This document shows positions 1 to 45,244 of a stretch of 45,244 nucleotides of DNA, in pieces. The stretch covers positions 1 to 45,244 of the forward strand of contig JBGUEF010000001.1 of assembly GCA_041821485.1 (NCBI GenBank), read 5' to 3'. Source of the stretch: Deltaproteobacteria bacterium. GTDB lineage: Bacteria > Myxococcota_A > Polyangia > Polyangiales > Houyiibacteriaceae. The notes beneath the pieces were generated by a model. That model ran no database searches. It saw only the letters and a list, made by a program, of their open reading frames with translations, and was not told the DNA's origin. Within the stretch, counting starts at the first letter, position 1. Each line of letters begins with the position of its first letter. The translations under genes were made by a program, and so were the position numbers.

Positions 1-274
1 GGCAGTGAGCCCTGCAGTGGCAGTTGTGCCGTCGTCGTGATGTGTGAAACGCGTTGCATTTCGCGTGCCATGACGAATTCGTCATTGATTCTACGGCTTA
101 GGCAAAACATGGCGCGAACGTTCTGCGTTTGGTTAGGCCGCGACGAAAAGCATGCGCGACTGTGAGCGCCGCTGGCACCACCGGGTCGAGCTTCGGGCGG
201 TGCTGTACGCGAGCGCGTTGAGCTCGATGGCCCCGCTCTGTCCTCGAGGGGCGCGCCGTGTCACGTGGTTCGAA

Positions 275-306
275 TTAACCCTGTGAAAAAGGGGACTGTC
301 CCCTTT
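275..306. repeat. single-hairpin copy of the same palindromic element family
   Basis: TTAACCCTGTGAAAAAGGGGACTGTCCCCTTT compared with TTAACCCTTCTGAAAAGGGGACTGTCCCCTTT at 32108-32139. They are the same length, share the 16-nt core GGGGACTGTCCCCTTT and have 4 mismatches in the linker. Confidence 0.6.
286..306 (-). terminator. putative intrinsic terminator of mlaE-mlaF
   Basis: The minus strand reads GAAAGGGGACAGTCCCCTTTTTCAC: a 7-bp stem (AAAGGGG/CCCCTTT), a 5-nt loop and then a short T tract. It lies 31 nt after the mlaF stop. Confidence 0.5.
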
Positions 307-337
307 CTTCGACCACTGGCACGGTCACGGACCGCGG

Positions 338-1150
338 CTAGTCGAGTCTAATCCGCGACGCTCGCATGAACTCTGCAGTCGCTGGATGCTCGCTGTGCAG
401 CAATTCCTGTGGCGTACCCGTGGCCGTAATCTCGCCCAGGTGGAGGAAGCTCAGGTGGTCGGCGATGCGTACTACCGAGGCCATGTCGTGACTGATCACG
501 ATCGAGGTGACGCCGAACAATTCTTCGGCCTCGGTGATCAAGTCGTCGACCATCTCCGTGGTGATTGGGTCCAGGCCCGTGGTCGGCTCATCGTAAATCA
601 GGATTTCGCTCTCGAGGATCATCGCTCGGGCGACGGCGACGCGCTTCTGCATGCCTCCGGAGAGCTCGGCGGGAAGTTTGTGGGCGGCGGCGGCCACGCC
701 GAGCGCGGACAAGCGGTCCATCACGCGGTCACGCACTTCGTTGCGCGACAGATCGGTGTGCTCGCGAACCGGGAACGCAACGTTGTCGAATACCGTCATG
801 GAATCGAACAGTGCCGACATCTGAAACACCATGCCGAAGGTTCGGCGCATGGCCGCGAGGTTGAGGCCTTCGAGCTTGGCGAAGTCGACGCCGTTGACCA
901 GAAGCTCGCCGGAGTCGGGCTTCTCGAGACGGATCAGCTGGCGCATCAGCACGGTTTTGCCGGACCCAGACGGCCCGATGATCAGGTTTGTCTTCCTTCG
1001 ATGGACATCGAGGGAAACGCCCTTGAGCACGTGATGGTCTCCATAGTTCTTGTGCACGTCACGAATCCGCACATGGATCGGGTCGTCCTTCACTTGCACG
1101 GGTAGCGGCGGCCGAGTCAATCGCATCAAGTTGCTTCGAAAGACCTTCAT
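338..1150 (-). CDS. mlaF: ABC transporter ATP-binding protein, MlaF-like
   Basis: This is the C-terminal 270 aa of tracked ORF 338..1918. Motifs present: Walker A GPSGSGKT, ABC signature LSGGMQKR, Walker B ILIYDEPT, H-loop ISHD. The ATG at 1150 forms an ATGA overlap with the mlaE stop. The upstream 256 aa of the tracked ORF is an Arg/Pro-rich shadow of mlaE. Confidence 0.85.
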   Translation of the reverse strand: MKVFRSNLMRLTRPPLPVQVKDDPIHVRIRDVHKNYGDHHVLKGVSLDVHRRKTNLIIGPSGSGKTVLMRQLIRLEKPDSGELLVNGVDFAKLEGLNLAAMRRTFGMVFQMSALFDSMTVFDNVAFPVREHTDLSRNEVRDRVMDRLSALGVAAAAHKLPAELSGGMQKRVAVARAMILESEILIYDEPTTGLDPITTEMVDDLITEAEELFGVTSIVISHDMASVVRIADHLSFLHLGEITATGTPQELLHSEHPATAEFMRASRIRLD

Positions 1151-1998
1151 CAGAAGAACCCTTCCCCCAGGACCAGGCTCGTCACGAGGTAATCGAGCAT
1201 GAGGATGGCGATGGCGCTCTGCACGACCGCGCGATTCGTCGCGCGCCCTACTCCAGCGGCGCCGCCTTTCGCGTAGAAGCCCTGGCGGCACGCGATGAGC
1301 GTGACCGCAACGCCGAACACCATCGCCTTGATCAGGCCCTGCGAGAGATCGTCCCAATCGACCAGCCATTTCAGGCGGTCCATGAACACCCCAGGGTCGA
1401 GCCCGAGAAGGGTCACGGCTACGAAGAACGCACCCGCCACTCCGACGACGTTGAAGAGCATCGTCAGGACCGGCACCATGACGAACCCGGCCACCAGCCT
1501 GGGCACGACCAAGTACTGCACCGGATTGACCGCCATCGTGACGAGCGCGTCGATCTGATTGGTGACGCGCATGGAGCCGAGCTCGGTCGTCATCGCGCTG
1601 CCCGCTCGGCTCGTGACCATGAGCGCCGCGAATACAGGCCCCACTTCGCGCGCCAAGGCGAGGCCGATGACGGCGCCGGTTTGATTCTCGGCGCCGAAGT
1701 CGCGAAAGCCATCGACCAGCTGCAGAGCGAGAACGCCGCCGACGAAGACTGCGGTCAGCGAGACGAGGAAGATCGAGCCGATGCCGATGAACTCCATGGA
1801 CTCGATGAAGAGCCGGCCGCGGTACGGCGGGCGGATGCCCCAGAAGAGCGCCTCCCAAAGAAGCTTGAACAGCCCGCTGATCTCGACGAAGGGCGACAGG
1901 AGCATCTTGAGGAGCCACTCGCCCGCGTCGCGCGCCGCAGCACGTAGCTTCGAGCTCTTTTCGGGTGTCGCGGACGCGGTGGGAGCAGCGTCAGTCAC
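1150..1998 (-). CDS. mlaE: ABC transporter permease, MlaE family
   Basis: 282 aa multi-TM protein. It carries the MlaE/Ttg2B core REVGPVFAALMVTSRAGSAMTTELGSMRVTNQIDAL and VVPRLVAGF. Translationally coupled to mlaF. Confidence 0.85.
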   Translation of the reverse strand: MTDAAPTASATPEKSSKLRAAARDAGEWLLKMLLSPFVEISGLFKLLWEALFWGIRPPYRGRLFIESMEFIGIGSIFLVSLTAVFVGGVLALQLVDGFRDFGAENQTGAVIGLALAREVGPVFAALMVTSRAGSAMTTELGSMRVTNQIDALVTMAVNPVQYLVVPRLVAGFVMVPVLTMLFNVVGVAGAFFVAVTLLGLDPGVFMDRLKWLVDWDDLSQGLIKAMVFGVAVTLIACRQGFYAKGGAAGVGRATNRAVVQSAIAILMLDYLVTSLVLGEGFF

Positions 1999-2030
1999 GA
2001 GGCTTCATAACATGGTTCGGTCGGGAAACG

Positions 2031-3185
2031 TCAGGCATTCAGATAGACGCGAGGGACTCGCCGGGACACGTTGGTCAAGACCTCGTACGGAATGGTTCCG
2101 GCCGCCGATGCAAGGTCGCGCGCATCGAGAACGGCGCCGTTTTGCTCCCCGAGCAGCAGCGCTTCGTCGCCAATGACCACGTCGGGAACAGCGGAAACGT
2201 CGACGGTGGTGAGGTCCATCGCGATGTTTCCTACGATCGGGCAGCGGACACCGCGGATCAACACATGGGCTCGGTTCGACGCCGAGCGCAGCAAGCCGTC
2301 GCCGTACCCCACCGGAATGGTCGCCAAGCGCGTCTCCGACGTGGCTCGAAACGAACGCCCGTACCCAGCGGAGTCGCCCGGCGCGAGCGTCCGCACCCGA
2401 AGAACCTCCGTGCGCCAGCGCATCGCAGGTCGAAGCGGTGCATCGATCGTATCGGAGCCTGGGTATCCATAGAGCGCGAGCCCCGGGCGCACCCAATCGA
2501 AATGGGTCTCGGGGTGCCGAAACAAGGCCGCGCTGTTGGCGACGTGCAACACGACCGGCTCATGGCCAAACCGGCGAACGAGGCCCTGCGCCTGAGCGAA
2601 GCCCGCCAGCTGAAGTGCCACGTAGTCCGGGTCCGCGTCGGCGGTCGAAAGGTGAGTCATCAGGCCCGCAATGCGAATCGAAGGGAACTCCCGCAGGCCG
2701 CGAAGGAATTCGCTGAGCTCGGCGAGCGGCACGCCGAGACGCCCCATGCCCGTGTCCACCTTGAGGTGCACGTCGACGGGGCGGTCCCCGGAAACCGCAT
2801 CGAACGCGCTCGCCTCTGAGATTTCGTAGAGCACCGGCGTGAGCCCCGCCGCAATGATGTCGCGATGAGCACCCCCGCTGATGCCATTGAGGACGAGGAT
2901 GGCGCGGTCGATGCCGGCCTCACGAAGCTCGATCCCTTCCTCCGCAAGTGCGACACCGAAGCCGTCGACCCCTTCGGACTGCAGTCGTTGGGCGACCGGC
3001 ACCACGCCATGCCCATACGCATCGGCCTTCACCACCGCGAGGACCTTGCGCCCTCGTGCCGCGCCCCGAACCACCTGCAGATTGTGTCCGATCGCATCGA
3101 GCAAGACCTCGGCGCGGGTCGGCCGCAACGATGCGTCCGCGCTCTGCACGCGCGGCCTCAAGGGCGTGGGGGAATCGGATTGCAC
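2031..3185 (-). CDS. alr: alanine racemase
   Basis: 384 aa. PLP-lysine motif VVKADAYGHG is present, with C-terminal YEVLTNVSRRVPRVY typical of Alr. The start codon (GTG at 3185) is uncertain and a downstream start is possible. Confidence 0.85.
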   Translation of the reverse strand: MQSDSPTPLRPRVQSADASLRPTRAEVLLDAIGHNLQVVRGAARGRKVLAVVKADAYGHGVVPVAQRLQSEGVDGFGVALAEEGIELREAGIDRAILVLNGISGGAHRDIIAAGLTPVLYEISEASAFDAVSGDRPVDVHLKVDTGMGRLGVPLAELSEFLRGLREFPSIRIAGLMTHLSTADADPDYVALQLAGFAQAQGLVRRFGHEPVVLHVANSAALFRHPETHFDWVRPGLALYGYPGSDTIDAPLRPAMRWRTEVLRVRTLAPGDSAGYGRSFRATSETRLATIPVGYGDGLLRSASNRAHVLIRGVRCPIVGNIAMDLTTVDVSAVPDVVIGDEALLLGEQNGAVLDARDLASAAGTIPYEVLTNVSRRVPRVYLNA

Positions 3186-3261
3186 GGCTTGGGGCTAACG
3201 GTTGGCGACGCCGGCGTCAAGCGTTGGCGTCCCCGCACAGGGGGGTTACGCTCCTGCCTGC

Positions 3262-4161
3262 ATGGCACGGGCTCAACGACGCCACACGGAGGCGGTGAAG
3301 CGCGCCGACCAGCGGTCCACCCGCGTGCTCTGGGGCGGCATGCTCGTCGGCGGTCTCATCGCGGTCGGCATCGCGCTCGCGCCGAGCTGCCAAGCCCCGG
3401 CGGAAGAAACCGTCGCTCCGGTAGACATCACACCCAGCGAGACGTCCCGCCCCGTCACGGCGCCAGCGATCGAAGAGCTTCGCCTGCGTGTCATTGGCAA
3501 GTACCCGCACGCGACCGACGCCTTCACCCAGGGGCTCATCTGGCACGACGGCCTGATGTACGAGAGCACCGGCCAGTACGGGAAGTCGTCGCTGCGCAAG
3601 GTCCGACTCGAAGACGGTAAGGTCCTGGCGCAACGCGAGCTCGATCCAAAGTTTTTTGGCGAAGGCTTGGAGCGGGTCGGCGATCGCCTAGTTCAGCTCA
3701 CGTGGCGCTCCGGGCTCGCCTTCGTATCGGACCTGGCTACGCTCGAAGCACGCGAAACACTCAGCTACCGCGGCGAAGGTTGGGGCCTCTGCTACGACGG
3801 GAGCGTGCTGGTGATGAGCGATGGCTCATCCATGCTCGAGTTTCGTGACCCCGGATCGATGGAGCTTCTGGGCGAGGTTACGGTGTTGAGGGACGGTCGC
3901 CCCGTGCCGAAGCTCAACGAGCTCGAGTGCGTGGGCTCGGAGATCTACGCGAATATCTGGCGGCACGACGAGATCATCCGAATCGATCGCGAGAGCGGGC
4001 GCGTCACTGGGACGATAGACGCGAGCGAATTGCTATCACGCGACGAAGCAAGACGCGCCGACGTCCTCAATGGCATCGCCTACAAGCCAGAGTCGAAGAC
4101 CTTCCTGCTGACGGGCAAGCTTTGGCCTCATGTGTTCGAGGTCGAGCTCGTTCCCCGCTGA
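3262..4161 (+). CDS. glutamine cyclotransferase (bacterial/plant beta-propeller type), signal-anchored
   Basis: Motifs FTQGLIWHDGLMYESTGQYGKSSLRKV, FFGEGLE..LVQLTW and NELECVGSEIYANIW match the glutaminyl-peptide cyclotransferase family. There is an N-terminal hydrophobic anchor MLVGGLIAVGIALA. The ORF opens at a TTG at 3202; I prefer the ATG at 3262. Confidence 0.75.
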   Translation: MARAQRRHTEAVKRADQRSTRVLWGGMLVGGLIAVGIALAPSCQAPAEETVAPVDITPSETSRPVTAPAIEELRLRVIGKYPHATDAFTQGLIWHDGLMYESTGQYGKSSLRKVRLEDGKVLAQRELDPKFFGEGLERVGDRLVQLTWRSGLAFVSDLATLEARETLSYRGEGWGLCYDGSVLVMSDGSSMLEFRDPGSMELLGEVTVLRDGRPVPKLNELECVGSEIYANIWRHDEIIRIDRESGRVTGTIDASELLSRDEARRADVLNGIAYKPESKTFLLTGKLWPHVFEVELVPR

Positions 4162-5009
4162 TCGCCCGAAGGCTCTCTCACTTGCGTCACGAGCTCCGGC
4201 TCCCATTCAGCGAGCCTCGCGCGCATCGTCGCGATCGCGTCCGGGCTTTCGTCGACGAGCACGAAACCCCGACCAAGGCGCGCGGCGGCCTCGCCAGTCG
4301 TTCCGCTCCCCGCAAAGAAATCGAGGACGGTATCCCCAGGCTCGGTATGCACTTTGATGATGCGCTCGAGCACGCCAAGCGGTTTCTGCGTCGGGTACCC
4401 GGTCTTCTCTTTGCTGTTCGTCGGCACGATCGTGTGCCACCAGACGTCCGTGGGAGTCTTGCCGCGAGCCGCTTTCTCTTTCCCGACGAGCCCTGGCGCC
4501 ATGTACGGAATGCGATCCATCTCTTCAAACTGAAAGACGTAGCGCTTGGGGTCGAGAACGTACCAAAGCAGGGTGTCGTGCTTCGCAGGCCACCTCCGCT
4601 TCGGCCGGCCTCCGAAGTCGTACGCCCAAATGATCTCGTTGAGGAAACGGTCCCTGCCAAGGAGCCGGTCCAGCGCGACTTTCACGTAGTGCACCTCACG
4701 GTAGTCGAGATGCACGAACAGGGATCCATCCGCGGTCAGGCACGGAAGCGCCGCCTCGATGCGGCTCATGAGGAAAGGAATGTACGCATCGAACTCGTCT
4801 TCGTAGGTGGGGCTGTCGATCTGCTCGACGTCATAGCGCCGCCCGCCGAACCCCTGCCGCTCGCCTTCCACCGCGGCCCGCACTTGCATGCGCTGGCGGG
4901 ACTGGGTGCGTCCCGTATTGAACGGCGGGTCGATGTAAATCAGGCGCGCGTGCTCGCGCGGCAGTGTCGGGAGGACCTCCAAATTGTCGCCCTGCACGAT
5001 TCTCTTCAC
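4128..5009 (-). CDS. site-specific DNA methyltransferase, beta-class (motif IV before motif I), probably N6-adenine
   Basis: Motif IV is [10 protein letters not shown], followed by motif [17 protein letters not shown]-terminus [17 protein letters not shown] is typical of the N4/N6 MTase family. I prefer the GTG at 5009; the tracked ORF extends to 5090 through Arg-rich sequence. No restriction endonuclease gene is adjacent. Confidence 0.8.
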
Positions 5010-5095
5010 GCGGCCGAGCCTATCATCCGCGGGTGAACCCGCCCATCCTCGAACCCGCTTGCAGCGCCATGGGGGCCGACCTACCCTCACGGCCG

Positions 5096-5296
5096 ATGCA
5101 ACTCGTGGTCAACGGCGAAGAACGGCAGGTCGGGCCAAGCACGACCGTGAAGCAGCTGCTGGCCTCGCTGGGCCTTGCAGACACATTGGTCGCTGTAGAA
5201 CGTAACGAAGAAGTCGTGCCTCGGGCCCAACACGAGAGCACGGAGCTCCGCGAGGGCGACCGCGTCGAGGTGGTTCATTTCGTAGGAGGCGGTTGA
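5096..5296 (+). CDS. thiS: sulfur carrier protein ThiS
   Basis: 66 aa from the internal ATG (MQLVVNGEE...) ending in the diagnostic C-terminal GG (HFVGGG). It lies directly upstream of thiG. The stop TGA abuts the thiG GTG. Confidence 0.8.
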
Positions 5297-6094
5297 GTGT
5301 CCGAAGATATCCTGAAGATTGGCGAGTTCGAGTTTCGTTCTCGGTTGTTCACGGGGACGGGCAAATACCCGGACCTCGATACCGCAAGGAGGGCTTTGCA
5401 GGCCTCGGGCTGCGAAGTCGTCACCGTCGCTGTGCGTCGCGTGGATCTGAAGGCGACAGGAGCCGATTCGATCATGACGGTTCTCCGGGAGGGCAACTAC
5501 ACGCTCCTTCCAAACACCGCCGGCTGCTACACCGCGGAGGATGCGCTTCGCACGGCGCGGCTGGGTAGAGAGCTTCTCGACACGCCGCTCGTCAAGCTCG
5601 AGGTGATCGGCGACGAGAAAACCCTCTTCCCCGACGTTCCCGCAACGCTCGAGGCCGCGAAGACACTCGTCGACGAGGGCTTCACCGTCCTTCCCTACTT
5701 CAATGACGACCCCATCGCCGCACGGCGCCTCGAAGACCTGGGCTGCGCCGCGGTCATGCCTCTCGCCGCGCCGATCGGCAGCGGGCTCGGCGTCCGCAAT
5801 CCCTTCAACATCGAGATCATCGTGAAGCACGCCAACGTGCCCGTCATCGTCGATGCGGGCGTCGGGACCGCCTCCGATGCAGCCATCGCCATGGAGCTCG
5901 GCATCGACGGCGTCTTGATGAACACGGCGATCGCCGGCGCGAAGGATCCGGTTCGAATGGCGCGCGCGATGAAGGCCGGAGTCGAAGCCGGCCGCGACGC
6001 ATTCCTCGCAGGCCGGATTCAGCGCAAGCTCTACGCAACGGCGTCGAGCCCCCTCGAGGGCGTCATCGGCTCCGAGCAAAGCGGCCGCTCATAG
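5297..6094 (+). CDS. thiG: thiazole synthase ThiG
   Basis: 265 aa. Motifs [40 protein letters not shown] and [14 protein letters not shown] are classic ThiG. A GGAGG sits 8 nt upstream of the GTG start. Confidence 0.92.
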
Positions 6095-6104
6095 CACCAG
6101 GACG

Positions 6105-6743
6105 ATGACCCCAGCGCTTCCGCGGATCTGGATCATCACTGACCCGAGTCACCCGGACGGCCCGGTGATCCCAGCACGGCGTGCACTCGAAAAATCCCGG
6201 CCCGGCCTCGTGGGAGTGCAGCTCAGGGCAAAACGCGCATCCGATCGCCAACTGCTCCAATGGGGTCGAGAGCTGCGGGCGGTGACCCGCGCCACCGGCA
6301 GTGTGCTGCTGGTCAACCGACGGGCTGACGTCGCCCAGATCGTCGGCGCGGACGGCGTGCACCTCCCCGAGCGTGGCCTACGCGCGACCGACATCCGCGA
6401 ACAATGGCCTGAGCTTGCAATGATCGGCGTCTCACGCCACGACCGGGCCGGCCTCTTGGCTGCTGAGCAAGCAGGCGCGACGTACGCATTCCTGAGCCCC
6501 GTGTTCACGGTCCCGGGCAAGGCTCAACCGATCGGTGTTCATGGCTTTCAGAGCGCGATCGCGCATGTCGGGATTCCGACATACGCCCTTGGCGGGATCG
6601 GGAACCAGGATTGGAAGGCATTGCTCGCTGCGGGCGCCTTCGGCATCGCGATCCGCCGAGCGATCTACGGAGCGAGTCAACCGGGCGAAGCCTTGCAAGG
6701 ATTCGTGCACGAGCTTGACAAGAGCCTCGCAAACGGCGAATAG
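6105..6743 (+). CDS. thiE: thiamine-phosphate synthase ThiE
   Basis: 212 aa TMP-TENI fold. Motifs: VQLRAK, DGVHLPE, SPVFTVPGK, ALGGI. Third gene of the thiSGE string. Confidence 0.8.
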   Translation: MTPALPRIWIITDPSHPDGPVIPARRALEKSRPGLVGVQLRAKRASDRQLLQWGRELRAVTRATGSVLLVNRRADVAQIVGADGVHLPERGLRATDIREQWPELAMIGVSRHDRAGLLAAEQAGATYAFLSPVFTVPGKAQPIGVHGFQSAIAHVGIPTYALGGIGNQDWKALLAAGAFGIAIRRAIYGASQPGEALQGFVHELDKSLANGE

Positions 6744-6751
6744 CCAGCGTT

Positions 6752-7378
6752 GTGGGAGCGGTTCGTAGCGGGCTCGGATGCCTGTCGTGGGTGGGCGCTG
6801 GCATCATCGTCATCGCGCTGGTGCTCAAGGTGCTGCTCTTCGACATGGCGGAGGTCGGGCACAACGGGATGGCTCCCACGCTGCTGCGGGGAGAGCGGGT
6901 CCTGATCAACAAGCGGGCTGCCCCCGAGCTCGGATCGATCGCCGTGTGCCAGCATCCCACCGAAGATGGCTGGGTGATTGGCCGGGTGGCGGCCATCGAG
7001 GGCATGTCGATCGACTCCTTCGGCAAAGAGCTCCGCATCGATGGCAATCCGGTGGTATTCGACAGGGAAGGTGCAACCTCCTTCTACAATGCCGACAACG
7101 AGCTGACGGCCTCGCTGACCTGGGGCTCCGAGTATTTCGGAACAGGAAGTCACCTGATTTTCATGAGGGAAGACGACCGCCATCGGGTCCAGGAGACTGA
7201 GGTCCCCTCGGGGCAGGTCTACCTGCTCAACGACTACCGGTCCTACACGGTACAAGATAGCCGGGTCTACGGAGCGGTGGATGCCTCGACCTGCCGGGGC
7301 ACGATCGTCTTTCGCGTCATCCCCGTCGACGGTCTCGAACGCGACCTCGCCCACCGTTATTTCCAGCCGATTCGATAG
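6752..7378 (+). CDS. signal peptidase I (S26) homologue lacking the Ser/Lys catalytic dyad
   Basis: N-terminal TM helix, then S26 boxes. Box B reads [19 protein letters not shown] (consensus SGSMxPTL), box D reads [10 protein letters not shown] (consensus YIKRxxGLPGD), box E reads [18 protein letters not shown] (consensus GDNRxxSxDSR). By this hand alignment both the Ser and Lys positions are Gly. Confidence 0.6.
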
Positions 7379-7448
7379 TGGCTCTTCCGCGTTGCCTGAA
7401 GCCCGGTCCGATCTATGCTCCGCGCGCCGAGGACAACGGAATCGCCCG

Positions 7449-8145
7449 ATGAGAGTCGCTGTCGTACAATTTCCAGGCTCAAATGCCGACTGGGACGCCC
7501 TGCACGCGGTGCGCGACGTCCTGGGCGCAGACGCCTGGTACGCCTTCCACAAGGAAACCAGCCTGGGCGACGCAGACGCCGTCGTGATTCCGGGGGGCTT
7601 CTCTTACGGGGACTACCTGCGCGCCGGCGCGATCGCGGGTTTCAGCCCAATCGACAATGCGATCGGCGAATTCGCAAGTCGAGGCGGGCCGGTCCTCGGA
7701 ATCTGCAACGGTTTCCAGATTCTGACGGAGATGGGCCTTCTGCCCGGCGCTCTGACGCGGAACGCTCACCTTCGCTTCGAGTGCCGGGACATCCATCTGC
7801 GCGTCGAGAGCGAAGGCCCCTTCACGGACATGGGCAAAGGCACCGTGCTCCGCTTGCCGATTGCGCATGCCGACGGCCGGTACCACACCACCGACGAGGG
7901 GCTTGCTGAGCTCGAGCGCAACGGCCAAATCGCCTTCCGCTACAGCACGCACAGCGGCGGCGCTCCAAACGGCAGCGATGCCAACCCGAACGGCTCGGTC
8001 GATGGACATTGCGGGCGTGTACAACCGCGAAAAGAACGTGCTCGGCATGATGCCGCATCCCGAGCGGGCGAGCGAAGGCATCCTGGGCAACGACGACGGT
8101 CTCTCGCTGTTCCAATCGCTTCGGCGTCACTTGGGGTTCGAATGA
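7449..8145 (+). pseudogene. purQ: phosphoribosylformylglycinamidine synthase glutaminase subunit PurQ, frame disrupted by a 1-nt insertion near 8004-8005
   Basis: The N-terminal 185 aa ([14 protein letters not shown]...GICNGFQ...NPNGSV) are in frame 0. The C-terminal part ([39 protein letters not shown]) is in frame +1 and ends with TGA at 8143-8145. The junction reads gtc gat g gac att, where gtc gat gac att would give the conserved NGSVDDIAGV. Confidence 0.8.
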
Positions 8146-10424
8146 GCACACCAGCGAACTTTCCCGGAGAGCCCGACAGCTCGGCCAAAATCGCCCGCGA
8201 GTTCGGGCTGGCGGAGCACGAATGGGATCGCGTTCTGAGCACCCTCGGCCGCGCTCCCAGCTATGCGGAGCTCGGCGTCATCAGCGTCATGTGGTCCGAG
8301 CACTGCTCGTACAAGTCTTCGCGCGTCCACCTCGCACGGCTGCCCACGACCGGCCCACAGGTGGTTCAGGGGCCCGGCGAAAACGCCGGCGCCGTGGACA
8401 TCGGCGATGGGTTTTGCGCCGTGTTCAAGATGGAGTCGCACAACCACCCGTCCTACATCGAACCTTACCAGGGCGCTGCGACTGGTGTGGGCGGCATCTT
8501 GCGGGACGTGTTCACGATGGGTGCGCGTCCGGTGGCATCCCTGAACTCGCTCCGTTTCGGCCGGCCCGATCATCCCAAAACCCCTCACCTGCTCAAAGGC
8601 GTGGTCGCGGGAATCGGGGGGTACGGCAACTGTATCGGTGTCCCCACGGTGGGCGGCGAAGTGCAGTTCGACCCGAGCTACGACGGGAACATCTTGGTCA
8701 ACGCATTCACGGTCGGTGTCGCCAAAACCGACGAGCTCTTCTTCGGAGTCGCCGAAGGCGTGGGCAATCCGATCATCTACGTCGGCGCAAAGACCGGCCG
8801 CGACGGGATTCATGGCGCCACGATGGCCAGCGCGGAGTTCGGCGAGGAGACCGACAGTAAGCTTCCCACAGTGCAGGTCGGCGACCCATTCATGGAGAAG
8901 CTGCTCCTCGAAGCCTGCCTCGAGATTTTTGCAACTGACTGCCTGTCGGGTGTGCAAGACATGGGCGCTGCGGGCCTGACCTCTTCGTCAGTCGAAATGG
9001 CGGATCGCGCAGGCAATGGCATCGAGCTCGACCTGGATGCGATTCCACGACGAACCAAAGCGCTCAGCCCCTACGAGATGCTCCTGAGCGAGTCGCAGGA
9101 GCGCATGCTGATGGTCGCCAAAGACGGGCGTGAGCAGGAAGTGTTCGACCTCTGTGCCAAGTGGGACCTGGATGCATCGATCGTCGGCCGCGTGACCGAC
9201 ACCGGTCGCTTCGTTTGCAAGGCCACGCCCGGGCACGACCCGTTCGATGGCACCGGCAAACCCGATCCGGTCGTCGTCGTGGACCTCCCCGTCGATCTCC
9301 TGACGAACGCAGCTCCCAAATATGACCGTCCCCAAGAGGCTCGCCCCGAGCGGGCCACGTTGGTGACAATGACGGGCGACGCACCCGATGACCTCGGCGC
9401 CGAGCTCGTACGCCTGATCGGCTCGCCCAACATTGGAAGTCGATCCTGGATCTGGCGGCAGTACGACCACATCGTCCGAAATGGCACGGTGATTCGTCCA
9501 GGCGAAGGCGATGCGGCGGTGATTCGCGTTTTCTGTGAGGACGATTCCGGAACCCGAGAGAAGTTCCTAGCGGTTTCGTCCGACTGCAACGGCCGGCACG
9601 TCGAGCTCGACCCGTTTGGCGGGGCTGCCATGGCCGTCGCCGAATGCACGCGCAACATCGTGTGTGTCGGTGCCAAACCGCTCGGCCTCACCGACTGCCT
9701 CAACTTCGGCAACCCCGAAGTGCCGGAACAAATGTGGCGCTTCGCGCAAGCGATCGACGGCCTGGCCGCGGCTTGCACTGCCCTAGGCGCTCCGGTCGTG
9801 TCCGGCAACGTCAGCCTTTACAACGAGACCGATGGCAAGGCGATCCTGCCAACGCCAACGGTCGCAGTCGTCGGTCAGCTCGAAGATCCGGAGCATCGGC
9901 TCGGGCTTGGATTCATCCGCGAAGGCGACGTCATCGCTCACCTCGGACGCCCATCTCGCGGCGTGCTCGGTGGCTCGGAATGGCTCGTCCAGCACAGCGG
10001 CTCGATCACGGGTGCGCCCGTCGGCATCGATTTGGAAGCAGAGGCCGCCCTTCAGCATGCAATGCTCGAGCTTGCTCGCGGCAAGTTGGTGAAGAGCGCG
10101 CACGACATCAGCGACGGCGGGTTTGCCGTGTGCCTCGCCGAGGCATGCATTGCACACGGGCACGGCGCGCGCGTCACCCTCCCATCGAGTGAAGACGCTC
10201 CGGCTCACGCTCTGCTCTTCAGCGAAGAACCCTCGCGCATCATCGTGAGCCTCCCCGCTGCCAACGTCGGCGCCGCAGGCGACATCTGCAAACGCTACGG
10301 CGTGCCATTCGAGAAGATCGGGGCCGTCTCCGGCCAGACCCTTGCGATCGACGGGGCTTGCGAAGTCCCTGTCGAGGAGCTGGCCGAATCCCACGCCGCC
10401 GCGCTCGACGCGATCGTCAGCTAG
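8142..10424 (+). CDS. purL: phosphoribosylformylglycinamidine synthase subunit PurL
   Basis: 760 aa from the ATG at 8142, which forms an ATGA overlap with the purQ stop. Motifs: [64 protein letters not shown]. Confidence 0.92.
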
Positions 10425-11764
10425 TCTTCTTGTTCTCTTGTTCTTTTGGGGGTCAAGGAGTAGCCGGCCAGCGCTGCCACGGCGGCGACGGCGATCCAAG
10501 GAAGGAGACCGGTTTCGTTCTTGAACGCGTTGTAGAGCATCCAAATGGAAGCGCTCGCGTAGATGGCCGCTGCGACCAAGGCCTGAGGCCGCGGGGCTCT
10601 GAGCTTCGGTTTGTGCCGCTTCACACGGAAAAGACCGACGGCGACCAACGCAGAAAACAAGACGAGAACACCGGCCACGTTGGTGAGGAGCTCACCGATC
10701 GTGTGCACGTAAAGCAACAGAATCGCGAGCGCGCCCTGGAGAATCACCGCGGCGCGGGGCGGCGCTCCTGGTTTCCCGCGCAAGAACGACGGGAGGAATC
10801 CGTCGCGAGCCATCTCGGCGTAGACACGGGGCCCGACGAGGAGCATGGCGCTGGTGCTCGACACCATGATCGCAGCGATGCCGATCGACATGGCGCTGGA
10901 TCCCGCATCTCCCAGGAAGTCCTGGGCCACCAAGTGTCCGAGCGTCACCCTCGCCTCCTCGTACTCGAAGACGATTCGCGCGCGCTCTGGGGTCAGATTC
11001 GCGACGAGGATCCAATTCACGAACAGGTAGGCGATCCCGACCAGCGCACAGCCGATCAACATCGCTCGCGGCACATCCCGCCGCGGTGCTCGAAACTCCT
11101 CGGCTGCGTACGCCGCCGCGTTCCAACCCGAGAACGCGTACGCCACGAAGAACAGACTGCTGGCGAACGGAAGCACATGGCTCGCGGGTTCTCTCGCTGG
11201 GACCCAGTGCGGCCACTGGTTGTCACCCAAGGACAAACCGAGCGCCACGAACGCGAGGACGAGAAGACCCTTGACGATGACGAGCCCGTTCTGCGTCCAT
11301 TTCGAGGACCGAAGCCCGATGGTATGGAACACGGTCAGGGCGGCGATCAGAGCAGCCGCTCCAAAGCGCGCGTCACCCGCGCCGAACACCGCGAAGGCGA
11401 AAGCCGCCGCCCCAAATGCGCTGATCGCCATGGGAGCCGAGAACCCGACGAGCAGCGAGGCCCAACCCGCGACATAGCCGATCGCGGGATGAAGCAGCTC
11501 GGATAGATAGCGGTACTCGCCACCGGACCGCGGAATCAGCACAGCGGCCTCGGCGTACGTGCGCGCGCCCGCCATCGCCAGCAGCGCACCGACGATCCAA
11601 GCGGCAAGGATCCACCCCGCGCTGAGCTCCTGAGCCATGAAGCCAGCACTCAGAAAGACGCCCGCGCCAATCATGTTGGCGACCACCAGGCCGACCCCAG
11701 ACCCCAGGTCCAAGAATCCTTGGCCCGCGTTGGGCGCCGGTGAATCTGACTCTTTCGTGCGCAC
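10421..11764 (-). CDS. APC-family amino acid permease
   Basis: 447 aa, about 12 TM segments. N-terminal motif [15 protein letters not shown], then [11 protein letters not shown], is typical of APC/amino-acid-polyamine transporters. Its stop shares the CTAG at 10421-10424 with the purL stop. Confidence 0.8.
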
Positions 11765-11813
11765 CCGGGTCGTTGCGATCTTCTCTTGAGGAGTGCCCTG
11801 ATTTCGGTCGGTT

Positions 11814-11833
11814 GGGGACCGGAGAGTGTCCCC
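11814..11833 (-). terminator. hairpin overlapping the smc stop codon (possible weak terminator/attenuator)
   Basis: GGGGAC-cggagagt-GTCCCC: a 6-bp stem with an 8-nt loop. The stem sequence is the same as the repeat core. No T tract follows on the minus strand, so terminator function is doubtful. Confidence 0.3.
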
Positions 11834-14800
11834 TATTCGGCCGCTTCAACCCTGGCGGCGAGGGGGCGCTTTTCACCTCGGAGCTCTACGGAAACGAGCT
11901 TGGAGACGCCGGGCTGTTCCATGGTGACGCCGTAGAGGACGTCGGCGAACTCCATGGTTCGCTTGGAGTGCGTGATGATGATGAACTGGGAGCGGTCGGT
12001 CATCTGCTGGATGGTTTCGGCAAAGCGGCCGATGTTCGCTTCGTCGAGTGGGGCGTCGACCTCGTCGAGCAGACAGAAGGGGCTCGGCTTGTACTGGAAG
12101 ATCGCGAAGATCATCGCGACCGCGGTCAGGGCCTTCTCGCCGCCGCTCATCAGCTCGAGCGAACCGAGGCGCTTGCCTGGTGGCTGCGCGATGATCTCTA
12201 CGCCGGTCTCCAGCATGTCTTGCGGGTCGGTCAGCCGTAGCTCTGCCTTACCCCCGCGAAAGAGCATCGGGAAGATGCGCTTGAAGCGCTCGTTGATCGC
12301 GGCGAACGCCTCCCGGAAGAGCGCCCTGCTCTCACGGTTCATCTGACGGATTGCCTTCTCGAGCTTGGTGAGAGCATCGTCCAGATCGCGCCGTTGCGCC
12401 GTGAGGTACTCGTAGCGCTCGGCGTTTTCTTCGTACTCCTCGATCGCGGTGAGGTTGATCTCGCCCATCCGGTCGATCAACCGCTGTAGCTCTTCGGCGC
12501 GCGCAGTGACCTCGTCATCGGGCACCGGCCGCGCATGGTGGTCACCAATGACATACGCCAGCTCGACGCGATGCTTATCGAGAACCTGCTCTTCGAGGTG
12601 CGCGAGTGACAGCGTCAACTCACGCTCGCGAAGCGTCAGCTCGTTGAGCTCCGTGGACTGCTCGTCGATGGTGGACCGCAACTGCTTCAGGGAAGCCTCC
12701 GATCCGCCGATTTGCGTCTGAGCTTCGTCGTAGCGCGCCCGCTGATTCGAAAGCTCGGCGCGAGCCCCGGCGGCCTCGTGGGCTGTTTCGCTCAAGCGGC
12801 CGCGGTGCAGGAGGACTCGTCCGGCCGCCTGGCCTTGATCGCGATCCGCGATGGCGACGTCCTCACGCAGTCGCTCCTCGCGCGCGTTGAGCTCCGTGAC
12901 CGAACGATCGAGTTGGCCCAGCATCGAGCGCTCGCGATCGGCACGCTCGTGGGATTGGGTCGCGCCCACCTTGACCTCGGTCGCCTTGGCAGCTTGTTCC
13001 TCCACGACGCGACGGCGTTCGATGAGCACGCTTTCGGCCACGCGTGCAGCCTCTTCGGCATTCCTCACGTCGCGCTCCGCGTCCGCGAGCAGGCGCTTCG
13101 TATCGTTTTCGTCGACGTCGACCTGAGACAACGACGCCCGACCTTCGGCATCCGCGCTGGCGATCTCTTGGCGGCGCTCGGCGATTCGCTGGACCTCCAT
13201 CTCGACGAGGTGGAGATCCCGCTCAGCGCCGAGGATTGCCAGCTCTGCGTCGTGGGCCTGGACCCTGGCCGAGTCGATGGCGGCCTGTCGCTCGGCGATG
13301 CTTGCCCGAATACTGCCCTGATTCGCGGTAGCCCGCTCGAGCTCCGAGCGTTGCAAGGCCGACGCTTCTTCGAGCTCCCGAATCTCGCGCTTCAAGCGAA
13401 GCAGATGCGCGGCCGACTCATCCTTGGCGCCGCCAACGACGGCACCATCGGGAAGCAAGGCCTGCCCGTCCAGCGTGACCAGCTTCCCCTGGAAGCCCTC
13501 TCGGTGCAGGCGTGCAGCGGACTGCAGCGTGTCGACGACCAACACGTCGTACAACAGGTAGCGCACCCACGCGCTGTCCGCGGGCGAGTAGCGCATCAAG
13601 GTCAGGAGCGGCCCAACGATGCCCATCCCCGTGGGGAACGGCGGCACGATCCGCGCGGCCCCGCCGGGCGAACGAGGAAGGAACGTCGCGCGGCCCTTCT
13701 CGCCGCGAGCGAGGTAGTCCGCGGCGCGCAGCGCCGCATCCGTGTCGTCGACGAGCAAGTACTCGAGCGCGCCACCGAGCGCAGCGCCCAACGCCCGTGT
13801 GTGCTCCGCTGCACACTCCAAGCGATCGGCAACCAACCCAACCAGCCCGGACCCAACCGCGTCACCCGATGTGTTGGCGTACCCGGTCATCACCGCTTGC
13901 GCTCCGGCGCCCACGCCTTCGAAGCGTTCGTGAATTTCGTTGAGGGAACGGAGCCTCGAGCTCGTCACCGCAAGCTTCTCGCGGAGCGCGTCGACCTCTG
14001 CGTCCGCGTGGTGCAACGCGTCTTTGCCCGTCGACAGCGACGTTTCGATTTCGGTTTGACGCTCCGCAGTCGCGGATTTTCCGCTGCGCAGCCCGACCAT
14101 CCGCGCCTCGAACTCCCCGCGTTGCTGCGTGAACTCGATTTCACGCGTGGCAAGCGTCTCTAGTTCTTCCCGCAAGCGCTCGAGACGTGAGCGAATGTCT
14201 TGGCGTCGCGCGTCGTAGCCGTTGAGAACCGCCTCGGCGCCTGCCGCTCGGGCGCGCCCTTCCGCCAGCTGCACCCGCGCGCCTTGAAGCGCGGCTTCGG
14301 CCTCTTCTGCCGTGTTTTTGCGGATTTGGAGCTCTGCTTCGACCTCCGCAAGGAGCTGTTCAGCTTCCGTTTCGAGGGCCTCGAGCTCGCTCAGAGACAG
14401 GCGAACCGTCGACGCCTCTTGCTCCAACCCGTCGCGCTGCTCTTCGAGTTGGCGCAACTCGCGCGTCGCGAGTTCTTTGCGCTCGATCAACGCCGCTTGT
14501 CGATCCTGTTGTTGGCGGATCAAACCTTCGAGCTGTCGAACCAAGTTGTCGAGCTCATAAGCGCGCCCTTGCCCGCGCTCGACCTCCGAGCCCAACTGTT
14601 GCAGCGACACGCGCTCTGCTTCGACCGACGCCTCTTTCGCGACCAATGCGCGGCGGCTCGCTTGCACGTCTTCACTGGCCTTCGACAACAGCAAAGTGGA
14701 CGAGGTGATCTGTCCTCGCAGATCCAAGAAACGGTGCGACGCAACCCACAAGTCGAGGTCGCGCATTTCTTTCTTGTAGCGCTTGTAGCGTTCTGCCTTT

Positions 14801-15438
14801 TGCGCTTGCCGCTTGAGCGACGCGAGACTGCGCTCGAGCTCGCCGATGATGTCGGTAACGCGCAGAAGATTCTGACGCGTTTGGTCCATCTTGCGTTCGG
14901 CGGCTCGCTTGCTCAGCTTGAACTTGCTGATGCCGGCTGCCTCTTCGATCATCGAGCGACGGTCCTCCGGCTTGGATGTGACGATGAACCCGATGCGCCC
15001 CTGCTCGATGATCGAGTACGCGCGCTTGCCGACGCCGGTACCCAAGAACAAGTTGGTGATGTCGAGCAGCCGGACCGGCGTCCGATTGATGAAGTAGTCG
15101 CTGTTGCCCTGGCGATCGAGACGCCGGGTGACCTGAATCTCCGCGTAGTCGCTGTACTCGGGCGGGGCTAGACCGTCCGTGTTGTCGAACGTCAGCGTCA
15201 CGTCCGCAAAACCGTGAGGCCCACGCCCCTCGGCGCCGCTGAAGATGACGTCCTCCATGTGCTTGCCGCGGAGGCGGGCGGCCGACTGCTCACCCATGCA
15301 CCACTTGATGGCATCCACGATGTTGGATTTGCCGCACCCGTTCGGCCCCACGACGCAGGTGATGTCGTGGTCGAAATGGACCGTCGTCTGGTCGACGAAG
15401 GATTTGAAGCCAACGATTTGGAGCTTCTTGATCTTCAC
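11833..15438 (-). CDS. smc: chromosome segregation protein SMC
   Basis: About 1200 aa. N-terminus is VKIKKLQIVGFKSF...GPNGCGKSN (Walker A). Long coiled coils and a central hinge follow, then C-terminal LSGGEKALTAVA and CLLDEVDAPLD (signature and Walker B). I prefer the GTG at 15438; the tracked TTG is at 15450. Confidence 0.95.
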   Translation of the reverse strand: MKIKKLQIVGFKSFVDQTTVHFDHDITCVVGPNGCGKSNIVDAIKWCMGEQSAARLRGKHMEDVIFSGAEGRGPHGFADVTLTFDNTDGLAPPEYSDYAEIQVTRRLDRQGNSDYFINRTPVRLLDITNLFLGTGVGKRAYSIIEQGRIGFIVTSKPEDRRSMIEEAAGISKFKLSKRAAERKMDQTRQNLLRVTDIIGELERSLASLKRQAQKAERYKRYKKEMRDLDLWVASHRFLDLRGQITSSTLLLSKASEDVQASRRALVAKEASVEAERVSLQQLGSEVERGQGRAYELDNLVRQLEGLIRQQQDRQAALIERKELATRELRQLEEQRDGLEQEASTVRLSLSELEALETEAEQLLAEVEAELQIRKNTAEEAEAALQGARVQLAEGRARAAGAEAVLNGYDARRQDIRSRLERLREELETLATREIEFTQQRGEFEARMVGLRSGKSATAERQTEIETSLSTGKDALHHADAEVDALREKLAVTSSRLRSLNEIHERFEGVGAGAQAVMTGYANTSGDAVGSGLVGLVADRLECAAEHTRALGAALGGALEYLLVDDTDAALRAADYLARGEKGRATFLPRSPGGAARIVPPFPTGMGIVGPLLTLMRYSPADSAWVRYLLYDVLVVDTLQSAARLHREGFQGKLVTLDGQALLPDGAVVGGAKDESAAHLLRLKREIRELEEASALQRSELERATANQGSIRASIAERQAAIDSARVQAHDAELAILGAERDLHLVEMEVQRIAERRQEIASADAEGRASLSQVDVDENDTKRLLADAERDVRNAEEAARVAESVLIERRRVVEEQAAKATEVKVGATQSHERADRERSMLGQLDRSVTELNAREERLREDVAIADRDQGQAAGRVLLHRGRLSETAHEAAGARAELSNQRARYDEAQTQIGGSEASLKQLRSTIDEQSTELNELTLRERELTLSLAHLEEQVLDKHRVELAYVIGDHHARPVPDDEVTARAEELQRLIDRMGEINLTAIEEYEENAERYEYLTAQRRDLDDALTKLEKAIRQMNRESRALFREAFAAINERFKRIFPMLFRGGKAELRLTDPQDMLETGVEIIAQPPGKRLGSLELMSGGEKALTAVAMIFAIFQYKPSPFCLLDEVDAPLDEANIGRFAETIQQMTDRSQFIIITHSKRTMEFADVLYGVTMEQPGVSKLVSVELRGEKRPLAARVEAAE

Positions 15439-15596
15439 GCTGCCCCCCAAAGGAGTAGATGGACGTGGCTATCACTGAACATACGATATTGCAACGGCTT
15501 ACGCGACCAGAAGCGCGGGTCAGTGTGTGACCCCCACTATATATTGTGGTTGAGCCGCGCGGCCCCGCCTAGTTTTGAACTGATGCGAGGGGGTTC

Positions 15597-16337
15597 CTAC
15601 TCGGATTCGGCCGACGCGGCCGCCTCGGCGCCGGGTGACTCGGAGACGGCCCGCTCAGGAAAGGACGACGCCTGGCCCCGGTCCCGGAGGAATTCGAGGA
15701 AGGTTCCCGCCAGCTCCATGTCTCGAGACGAAAGACGCTCGACCAGCGCGTGGAGCCTCTGCCGATGCGTGTCGCTCACCGCCACCCGGCTGACCCGCTC
15801 GTCCGGCTCAGCCGGCTCAGCCGGCTGCGCGGTTTCGGCCTGGACGTCCCCGACGTCCTGGGCTGTCGGAACGTGCCACGTGGGTCGCTCTACCGAGTGG
15901 ATCCCATGGGCGGTCAACCAGGAGTCCATACAGGAGCGCAAACGCTCGGACCGAAACGCAAACCAGCGCTCCCGATCGACCGGATGATTCACCAGCGCAT
16001 CCTTGAAGCGCCGAAATGCGCCCTTTCCATCGATCGCGACGTTGAGCCGTCGCCGGAGCTCTTCATCCTCGACCGTCGCGATGAAGCGCTCCATCCATCG
16101 ATACTGCTCGCGCGAGGAAACCGGATCGATTCGGAGGTAGCGGCTGTCGCTGATGATGCGCGTGTGCATCGAAGGGTCAGCAACCCCATCGACGATGCGA
16201 ATCACCTCGCCGGTGTCGAAGTGCAAATAGCTGTGCACCTCAGGTGCGTTGTTTTCAAATGCGTCTTCGAGTGCCTCCCAAGCTACCGGTACCTCTAGTT
16301 CTTCTTTGTTGTCTTGCCCGACATCATTCTCGCTCAT
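15597..16337 (-). CDS. UPF0158-like hypothetical protein
   Basis: 246 aa. The central [12 protein letters not shown]...RWFAF segment resembles my recollection of the UPF0158 family. The C-terminus is acidic and contains the AEPAEP repeat. The start ATG overlaps the glpK stop (ATGA). Confidence 0.5.
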
Positions 16338-17833
16338 TTTATTCCCATTTCACTTCGCGCCCGCCGTACCGCGTCGCGCCATCGCCTCAAATGCCCGTCT
16401 CGTTCGGGTTGGGTGACCTGAGGCTCAAAGCTACGCTCGATACGGTAAGCATCTACAATAGAACTAAGACCGTCGAATACACCAACGGCCATGCCAGCTA
16501 AGTAAGCAGCTCCTAACGCGGTCGTTTCGACATTCTCGGGACGATCGATCGTCACCCCGAGCATGTCGGCTTCAAATTGCATGAGTAAGTCATTGCGGGC
16601 CGCACCACCGTCGACCCTCAAACGCTTTATAGGGCGATCGGCGTCCGCTTGCATCGCGTCGACCAGGTCGACGATTTGGAACGCGATTCCTTCGAGGGTT
16701 GCGCGCGCAAGGTGCGCCGCCGTCGTATCCCTCGTGAGCCCGTAGATGAGGCCCCGGGCATGCGGGTCCCAATACGGTGCCCCCAACCCCGCCAAAGCCG
16801 GCACGAACACGACATCCCCGGTGGCGTCGACCTCCCTGGCCTTGGCTTCGATTTCGTCGGACGAGGAGATGATCCCAAGCCCGTCCCGCAGCCATTGGAC
16901 GGCGGCGCCGGCGACGAACGCGCTCCCTTCGAGGGCATACACCGTCTCATCGCCCAGCCGCCACGCGATCGTCGTGAGGAGCCCGTTCTTGGAGTGCACC
17001 AGGTCCGTCCCGGTGTTCATGAGCAGAAACGCGCCCGTGCCATACGTGCACTTGGCGTCGCCGACGCCGAAGCAGGTCTGACCAAACAATGCGGCCTGCT
17101 GATCGCCCGCCATTCCGGCGATCGGGACCCCATCAGGCACCCCGGGGACGCCGGACGTGTGAGCATACACCTCGGAGCAGCTTCGGACCTCCGGCAGCAA
17201 GGCCATCGGCACGTGCAGCTCGGCCGCGAGCTCTTCGTCCCAGTGTCCCTTCCCGATGTCATACAGCAAGGTCCGCGAGGCGTTGCTCGCGTCGGTGACG
17301 TGCGCCTTCCCGCCAGACAGTCGATAGACCAACCAGGAGTCGATCGTACCAAAGGCCAGCTCGCCCTTCTCCGCGCGAGCCCTCGCACCGTCGACGTGCT
17401 CGAGAAGCCATTCGAGCTTCGTTCCGGCCAAGTACGGATCGAGCACGAGCCCGGTCCGCTCGCGGAACATCTCCTCCTTGCCCGCGTCTTTGAGCTCTTG
17501 GCAGCGGTCCGCGGTGCGGCGGTCCTGCCAGACGATGGCATTGTGAACCGCTGCCCCGGTGTTCCGGTCCCAAAGGACCGTAGTTTCCCGCTGATTGGTG
17601 ATTCCAATGCCCAAGCAATCCGTCGGCGCAACGCCCGCCCGCTCCAAGGCCTCAGTCACGGCTGCGCCGACGCTTTGCCAAATCTCCTCGAGGTCGTGCT
17701 CGACCCAGCCGGGCCTAGGGAAATGCTGCGGAAACTCGCGGTTCGCGCGCCCTAGAATCTGCCCAGTGGGAGACAAGAGCAACGCAGTGGAACCGGTGGT
17801 CCCCTGATCGATCGACAAAAGAAAGCCCGACAT
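16334..17833 (-). CDS. glpK: glycerol kinase
   Basis: 499 aa from the internal ATG ([16 protein letters not shown]). Motifs: [71 protein letters not shown]. Confidence 0.93.
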
Positions 17834-17876
17834 CCGAACGGCTACGGTACGAAGCCTCGGGAGCAAAGTAAAGCAG

Positions 17877-18974
17877 CTACTCGGAGTCGCTCATCCAGGC
17901 CTGAAACCTCGGCCAAGCATCGCCGAGACGCGCCTGCAGCTCGGTCTGAAGCGCCTCCAACTCTGCGGCGCTCGCGCCCAGAGCTCGCGCCCGCTCGTTG
18001 CACACCATCGCCGCCAGGCCCTGGTTACGGGCGCTCAAGGATTGGGCGAGAAGAGGCAACGCGTCGCGTTCCTCGGCGCCGAGGCGAATCGCTCGGCGCA
18101 GCAACCCGATCGCCTCGCCGTGTTTCTCGCTAGCGACGGACGCACGCCCCAACGCGAGGAACAGGCCCCCCGCCTTTCCCGACTCGCCGGCCCATTGAAT
18201 CCCGAGCCGTAAGACTTCGTTGGCGGCGTCGAGCTCACCCATGTTCGCGTACGCGGTGCCGAGCAGGTCGAGACTGGTCGACAAGCGTCCGTGAACGTCC
18301 TCGGCGAGGCTGTCGGCTTCCCCTGTCCGCAAGAGCATCGAAATTGGGGTCAGCCAGGGGTTGAGCATGGCGACCGTGGCCCCCCAGTTGCCGTGGGCGT
18401 TGGCCTCTTCGGCCTGGTCCACGACGGCCAGGTCGATCGCCACATCATCCTGCCGGTCGAGGCCGAGCTCCGAGCGCACGCGCTCGTCGAGCACATCTCT
18501 GAAGTCTTCGAGGGCCAACACGTGCCGAATGCCGTTGAACTCGAGGGCAACCTCGGAAAGGCCTAGGTCGTTCCGGAGCTCGAGCGGCTCCACGTTGAAC
18601 AAGGACGCCTCGAGCATGTAGCGCCCACCGATGTGCGCCTGCAGCGCCTCCACGTCGGGGTCGTCGGCGAGGGTCCAGCTCTGCAGTGGCGTCAGCAGGG
18701 ACTGTCCAATCGTCTCACGGAATTCAGAAAGCGGCACTTGCCGAACCGTCGGATCTTGACCGATCGAGAACTCGACAGTCGTCAGGTCTTCCGCGTGCGG
18801 GTTAGCCGTCAGACTGAGGACGCGTGCACCAGCGATGAGCGCGAGCCCAAGCGTGCTGCGGCCGATGATCTCACACGCCCTTTCGAAATCCTTGGACTGC
18901 GCGAGCACTTCCTCGAACCAGCCGTCAGGACGCGCGGTAGACAGGTCGTAAACCCGCGGAGAACCGCTGGTCAT
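17877..18974 (-). CDS. hypothetical protein with C-terminal TPR-like helical repeats
   Basis: 365 aa with coding-like GC3. I recognise no family for the N-terminal 220 aa. The C-terminus ([23 protein letters not shown]..., [21 protein letters not shown]) looks TPR-like. There is a 1-nt gap to the epimerase stop. Confidence 0.5.
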
Positions 18975-18975
18975 T

Positions 18976-19941
18976 TCACGCCTCGCCGTTGAGCTTGCGT
19001 CGATACCACTCGATCGTGTCGAGCAGCCCTTGCTCGAGCTCTACGTGCGCTCGAAACCCCAGAAGCTGTTCGGCCTTCCTGACGTCAGGAATGCGAAGCT
19101 CGACGTCAGGGAAGTCCCACTCGACGAACTCGATTGCGGATTTGCTCTCGGTGAGGCGGACGATCAGCTGCGCGAGCTGGTAAATCGTGATCGTGCTTCG
19201 TGGATTTCCGATGTTGAAGCTCTCGCCAACGGCCTCGTCCCGCGCCATTGCAAGCAGAATCGCCTCGACGATGTCATCGATGTAACACCACGAGCGAATC
19301 TGGTCGCCCTCGTTGTGTATGAGGATCTTGTCGCCCTGCAACGCCCGCACCACGAACGCATGCACCGCGCCCTCGCCGACCTGCCCCGGCCCGTAGATGT
19401 TGAACGGGCGAATGGCGACCGTCGGGAGGTCGAACTGCTTCCAGTAGTTGTGGGCGAGATGCTCCGTGGCGAGCTTGCTGACCGCATAGGTCCAACGGGC
19501 CTCGCCGACCGCTCCAAGACTGGTGACGTCGGCTTCCCGAACGCGAAACGCGTACGAGCCGAAGACCTCGCTCGTAGAGAAGTCGATCACACGCTTGACG
19601 CCTGTACAGTCATTGGCCGCGCGAAGAACGTTCATCGTACCCTCGAGCGAGATCTCCATCGTCGCCACGGGGTTCTTCAGGACCGTATCGACGCCGGCGA
19701 TCGACGCCATGTGGATCACGTACTCGCACCCCGTGACCGCTCTGCGAACCGCCGTCATGTCGCGAACATCGCCGACGATGAGTTCGACGTTCGGATGGCG
19801 ATCGAGGCCCGCCGCCGAGAGCGCGTTCCGGCGCAAGATATCGAGGACCCGGACGTGGTTATCTTCAGCGAGACGCGCGGTCAGCGCCGTCCCGATGAAC
19901 CCCGCGCCCCCGGTAATCAGGACGTGCGCCCCCTTCAGCAT
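18976..19941 (-). CDS. NAD-dependent epimerase/dehydratase (extended SDR)
   Basis: Rossmann motif ITGGAGFIGTAL and catalytic YAVSK. About 320 aa, typical of nucleotide-sugar epimerases. Substrate cannot be told from sequence. Confidence 0.85.
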   Translation of the reverse strand: MLKGAHVLITGGAGFIGTALTARLAEDNHVRVLDILRRNALSAAGLDRHPNVELIVGDVRDMTAVRRAVTGCEYVIHMASIAGVDTVLKNPVATMEISLEGTMNVLRAANDCTGVKRVIDFSTSEVFGSYAFRVREADVTSLGAVGEARWTYAVSKLATEHLAHNYWKQFDLPTVAIRPFNIYGPGQVGEGAVHAFVVRALQGDKILIHNEGDQIRSWCYIDDIVEAILLAMARDEAVGESFNIGNPRSTITIYQLAQLIVRLTESKSAIEFVEWDFPDVELRIPDVRKAEQLLGFRAHVELEQGLLDTIEWYRRKLNGEA

Positions 19942-20103
19942 GATCCCCAGCTAGCACAAACAGAACTCGGAAGTCGAGAAAGCTCAGTCCCTTTACAGGG
20001 GGCTCTCTGCATGGGATCGTGACCCTAAGAGGGGGACATGGGCATCTTTGGGACCATGGTCGACATGAAGTCGGCGCCCGAGCGCGCCTAGCTGTTCATC
20101 GCG

Positions 20104-22425
20104 ATGGAACGTTTCGTCCTGTGGCACAGAATCCTGCCTCCTGCTTTCGAAGAAGAGGAGACCACTGCCGCCGCCGGGCAGTGGGCGCGCTACGTCACGA
20201 ACGAGGTCCAAAGTGGTGGTGGCGAGGTCATTTCCTCCCTCGCGGGCACCGTCGTCGCGAACTTTGAGCTTCATGAGCTCAAGAGCGCGATCAACCTCGC
20301 CCTCCGCCTGCTCGCGGAAGCTGAGTCGCAACCCGTGCCCGCCGGCGGGCTTCCCATCGCGTTTGGGATCGCGAGCGGCGACGTGCAACGGGACAAAGAC
20401 GACGCTGGCCATCTCACGAACAGCGGTAGCGCCATCGATCGCGCGCAGCTGTTGGCCAACCAAGCCCGCGCGGGCGAAGTCGTTCTCGATGTCGAGTCTC
20501 GCGAAGCAGCGTCGAGAACCTATCTGTTCGGGCGTTCCGTGAGTACGAGCTCCTTCGCGTTGCACGGAGAAGCCATCGACAGGAGCCGGCCGCTTCTCGA
20601 GGAGTGCCGGCAATCCGTTGGTCTGCTTCACCCCGCTCCCGTTCCGGCAAGCGTTCGCCATGCCCTCGAGCCGATGAAGAAGGCCGCGGCAGGGTCTCAG
20701 ACTTGCGCATTCTATTTGAAGGGGGAGCTCGGCATCGGCGCGCGCGCCGGAGTCTTCGCGCTGCGCGACGAGCTTCGACCGGCCGCATTCCTGGAGATCG
20801 GTGCCGTGCCCGGAGGGCTCGAGCCACTCGGAGGGCTCCGCCTCGCGCTTCTGAAGGCTTGGCGAACGCTGGAGCCGACCCGGCAAGCTCTAAAGAAGAC
20901 CGAACCTGGCGTAGCCGACGCGCTCAAAGCCATTGCCTGCGCAGCCCCTCCACCCCGCGAGGCGGCGATCCATGCGCTCAAGGCGATGTGCCGGGCGTTG
21001 CAGGCGAAACGCGGTCTTCCGTGGATCTACGTCAATCGCGTCGGAGCGGTCGATCCTGCAACACTCGGGGTCCTCGGTGCGGCGTTGTCCGACGACACCG
21101 TGGCCGCCCTCCTGTGCATCCGAACCACGGAATCGAGCGTGCCGGCAGGCCTCCGCGGCCTGCGGAGGGCCGCGAAGATCGACCTCCCCACACTGGATCC
21201 CAACGAAGCCCTGATCGTAGCCACCGGTATCCTGGGCCCAGACGCCGACACGGAGATCGCGACCCAGCTCGTGATCACGGGGGGCACCACCGTGCTCGGG
21301 ATCACAGAGGCCGCGCGAACCATGATCGCCACCGGTGATATCGTGCACGACGGCCATCGGTTCGTCTGGCGCGACGAGACGGCGGAACGCCGCCAACACC
21401 TGGGCCCTCGTGCCCTCCTCGAAGAGCGCTTCGCCACCCTCGATACATCGTCGATGCGTTTCCTAGAGATCGCATGCACCGCCCTCCCCGCTTCTTCCGC
21501 GCAAGTCGTGGACGCCGCGGTCGCGTTGGACGGGATACCGGACGGCACGAGGCGCAGGGCTCTCGAGGCGCTGGTCAATGATGGGCTCCTGACGCCACAA
21601 GGTAAGCCAGACTCCGAGCTCCTCCGAAGGGCGGTCGTGCAGCGCATGCCGCCCGCGCGCCGAACCGAAGCCTACCGATTCGTCGCGCATGCACTTCATA
21701 CCGCCGAACCGCTGGTCGGGCCGTCGATGGCAGCCACGGTCGGCGCCTACCTGTGCGAAGGTGGTGACCTCGCGCGCGGGGCACACGCGATTCTCGAGGC
21801 CGGATCCCTGGCTGCGGACAACGGGTACACCGCAGCGGCGGTCAGATTGGCCGCAGCGGCGGTTCAGTATCAACCCGACACCGAGACTCGCGAAGGCGCC
21901 TCCGAAATCAGCCGCGCCGTTCGGCTTCCATCTGGGCCACCCCAGGAGGAGGAAGAGGAAAGGCCGACGATTCCCGTTCCCGTAGCCGAGCTCGAGAACC
22001 CGGCCGACGCGCTCGTGCGGATGCTCAGGGAACAAGACCACGACAAGTTCGATAGCCTGATCGAATCCTCGATCGCAGCGGGCGGCGATCTCACCGGTGC
22101 CCACTGCCTGCGCGTAGTCTCGTACGTGACCCGAGAAGACATTCCGGCCGCGAAACGTGCGCTCGCGGCTGCCAAGAAGACCCCCAATCAAGCGCCGGCG
22201 ACCGCTATCCGAATTGGAATCGCGTCGGCGTGTCTGCAGCTGGCTCGCGGGCGCGGACGCGACGCGATGATCGACGCACTCGAGGCGCTCGCCGCTGCAC
22301 GCGCTCAACAGGACGGGCCAGGGGAAGCGGCCGCGCTGAAGATGGTTTCCGCGACTTGCCTGGCGGCCGGCTTGGAGAGCGACGCGAATCGCCTCGCGCA
22401 CGTCGCCGAAGCAATCGCTAGCTAA
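20104..22425 (+). CDS. large regulatory-type protein: degenerate class III cyclase-like domain + degenerate P-loop NTPase-like region + helical repeats
   Basis: The N-terminal 160 aa align by eye to the cyclase homology domain: GGEVISSLAGTVVANF versus GGxVxKxxGDAxMAxF, IAFGIASGDV versus VRIGIHTGEV, GSAIDRAQLLANQARAGEVVL versus GxxVNxAARLxxxAxxGxIlvS. The metal-binding Asp residues are absent. Next comes YLKGELGIGARAG where AAA_16/STAND relatives have GEAGIGKS. The C-terminal 350 aa is Ala/Leu-rich and helical. Confidence 0.55.
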   Translation: MERFVLWHRILPPAFEEEETTAAAGQWARYVTNEVQSGGGEVISSLAGTVVANFELHELKSAINLALRLLAEAESQPVPAGGLPIAFGIASGDVQRDKDDAGHLTNSGSAIDRAQLLANQARAGEVVLDVESREAASRTYLFGRSVSTSSFALHGEAIDRSRPLLEECRQSVGLLHPAPVPASVRHALEPMKKAAAGSQTCAFYLKGELGIGARAGVFALRDELRPAAFLEIGAVPGGLEPLGGLRLALLKAWRTLEPTRQALKKTEPGVADALKAIACAAPPPREAAIHALKAMCRALQAKRGLPWIYVNRVGAVDPATLGVLGAALSDDTVAALLCIRTTESSVPAGLRGLRRAAKIDLPTLDPNEALIVATGILGPDADTEIATQLVITGGTTVLGITEAARTMIATGDIVHDGHRFVWRDETAERRQHLGPRALLEERFATLDTSSMRFLEIACTALPASSAQVVDAAVALDGIPDGTRRRALEALVNDGLLTPQGKPDSELLRRAVVQRMPPARRTEAYRFVAHALHTAEPLVGPSMAATVGAYLCEGGDLARGAHAILEAGSLAADNGYTAAAVRLAAAAVQYQPDTETREGASEISRAVRLPSGPPQEEEEERPTIPVPVAELENPADALVRMLREQDHDKFDSLIESSIAAGGDLTGAHCLRVVSYVTREDIPAAKRALAAAKKTPNQAPATAIRIGIASACLQLARGRGRDAMIDALEALAAARAQQDGPGEAAALKMVSATCLAAGLESDANRLAHVAEAIAS

Positions 22426-23281
22426 CGCCGGCGTGACCGATCGGATACGAACCTAGCACCTTGAGAAAGGTCGTTACCGCCTCGAGGTCGCGGAGCGCGG
22501 CCTGGGTCGTCTCGCGATCGACATCGCCCTCGAAATCGACATAGAAGACGTACTCGAACGGCGTGTGCGGCTTGGGTCGCGATTCGATTTTCGTGAGGTT
22601 CAAACCGCGCTCCGCAAAAATCGCGATGCAACGCGCCAACGCGCCCTGCTCGTGAATCGTCGAGAAGATCAGCGATGTCTTGCAGGACACACCCTGCCCG
22701 TGGTGAGCGGGCTCGCGCGCAACGATCACCATCCGTGTGTAGTTCTCAGGATGGTCGGCGATTTCCCGGCGTAAAATCGGCAAACCGTGCAACGCTGCCG
22801 CTTCTTCGCTCGCAATGGCCGCCTGCGTCGGGTCGGCATCCCGCTTGACCTTCTCGACGGCCATGGCCGTGTCGACGAACGCTTCCACGTGGCAGTCGTC
22901 GAGGGTCTCCAGAAACTCGCCACACTGCGCAAGCGCCACGGGGTGCGAGTAGACGCGACGAATGTCGGTGACCGCCACCTCTGCCGCTCCAATCAAGCAA
23001 TGGGCAATCGGCTGAAACTCTTCCCCGACGAGGAAGAGCCCCGTTTTGGCGAGCAGGTCGTAGCTGTCGTTGATCGAGCCAGCGATCGAGTTCTCGATGG
23101 GCAGCACCGCGTAGTCGGCTTCTCCCGCCTTCACGGCTTCGAGCATCTGGCGAAAGCTGTGATAGCCAACACAGCGAATCGGCTCCTCTGCGTCGGCGAA
23201 GTGATGCGTCGCAGCGAGTTGGCTATACGCTCCCTCGGTGCCCTGGTACCCGACCACCAGCTCTTGTTTGGTCTCGGTCAA
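22418..23281 (-). CDS. pheA: prephenate dehydratase with C-terminal ACT domain
   Basis: The PDT domain has VVGYQGTEGAYSQ and LPIENSIAGSI. The ACT domain has TSLIFSTIHEQGALARCIAIFAERGLNLTKIESRP. The tracked ORF (to 23512) overlaps yajQ. I place the start at the TTG at 23281, just after the yajQ stop. The exact start is uncertain. Confidence 0.85.
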   Translation of the reverse strand: MTETKQELVVGYQGTEGAYSQLAATHHFADAEEPIRCVGYHSFRQMLEAVKAGEADYAVLPIENSIAGSINDSYDLLAKTGLFLVGEEFQPIAHCLIGAAEVAVTDIRRVYSHPVALAQCGEFLETLDDCHVEAFVDTAMAVEKVKRDADPTQAAIASEEAAALHGLPILRREIADHPENYTRMVIVAREPAHHGQGVSCKTSLIFSTIHEQGALARCIAIFAERGLNLTKIESRPKPHTPFEYVFYVDFEGDVDRETTQAALRDLEAVTTFLKVLGSYPIGHAGVS

Positions 23282-23292
23282 AGCAAACGGCC

Positions 23293-23778
23293 TCAGTCTC
23301 GGAAGTTCACGTATTGGAGTGGCAGGTCGAAGTCCTGCTCCTTGAGAAACGCAATGGTCTCCTGCAAATCGTCGCGCTTCTTGCCCGAAACCCGCACCGC
23401 GTCGCCCTGGATCGAGGCCTGAACCTTGAGCTTGCTGTCTTTGATCGCTTTGACGATTTCCTTGGCCTTTTCCTTGGACACGCCCTCTTTGAGCTTGATG
23501 AGCTGCCTCCACATCTGCCCGCCTGCTTGCTGGGCCTGCTGAGCGTCGAGCGACTTCAAAGACACCTGACGGCGGACCATTTTGCTCTCGAGCACGTCGC
23601 GTGCAGCGTCGAGCCGGCCCTCGCTGTTCGACCGGATCACAATCCCTTCGTCGGTTTGCTCGATCGTGCTCTCGGTGCCCTTGAAATCGTACCGCTGGGC
23701 GATCTCTTTGCTCGCTTGGTTGCGCGCATTATCGACTTCGTGTTGGTCGAGCTTGGAAACGACATCGAACGACGGCAT
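23293..23778 (-). CDS. yajQ: YajQ-family (UPF0234) nucleotide/cyclic-di-GMP-binding protein
   Basis: 161 aa. MPSFDVVSKLDQHEVDNARNQASKEIAQRYDFKG is the family signature. A GGAGG sits 5 nt upstream of the ATG. Confidence 0.9.
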   Translation of the reverse strand: MPSFDVVSKLDQHEVDNARNQASKEIAQRYDFKGTESTIEQTDEGIVIRSNSEGRLDAARDVLESKMVRRQVSLKSLDAQQAQQAGGQMWRQLIKLKEGVSKEKAKEIVKAIKDSKLKVQASIQGDAVRVSGKKRDDLQETIAFLKEQDFDLPLQYVNFRD

Positions 23779-23802
23779 CTTGACCTCCGGTCCGCGACCA
23801 TA

Positions 23803-25308
23803 TCACGCCGACGGCTTCCGGCGAGTCGGCTTCTGCACTTCTACGCCCGGGTCCCCACTCATCAATGGAGAAAAGAAGTTGTCTTTCTTGGTGTACTCAT
23901 CGACGCGGAACGCGAACTTATAGCTGGGTGCCGACCGCATGTTGCAATCGGTCCGCTCACAAAACCGGCAGGTCGTCCCAACGGGTACCGCCATCTTCTT
24001 TGGGTCAGCAAACGGAAGGTCGTCGGCATACGCGAAGTGCTTGGCGTCGTCCGCATGGGTGCCGAGGCCGATGCTGTGGGTCGTGCCCTTGACGAGCGAA
24101 CCCTGCTGCGGCTCGCTGACGATCTTGGCGAAGCAGAAGTAGGTCGATCCATCGGGAAACGCCGAGTACTGCTTGGTGATGACGCTCGGCGTGAGAAAAG
24201 CCAGGTGCACGGCCATCTTGGGACATGAGCCGTCCTGGTACGGAAACCGAATTCCATCACCGGCGTAGCGCTTGGAGATGTTGCCCGCGACGTCGACCCT
24301 CAGAAAGTGCATGGGAGCGCCCCTGCGCCGCGGGTCCGATAGATTGCACATCCGGTGCGCGACGGTCTCGTATGAGGACTCAAAAATCTGCGCGAGCAGC
24401 TCTACGTCGTAGCGCGTGCCCATCACCTCCCGGTAGAACTCTGGATAGGGAAGCAGGAGCGCGCCAGCAAAGTAGTTGGCCAGATGAATCTTGATCAGCT
24501 TCCGGGTCTCGCCGTGCTGGCCCCTGTAGCCCTCGAGGATTGGCTTGTGCAGCTTTTCCTCATCGAAAAGGCCGAGCGCAATCGTGTGCGCGAGCTGGAA
24601 CTTCAGCCGCTGCTCGAACAAATCCTCCGAAACGGTGAGAATGCGTTCCTGGGCATTCCAGGTGCGGATGACGGAGCTGCCGCTGCGCTCGGGAATTCGC
24701 TGCACGCGCACTCCGACCTGCGCCAATAGCCCTCGCTCGAGATCGTCGCTCGTGACACGGCGTCCAAACGCGCAGTCGCGCCGAAACTGCTGCGCGCGTT
24801 CCTCGAGTAGCTCGAACCAGTTGTGATGCTGCTCGAGAAAGTCGGTCACCTCGTCGTATGGGCTGTAATCGAAGCGAACCGAGTCGTCGTCACCCTGCCG
24901 CTCCCGCTGCGCGATGCTTGCCGTCACGTGGTCGAGCTGACTGCGAGTGTTCTTGTAGAGATTGAAGAGCGCCGTGATGGTCGCCACCATTCGCGGTTCC
25001 GCGCTGATGCTGGCGAGGTCTTCTTCGCTGAGGTTGAGCGAACGCAGCAAAGGCTCGTCGAGCAGCCGGGCGAGGCCGTCGTCGACCCGGTGCTCGCCTA
25101 GGCTCTCCATGAAGTCTTCGACCGCAACGTCGTAGACCTCGAGCGCCTGAAAGAGCAGCGGCAACTGAACGACGCGCTTGCCCTTCTCGATGAGGCTCAA
25201 ATACGCGGGTGAGATCTTGAGACGGCGCGCGACCTCGCTTTGCTGGAGGCCCCGCCGTAGCCGAAGCTCCCGCAGGCGTTGCCCCATCGCCGCGTTGGTC
25301 TCGGCCAT
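23803..25308 (-). CDS. XRE-HTH / DUF955-like / DUF2083 regulator of the short-chain fatty acyl-CoA regulator (PrpR/RamB, ScfR) type
   Basis: N-terminal Cro/C1 HTH (GQRLRELRLRRGLQQSEVARRLKISPAYLSLIEKGKR). The central ImmA/IrrE-like region has a degenerate HExxH (QLAHTIAL). The C-terminal Cys cluster CRFCERTDCNMRSAPS (CxxCx4C) matches the Fe-S/CoA-binding C-terminal domain of mycobacterial PrpR-type regulators. Confidence 0.75.
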   Translation of the reverse strand: MAETNAAMGQRLRELRLRRGLQQSEVARRLKISPAYLSLIEKGKRVVQLPLLFQALEVYDVAVEDFMESLGEHRVDDGLARLLDEPLLRSLNLSEEDLASISAEPRMVATITALFNLYKNTRSQLDHVTASIAQRERQGDDDSVRFDYSPYDEVTDFLEQHHNWFELLEERAQQFRRDCAFGRRVTSDDLERGLLAQVGVRVQRIPERSGSSVIRTWNAQERILTVSEDLFEQRLKFQLAHTIALGLFDEEKLHKPILEGYRGQHGETRKLIKIHLANYFAGALLLPYPEFYREVMGTRYDVELLAQIFESSYETVAHRMCNLSDPRRRGAPMHFLRVDVAGNISKRYAGDGIRFPYQDGSCPKMAVHLAFLTPSVITKQYSAFPDGSTYFCFAKIVSEPQQGSLVKGTTHSIGLGTHADDAKHFAYADDLPFADPKKMAVPVGTTCRFCERTDCNMRSAPSYKFAFRVDEYTKKDNFFSPLMSGDPGVEVQKPTRRKPSA

Positions 25309-25543
25309 CCGAGCCTTTTACCGCAAATTTACAAGGTCCACCAGAGTGGAGAAGCTCCGAAAAGCCATGTTTCTCGGGCGCTTGACCCCCGTCGGCCATA
25401 TGATAGTCCAACGAACATCGGGTTCGGCCGTGTGAAGCTGTAAAGGGCACCGCAACGGTCGCGCGAGCCCGCGACGCAAGCGATGCGAAAAACGATGTAG
25501 GCTTCTGCCCCCTCGGGCGGATCGCAGAGGAAAGGACCGGCGG
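25309..25543. promoter_or_regulatory. divergent control region between the ScfR-type regulator and the ecm operon
   Basis: 235-bp non-coding gap between divergent start codons, with GC lower than its flanks. It contains short inverted repeats: TCCAC-CAGA-GTGGA (25337-25350), CGAAC-ATCGG-GTTCG (25412-25426) and GTCGCG-CGAGCC-CGCGAC (25458-25475). No promoter with canonical spacing and no known riboswitch core could be identified. Confidence 0.35.
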
Positions 25544-27550
25544 ATGGCGGAGGACGGCAAGCAGGAGCGCGACAGACCGTGGATCATGCGTACGTACTCG
25601 GGCCACAGTACGGCGGCCGCGTCGAATGCACTGTACCGAACCAACCTAGCGAAGGGCCAAACCGGCCTCAGCGTGGCGTTCGATTTGCCAACCCAGACCG
25701 GCTACGACGCGGACGATCCACTCGCTCGCGGTGAGGTCGGTAAGGTCGGCGTCCCCGTCTCACACATCGGCGACATGCGCGCGCTCTTCGACGGGCTTCC
25801 GCTCGACCAAATGAACACGTCGATGACGATCAACGCCACCGCGGTGTGGCTGTTGTCGCTCTACGTGGCGGTCGCCGAGGAGCAGGGCGTCGACCCGAGC
25901 GTCCTTCGAGGCACGACGCAGAACGACATCATCAAAGAGTACCTATCGCGCGGTACGCACATCTTCCCGCCCGCGCCGTCGATGCGGCTGATCACCGACT
26001 TGATCACCTACACGGTCGACGAAGTCCCCAAGTGGAACCCGATCAACATCTGCAGCTACCACTTGCAGGAAGCCGGCGCGACGCCCACGCAGGAGCTCGC
26101 CTATGCGCTGGTCACCGCGATCGGCGTGCTCGACGCCGTGAAGGCGACGGGCCGCGTGCCCGAAAGTGAGTTCGGCACGGTCGTCGGGCGCATGAGCTTT
26201 TTCGTGAACGCCGGCATTCGCTTCGTCGAAGAGCTTTGCAAGATGCGCGCGTTCGTCGAGCTCTGGGACCGCGTGACTCGCGAGCGCTACGGCGTCACCG
26301 ACCCCAAGCAGCGCCGGTTCCGATACGGCGTGCAGGTGAATTCCCTCGGCCTCACCGAGCAACAGCCCGAGAACAACGTCATCCGAATCGTCCTGGAAAT
26401 GCTGGCGGTCACCCTCAGCAAAGACGCACGGGCCCGCGCGATTCAGCTTCCCGCGTGGAACGAGGCGCTCGGTCTACCGCGCCCATGGGATCAGCAATGG
26501 TCACTGCGCGCCCAGCAGATCCTCGCCTACGAGAGCGACCTTCTCGAATATGCCGACCTGTTCAAGGGCAGCGAGGTCGTCGAAGCGAACACCCAACGGC
26601 TGGTCGACTCCGCATGGACGGAAGTGCAAGAGGTGTTGAAGCGCGGCGGCGCCGTCGAGGCGGTCGAGAGCGGCTACATCAAGCAGAGGCTCGTCGAGTC
26701 GAACGCGGCCCGGCTTCGCGCGATCGAGAACGGCGACCAGGTCGTAGTGGGGGTCAACAAGTACATTGAAGGCGCGCCCTCCCCGCTCACCGAGAACCTC
26801 GATGACGCGATCCTCACGGTCGACCCGGAGGTCGACGCCAATCAGCGCGAGGCGCTCGGCCACTGGAAACTCGAGCGTGACGGCGCCGCGGTCGCCAAGG
26901 CGCTGGCGGAGCTACAGCGCGTCGCAAATACCGATGAGAACATGATGGCCCCGTCGATTGCTGCAGCGCACGCGGGTGTCACCACCGGCGAGTGGGCCAA
27001 CACGCTTCGCCAAGTCTGGGGCGAGTACCGCGCGCCGACGGGCGTGGCGGGCGCCACCGTGAAGGCTTCGGGGTCCGGCGCCTCCGCGGAGGTGATCGAT
27101 CGACTGCGCGCTCGGCTTAGCGACCTCGAAACCCGGATGGGGCGAAGGGCGAAGCTGCTCGTGGGCAAGCCCGGCCTCGACGGTCACTCGAACGGTGCGG
27201 AACAAATCGCCATCAAGGCCCGCGATGTCGGCTTCGACGTCGTCTACGAAGGAATTCGGGTCTCGCCAGAGCAAATCGTGGCGTCTGCGCTCGAAGAAGG
27301 CGTTCATCTCATCGGCCTGAGTATTCTCAGTGGCTCTCATCTCGCGCTCGTCCCGGAGGTCGCGGAGCGGCTTCGCGCTGCGGGGCTTGGCGACGTGCCC
27401 CTGGTCGTGGGCGGCATCATTCCGGACGCGGACGCCGAACGGCTTCGCCGGGAGGGGATCGCAGCGGTCTATACGCCAAAGGACTTCGAGCTCGACAACA
27501 TCATGAGCGACTTGATCGACCTGGTGGACCGCCAGCATGCCGCCGAGTGA
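25544..27550 (+). CDS. ecm: adenosylcobalamin-dependent acyl-CoA mutase with fused B12-binding domain, most likely ethylmalonyl-CoA mutase
   Basis: 668 aa. DRPWIMRTYSGHSTAAASNALYRTNLAKGQTGLSVAFDLPTQTGYD and NTSMTINATA are of the Icm/Ecm subclass (MCM has AGFSTA/THRGYDSD). The C-terminal B12 domain has GLDGHSNGAEQIA (DxHxxG) and SILSGSH. The Ecm assignment rests on this size, the fused domain architecture and the ccr and mcd neighbours. Confidence 0.8.
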   Translation: MAEDGKQERDRPWIMRTYSGHSTAAASNALYRTNLAKGQTGLSVAFDLPTQTGYDADDPLARGEVGKVGVPVSHIGDMRALFDGLPLDQMNTSMTINATAVWLLSLYVAVAEEQGVDPSVLRGTTQNDIIKEYLSRGTHIFPPAPSMRLITDLITYTVDEVPKWNPINICSYHLQEAGATPTQELAYALVTAIGVLDAVKATGRVPESEFGTVVGRMSFFVNAGIRFVEELCKMRAFVELWDRVTRERYGVTDPKQRRFRYGVQVNSLGLTEQQPENNVIRIVLEMLAVTLSKDARARAIQLPAWNEALGLPRPWDQQWSLRAQQILAYESDLLEYADLFKGSEVVEANTQRLVDSAWTEVQEVLKRGGAVEAVESGYIKQRLVESNAARLRAIENGDQVVVGVNKYIEGAPSPLTENLDDAILTVDPEVDANQREALGHWKLERDGAAVAKALAELQRVANTDENMMAPSIAAAHAGVTTGEWANTLRQVWGEYRAPTGVAGATVKASGSGASAEVIDRLRARLSDLETRMGRRAKLLVGKPGLDGHSNGAEQIAIKARDVGFDVVYEGIRVSPEQIVASALEEGVHLIGLSILSGSHLALVPEVAERLRAAGLGDVPLVVGGIIPDADAERLRREGIAAVYTPKDFELDNIMSDLIDLVDRQHAAE

Positions 27551-28544
27551 TCTGTCGGACGACGCACGGCTGGTGATGTCCGCGGACAAGGCGGCCGTCT
27601 CTCGCGCTTTGAACCTCGTCGAGGATCGACGGTCCGACGCGCACGCCCGCGTCACCGGGCTTCTGGCCGCGCTCAAGGATGCCCCGAAGGCGGCGGCCGG
27701 TCACCGCGTGGGCCTTACCGGTCCGCCCGGGGTCGGAAAGAGCACCTTGACGTCGACGCTCGCGCGCTCTGTTCGACGACGTGATCGCACGGTCGGAGTC
27801 GTCGCCGTCGATCCGTCCAGCATACGGTCGGGTGGCTCGTTGCTCGGCGACCGCGCCCGGATGAGCTTCGACCCCTCCGATGCGGGCCTGTTCGTACGCT
27901 CCCTCGCAACGGCGGGCGAAGTCGGGGGCCTTGCCTACGCGGCCAACTCCGCGGTGCGTGTGTTGGCAGCGGCCTACGACATCGTCGTCATCGAGACGAC
28001 GGGGGTCGGACAGTCGGAGATCGACATCGTGCACGTGGCGGACACGGTCGTCCTCGTGATCCAGCCCGGGAGCGGCGACGTGCTTCAGTTCCTGAAGGCC
28101 GGCATCATGGAGATCCCGGATATACTGGTTGTGAACAAGGCGGATCACGACGAGCTCGCGCAGCGTGCCATCGCTGACCTCCGCGGTGCCCTTCGAACCG
28201 CCCATGCAGCAGGCGCCGAGGGCGGCCGGGATGCCGACTGGGAAACACCGATCATCGCGACCAGCGCAACCAAAGGCACCGGAATTGATGCGCTCATCGA
28301 CGCCCTCGACGCGCATCGGCAGCACCTCGACGCGACGCTTCCAGCACGACGCCGCCAAGGCGAGGTCCAGTGGACACTCGACCTTTTCAGCCGCAAGCAT
28401 GGCGAGCATGGGCTGGCGACCCTAGGGGGGGTAGCGCGGCTCAAAGCCCGCGCCGAACGAGACCTCGCCGGCGGTGATACGCCGTTAGGCCTTTGCGAAC
28501 ACTTGAGCCGGGAGTATGTATCAGCGCTCGGCAAAACTCCGTGA
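27537..28544 (+). CDS. meaB: MeaB/ArgK-type G3E GTPase (mutase chaperone)
   Basis: P-loop GPPGVGKST, then VVAVDPSS..GGSLLGDRARM, ETTGVGQSE and NKADH. Overlaps the ecm end by 14 nt. Confidence 0.88.
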   Translation: MPPSDLSDDARLVMSADKAAVSRALNLVEDRRSDAHARVTGLLAALKDAPKAAAGHRVGLTGPPGVGKSTLTSTLARSVRRRDRTVGVVAVDPSSIRSGGSLLGDRARMSFDPSDAGLFVRSLATAGEVGGLAYAANSAVRVLAAAYDIVVIETTGVGQSEIDIVHVADTVVLVIQPGSGDVLQFLKAGIMEIPDILVVNKADHDELAQRAIADLRGALRTAHAAGAEGGRDADWETPIIATSATKGTGIDALIDALDAHRQHLDATLPARRRQGEVQWTLDLFSRKHGEHGLATLGGVARLKARAERDLAGGDTPLGLCEHLSREYVSALGKTP

Positions 28545-28551
28545 GGAACCC

Positions 28552-29772
28552 ATGACTGAACGTCCAGATATCGTCCCCGTTGGTCAAGTCCCAGAGCTCG
28601 GCGCCGTGCCTGAGAAGATGCACGCCTACGTCATTCGCCCCGAGCGGTTCGGCGAGCCCAAACAATCTTTCCAGCACGAAGAGGCGCCGGTTTGGGAGCT
28701 CGGTCCTGGCGAGGTCCTGGTGCAGGTCATGGCGGCTGGCGTCAATTTCAACGGCATCTGGGCGGGGCTTGGCAAGCCGGTCAACATACTCAAAGGTCAC
28801 GGGCTCGAGTACCACATTGCAGGCTCCGATGCGTCTGGTGTCGTGTGGGCGGTCGGCCCCGGCGTCAACGACCACAAGGTGGGCGATGAGGTAGTGGTGC
28901 ACTGCAACCATCTCGTGAACCCGGGCACCAACGACTTGCAGACCATCTGGGGCTACGAAACCCCCGACGGCTCGTTCGCACAGTTCACCAGAGTTCAGGC
29001 GCAGCAGGTGTTGCCAAAGCCCGCGCACCTCAGCTGGGAAGAGGCCTCGAGCTACGGCCTCACCTATTACACGGCCCACCGCATGTTGGTCGACCGCGCC
29101 AAGGTCGAGCCAGGCGAGGACGTGCTCATCTGGGGCGCTGGCGGCGGCCTGGGGGTATTCGCCGTGCAGCTTTGTAAGATCATGGGCGCCCGCGCGATCG
29201 CGGTGGTGTCGAGCGACGACAAAGCCGAGCTGGTCATGCAGCTGGGAGCACACGGGGTGATCAATCGCAGGGACTTTCCGGCGCTTCAGTACAAAGACGA
29301 CATGACGCCAGAGGAGCAAAAGGCGCACAGCGCCGACCTCAAGGGCTTTGGCAAACGGATCTGGGAGATTCTCGGCGAGCGTAAGGGTCCCGACGTCGTG
29401 TTTGAGCACGTCGGCAAGGCGACCTTCCCGGCAAGCGTCTTCCTGGCAGCGAAGTACGGTCGAATCGTCATCTGCGGCGCCACCACCGGCTACGACCTGA
29501 ACTTCGACGTGCGTCATCTCTGGATGCGCCAGAAGCAGATCATCGGCTCCCACTTCGCGGACGCCGATTCGGCGAGCCGTGCGAACCGGCTGGTCATTCA
29601 AGACAAGGTCAAGCCGGTCATGACGCGCCTCTTCACGTGGGAAGAGATCCCCGAGGCTCATCAATTGATGTACGAGAACAAGCTTCACGGCACGGTCGCC
29701 TGCTTGGTCGGCGCGCCTCGGCCCGGGCTCAAGAACCTCGAAGAAACCCTCGCCGCAATCGCAAACGGTTAG
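28552..29772 (+). CDS. ccr: crotonyl-CoA carboxylase/reductase
   Basis: 406 aa from the ATG preceded by GAGGA. VLVQVMAAGVNFNGIWAG, HIAGSDASGVVWAVG, WGYETPDGSFAQFTRVQAQQ, VFEHVGKATFP and GATTGY..FDVRHLWMRQK closely track known Ccr sequences. Confidence 0.88.
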   Translation: MTERPDIVPVGQVPELGAVPEKMHAYVIRPERFGEPKQSFQHEEAPVWELGPGEVLVQVMAAGVNFNGIWAGLGKPVNILKGHGLEYHIAGSDASGVVWAVGPGVNDHKVGDEVVVHCNHLVNPGTNDLQTIWGYETPDGSFAQFTRVQAQQVLPKPAHLSWEEASSYGLTYYTAHRMLVDRAKVEPGEDVLIWGAGGGLGVFAVQLCKIMGARAIAVVSSDDKAELVMQLGAHGVINRRDFPALQYKDDMTPEEQKAHSADLKGFGKRIWEILGERKGPDVVFEHVGKATFPASVFLAAKYGRIVICGATTGYDLNFDVRHLWMRQKQIIGSHFADADSASRANRLVIQDKVKPVMTRLFTWEEIPEAHQLMYENKLHGTVACLVGAPRPGLKNLEETLAAIANG

Positions 29773-29780
29773 GAGCAGCC

Positions 29781-31394
29781 ATGCAACAAGTCATCGAAGC
29801 CATTGAGGGCGTCTACCAGCGCGCGCACGACAACGTGAAAGCGCTCGTCACCGAAGGGGACCGGATCAGCGCGAAGAAGCTGAACGAGAACCAACTCGCT
29901 GCGCACGCCGTTGCATACCTGGCAACCGAGCTCGAAGCGTGCCGGCAGATGGCTGCGTGGGCCGAACGGGTCGGCGGAGACTACGAAGACAAGGTCGCCC
30001 GGGCGTACATCGGTGAGGTGGCGCGCGCGATCGTCGGCGGAGTCGACCTCGGCGCGTGTGAGAACATCGGCCTCGGCGAGCTCGGTATCACCGAAGCAGA
30101 CCTGCGGGACACCGTGCTTCGACCGGAGGTCGTCGCGTTTTCCACAGAGCACGCTAGTGGCCAGGTTTACCTCGAGCTCGCTGCACATGCGCGGGATCAC
30201 GGGTTCCCGAACCCGGGGTTCGAGGACGAAATGCTCGACGAGATTCGCTCACAGTTCTCGAAGTTCGTCGACGCAGAGGTCCTTCCCCAGGCGCAAGAGA
30301 TCCACCGCAACGATGCGTTGATCCCGATGGGCATCGTCGACCAGATGAGCGAGCTCGGCGTATTCGGGCTCACGATCCCCGAGGAATACGACGGGCTCGG
30401 GATGAGCAAGGTCGCGATGTGCGTCGTCACCGAGGAACTGTCGCGCGGCTACATTGGCGTGGGTTCGCTCGGCACTCGCTCAGAAATTGCCGCAGAGCTG
30501 ATCATGGGTGGCGGCACCGAGGAACAGAAGAAGAATTGGCTCCCGAGGCTCGCTGCCGGAGAAGTGCTGTCAACCGCCGTCTTCACGGAACCAAACATCG
30601 GCTCGGATCTCGCGCACCTCGGCACGCGGGCCGTTAAGCAGGACGATGGCAGCTACGTGATCAACGGGCAGAAAACATGGATCACGCACGCGGCCCGCGC
30701 GGACTTGATGACTGTCCTCGCGCGCACCAATGCGAGCGAGCCAGGCTACCGTGGCCTGTCGATGTTCCTTGCCGAGAAGACGCGCCGGAGCCGCGACGAA
30801 GGCGAAACCGAGTTCGTCGACGAAGGACTCACCGGGACCGAGATCAAGGTGCTCGGCTATCGCGGCATGGGGGAATACGAGCTGAGCTTCGAGGACTTCA
30901 AGCTCCCGGCGGACTCGCTGCTGGGCGGCGAAGAAGGCGCGGGCTTCAAGCAGCTCATGCGCACCTTCGAGAGCGCGCGGATTCAAACGGCCGCGCGCGG
31001 CGTGGGCGTGGCGCAAGCGGCCCTCGAAGATGCGATCCTCTACGCCACCGAACGCGAGCAATTTGGCGGGCCGATCTTTCAGTTCCCCCGCGTCGCTCGA
31101 AAAATCGGCCGCATGGTCGTGCGCATCCAAGCCGGCCGGCAGATGACGTATTTCAGCGCTCGTGAGAAAGACCAGGAGAAGCGCTGTGACCTTCAGGCAG
31201 GCATGGCGAAGCTTCTGGCGACCCGCTGCGCATGGGAAGCCGCGGACGCGAACGTCCAGATTCACGGCGGAAACGGGTACGCGGAAGAGTACACCGCATC
31301 TCGCTTGTTGGTGGACGCGCGAGTTCTCAGCCTCTTCGAGGGCGCCAACGAGATTCAGGCACACGTCGTCGCACGCAGGCTTCTCGAAAGCTGA
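29781..31394 (+). CDS. mcd: acyl-CoA dehydrogenase with about 170-aa N-terminal extension, probable (2S)-methylsuccinyl-CoA dehydrogenase
   Basis: 537 aa. An AGGAG sits 5 nt upstream of the ATG. The ACAD core has TEPNIGSDL, NGQKTWITHA, ERVQFG-like EREQFGGPI and GGNGYAEEY. The long N-terminal extension and the position next to ccr/ecm fit Mcd of the ethylmalonyl-CoA pathway. Confidence 0.75.
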   Translation: MQQVIEAIEGVYQRAHDNVKALVTEGDRISAKKLNENQLAAHAVAYLATELEACRQMAAWAERVGGDYEDKVARAYIGEVARAIVGGVDLGACENIGLGELGITEADLRDTVLRPEVVAFSTEHASGQVYLELAAHARDHGFPNPGFEDEMLDEIRSQFSKFVDAEVLPQAQEIHRNDALIPMGIVDQMSELGVFGLTIPEEYDGLGMSKVAMCVVTEELSRGYIGVGSLGTRSEIAAELIMGGGTEEQKKNWLPRLAAGEVLSTAVFTEPNIGSDLAHLGTRAVKQDDGSYVINGQKTWITHAARADLMTVLARTNASEPGYRGLSMFLAEKTRRSRDEGETEFVDEGLTGTEIKVLGYRGMGEYELSFEDFKLPADSLLGGEEGAGFKQLMRTFESARIQTAARGVGVAQAALEDAILYATEREQFGGPIFQFPRVARKIGRMVVRIQAGRQMTYFSAREKDQEKRCDLQAGMAKLLATRCAWEAADANVQIHGGNGYAEEYTASRLLVDARVLSLFEGANEIQAHVVARRLLES

Positions 31395-31404
31395 CGCACC
31401 GGCC

Positions 31405-33162
31405 ATGAGCGGCCATACTGCCCCCGAGATGGGCCCGGATCGCGTCGGCGGCAGGCAGAGGCCGATTCGCATCGCCTTTGCCGTAGTGCTCGCGCTGCAG
31501 GTCTTCTTGGCCGTGTGGGGCGTCGCCGATCAATGGACTCGCGGCCACAACGGCTGGAACGGTGCCGCGTATCACAACGCCGCGCGCAACACCTTGCGCT
31601 GGGACGTGCTGTTCCCGCTTCAGTACGAGACCGCCAACGTTCCCCCAAAGACGGAGCAGCTCTACACGCACGCACCGCTCGCGCTCCACCTGCACAACGT
31701 GGCCAGCGTGAAGCTCTTCGGCGATCGCGAGCTCTCGATCCGTCTGGTCGCGGGCTTCTGGAGTGTGGCGGCGCTCTGCATGCTGTTCGCCGTAGTGAGG
31801 CGCCTCTGGGACGACGCCCACGCCCTCGCCGCCTCCGCAATCTACGTTGCCCTCCCGATCAACGCGATCTACACCAACATGGCCAACCACTCGGCCGGCT
31901 TCATCTTCTGGTCGCTACTCACCCTCTACCTCTACATCCGCTCAACCCGCGCCCCCCCCTGGAGTGTTCGAGACTTCGCCTTCTTCCTCGCCGCGTTCAC
32001 CATCGCCGCCACCTGGGACTGGCCCGCCTACTACATCGCCGCCTGCATAGCCCTCCACTGGACCCACACCGTCTCAAAAAAAGGGGACAGTCCCCTTTTT
32101 GAAAGGGTTAACCCTTCTGAAAAGGGGACTGTCCCCTTTTTGTACCTGGGGGTGTTTTGCGGCTGGGTGGCGCTGTTGTTTGTGGGGCATTTCGTTTTGG
32201 TCGAGCTGCTTACCGGGAATGTCGATGATTTGAGGGAAGCGTTCAATGCTCGGCGTGCGCTTTCCTGGGCCCGGTTTCGGACGCATTTGCTGGTGGTGCC
32301 CGAGCTGATGTTTACGGTGCCTGTTCTTGGGCTTTGCGTCGCCTGGGTGGCGGCATGGGCCGTTCGCGCGGTCCGCGGGACGGCGCGGGCGCGTGATCTG
32401 ATTCCCGTCGCGTTCCTGGTCGCTGGGTTGATTCACTACTGGACCTTTCGTTGGAGCGCGATCGTCCATTCGTACTGGGCATGGCCGATGCTGCCCGCCG
32501 TGGCGATCGCCGTTCCTGTGTCCCTCTTCGCGATGGCGCGCTGGATTCGCGAGCGTGCAGGGATCGCTGCGAGCTTCAGTGTGTTGCTCTTACTCGTTCC
32601 ACTGGCGATCCGGGTCCTTGATCTCGTTCCCGAAGGACGCTACGTCGGCGGCTCGATGTGGTTTTTCACTCCGGTTCGGGGCGCGATGGACACCTACGAC
32701 TCAGGGAGACCGGAGCTCCGCTTTGCCGAGCGCGTCAAGGCGTGGACCGACCGCGATACGGGGGTGCAACTGCACACTAGCCTCAAGCACTTTCGCCTGG
32801 AGCCTCGGTTCGACATCACCCTCGACCGAGTGACCCATCGCTGGTCGCAGAACCCGCGCGTCCAGATCTCAAACCATCAGGGAGCCACGGGGTGGGTCTT
32901 CGTCGCAGCTCTCGATGCCTTCCCCGAAGAGCAGCGCGCAGCATTCGCATCCCGCCATCCGTATCGTCAGTTCGGCAACTATTTCATGCTGGACCTACGC
33001 AGGGAGGCTCGCGACATCGAGGCGTGGGGCCTGACGCCCGTCGAGGCCACTCCTCGATGGTGGCTCTTTCACTCTTCCTTCGAACCCCCGATGAGAGCGA
33101 CACGGCTCGTCGCAGCGGAGCAATCCCTGGACGAGAAGGTCGCGGAGCTCGATGCCCCGTAG
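31405..33162 (+). CDS. GT-C fold membrane glycosyltransferase-like protein (ArnT/PMT_2-like) carrying an in-frame palindromic repeat insertion
   Basis: 585 aa from the ATG 10 nt after the mcd stop. It is multi-TM. THAPLALHLHNVASVKLFGDRELSIRLVAGFWSVAALCMLFAVVRRLW matches the hPPL...FG.sE.a.RL pattern of the ArnT/PMT_2 families. The C-terminal soluble domain is about 170 aa. Residues SKKGDSPLFERVNPSEKGTVPFL come from the repeat at 32076-32141. Confidence 0.6.
   Translation: MSGHTAPEMGPDRVGGRQRPIRIAFAVVLALQVFLAVWGVADQWTRGHNGWNGAAYHNAARNTLRWDVLFPLQYETANVPPKTEQLYTHAPLALHLHNVASVKLFGDRELSIRLVAGFWSVAALCMLFAVVRRLWDDAHALAASAIYVALPINAIYTNMANHSAGFIFWSLLTLYLYIRSTRAPPWSVRDFAFFLAAFTIAATWDWPAYYIAACIALHWTHTVSKKGDSPLFERVNPSEKGTVPFLYLGVFCGWVALLFVGHFVLVELLTGNVDDLREAFNARRALSWARFRTHLLVVPELMFTVPVLGLCVAWVAAWAVRAVRGTARARDLIPVAFLVAGLIHYWTFRWSAIVHSYWAWPMLPAVAIAVPVSLFAMARWIRERAGIAASFSVLLLLVPLAIRVLDLVPEGRYVGGSMWFFTPVRGAMDTYDSGRPELRFAERVKAWTDRDTGVQLHTSLKHFRLEPRFDITLDRVTHRWSQNPRVQISNHQGATGWVFVAALDAFPEEQRAAFASRHPYRQFGNYFMLDLRREARDIEAWGLTPVEATPRWWLFHSSFEPPMRATRLVAAEQSLDEKVAELDAP
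32076..32141. repeat. 66-nt near-perfect palindromic element (two inverted hairpins around GGGTTAACCC), intragenic and in-frame
   Basis: Sequence is AAAAAAAGGGGACAGTCCCCTTTTT GAAA GGGTTAACCC TTCTG AAAAGGGGACTGTCCCCTTTTT. GC is 44% (29/66) in a roughly 65% GC window. A related half copy lies at 275-306. Confidence 0.8.
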
Positions 33163-35149
33163 ACAGCTCGCGCCCATCCTGACTTTGTGGGCCTCGGCCT
33201 ATCTCGGATGCGTTCTGTTCCTGCTCGCGAACCTATCACCCCAAGAGTCCGTCCCAACGGCCCTCCTCGGCGAATTGTCGTGGCTCGCGCTCATGGGGTC
33301 GATCCCTACGACACTGGTATTGGGCGCGGCTTTTCGGGCGGCGCGCTCGCCACGGGCTGTGATCGCGGCGTCCACGCTGGCCGTCATTGTGTTCGGAGTG
33401 GCCATCGGCTGGGAGCACACCGACTTCCTGCTTGCGGGGCCGCAGTGGACACGTCACCCGCAGCGCCAGCTGTTTCGGGTCGCGATGGCCTCAGCGTTCG
33501 GACTGCTTGCCGCAGGGGGCTGGCTCTGGCTCATCCTGGGCGCGCGCACTCGGGACCGACGATGGACTGCGGCTTGGATGACGTTCACCGTGCTCGCAGT
33601 CGCGCTGCTGATGGCCACCATCGTGCTCTACCGAGCGTACGACTATTCCATGGCGCAGCTGGTCTTCCCGGCGGGCCTTCTTTCGGGCGCGGTGGTGTAC
33701 CTAATGGCTCGCGGGTCTCGGCTCGGGCTCGTCATCTTGGGCGCTGCCGCCGCATGCCTGCTCTTTGGACTCGGATCTCGTCTCGATCCCGCACTCGTAG
33801 CAACCGGTAAGCGCGAATTGATGGTACACAGCCGAGCGGGAGCGCTGGCGACGCTCTACGTGCTCCCTCACTTCCGGCGCGAGGACAGCTGGTCTACCGC
33901 CGGTAAGGCATGCCCCAAGCCCAGACCCGTGATGGATCGGTCTCCAATCGGCATCGAGCCAAACGGACGGCGAAACGTGATCATCGTCACGGTCGATGCC
34001 CTTCGAAAGGACGTCGTGGGCATGCAAGCAGACGGGCGCCCGGTGATGCCAGAGCTGGCGCAACTCGCGAAAGCTGGCGTGTCCTTCACGAGCGCCACAT
34101 CGACGTATCCCGCGACGCTGTTCGCCATGGGCAGCGCGTTCACCGGCCTGAGCCCGGCGGAGCTCTATCTCTCTCCCGCACTGCCCGACACGATCTTCAC
34201 ACGCTCCCGCACCCTAGTCGACCGCCAGGTCGCGGTTCTTCCCGACGTCACCTGGTTTCGTCTTCCGATCGTCGGGGAGTTGCTCGCGTCCGGCGTCGAG
34301 ACCGAGTTCGCCGGCACAGACCCCGCTGCCACCGATGCCCTCATCGCGCGTCTCCGAGCCGCACGTGAAGACGACGCCTCGATCATGGCGTGGGTCCACT
34401 ACTACGCGCCACACGACCCCTACCGACATCACCGAGAGTTCCTCTTCGGAAAGGGCCCCAAGAACGCTTACCTGAGCGAAGTGGCGTACTTCGACCGAGA
34501 GCTCGGGCGTTTGATGCGGTACTTGAATGACGATGGCTGGCTCGAGGATACGCTGGTCGTATTCTTTTCGGACCACGGCGAGGCCTTGGGAGAACAGTCC
34601 TATTGGGGACACCACGTGTACCTGAACGGTTGGATGATCGACGTCCCGCTCGTGCTCTGGCACGCCAGCCTCTCTTCTTCTGAACCACGGGTTGGCGTCA
34701 GTCTTGCGGACGTTGCCCCGACCGTCCTGCACTTCCTTGGGTTGCCTATCCCGTCGGATATCGCCGCCAAGAGCCTTTTCACCCTGCACCCAAACCTGCC
34801 GGACCGGCCGTCCTTTTCCGAGGCCTTTCCGGTGCGCGGCCGCGAGCTTTTCGATAGCTTCCGCCTGTCCGCACTCGATGACGCATCGATTCGGGCCAGG
34901 ATCCGCGGTATTCGAGCGGCGAGCAAAGGATACGAGCCCAAGGGAGCGATCAGCCGCGGCCGCTATCGACTGATCCATCATCGAGGCGCTGACACGACGC
35001 TGGTCTACGACCTCGAAGCCGGTCCGAACCAGCACCTCGATGACGGGACCGCGAGCCGGGAAGCCGGCAAGCTCCTGCAAAGCGAGCTCGAGCGATGGGA
35101 GCAGGAGCAGATGCAACGCATCCAGTGCCGTCTCCAACTCAGCGAGTAG
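33152..35149 (+). CDS. membrane-anchored alkaline-phosphatase-superfamily (sulfatase-like) transferase/hydrolase
   Basis: N-terminal region of about 240 aa is multi-TM, followed by a sulfatase fold: NVIIVTVDALRKD, SATSTYPATLFAMGSAFTG, VHYYAPHDPY, FFSDHGEALGE. The position of the Cys/Ser-x-Pro-x-Arg formylglycine motif reads T-Y-P-A-T. This suggests a Thr nucleophile as in EptA/LtaS-type phosphotransferases rather than a true sulfatase. The ATG overlaps the upstream stop by 11 nt. Confidence 0.7.
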   Translation: MPRRQLAPILTLWASAYLGCVLFLLANLSPQESVPTALLGELSWLALMGSIPTTLVLGAAFRAARSPRAVIAASTLAVIVFGVAIGWEHTDFLLAGPQWTRHPQRQLFRVAMASAFGLLAAGGWLWLILGARTRDRRWTAAWMTFTVLAVALLMATIVLYRAYDYSMAQLVFPAGLLSGAVVYLMARGSRLGLVILGAAAACLLFGLGSRLDPALVATGKRELMVHSRAGALATLYVLPHFRREDSWSTAGKACPKPRPVMDRSPIGIEPNGRRNVIIVTVDALRKDVVGMQADGRPVMPELAQLAKAGVSFTSATSTYPATLFAMGSAFTGLSPAELYLSPALPDTIFTRSRTLVDRQVAVLPDVTWFRLPIVGELLASGVETEFAGTDPAATDALIARLRAAREDDASIMAWVHYYAPHDPYRHHREFLFGKGPKNAYLSEVAYFDRELGRLMRYLNDDGWLEDTLVVFFSDHGEALGEQSYWGHHVYLNGWMIDVPLVLWHASLSSSEPRVGVSLADVAPTVLHFLGLPIPSDIAAKSLFTLHPNLPDRPSFSEAFPVRGRELFDSFRLSALDDASIRARIRGIRAASKGYEPKGAISRGRYRLIHHRGADTTLVYDLEAGPNQHLDDGTASREAGKLLQSELERWEQEQMQRIQCRLQLSE

Positions 35150-37310
35150 CGGCCGACGAGACCTCGTCCTGAATGACCGTCACCCTGGGCGCAGTCACGG
35201 GGCCGCTCGTCATCGAGAGCCGCGCCTCGTGGAATTGAATCGCCGCTACATCACCCGACACCGTCGTCGCGTACAGCTGAACCACCAGCTGGCTCGCGTC
35301 GTGCGGGACCTCGATCTCGTAGCTCAGGCGCCACCGCTCCCCTGCCTGGACCTCAATGCCCTTGCGCAGGAACTGTTCGTAGCCGCCGAGGAAGACGTCC
35401 TGGTGAAAATCGATCGTGGCCTGGTCGCCGGAAACCTCGAGGTCGAGGTCGACGCGGAGGACCGTGCCGGCCGGAACGCGCAGATACTGTCCGCCTATCA
35501 GAAGCTTCTTGCCCCCCTCGGCCGGCACCGAGATCTCCTCCTCGGTCAAGAGGTCGATCACCCCTACCTCGGTCATGTCTCCTCGGCCGGAGCGCGTCAG
35601 TCGGGCGACCTCGGCCAGCAGCTGCCGCTCGAGAGGCGATGCCGGCTCGCTCCGCCTCTTCGGACCGAACAGCAACTCTTCCTCGGGGACCGAACGCACG
35701 CAATTGTGAAACGACTCGCCGCAGACGACGGCGGTGCCCAAAGGGTCCCACATGATCACGCTTCTCGCATAGGTGTTGCCCGCGAACAGGTGACGCGAGG
35801 CCTCGTAGTCACGGAACCAACTCCGCCCGATGAAACTACGCTCCTGCCGTTCCATGCCGAGAAGGTCCGTCACCGACAGGGCGGTATCGACGTGCGCGAA
35901 CAGCGTATCGATCCGTTTCACCCGCGGCTCGGGCAGCATCACGACGACAAACGACCAGCTCTGGGAGAGCAGCCTCTGGGTCGCGCTCGCCGCCTGCGCC
36001 AGCCCTGCGGACTCGTCGGAGGTGATGATCACGACCGTGTCACGAAGCACCCCGCGTTCTTCGAGCTCTGCCAGGAACTCGGCGAGGGCGTCGTCGGCCC
36101 ACCGGAAAGCCCGCTCCTGCCGGCTCCGCGCTCCTTCGGCGATCGCGGTATCCGGGAAGGTGAAAGGATGATGCGTGCCGACGGTCAGCAGCGTCGCAAA
36201 GAACGGCCTCTCTGCGTCGTGAAGCTCGAGCACTCGACCAAGCGACTGCTCGAAGAACGCCTTGTCGTCCACGCCCCAATCGGTGCGAGCATAGCTCCGC
36301 TCAAACCAGGGATCGCCAATCAGCTCGTCGAAGCCCGCCTTCTTCATGAACTGGTCCTTCAGCATGAAGCCGAGCGGCGCCGATTGAATGTACGCCGTCG
36401 CATACCCTTCGTCGCGAAGGGCCTCGGGAAGGCATCGGCGCGCGGCCCCGTAGACCTGCTCGCTCATCTTGGACTGGTCGGTCAGGAGCTTCGGATAGTC
36501 CCCGCACAGAATCCCGTACTCGCCACGGTTGGTCTGCCTCTGATGAGAGATGACGCGCGTGAAAAGGATGTGACGCTGAGCGAGCGCGTCCAGCTTGGGC
36601 ATCGTGGTCGCGCTCTGGACACCCTGCGCAGTGGCCACGGAAGGGAGGTGCGCGCCGGAGGCTGCTTCGATCATGATGAGAAGAACGTTGGGTCTTCCGG
36701 TGAGCGGCCCGGCCCATCGCTGGCCACGAAGGTCACCCCGGAAGACGTCCCGCAAGTCGGCGCGGAACGAGACCGGCCCCGGCCCCAGCGAGGCGGGAAG
36801 GATCGACAGGTTGGCGTGAATCGCGTGCCGTTGGCGCCACTCATCGTGCCCAGGGGACATCGGAATGAGCACCTGCGCGAGCGCGCAAGCGGCCAACGCT
36901 ACCCCCCAGCCTCGCCACCAGAGCTTGCCTGGAGCCCGGGCCCACACCCCGGCCGCGATCGCCAGGGCGGTGACCAAGGCAAGCAGGACCGGATGCCCTG
37001 CGTGCCGAACCGAGCCGCCCACGAACGTTGAATCGCCCAGGAAGGCCGCATGACTCAGCGCGTAGAGCGAATCGAAGACCGAGATGAACTCGTACATCGC
37101 AAAGCTCACCCACACGAGCGACACGACGGCCACGAGTCCGATCGCACGGCCCCACCAGCGGCCCTTTGTGAAAGAGAATCCTACGACACCCACGACCATC
37201 AAAGCGACCGAAGCGTCGCTGGTAAACCCACGCAGGTCGGTCGCTCCGAGAGAAAGGCCCTTCTCGCTCAGGAGTAAGGCACGTGTCAGCCACGGAGCTG
37301 CAAAACACAC
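35139..37310 (-). CDS. LTA-synthase/OpgB-like membrane phosphotransferase (sulfatase family)
   Basis: Five or so N-terminal TM helices. The sulfatase domain has NVLLIMIEAASG, HQRQTNRGEYGILCGDYP (compare the LtaS T-nucleophile segment), TVGTHHPF and VIITSDE. It is convergent with the previous gene and overlaps it by 11 nt. The GTG start is uncertain. Confidence 0.7.
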   Translation of the reverse strand: MCFAAPWLTRALLLSEKGLSLGATDLRGFTSDASVALMVVGVVGFSFTKGRWWGRAIGLVAVVSLVWVSFAMYEFISVFDSLYALSHAAFLGDSTFVGGSVRHAGHPVLLALVTALAIAAGVWARAPGKLWWRGWGVALAACALAQVLIPMSPGHDEWRQRHAIHANLSILPASLGPGPVSFRADLRDVFRGDLRGQRWAGPLTGRPNVLLIMIEAASGAHLPSVATAQGVQSATTMPKLDALAQRHILFTRVISHQRQTNRGEYGILCGDYPKLLTDQSKMSEQVYGAARRCLPEALRDEGYATAYIQSAPLGFMLKDQFMKKAGFDELIGDPWFERSYARTDWGVDDKAFFEQSLGRVLELHDAERPFFATLLTVGTHHPFTFPDTAIAEGARSRQERAFRWADDALAEFLAELEERGVLRDTVVIITSDESAGLAQAASATQRLLSQSWSFVVVMLPEPRVKRIDTLFAHVDTALSVTDLLGMERQERSFIGRSWFRDYEASRHLFAGNTYARSVIMWDPLGTAVVCGESFHNCVRSVPEEELLFGPKRRSEPASPLERQLLAEVARLTRSGRGDMTEVGVIDLLTEEEISVPAEGGKKLLIGGQYLRVPAGTVLRVDLDLEVSGDQATIDFHQDVFLGGYEQFLRKGIEVQAGERWRLSYEIEVPHDASQLVVQLYATTVSGDVAAIQFHEARLSMTSGPVTAPRVTVIQDEVSSAATR

Positions 37311-37378
37311 GGCGACGATGAGCCCCCAGCTCGCCCTTCCCCTCCAATCCCGGCGCTTCGCTTCGATGACGGGAAGTT

Positions 37379-37996
37379 ATGAGCTATGCAATCTCGATGG
37401 CAAAGGGTTTCGCACCTGCGGCCGAGCGCAACGGCCAACCGATCCTCGACGTGCTTCGTCGGGTGCTCCCGTCGGCAGGCCTCGTACTCGAAGTGGCAAG
37501 CGGAACTGGACAACACGTGAACTTCTTTTCGGAGCACCTCCCCGCGCTCCGATGGCAGCCGACCGATGCTTCACCGGACGCCCTGCAAAGCATCCGCGCA
37601 CGGGCCGACGAAACGGGTCGCGACAATCTCCTGCCTCCCCTCGAGCTCGACGTGCGGTCCCCTCAATGGCCCGTCGCCACGGCAGACGCCTTGCTGTGCA
37701 TCAACATGATCCACATCTCGCCGTGGGAAACGACCGAAGCTCTGTTTCGAGGAGCGAGCAAGCTGCTCGTGGGCGGGTCCCCCCTGGTCACCTACGGCCC
37801 GTATCGGCTCAGCGGCGAGCACACGGCGCCGAGCAACGCGGCATTCGACCAAAGCCTTCGCTCTCGCAACGCGCGTTGGGGCGTTCGTGATATCGATGAG
37901 CTGCGTGAGCTGGGTGAGCGAACAGGCTTTGCGCTCGCGGAACGGGTTGGCATGCCAGCCAACAACATGATTCTCATCTGGACGCGGGACGCCTAA
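37379..37996 (+). CDS. DUF938-family class I SAM-dependent methyltransferase
   Basis: APAAERNGQPILDVL, LEVASGTGQHVNFF...LRWQPTD, CINMIHISPW, TYGPYR..G.HTAPSNAAFDQSLRSRNARWGVRD and MPANNMILIW match the DUF938 signature blocks. Confidence 0.75.
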   Translation: MSYAISMAKGFAPAAERNGQPILDVLRRVLPSAGLVLEVASGTGQHVNFFSEHLPALRWQPTDASPDALQSIRARADETGRDNLLPPLELDVRSPQWPVATADALLCINMIHISPWETTEALFRGASKLLVGGSPLVTYGPYRLSGEHTAPSNAAFDQSLRSRNARWGVRDIDELRELGERTGFALAERVGMPANNMILIWTRDA

Positions 37997-39075
37997 GAAG
38001 GCGATCCGGGCAGCGCCGGGTTCCAGAACAGGGCCACGAAGTAGATGATGAAGACGACGATGAGCGTGACCCCTCGCTTACGTCCGATGTGATTGCGCTC
38101 GTTCAGCGCCATCAACACGAGCAGCAAGGTCACGCCCACCATGATGGGGAAGTCGCGCACGACGACGGAGCGATCCACCGATCCGGGCGCGATGATGCCG
38201 GGCAGCGCGAGCACGCCGAGCAAGTTGAACATGTTGGACCCGACGACATTGCCAACCGCGATGTCCGGCTCTCCGTGCCGCGCCGCGGCGACCGAAGCGG
38301 CCAGCTCGGGAAGGCTGGTTCCGAGCGCCACTAACGTGAGACCCACGATGAGCTCGCTGACCCCGAGGCCGCGCGCCATCCCCACCGCGCCCCAGACCAG
38401 CACCCGGGAGCCAGTCAGGAGAAAGACCAACCCCACCAGGAACGTGGCCACGGCCTTGCCGGTGGGCAGGGAGTCGGGAATCTCCTCGTCCTCGAAGCCG
38501 CCGCTGGGGGTCTCCGTATGTTCTGTCTGCTGCTTGCGGCCCTGCATGCTCATCCAAGCGATCAGAACGAACAGCCCGCAGAGCAAGATGATGCCCTCGA
38601 CCCGGCTCAGCTCTCCATCCCAGAGGAACGCCCAGCCAACTGCCATGCTCAGAAACAGAACCGGAATCTCGCGGATGAGCAGCCTGGAGTGAACGGTCAG
38701 CGGATGAACCAGAGCGGCGGCGCCAAGGACCAGCGTCACATTGGTGATGTTCGAGCCGACGGCGTTCCCGATGCCCATCTCCCGGCTACCGGCCGCCGCG
38801 GCCATACCGGAAACCAGCATCTCCGGCGCCGACGTGCCGAACGCGACGATCGTCAGCCCGATGACGAGGCGGCTGACCCCGAAATTGCTCGCCAGCCCGG
38901 CCGCCCCGTACACGAAACGATCGGCTCCCCAAACCACAGCGACGAAACCCACGATGACCGCGGCAATGGCGTAGAACAGCGTCAGGACGACCTCTTCGGC
39001 GAAACGAGAAACGGCCCAGTTTCGCTCAGGACACGAAGCGCGCAAGCCCAGTGCAGATCGCGCTGGCAAAACCAC
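37993..39075 (-). CDS. calcium/sodium (CaCA, YrbG-type) antiporter
   Basis: Two alpha-repeats: GTSAPEMLVS...GNAVGSNITNV and GTSLPELAAS...GNVVGSNMFNL. About 10 TM segments. The start (GTG at 39075) is uncertain and the first 30 or so aa may not be translated. Confidence 0.85.
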   Translation of the reverse strand: MVLPARSALGLRASCPERNWAVSRFAEEVVLTLFYAIAAVIVGFVAVVWGADRFVYGAAGLASNFGVSRLVIGLTIVAFGTSAPEMLVSGMAAAAGSREMGIGNAVGSNITNVTLVLGAAALVHPLTVHSRLLIREIPVLFLSMAVGWAFLWDGELSRVEGIILLCGLFVLIAWMSMQGRKQQTEHTETPSGGFEDEEIPDSLPTGKAVATFLVGLVFLLTGSRVLVWGAVGMARGLGVSELIVGLTLVALGTSLPELAASVAAARHGEPDIAVGNVVGSNMFNLLGVLALPGIIAPGSVDRSVVVRDFPIMVGVTLLLVLMALNERNHIGRKRGVTLIVVFIIYFVALFWNPALPGSPS

Positions 39076-39117
39076 CCCGCAGGGCGCTATACGTGTCAGA
39101 CCGAAGGAGGGGACAGG

Positions 39118-39879
39118 ATGGGTGAGCGCCTACGGGACAAGGTCGCGATCGTCACAGGGGCAAGCCGCGGGATCGGCGCAGCCATCGCGACCCACATGGC
39201 CGAAGAGGGAGCCAAAGTCGTTCTCGTCTCGCGAAAGATCGAAGGCTTGCAGGCCGTGGCGGACGAGATCCGGGCCCAGGGTGGCGAGGCGGTTCCAATC
39301 GCCTGCCACGCGGGCCGTGCCGACCAACGACAAGACATGCTCGACCAGGCGCTGAAGGCCTACGGCAAAGTCGACGTCCTCGTGAACAACGCCGCGACCA
39401 ACCCGCACTTCGGTCCGATGCTCAGCATCGACGAGCGCGCCTGGGACAAAACTTTCGAGGTCAACGTGAAGGGCTATTTCGGAATGATCCAGCTCGTCGC
39501 AGGCCATTTGCAGCAGCGAAAGGCCAAGGGCTCGATTGTCAACATCGCGAGCGTTGCAGGCAAGATGGCGGCGCCCATGCAGGGCGTGTACGGCATGACC
39601 AAAGCAGCGGTGATTTCGATGACGAAAACGCTGGCCATGGAACTCGGCGGAGTGGGGATCCGAGTCAACGCGATCGCACCCGGGCTGATCGAGACCAAGT
39701 TCGCACAGGTGTTGGTCGACAACGATGCGATTCGATCGAGCGTCGTCGCGCGAACGGCCGCGGGCAGGGTTGGGCAGCCACGAGACATTTCGGGGGGCGC
39801 AGTCTTCTTGGCTTCGGACGAGTCCGATTACCTGACGGGGGATGTCATGACGATCGACGGCGGTTGGACACTCGCATAA
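39118..39879 (+). CDS. short-chain dehydrogenase/reductase (classical SDR)
   Basis: 253 aa. Motifs: TGASRGIG, NNAA, catalytic S...YGMTK, PGLIET. AAGGAGGGG lies upstream of the ATG. Confidence 0.88.
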   Translation: MGERLRDKVAIVTGASRGIGAAIATHMAEEGAKVVLVSRKIEGLQAVADEIRAQGGEAVPIACHAGRADQRQDMLDQALKAYGKVDVLVNNAATNPHFGPMLSIDERAWDKTFEVNVKGYFGMIQLVAGHLQQRKAKGSIVNIASVAGKMAAPMQGVYGMTKAAVISMTKTLAMELGGVGIRVNAIAPGLIETKFAQVLVDNDAIRSSVVARTAAGRVGQPRDISGGAVFLASDESDYLTGDVMTIDGGWTLA

Positions 39880-39892
39880 CCGGGGGCGGCCG

Positions 39893-42800
39893 ATGATCGG
39901 AAAACCGCCACCGCGCCCACCAGGGCCCTCGCGCAAGCTCGACTTGGTCGAACTGCGGATCGCAAACCTGCGCCGCGAGCTCGAAGCAGAAACCGAGCCC
40001 ACGAACCAGGCAGCGCTCCTCTACCAGATCGGGGCGCTCTACGAACACGAGCTCGAACGAGTTTCGGATGCGTTTCAGCACTACGGCCAAGCACACGCCG
40101 CCGCGCCAGGCTTCCAGCCTGCGCTGATCGCCCAGTTGCGCATCGCGGAACGCACCAAGAACGGGCACGACCTGGCTGGGTTGCGATCCAAGCATGTAGC
40201 CACCGCGACGAGCCCCGCCCTCAGCGGCGCGGCGCTCCTCGACTTGGCGATTCACTCCGAGGATTGGGCGTCACTTCTTCGAGAGGCGATCGCACGTTCC
40301 CCAGAGCCGGTCGTTCCTGCGCTCATCCTCGAATGGCTCGCCGAAGCAAGAGGCGACGAGAGCGCCCTGCGCCATGCGTTGCGTACCCAGGCCGAGCATG
40401 CCGAGGACACCAGCCTGCAAGCGGCCCTGTGGATCGACCTGGCATTGGCCGACATCGACGCGGGCGACCCCGACGAGGCGATCGACGCGCTCGAACACGC
40501 CTGCGAATCCGACGCGCTCGCCTGGCAGGCACGGTCGTTGCAGCGCCGGACGGCAAGAGAGCACGGACGCTGGGAGGTGTTCGTTCGCGCGACGGCTTCG
40601 ATGGCGCGCCTACTCGAAGCGGGAGCGGACGAGGCTTCAGACCCTTTGAGCCTTTCGGTCCCCGCTGAGGAACGCGTCCCGATGGCGGCGTTCCTCTGGC
40701 AAGAGGCCGCCACGTGCTGCGTGACGCAGCTCGAAGACGAGGATGCGGCAGCAGGGTACATCGGCTCCGCGCTGCGCCTGTCCCCCGACCAGCGGGCGGC
40801 TCGCTTACAAGCGTTGCTCATCGAAGAACGCCGAGGCGACCAAGCCGGCTTGGAAGAGGCTTCAGGATGGTTTCTCGCCAACGCGCCCGAAGACCCGGCA
40901 TTCATGGCGCACGAGGTGCGACGCGCGCTGTCGGACGAAGACGTCCAGCGTGCGATGGACACGCTCCGCGACGCTGCGGCCCGGTACCCGGCGTCCGACT
41001 ATGCCCAAGCCGCGCTGGACGTGGCGTTGATCCGCGGTGCGGCGCACGCGGAGCGAGCGGAGCGGTTGCGCGCGCGCGGCGAAACCGCCGAGGGAGACGC
41101 GCTCGCGCGACTCGCCTGGCACGCGGCACAACTGACCTCCACCGATCCGTCCGCTTCCACCGAGGCGCAGTCGGTCTACAGCGACGCCAGCAACGCTGCC
41201 ACGACCTCCAAAGCATGGATCCTTCGCGAGGCTCTTGGCGCTGCGCTGACCAGCAAGCAGCCCAGCGAGATCCTACAGCGTTGCGAGGAGCTGATGCAGT
41301 GCGACATCGAGCCCACCGAACGGGCGACGCTCGCCTTCACTCGCTACGACGTGACGCAGAACCTTCTAGGGGCAAGTCCGGAGGCGCAGTTGCTCCTGCG
41401 CGATGGCCTCGGGGACGCGAATAACCACGCCTGGGCCCCGCACCTTGCTCGGGCCCAGGCCGCGTGGGCGGGCAACACCAACCTCTTGGCGCAGGCCCAC
41501 GAATCGATCGCCGGACTCAGCACGGGAGACGCGCAGCTAGGGCACTTGTGCGCTGCGGGGCAGGCCTATGCCCGAAGCCGGGATTGGGAGGCGGCGGAGC
41601 GCGTCCTTCGACAAGCACTGCGTGCTGCCCCCGACGACCGCTACATCGTGACATTGCTCGATGGTGTCTTGCGCGAAGGAGGTCGCCCCGAAGAGGTGGT
41701 GTCCTTGGCGCGCGAACGCTCCCGGAGTGAATCGGGCACCGCCCTGGGCGAGCTGTCGCTTCTTCTCGCCGGGGCAACCGCCGAGCGCAGCAGCAATCTG
41801 ACCGCCGCCCAGCATGCATACGAGCAAGCGCTCTTGGAAGCGCCGGGCTCACCCAGTGCGGCACTCGCCTTGCACGACGTCGCCCGGCGCCAAGACGACA
41901 CGCACGTGAGGCTGCGGGCCTACGCTCAACTCTCGGACGCCAATCTCGGCGGCGGTGTGTCGGAGCTCTACGCCTTGCTTCGGGGCGACGCACTGAGCCC
42001 AGCTCGCGACGCGGATGCAGGCAAGGCTTATGAGCGAGCACTCGACCACCCCGCCACCGCACTTTGCGCGGCGGTCGCTCTGCTTTCGACGCCCACCCGG
42101 CTCACGACCGCCGACCAACGCTCGGTCGCCGAAGAGGCCCTCGCGGACGCCTCGCCTCCGGAACATGCCGATGGATTCGGTGCAGCCTATGGCGCGCTAC
42201 GCGCATCGTTCGGGGACGAGGGCGCTTCGGCGAGCGATGCCTGGCTTCAGCTCGCCGCACTGGCGCCGACCGACGGGCTGCGAGCTGCGGCGCTCCTCCA
42301 GGGCCTGCGCGCCGAGCGCATCGCGCAAGGAGCCGGGGCGACGGATGAGCTCTTCATGCTTGCCCAAGAGGCCGAAGGCCTGGCGCAGCTCTGCCCCGAC
42401 GCCGCGATCGCCATCGACGAAGCGCTGGCGCCCGGCGACGACGCCGAATTCCGCGCCAACGCGCTAGAGGGAAAGCTGCACCACAGTGAAGCGGTCGGAC
42501 GGGGAGCGCTGGACGCCGCGTATTGCCGCGCGCTCGTCGATGCCGACCGGGGCGCCGAAGCGGTCGCGCTGCTCAGCGAGGCGGTCGATGACCGGCCCGA
42601 CGACCTCGCCCTCTGGGAGACACTGCGAACCGCCGCACGCCAGGCCCGGCAGTGGCCATTCGTCGCTCAAGCTTGCGAGCGGCTCGCACCATTCGTCGAA
42701 CGCTCACTGAAGGCCGATCTGTTGGAGGAGGCCGGCGTCGTACGGCTAGACTGCCTCGAGCAGTACCAGCAGGCGGAAGACCTCTTCCGACGCGCGCTCG

Positions 42801-44320
42801 AAGAGGATCCCTCGCGCGACATCGCCTTCCGCCGCCTGCACGACCTGCTCGCGGAGCAAGAAGACGCCGAAGCTCTGGAACAGCTCGTGTCCGACCGGCT
42901 TGCTCTGGACGGACCCAAGGATCGACTGGATCTACTCTATGAACGCGCCCGCCTTCTTCGCGGGTTCAGCGATCGGCCCGGCGCACTCGAGGTGCTCGAT
43001 GAGCTGTTCACTGCAGAACCGGAGCACGCGGGCGCGTTGGCGCTCGCAGCCGAGGTTCACGTGTCGCTCGAGCAATGGGCGGAGGCGGTCGGCTGCCTAC
43101 AGCGTTTATCCAGAGCGAGCATTCCCGAGGAGCAACGCCGAGTCGCCCACCTCGGCGCCGCAGACTTTCTGGAGACGCACCTTGGCCAAAAGGACGCGGC
43201 GCTCGAAGAGCTGCGCGCCGTCGAGGCGCTCGGCCTAGCGGACGCTCAGGTTTGGACGCGCATCGGCGTGCTCGAGTCGGGATTTGACAACCGAGGAGCT
43301 GCGGTCGACGCCTACAGACGCGCACTCGAGGCGGAACCGACACACGCGGTCGCCATCTCCAGCCTGGTCCCGCTTCTGGACGAAGCGGACAAGGGCCCCG
43401 CACTTGCAAGGTACGAGCGCGCGATTTGGGAGCGCATCGACAAAGGCGACCTCGATGGGCCACTCCTCGAAGGCTTGCGCAAGGCTGCAACGTGGAGAGG
43501 AGATACGAAGCGGGCGGGTGCGGCGCGAGCGGTCCAAAGCGCGCTAGGGCTTGCTTCGGCGGCGGACGAGGGCGCCAGCGCCGACCTCGGCAACGTCTCC
43601 GTCGCCGCCGTGTGGGATCCGGATGCCAACCCGATCCTCCAGCAGGTCGTGCTTCGAGCGGGCCCGGCCTTGTCGAAGGATCGTGTTCGCGCGAAGAAGG
43701 CCGCACCGAGCGACCCCATCTATGGTGAGCTCGAGCGACTCTCACGGCGCTTTGGTGCCCGCGTAGGGTCGGTTGGGCTCTCGGATGAGCCGGTGGCGGT
43801 GATCGCCCGGACAGGCCGCGACGGCGAAATCGACTGGGTGCTCTCTCGGAAGGCACAAACTGGTCTCGATGGCGCTGGGCGATTCGTCGCCGGGCGTCTC
43901 GCCTGGGCGGCTCCGCATGGCGCCGCGGCCCTCCTCGAAGACTCGCCTCAGAAGGTGGCGGGCACGCTTGCGGCGATCCTTCGTGCCGCTCGCTGTGAGC
44001 TCGGTCCAAACGACCCCGCCCTACCCGAGCCCGCTCTGCCCGCCGTTGACGTCAAGCTGCGGAGAGCGGTTCGCAAGGCGGTGCACGAGACGGTGGGCGA
44101 CACGAAGCTCGGGCCTTCGTCGTTGCTCGCCTTTGCGCGAAGCCTGCAGCGCAGCGCCGACCGAGCGGGGCTTCTGGCGTCGGGCGACATCGTGGCTGGG
44201 ATCACCACCTTGTTGAACGGCGCGGCCAACGTGGACGCTCTGAGGGCGTCTAGGCGCGGCCTCGACCTTCTTCGATTCTGGCTCGACGCCGAATCCGCTC
44301 TGTGGAGGAACGATGGCTGA
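39893..44320 (+). CDS. very large (1475 aa) all-helical TPR-like repeat protein, function unknown
   Basis: Uninterrupted ORF with strong GC3 bias. Repeated A/L/R/E-rich helix pairs are of TPR type, for example ALLYQIGALYEHELERVSDAFQHYGQAHAAAPGFQPAL and AEDLFRRALEEDPSRDIAFRRL. I do not recognise the C-terminal region of about 330 aa. Confidence 0.7.
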   Translation: MIGKPPPRPPGPSRKLDLVELRIANLRRELEAETEPTNQAALLYQIGALYEHELERVSDAFQHYGQAHAAAPGFQPALIAQLRIAERTKNGHDLAGLRSKHVATATSPALSGAALLDLAIHSEDWASLLREAIARSPEPVVPALILEWLAEARGDESALRHALRTQAEHAEDTSLQAALWIDLALADIDAGDPDEAIDALEHACESDALAWQARSLQRRTAREHGRWEVFVRATASMARLLEAGADEASDPLSLSVPAEERVPMAAFLWQEAATCCVTQLEDEDAAAGYIGSALRLSPDQRAARLQALLIEERRGDQAGLEEASGWFLANAPEDPAFMAHEVRRALSDEDVQRAMDTLRDAAARYPASDYAQAALDVALIRGAAHAERAERLRARGETAEGDALARLAWHAAQLTSTDPSASTEAQSVYSDASNAATTSKAWILREALGAALTSKQPSEILQRCEELMQCDIEPTERATLAFTRYDVTQNLLGASPEAQLLLRDGLGDANNHAWAPHLARAQAAWAGNTNLLAQAHESIAGLSTGDAQLGHLCAAGQAYARSRDWEAAERVLRQALRAAPDDRYIVTLLDGVLREGGRPEEVVSLARERSRSESGTALGELSLLLAGATAERSSNLTAAQHAYEQALLEAPGSPSAALALHDVARRQDDTHVRLRAYAQLSDANLGGGVSELYALLRGDALSPARDADAGKAYERALDHPATALCAAVALLSTPTRLTTADQRSVAEEALADASPPEHADGFGAAYGALRASFGDEGASASDAWLQLAALAPTDGLRAAALLQGLRAERIAQGAGATDELFMLAQEAEGLAQLCPDAAIAIDEALAPGDDAEFRANALEGKLHHSEAVGRGALDAAYCRALVDADRGAEAVALLSEAVDDRPDDLALWETLRTAARQARQWPFVAQACERLAPFVERSLKADLLEEAGVVRLDCLEQYQQAEDLFRRALEEDPSRDIAFRRLHDLLAEQEDAEALEQLVSDRLALDGPKDRLDLLYERARLLRGFSDRPGALEVLDELFTAEPEHAGALALAAEVHVSLEQWAEAVGCLQRLSRASIPEEQRRVAHLGAADFLETHLGQKDAALEELRAVEALGLADAQVWTRIGVLESGFDNRGAAVDAYRRALEAEPTHAVAISSLVPLLDEADKGPALARYERAIWERIDKGDLDGPLLEGLRKAATWRGDTKRAGAARAVQSALGLASAADEGASADLGNVSVAAVWDPDANPILQQVVLRAGPALSKDRVRAKKAAPSDPIYGELERLSRRFGARVGSVGLSDEPVAVIARTGRDGEIDWVLSRKAQTGLDGAGRFVAGRLAWAAPHGAAALLEDSPQKVAGTLAAILRAARCELGPNDPALPEPALPAVDVKLRRAVRKAVHETVGDTKLGPSSLLAFARSLQRSADRAGLLASGDIVAGITTLLNGAANVDALRASRRGLDLLRFWLDAESALWRNDG

Positions 44321-45244
44321 AGACGACCTGTCTCCGGCGAACCGCGAGTCGGATGCTCCTTCGTTCGATTTCGACGAGGATGCAATCTCCACGCTTCTCG
44401 ACACGTTCGTCGAAACGCGAACGGGCCCGCAGGCGAAGCGGGTCAGCCGCCCTTCGGATCCGTCGGACTCCGGAGCGCAGGCCGCGCAACGCACGGTCTT
44501 CCAGCATACATCGCGCCACGAGGCTCTTCCGCTCGTCGGTGACACGCCGGCCACGAAGAGTCGACGCATCGAGCTGCTCGAGGGCCTGGCCGACCGCGCC
44601 GTCGGTTCGGCGCGCGCACGACTGCTCACGTCGGCCGCCGAGCTCCACGAGCAACTGGGACACGACGAGGCCGCCTGGCGCAACTACGAACGGGCCCTGG
44701 AGGCCGACGCCCGGGACGTCGTGGTGCTCCGGGCCCTGCGGCGGCACGCCATGGGGCGCGAAGACTGGACGGCCGCAGCGGAGGCCTTGGAGAAGGAGGC
44801 CGGGCTCGGTCTCAGCGTGGCCGAGCGCGCATCAGCGCTCAAGCTGCTCGCACGCGTTCAGCTCTCGAGGCTCGGTGACCCGGCGGCGGCCGAACAAGCA
44901 GCCGAGCACGCGGCGGAGCTCCAAGGAGACGACTTCGTGGCGCGAGTTTTGACAGCCGCGGCGCGCCTGGCGCGTGGCGACCGAGTGGGCGCGGCGAACG
45001 CTCTCACGGACGCCGCGGAGCGATGGCCTCAGGCCGACGCGCAAGCGGTCATGCTCCTGCACGCCGCAGAGCTCATGGAGAGCGCGGGCGCTTTCGAAGC
45101 TGCCAGGGCCGTGTTTGGCCGCCTTCTCGATCTGCAACCCGGGCTGCTCGCGGCCCACCTCGGTATGATTCGTGCGATGCGTGGCCTTGGCGAGGATGAA
45201 CACGCCGCCGATGCGCTAGGCGCGGCGTCGGAACACGCCTCCAG
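44313..45244 (+). CDS. second TPR-like repeat protein, 3'-partial (runs off window)
   Basis: Not in the ORF track because it has no stop. Own translation from the ATG at 44313: MAEDDLSPANRESDAPSFDFDEDAISTLLDTF...AAELHEQLGHDEAAWRNYERALEADARDVVVLRAL... GC3 is high and the sequence is TPR-like. The start overlaps the upstream stop by 8 nt. Confidence 0.65.
   Translation, partial: MAEDDLSPANRESDAPSFDFDEDAISTLLDTFVETRTGPQAKRVSRPSDPSDSGAQAAQRTVFQHTSRHEALPLVGDTPATKSRRIELLEGLADRAVGSARARLLTSAAELHEQLGHDEAAWRNYERALEADARDVVVLRALRRHAMGREDWTAAAEALEKEAGLGLSVAERASALKLLARVQLSRLGDPAAAEQAAEHAAELQGDDFVARVLTAAARLARGDRVGAANALTDAAERWPQADAQAVMLLHAAELMESAGAFEAARAVFGRLLDLQPGLLAAHLGMIRAMRGLGEDEHAADALGAASEHAS

Follow-up and report, generated by a model that had tools for sequence, protein, structure and literature searches.

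A probable REPIN-like element of a RAYT-linked repeat family within a GT39 glycosyltransferase gene of Polyangiales

Palindromic repeats of the REP/REPIN-RAYT type, including the BIMEs, are described from E. coli, Pseudomonas and Stenotrophomonas (PMC3116915, PMC2817692). They are short palindromes with a GC-rich core that lie mostly outside genes and downstream of them, frequently form inverted dimers folding as one long hairpin, occur in arrays with other modules, and coexist as compensated subfamilies in one genome. A Y1/HUH transposase gene is flanked by two inverted units (REPtron). The same traits are found in the repeat family of Myxococcota presented here, which by analogy with these systems would be mobile as well. 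It differs from them in its hosts and in its tag, TTAA(CCC) in the family consensus, from which the classical GTAG or CGTC is absent. Moreover, classical REPs are imperfect palindromes, whereas the hairpin of the family is perfect, bordered by A- and T-runs, and terminator-like.

RAYT-like genes flanked by repeats with the motif GGGGWSAS were denoted as TIRtrons/TIRYT (Di Nocera et al., 2013; PMC3733652). These likewise combine RAYT-like genes with inverted repeats other than GTAG REPs, and their repeats form moderately abundant families of singles, dimers and groups, as here. A C-terminal extension of the RAYT-like gene product is also common to both (217-250 aa in the family, vs 165 aa for the E. 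coli RAYT). Compared by motif alone, both hairpin forms of the family, H (GGGGACAG) and H' (GGGGTCAG), fit the TIRtron motif, a fit that a palindromic GGGG-N5-CCCC core attains by chance in about 1 in 8 cases. Myxococcota, the hosts of the family, go unmentioned in that article.

Xanthomonas, Stenotrophomonas, and Thauera are high-GC genera. Intragenic REPs, mostly dimers encoding 20-30 aa, have been catalogued in all three (Di Nocera et al., 2013; PMC3733652), contrary to the initial annotation of this locus, which knew of no such behavior in high-GC genomes of this kind. The same work identified RPE-4 and RPE-6 as CGTC-type REPs. Intragenic REPs and the Rickettsia palindromic elements (RPEs; Ogata 2000, 2002) are, like the gene-internal copies reported here, in-frame, stop-free palindromes in conserved genes, often dimers of 20-30 aa. 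They occupy loops or linkers, sometimes at a common site in related species, and tRNA-synthetase-type genes are among their hosts, as in the present family. The latter is set apart from the RPEs by description only, namely by its myxococcal hosts and a unit of 33-45 nt vs 100-150 bp for RPE-1.

A dispersed terminator-like repeat of a low-GC Gram-positive host likewise has an intrinsic-terminator-like core in intergenic DNA but is unrelated in sequence, and we know of no RAYT link or in-frame copies for it. IS200/IS605 elements and their miniature derivatives (PATEs) share with the family the Y1 HUH transposase, a tetranucleotide near the hairpin, and the lack of a target duplication. Their subterminal hairpins are recognised as single-stranded DNA, and the hairpins described here may be the counterparts. 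The family differs from IS200/IS605 by symmetric inverted ends and by a transposase gene that appears to be fixed at one locus rather than multi-copy. In-frame REP dimers have been known since 2013, and the family is a REP-type system in a new lineage; in the literature searched, no description of such repeats in uncultured marine Myxococcota was found. The range of REP/RAYT systems and the in-frame habit of REPs are extended to these bacteria.

The palindromic doublet in the GT39 gene

The window, i.e. the whole analysed stretch of 45,244 nt (contig JBGUEF010000001.1), harbors a gene for a GT39/PMT_2 membrane glycosyltransferase of 577 aa at 31429..33162 (+; start codon approximate), with a Pfam PMT_2 match (PF13231, E = 2.7e-8) and more than 120 orthologues of 58-98% identity named glycosyltransferase family 39. 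The initial annotation had reported a 66-nt palindrome in frame within this ORF, low in GC, 22 codons long, and open in four of six frames, and each of these points was confirmed. The element (32076..32141, no strand assigned, codons about 217-238) has arms of 32 nt each (32078-32109 and 32110-32141) that are 91% complementary with a gap of 0, its GC content is 0.44 vs 0.64 in the flanks, and retranslation gave the same length and the same 4/6 open frames.

Its layout is that of a REPIN-like doublet (H-T-H). Two inverted units of ~33 nt meet at the central palindrome GGGTTAACCC (32105..32114, unstranded), where two TTAA tags are fused and the central TTAA is shared. The left unit, TTAACCC-TTTCAA-AAAGGGGACTGTCCCCTTTT (32079..32111, -), reaches a PWM score of 71.6 vs a shuffle maximum of -20.6, and its hairpin core, as read on the plus strand, is GGGGACAGTCCCC (32083-32095). 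The right unit, TTAACCC-TTCTGA-AAAGGGGACTGTCCCCTTTT (32108..32140, +), scores 66.3 with the same PWM and has the core GGGGACTGTCCCC (32124-32136, +). Both match the unit pattern with 0 mismatches, and an A-run (32076-82) and two T-runs (32096-100 and 32137-41) complete the arrangement.

The 20-mer AAAAGGGGACTGTCCCCTTT is found at three sites in the window, on both strands at each (the two doublet hairpins and 287-306), and in none of 100 shuffles. The third site belongs to a single unit of the same repeat family, TTAACCC-TGTGAA-AAAGGGGACTGTCCCCTTTC (275..307, +). The window thus holds three units where zero are expected by chance, which upholds the earlier view that a second copy near 275-306 reflects a repeat family. 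A minus-strand gene for an MlaF-like ABC-transporter ATPase (338..1105, -; Pfam ABC_tran) has its 3' end facing this unit, which follows the stop codon at a distance of 30 nt downstream; the MlaE gene (1150-1998; Pfam MlaE) lies upstream of the ATPase gene. Read on the minus strand, the unit presents a hairpin followed by a T-run, i.e. the terminator position, and an orthologous copy was found in another assembly (L201).

In the gene frame, the doublet encodes KKGDSPLFERVNPSEKGTVPF, and in one reverse frame KGDSPLFRRVNPFKKGTVPFF; the predicted peptide stretch across the GT39 insert is KKGDSPLFERVNPSEK. These nearly identical peptides had been taken to mean that insertion in either orientation would be tolerated equally. 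The likeness is real, but it is a trivial outcome of palindromy, since any near-perfect palindrome with a length that is a multiple of 3 is orientation-neutral in coding. Owing simply to its base composition, the hairpin contains no stop codon in any of the six frames, and, the frames being paired by symmetry, two open frames of three independent ones are not unusual (P about 0.17, an estimate). An Rfam search of the window yielded nothing at gathering thresholds, and five loci rich in elements, searched with hits allowed to E = 1, gave nothing relevant.

In an AF2 model, the 22 additional residues are placed between helices 199-216 and 235-262, with pLDDT <50 at residues 220-233. Alignment of 120 orthologues showed this loop to be hypervariable, and many orthologues carry an unrelated 19-aa loop in place of the insert. 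To this variable loop, the element adds residues without shifting the frame or introducing a stop codon.

The repeat family and its transposase

Judged by its sequence, the doublet belongs to a dispersed and apparently mobile family of palindromic repeats, hosted by uncultured marine Polyangiales/Myxococcota. The units follow the pattern TTAACCC-N6-AAA-GGGGACWGTCCCC-TTT, with a compensated variant GGGGTCWGACCCC. GGGGACWGTCCCC is a perfect 13-nt hairpin core between an A-run and a T-run, the conserved tag TTAACCC lies 9 nt from the stem GGGG, and TTAACCCTTTCAAAAAGGGGACTGTCCCCTTTTTGAAAGGGTTAA, a perfect palindrome of 45 nt, is the family consensus. At the fifth position of the stem, 124 units pair A with T and 30 pair T with A; a mismatch is seen in only 2/156, under a search pattern that permitted all four combinations.

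Beyond the window, the expected further copies were read at no fewer than ~160 additional sites, comprising MAG sites and marine-sediment clusters: units with 0-2 mismatches are present at about 37 sites in Myxococcota MAGs, and in at least 126 clusters on at least 120 marine-sediment contigs. No unit copies were found in viral contigs. The copies take the form of single units, 45-nt palindromes, doublets, and mosaics with a third module (module X), and arrays are found in L158, L199, and L208. Among the matches listed, 27 of the 126 clusters are dimers with two hairpins and 99 have a single hairpin, single units with one TTAA being the commonest form. The 19-mer hairpin core alone is unspecific (>119 loci in many phyla); these matches, first taken as noise, were later accounted for by the RAYT link described below.

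An all-against-all comparison of 1066 ORFs near elements revealed only large paralogous families and no transposase as a recurrent neighbor. A stretch of 2.2 kb between two inward-facing units (L049) was considered as a transposon and rejected because it contains housekeeping genes (rlmH, comF-like, smpB).

The link to a transposase comes from contig L176, on which a gene at 3432-4127(-) encodes a 217-aa protein with a Pfam Y1_Tnp match (47 bits). The only NCBIfam match of this protein is NF047646 REP_Tyr_transpos (73.8 bits, just below the curated cut-off of 80), and its only PDB match is 4ER8 TnpArep (E = 0.0012), in an alignment that covers the HUH motif and matches the catalytic Tyr. The gene lies between H'-GGGTTAA and TTAACCC-H', takes its stop codon from the TAA of the tag, and adjoins purS-purC-purB. 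An identical protein is encoded on six contigs (L176, L254-L258), including CAYZDM010000439 of a Sandaracinaceae MAG; this MAG, to which L255 belongs, also carries dispersed units (L013, L126). Taking away the transposase gene between the two TTAAs leaves the geometry of the doublet at 32076-32141, which can hence be read as a REPtron without its transposase gene, the tag supplying stop codons, the transposase's own included. The MAG copy, the sole REPtron seen in Myxococcota, is flanked by the H' variant, whereas the window carries H.

RAYT-like genes with an identical flanking hairpin are also present in Nitrospira (81.4 bits, which passes the cut-off), Planctomycetota, Gammaproteobacteria, and Nitrospirae, and REPtron geometry, with the units on either side of a RAYT-like gene, is seen in five phyla. 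The further NF047646 scores are 70.6 bits for L011 (below the cut-off of 80) and 81.4 bits for L016 (above it). An exact hairpin core beside RAYT-like genes in several phyla offers a handle on DNA recognition by RAYTs. As the 45-kb window holds no RAYT-like gene, the transposase is tied to the genome of the window by family only.

Positions of the copies and gene-internal alleles

Of the sites read, about 97% lie outside genes, frequently 2-13 nt past a stop codon, and the copies lean toward the 3' ends of genes. Among the matches listed, 116 of the 126 clusters are extragenic, although stop-to-stop coding frames take up 84% of the DNA; the distance to the stop codon peaks at 2-6 nt and at 13 nt, and the ratio of convergent:tandem:divergent positions is 26:30:9 for the elements vs 109:243:87 for gene pairs at the same loci. 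The initial annotation had seen in the element the hallmark of the RPEs, which colonise ORFs in frame. For the present family, such colonisation is not a hallmark, the intragenic share being only about 3%. Truly intragenic are 4/126 clusters in two genes (among the matches listed) and 1 of about 37 MAG sites, in contrast to the many in-frame genic copies of the RPEs. RPE-like behavior as such was correctly recognised, at least two further genes, for EpmA (L087, annotated by NCBI) and a LolC/E-like permease (L141), independently carrying copies in frame, but it is rare in a family that is otherwise REP/REPIN-like. Such copies add 11-50 variable residues to conserved proteins.

At the GT39 site, alleles with the element are scattered on the gene tree beside element-free sisters. 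They range from doublets of the H and H' types to lone hairpins, decayed copies, and nested modules: extra DNA in orthologues appears at the central palindrome GGGTTAACCC (L001, L008, L184, L230, L133), L007 has a decayed, GC-enriched copy, and in others the element is cut to one hairpin or has given way to other modules.

A similar allelic series, in a different operon context, is seen in EpmA, the hairpin of which is read in three frames. Independent insertions were rejected as the cause, since plus or minus 1 slippage in the A-/T-runs and the shared loop boundaries fit better. In a pair of EpmA genes that are 93% identical in DNA (L129 and L130), the former has 33 nt of hairpin in place of 27 nt in the latter, without a duplication, and the change is located inside a tract of ~150 nt with raised divergence. 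An L131-like donor for the L129 allele was tested and ruled out.

Proposed origin and competing explanations

We consider it likely that the doublet is a REPIN-like element of a RAYT-linked family that resides as a tolerated in-frame passenger in the GT39 loop, the passenger role being the most likely one. On this reading, it consists of two inverted REP-like units (core GGGGACWGTCCCC, A-/T-run, short spacer, TTAACCC tag) fused at TTAA and is a member of the BIME-like mosaic family described above; its full-size relative would be the REPtron, with a RAYT-like Y1 (HUH) transposase gene between two inward-facing TTAA tags. By analogy with RAYT and IS200/IS605 enzymes, the transposase would recognise the hairpin in single-stranded DNA and cut near the tag, and units and doublets would spread in trans without target-site duplication. 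Outside genes, a hairpin with a U-run after the stop codon may act as an intrinsic terminator in both directions or stabilise the 3' end; the extragenic copies, including the unit at 275-307, fit an intrinsic terminator in sequence and position (GC-rich hairpin, U-run, after a gene). The hairpins escaped a simple terminator scan, since pairing between the A- and T-runs leaves no free tail. Inside genes, such hairpins can be misread as terminators. In GT39, a stop-free element of 22 codons in a hypervariable, low-confidence loop would be tolerated, and alleles with and without the element presumably passed between related lineages through recombination, re-insertion, or conversion, giving rise to the allelic series described above. 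This pattern could also be produced without transposition, through recombination and gene conversion alone.

The intragenic hairpins might instead be a selected regulatory device that tunes the 3' half of GT39 and the overlapping sulfatase gene, either as a translation-sensitive intrinsic terminator/attenuator or as a site of RNA processing or stability, which we hold to be unlikely in either mode. A U5 stretch follows each doublet hairpin, the predicted RNA fold of the complete element has -57.9 kcal/mol (z = -7.9), and extragenic copies occupy terminator positions. The sulfatase-family gene (33152..35149, +) overlaps the GT39 stop by 11 nt and therefore shares the GT39 transcript, so it would be affected if the hairpins terminated transcription; the synteny of both genes is conserved in L001-L008. 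Furthermore, the doublet arms are ~91% identical between lineages, where flanking third codon positions are near saturation (only 48-64% identical), and this conservation could reflect selection on the hairpin at the site. However, it is explained as well if the arms were recently acquired, or converted, from a family that is strongly conserved throughout the genome, most GT39 orthologues are devoid of the element, including the close sisters P0009, P0011, and P0013, and neither the decay, truncation, and replacement of GT39 copies nor the similar series in the different operon context of EpmA suits a conserved regulatory function. A bolder conjecture, to be held equally doubtful, would make GGGGACWGTCCCC the conserved recognition module of one RAYT-like clade in at least six phyla and a portable bidirectional terminator, and would have the rare in-frame copies be non-neutral and repeatedly directed to identical exposed loops (GT39, EpmA, LolC/E), as translation-coupled attenuators or a source of loop diversity. 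If true, it would explain multi-allelic series at identical sites and arm conservation beyond synonymous saturation.

It is rather improbable that the units are immobile, i.e. ordinary intrinsic terminators whose likeness is maintained by selection together with ectopic gene conversion, with gene-internal copies stemming from conversion or recombination patches instead of transposition. Their location after stop codons, the replacement within a recombination-like tract in L129/L130, and the fact that target duplication is not seen would agree with this. Against it, common descent and copying are indicated by the shared non-hairpin tag TTAACCC, its constant spacing of 9 nt, and the mosaic modules. 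RAYT-like genes are surrounded by units in REPtron geometry in five phyla; some units, in addition, are found in 5' leaders and divergent intergenic regions, where a terminator would have no role.

More improbable still is a MITE of a TTAA-targeting cut-and-paste DDE transposon (piggyBac- or IS-like), the true element of which would be the 45-nt CCC...GGG sequence with a duplicated TTAA and the doublet two half elements. The 45-nt palindromes are indeed bounded by TTAA on both sides with CCC/GGG ends, and several doublets contain extra DNA between two TTAAs (L001, L111, L110, L068). Yet no DDE transposase recurs near elements in about 860 kb of element-bearing DNA, the gene found between TTAAs encodes a Y1 transposase, the filled/empty EpmA pair is a replacement without TTAA duplication, and the prevalence of single-hairpin clusters with one TTAA is at odds with such an element.

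An assembly chimera or sequencing artefact at the hairpin can practically be dismissed, and the misassembly feared at the outset was not borne out, because ten or more independent assemblies from JGI, ENA, and NCBI (L001-L008, L133, L184, L230, L250) have the element at an identical codon position of orthologous genes, with lineage-specific substitutions and an intact flanking frame. Short-read MAG contigs do often break at the hairpins, which matters for assembly and annotation: 21/126 clusters are located ≤150 nt from a contig end (among the matches listed), and all six RAYT contigs begin at the upstream hairpin.

Structure of the doublet and its repeat family

The 66-nt element at 32076-32141 (AAAAAAAGGGGACAGTCCCCTTTTTGAAAGGGTTAACCCTTCTGAAAAGGGGACTGTCCCCTTTTT) is a palindromic doublet of two inverted units joined at TTAA. 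A repeat finder delimits two arms of 32 nt each (32078-32109 and 32110-32141; 91% complementary, gap 0), and the 20-mer AAAAGGGGACTGTCCCCTTT occurs at three sites of the window, each matched on both strands, with 0 expected from 100 shuffles. The GC content is 0.44 vs 0.64 in the flanks, and the RNA fold is predicted at -57.9 kcal/mol (z = -7.9). The host ORF (31429-33162, 577 aa, Pfam PMT_2) has relatives in Polyangiales, Myxococcales, and Deltaproteobacteria MAGs that are annotated as glycosyltransferase family 39 (GT39). A PWM scan of the window revealed a single unit at 275-307 and no copies besides this unit and the doublet; it lies 30 nt beyond the stop codon of an MlaF-like ABC ATPase gene, in whose reading direction it forms a hairpin followed by a T-run. 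The factual statements of the initial annotation on the element (arms, copies, GC, frames, host ORF) were rechecked and all hold. Its coding arguments are true but carry less weight than it assigned them: near-identity of the peptides from the gene frame and from a reverse frame is bound to arise in a near-perfect palindrome with a length that is a multiple of three, and the four open frames of six are unremarkable, since symmetry pairs the frames and thus two of three independent frames are open.

The window element belongs to a dispersed TTAACCC-hairpin repeat family. The hairpin core alone is unspecific, as a 19-mer scan with one genome per species matched at least 119 loci in many phyla. 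The full unit (TTAACCC, 9 nt, GGGGACWGTCCCC, and a T-run; 0-2 mismatches) was present only in Myxococcota MAGs among the matches listed, namely Polyangiales, Sandaracinaceae, Polyangiaceae, and 'Myxococcales bin5'. A metagenome-contig scan with a unit pattern that admitted either hairpin variant yielded at least 126 clusters on at least 120 marine-sediment contigs, with a 45-nt perfect palindrome as consensus (TTAACCCTTTCAAAAAGGGGACTGTCCCCTTTTTGAAAGGGTTAA). Although the pattern permitted all four combinations at the fifth stem pair, only 2 of 156 units have a mismatch there, 124 having A-T and 30 T-A; both variants (H and H') coexist on the same contigs. Units occur as tag-hairpin singles, tag-hairpin-tag, hairpin-tag-hairpin doublets as in the window, and arrays. 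A third module of ~54 nt, AGGCGATAGCGTGGGGGCGGTGGGGCGGGACAAACTGCCGCCGAAGGCGTCCGG, without Rfam match, is often placed between TTAA tag and hairpin, sometimes in tandem (L133 10681-10790; L174 4998; L179 5437; L209 212(-); L180 1172; L163 2462 and 2514(-); L242 1833 and 1851(-); L-numbers denote loci from other genomes or metagenome contigs). Translated in-frame it gives GDSVGAVGRDKLPPKAS, an insert of the GT39 alleles P0006, P0010, P0014, P0016, and P0112. As tag, hairpin, and module appear in varied combinations, the family is a BIME-like mosaic.

The exact core GGGGACTGTCCCC is also found in Actinomycetota, Coriobacteriia, Aminicenantes, Acidobacteriota, Planctomycetota, and others (L010-L128; e.g. 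L046 7915-7990, L124 4590-4700, L060, L072, L107, L044, and L047), with an own outer stem per genome, e.g. TGCATAAAAGGGG...; some copies are tandem with periods of ~39-60 nt, and a RAYT-like gene is flanked in only some of these genomes. An Aminicenantaceae MAG (L047 425-457, 1857-1889, 5782-5814) carries the same hairpin with a similar but distinct tag, TTCACCCC, in direct, not inverted, neighbours, which may constitute a sister family outside Myxococcota. The ends of short-read contigs often fall in or beside hairpins (L014, L033, L040, L051, L127, L162, L163, L249, L254-L258), and 21 of 126 clusters are no more than 150 nt from such an end; these repeats break assemblies and will therefore be under-counted in MAGs.

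The GT39 loop and other in-frame copies

In an alignment of 31 GT39 orthologues and the loops of 120, the element directly follows, on the C-terminal side, the conserved WDWPAYYIA.CIALHW, in a stretch hypervariable in length and sequence. The initial annotation had proposed this comparison to locate a possible insertion; the majority of orthologues harbor an unrelated 19-aa loop instead (type W.L..PRS..PASGS..Q). In the AF2 model (mean pLDDT 73.9), helices 199-216 and 235-262 flank the element, and residues 220-233 have a pLDDT below 50. The site shows an allelic series, confirmed in the DNA of eleven orthologous loci: the doublet of the window (KKGDSPLF...KGTVPFL), a doublet with the variant hairpin (KGVRPLF...KGSDPFL), single hairpins (KKGVRPFF, KKGSDPFL), decayed copies, and a doublet split at its centre by another module. 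L004 and L250 carry GGGGTCAGACCCC at this site, and L001, L184, L230, and L008 have 6-19 additional bases between the two TTAAs. One orthologue, P0033, expanded the same loop by another route, a threefold tandem repeat of ALSGERTTGT. The block of acyl-CoA dehydrogenase, GT39, sulfatase, and sulfatase is syntenic in every orthologous locus read, and the last 11 nt of GT39 are shared with the sulfatase-family gene that follows it (window 33152-33162; also L001-L008).

The main rival explanation regards the GT39 hairpins as a selected intragenic attenuator. It is chiefly supported by the conservation of the arms, which share ~91% identity when the window is compared with L008 or L230, while flanking third codon positions share only 48-64%. 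Patchy occurrence and evident decay of the element weaken this reading: L009 lacks it, L007 retains a GC-enriched wreck, and alleles with and without the element intermingle in a loop-excluded neighbour-joining tree, also among those most closely related to the window. The GT39 copy would rather be a neutral or nearly neutral passenger.

Most other clusters that appeared to lie inside genes are 5' leaders before an evident start codon (MetY, L172; FtsA, L164; FdhD, L193; L151). In-frame copies sit in three genes: GT39 (L184, L230, L250), a LolC/E-like FtsX/MacB_PCD permease (L141; peptide NPTPEKGVRPLFERVK, within a long low-complexity insert), and EpmA, annotated as such by NCBI (L087; LTPLAKGDSPLLRGVN). 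EpmA orthologues likewise display an allelic series at a single site (KGDSPLF, KGVRPLF, KRGQSPL, KGELSPF, and doublets; common form ALDQPAPELQPPW), the hairpin being read in different frames because of slippage in the A- and T-runs. The EpmA genes of L129 and L130 share 93% DNA identity and provide one clean filled/empty comparison, in which 33 nt of L129 (ACAGAAAAAGGGGAACTGTCCCCTTTTTCTGTG) replace 27 nt of L130 and no target duplication is seen. Since this replacement lies within a ~150-nt tract of raised divergence, it points to allele exchange by recombination; the allele pattern as a whole looks like recombination. Over their final 400 nt the two genes are ~100% identical, compared with ~92% before that (columns 690-1080 vs 0-520), a mosaic indicative of recent homologous exchange between these lineages, independent of the hairpin.

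In-frame residence is thus real and recurrent, though confined to ~3% of sites, so that the RPE-like behaviour (RPE, Rickettsia palindromic element) proposed initially applies to a small minority of copies. The initial annotation knew of no such habit in this kind of high-GC genome, but in-frame REPs are already catalogued, mostly as dimers encoding 20-30 aa, with tRNA-synthetase genes among the hosts and with recB occupied at nearly one and the same position in two species of Xanthomonas; RPE-4 and RPE-6 are identified as CGTC REPs (PMC3733652). A review of MITEs also considers in-frame fusions not unusual, with RPEs as the extreme case.

REP-like placement and a RAYT-like transposase

The family has REP-like habits. 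Stop-to-stop coding frames make up 84% of the sampled DNA, yet enclose just 10 of 130 clusters; 116 of 126 clusters on the sampled metagenome contigs lie outside genes, 79 of them no farther than 150 nt from the 3' end of a gene. Distances to the stop codon peak at 2-6 nt (stop fused to the hairpin A-run) and at 13 nt (stop provided by the TAA of the TTAA tag), and contexts are convergent, tandem, and divergent in a ratio of 26:30:9 vs 109:243:87 for gene pairs of the same loci. This placement downstream of genes agrees with that reported for REPs generally (PMC3733652), and the extragenic copies may serve as bidirectional terminators. The TAA of the tag is the stop of the neighbouring gene in 13 clusters in L134-L253 and at the RAYT-like gene described below (L176 3432-3440); many other clusters have TAA or TAG fused to the A-run. 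A sub-threshold 6S RNA match (L174 4413-4606 (+); 34.8 bits, gathering score 46.4, E = 7e-4) precedes a hairpin-tag-module-hairpin cluster by ~350 nt.

No recurring transposase was found among 1066 ORFs near elements. Repeats flanking RAYT-like genes have the motif GGGGWSAS in common (Di Nocera et al. 2013, PMC3733652), and because both hairpin variants fit it, unit pairs 0.5-0.9 kb apart were inspected. A REPtron, i.e. a RAYT-like (Y1/HUH transposase) gene between two inverted units, exists in a genome related to that of the window. The gene (L176 3432-4127 (-), 217 aa) encodes a protein matching Pfam Y1_Tnp (47 bits); its sole NCBIfam match is the REP-associated tyrosine transposase (73.8 bits, cut-off 80) and its sole PDB match E. 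coli TnpArep (4ER8), with HUH motif and catalytic Tyr aligned. The layout is H'-TTTTTGAATGGGTTAA, 45 nt, ATG...ACT TAA CCC TTCTAAAAA-H', the TAA of the tag being the stop codon, and removal of the DNA between the two TTAAs leaves hairpin-GGGTTAACCC-hairpin, the architecture of the window element. Identical copies of the protein are encoded on six contigs, adjoining purS-purC-purB, and all six contigs start at the upstream hairpin; one of them, CAYZDM010000439, belongs to a Sandaracinaceae MAG in which dispersed units (L013, L126) are found as well. Hairpins with the same core, without the TTAACCC tag, flank RAYT-like genes in Nitrospira (81.4 bits, above the cut-off), Planctomycetota, Gammaproteobacteria, and Nitrospirae, which accounts for the occurrence of the core across phyla. 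Five RAYT-like genes, each flanked directly by the hairpin, among ~250 loci selected by hairpin pattern alone is far above chance.

The nearest known systems are REP/REPIN-RAYT systems and BIMEs, more precisely the TIRtron/TIRYT repeats with GGGGWSAS. Several features are new: TTAACCC takes the place of GTAG or CGTC as the tag, the hairpin is perfect and resembles a terminator, the doublet relates clearly to the REPtron, and the loops are multi-allelic. The lineage is new as well: the literature searched contained no description of such repeats in Myxococcota, and PMC3733652 does not mention this phylum. A RAYT-like enzyme would spread the units via single-stranded hairpins, with TTAA as the cut site or near it. 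A MITE of a TTAA-targeting DDE transposon and a non-mobile terminator family are both less likely explanations, and an assembly chimera or artefact is excluded by the same in-frame arrangement in at least ten independent assemblies of GT39 orthologues.

All five unit pairs 0.5-0.85 kb apart (L144 332-876; L185 6574-7313; L211 34-937; L247 356-1139; L176 3401-4159) show REPtron geometry with TTAA tags inward, an orientation expected by chance in 1/4 of pairs. In four of the five, the only gene between the units encodes no transposase but a MutH-domain protein, a glyoxalase, or (in two) an unknown, which may reflect gene capture or replacement within REPtron-like frames.
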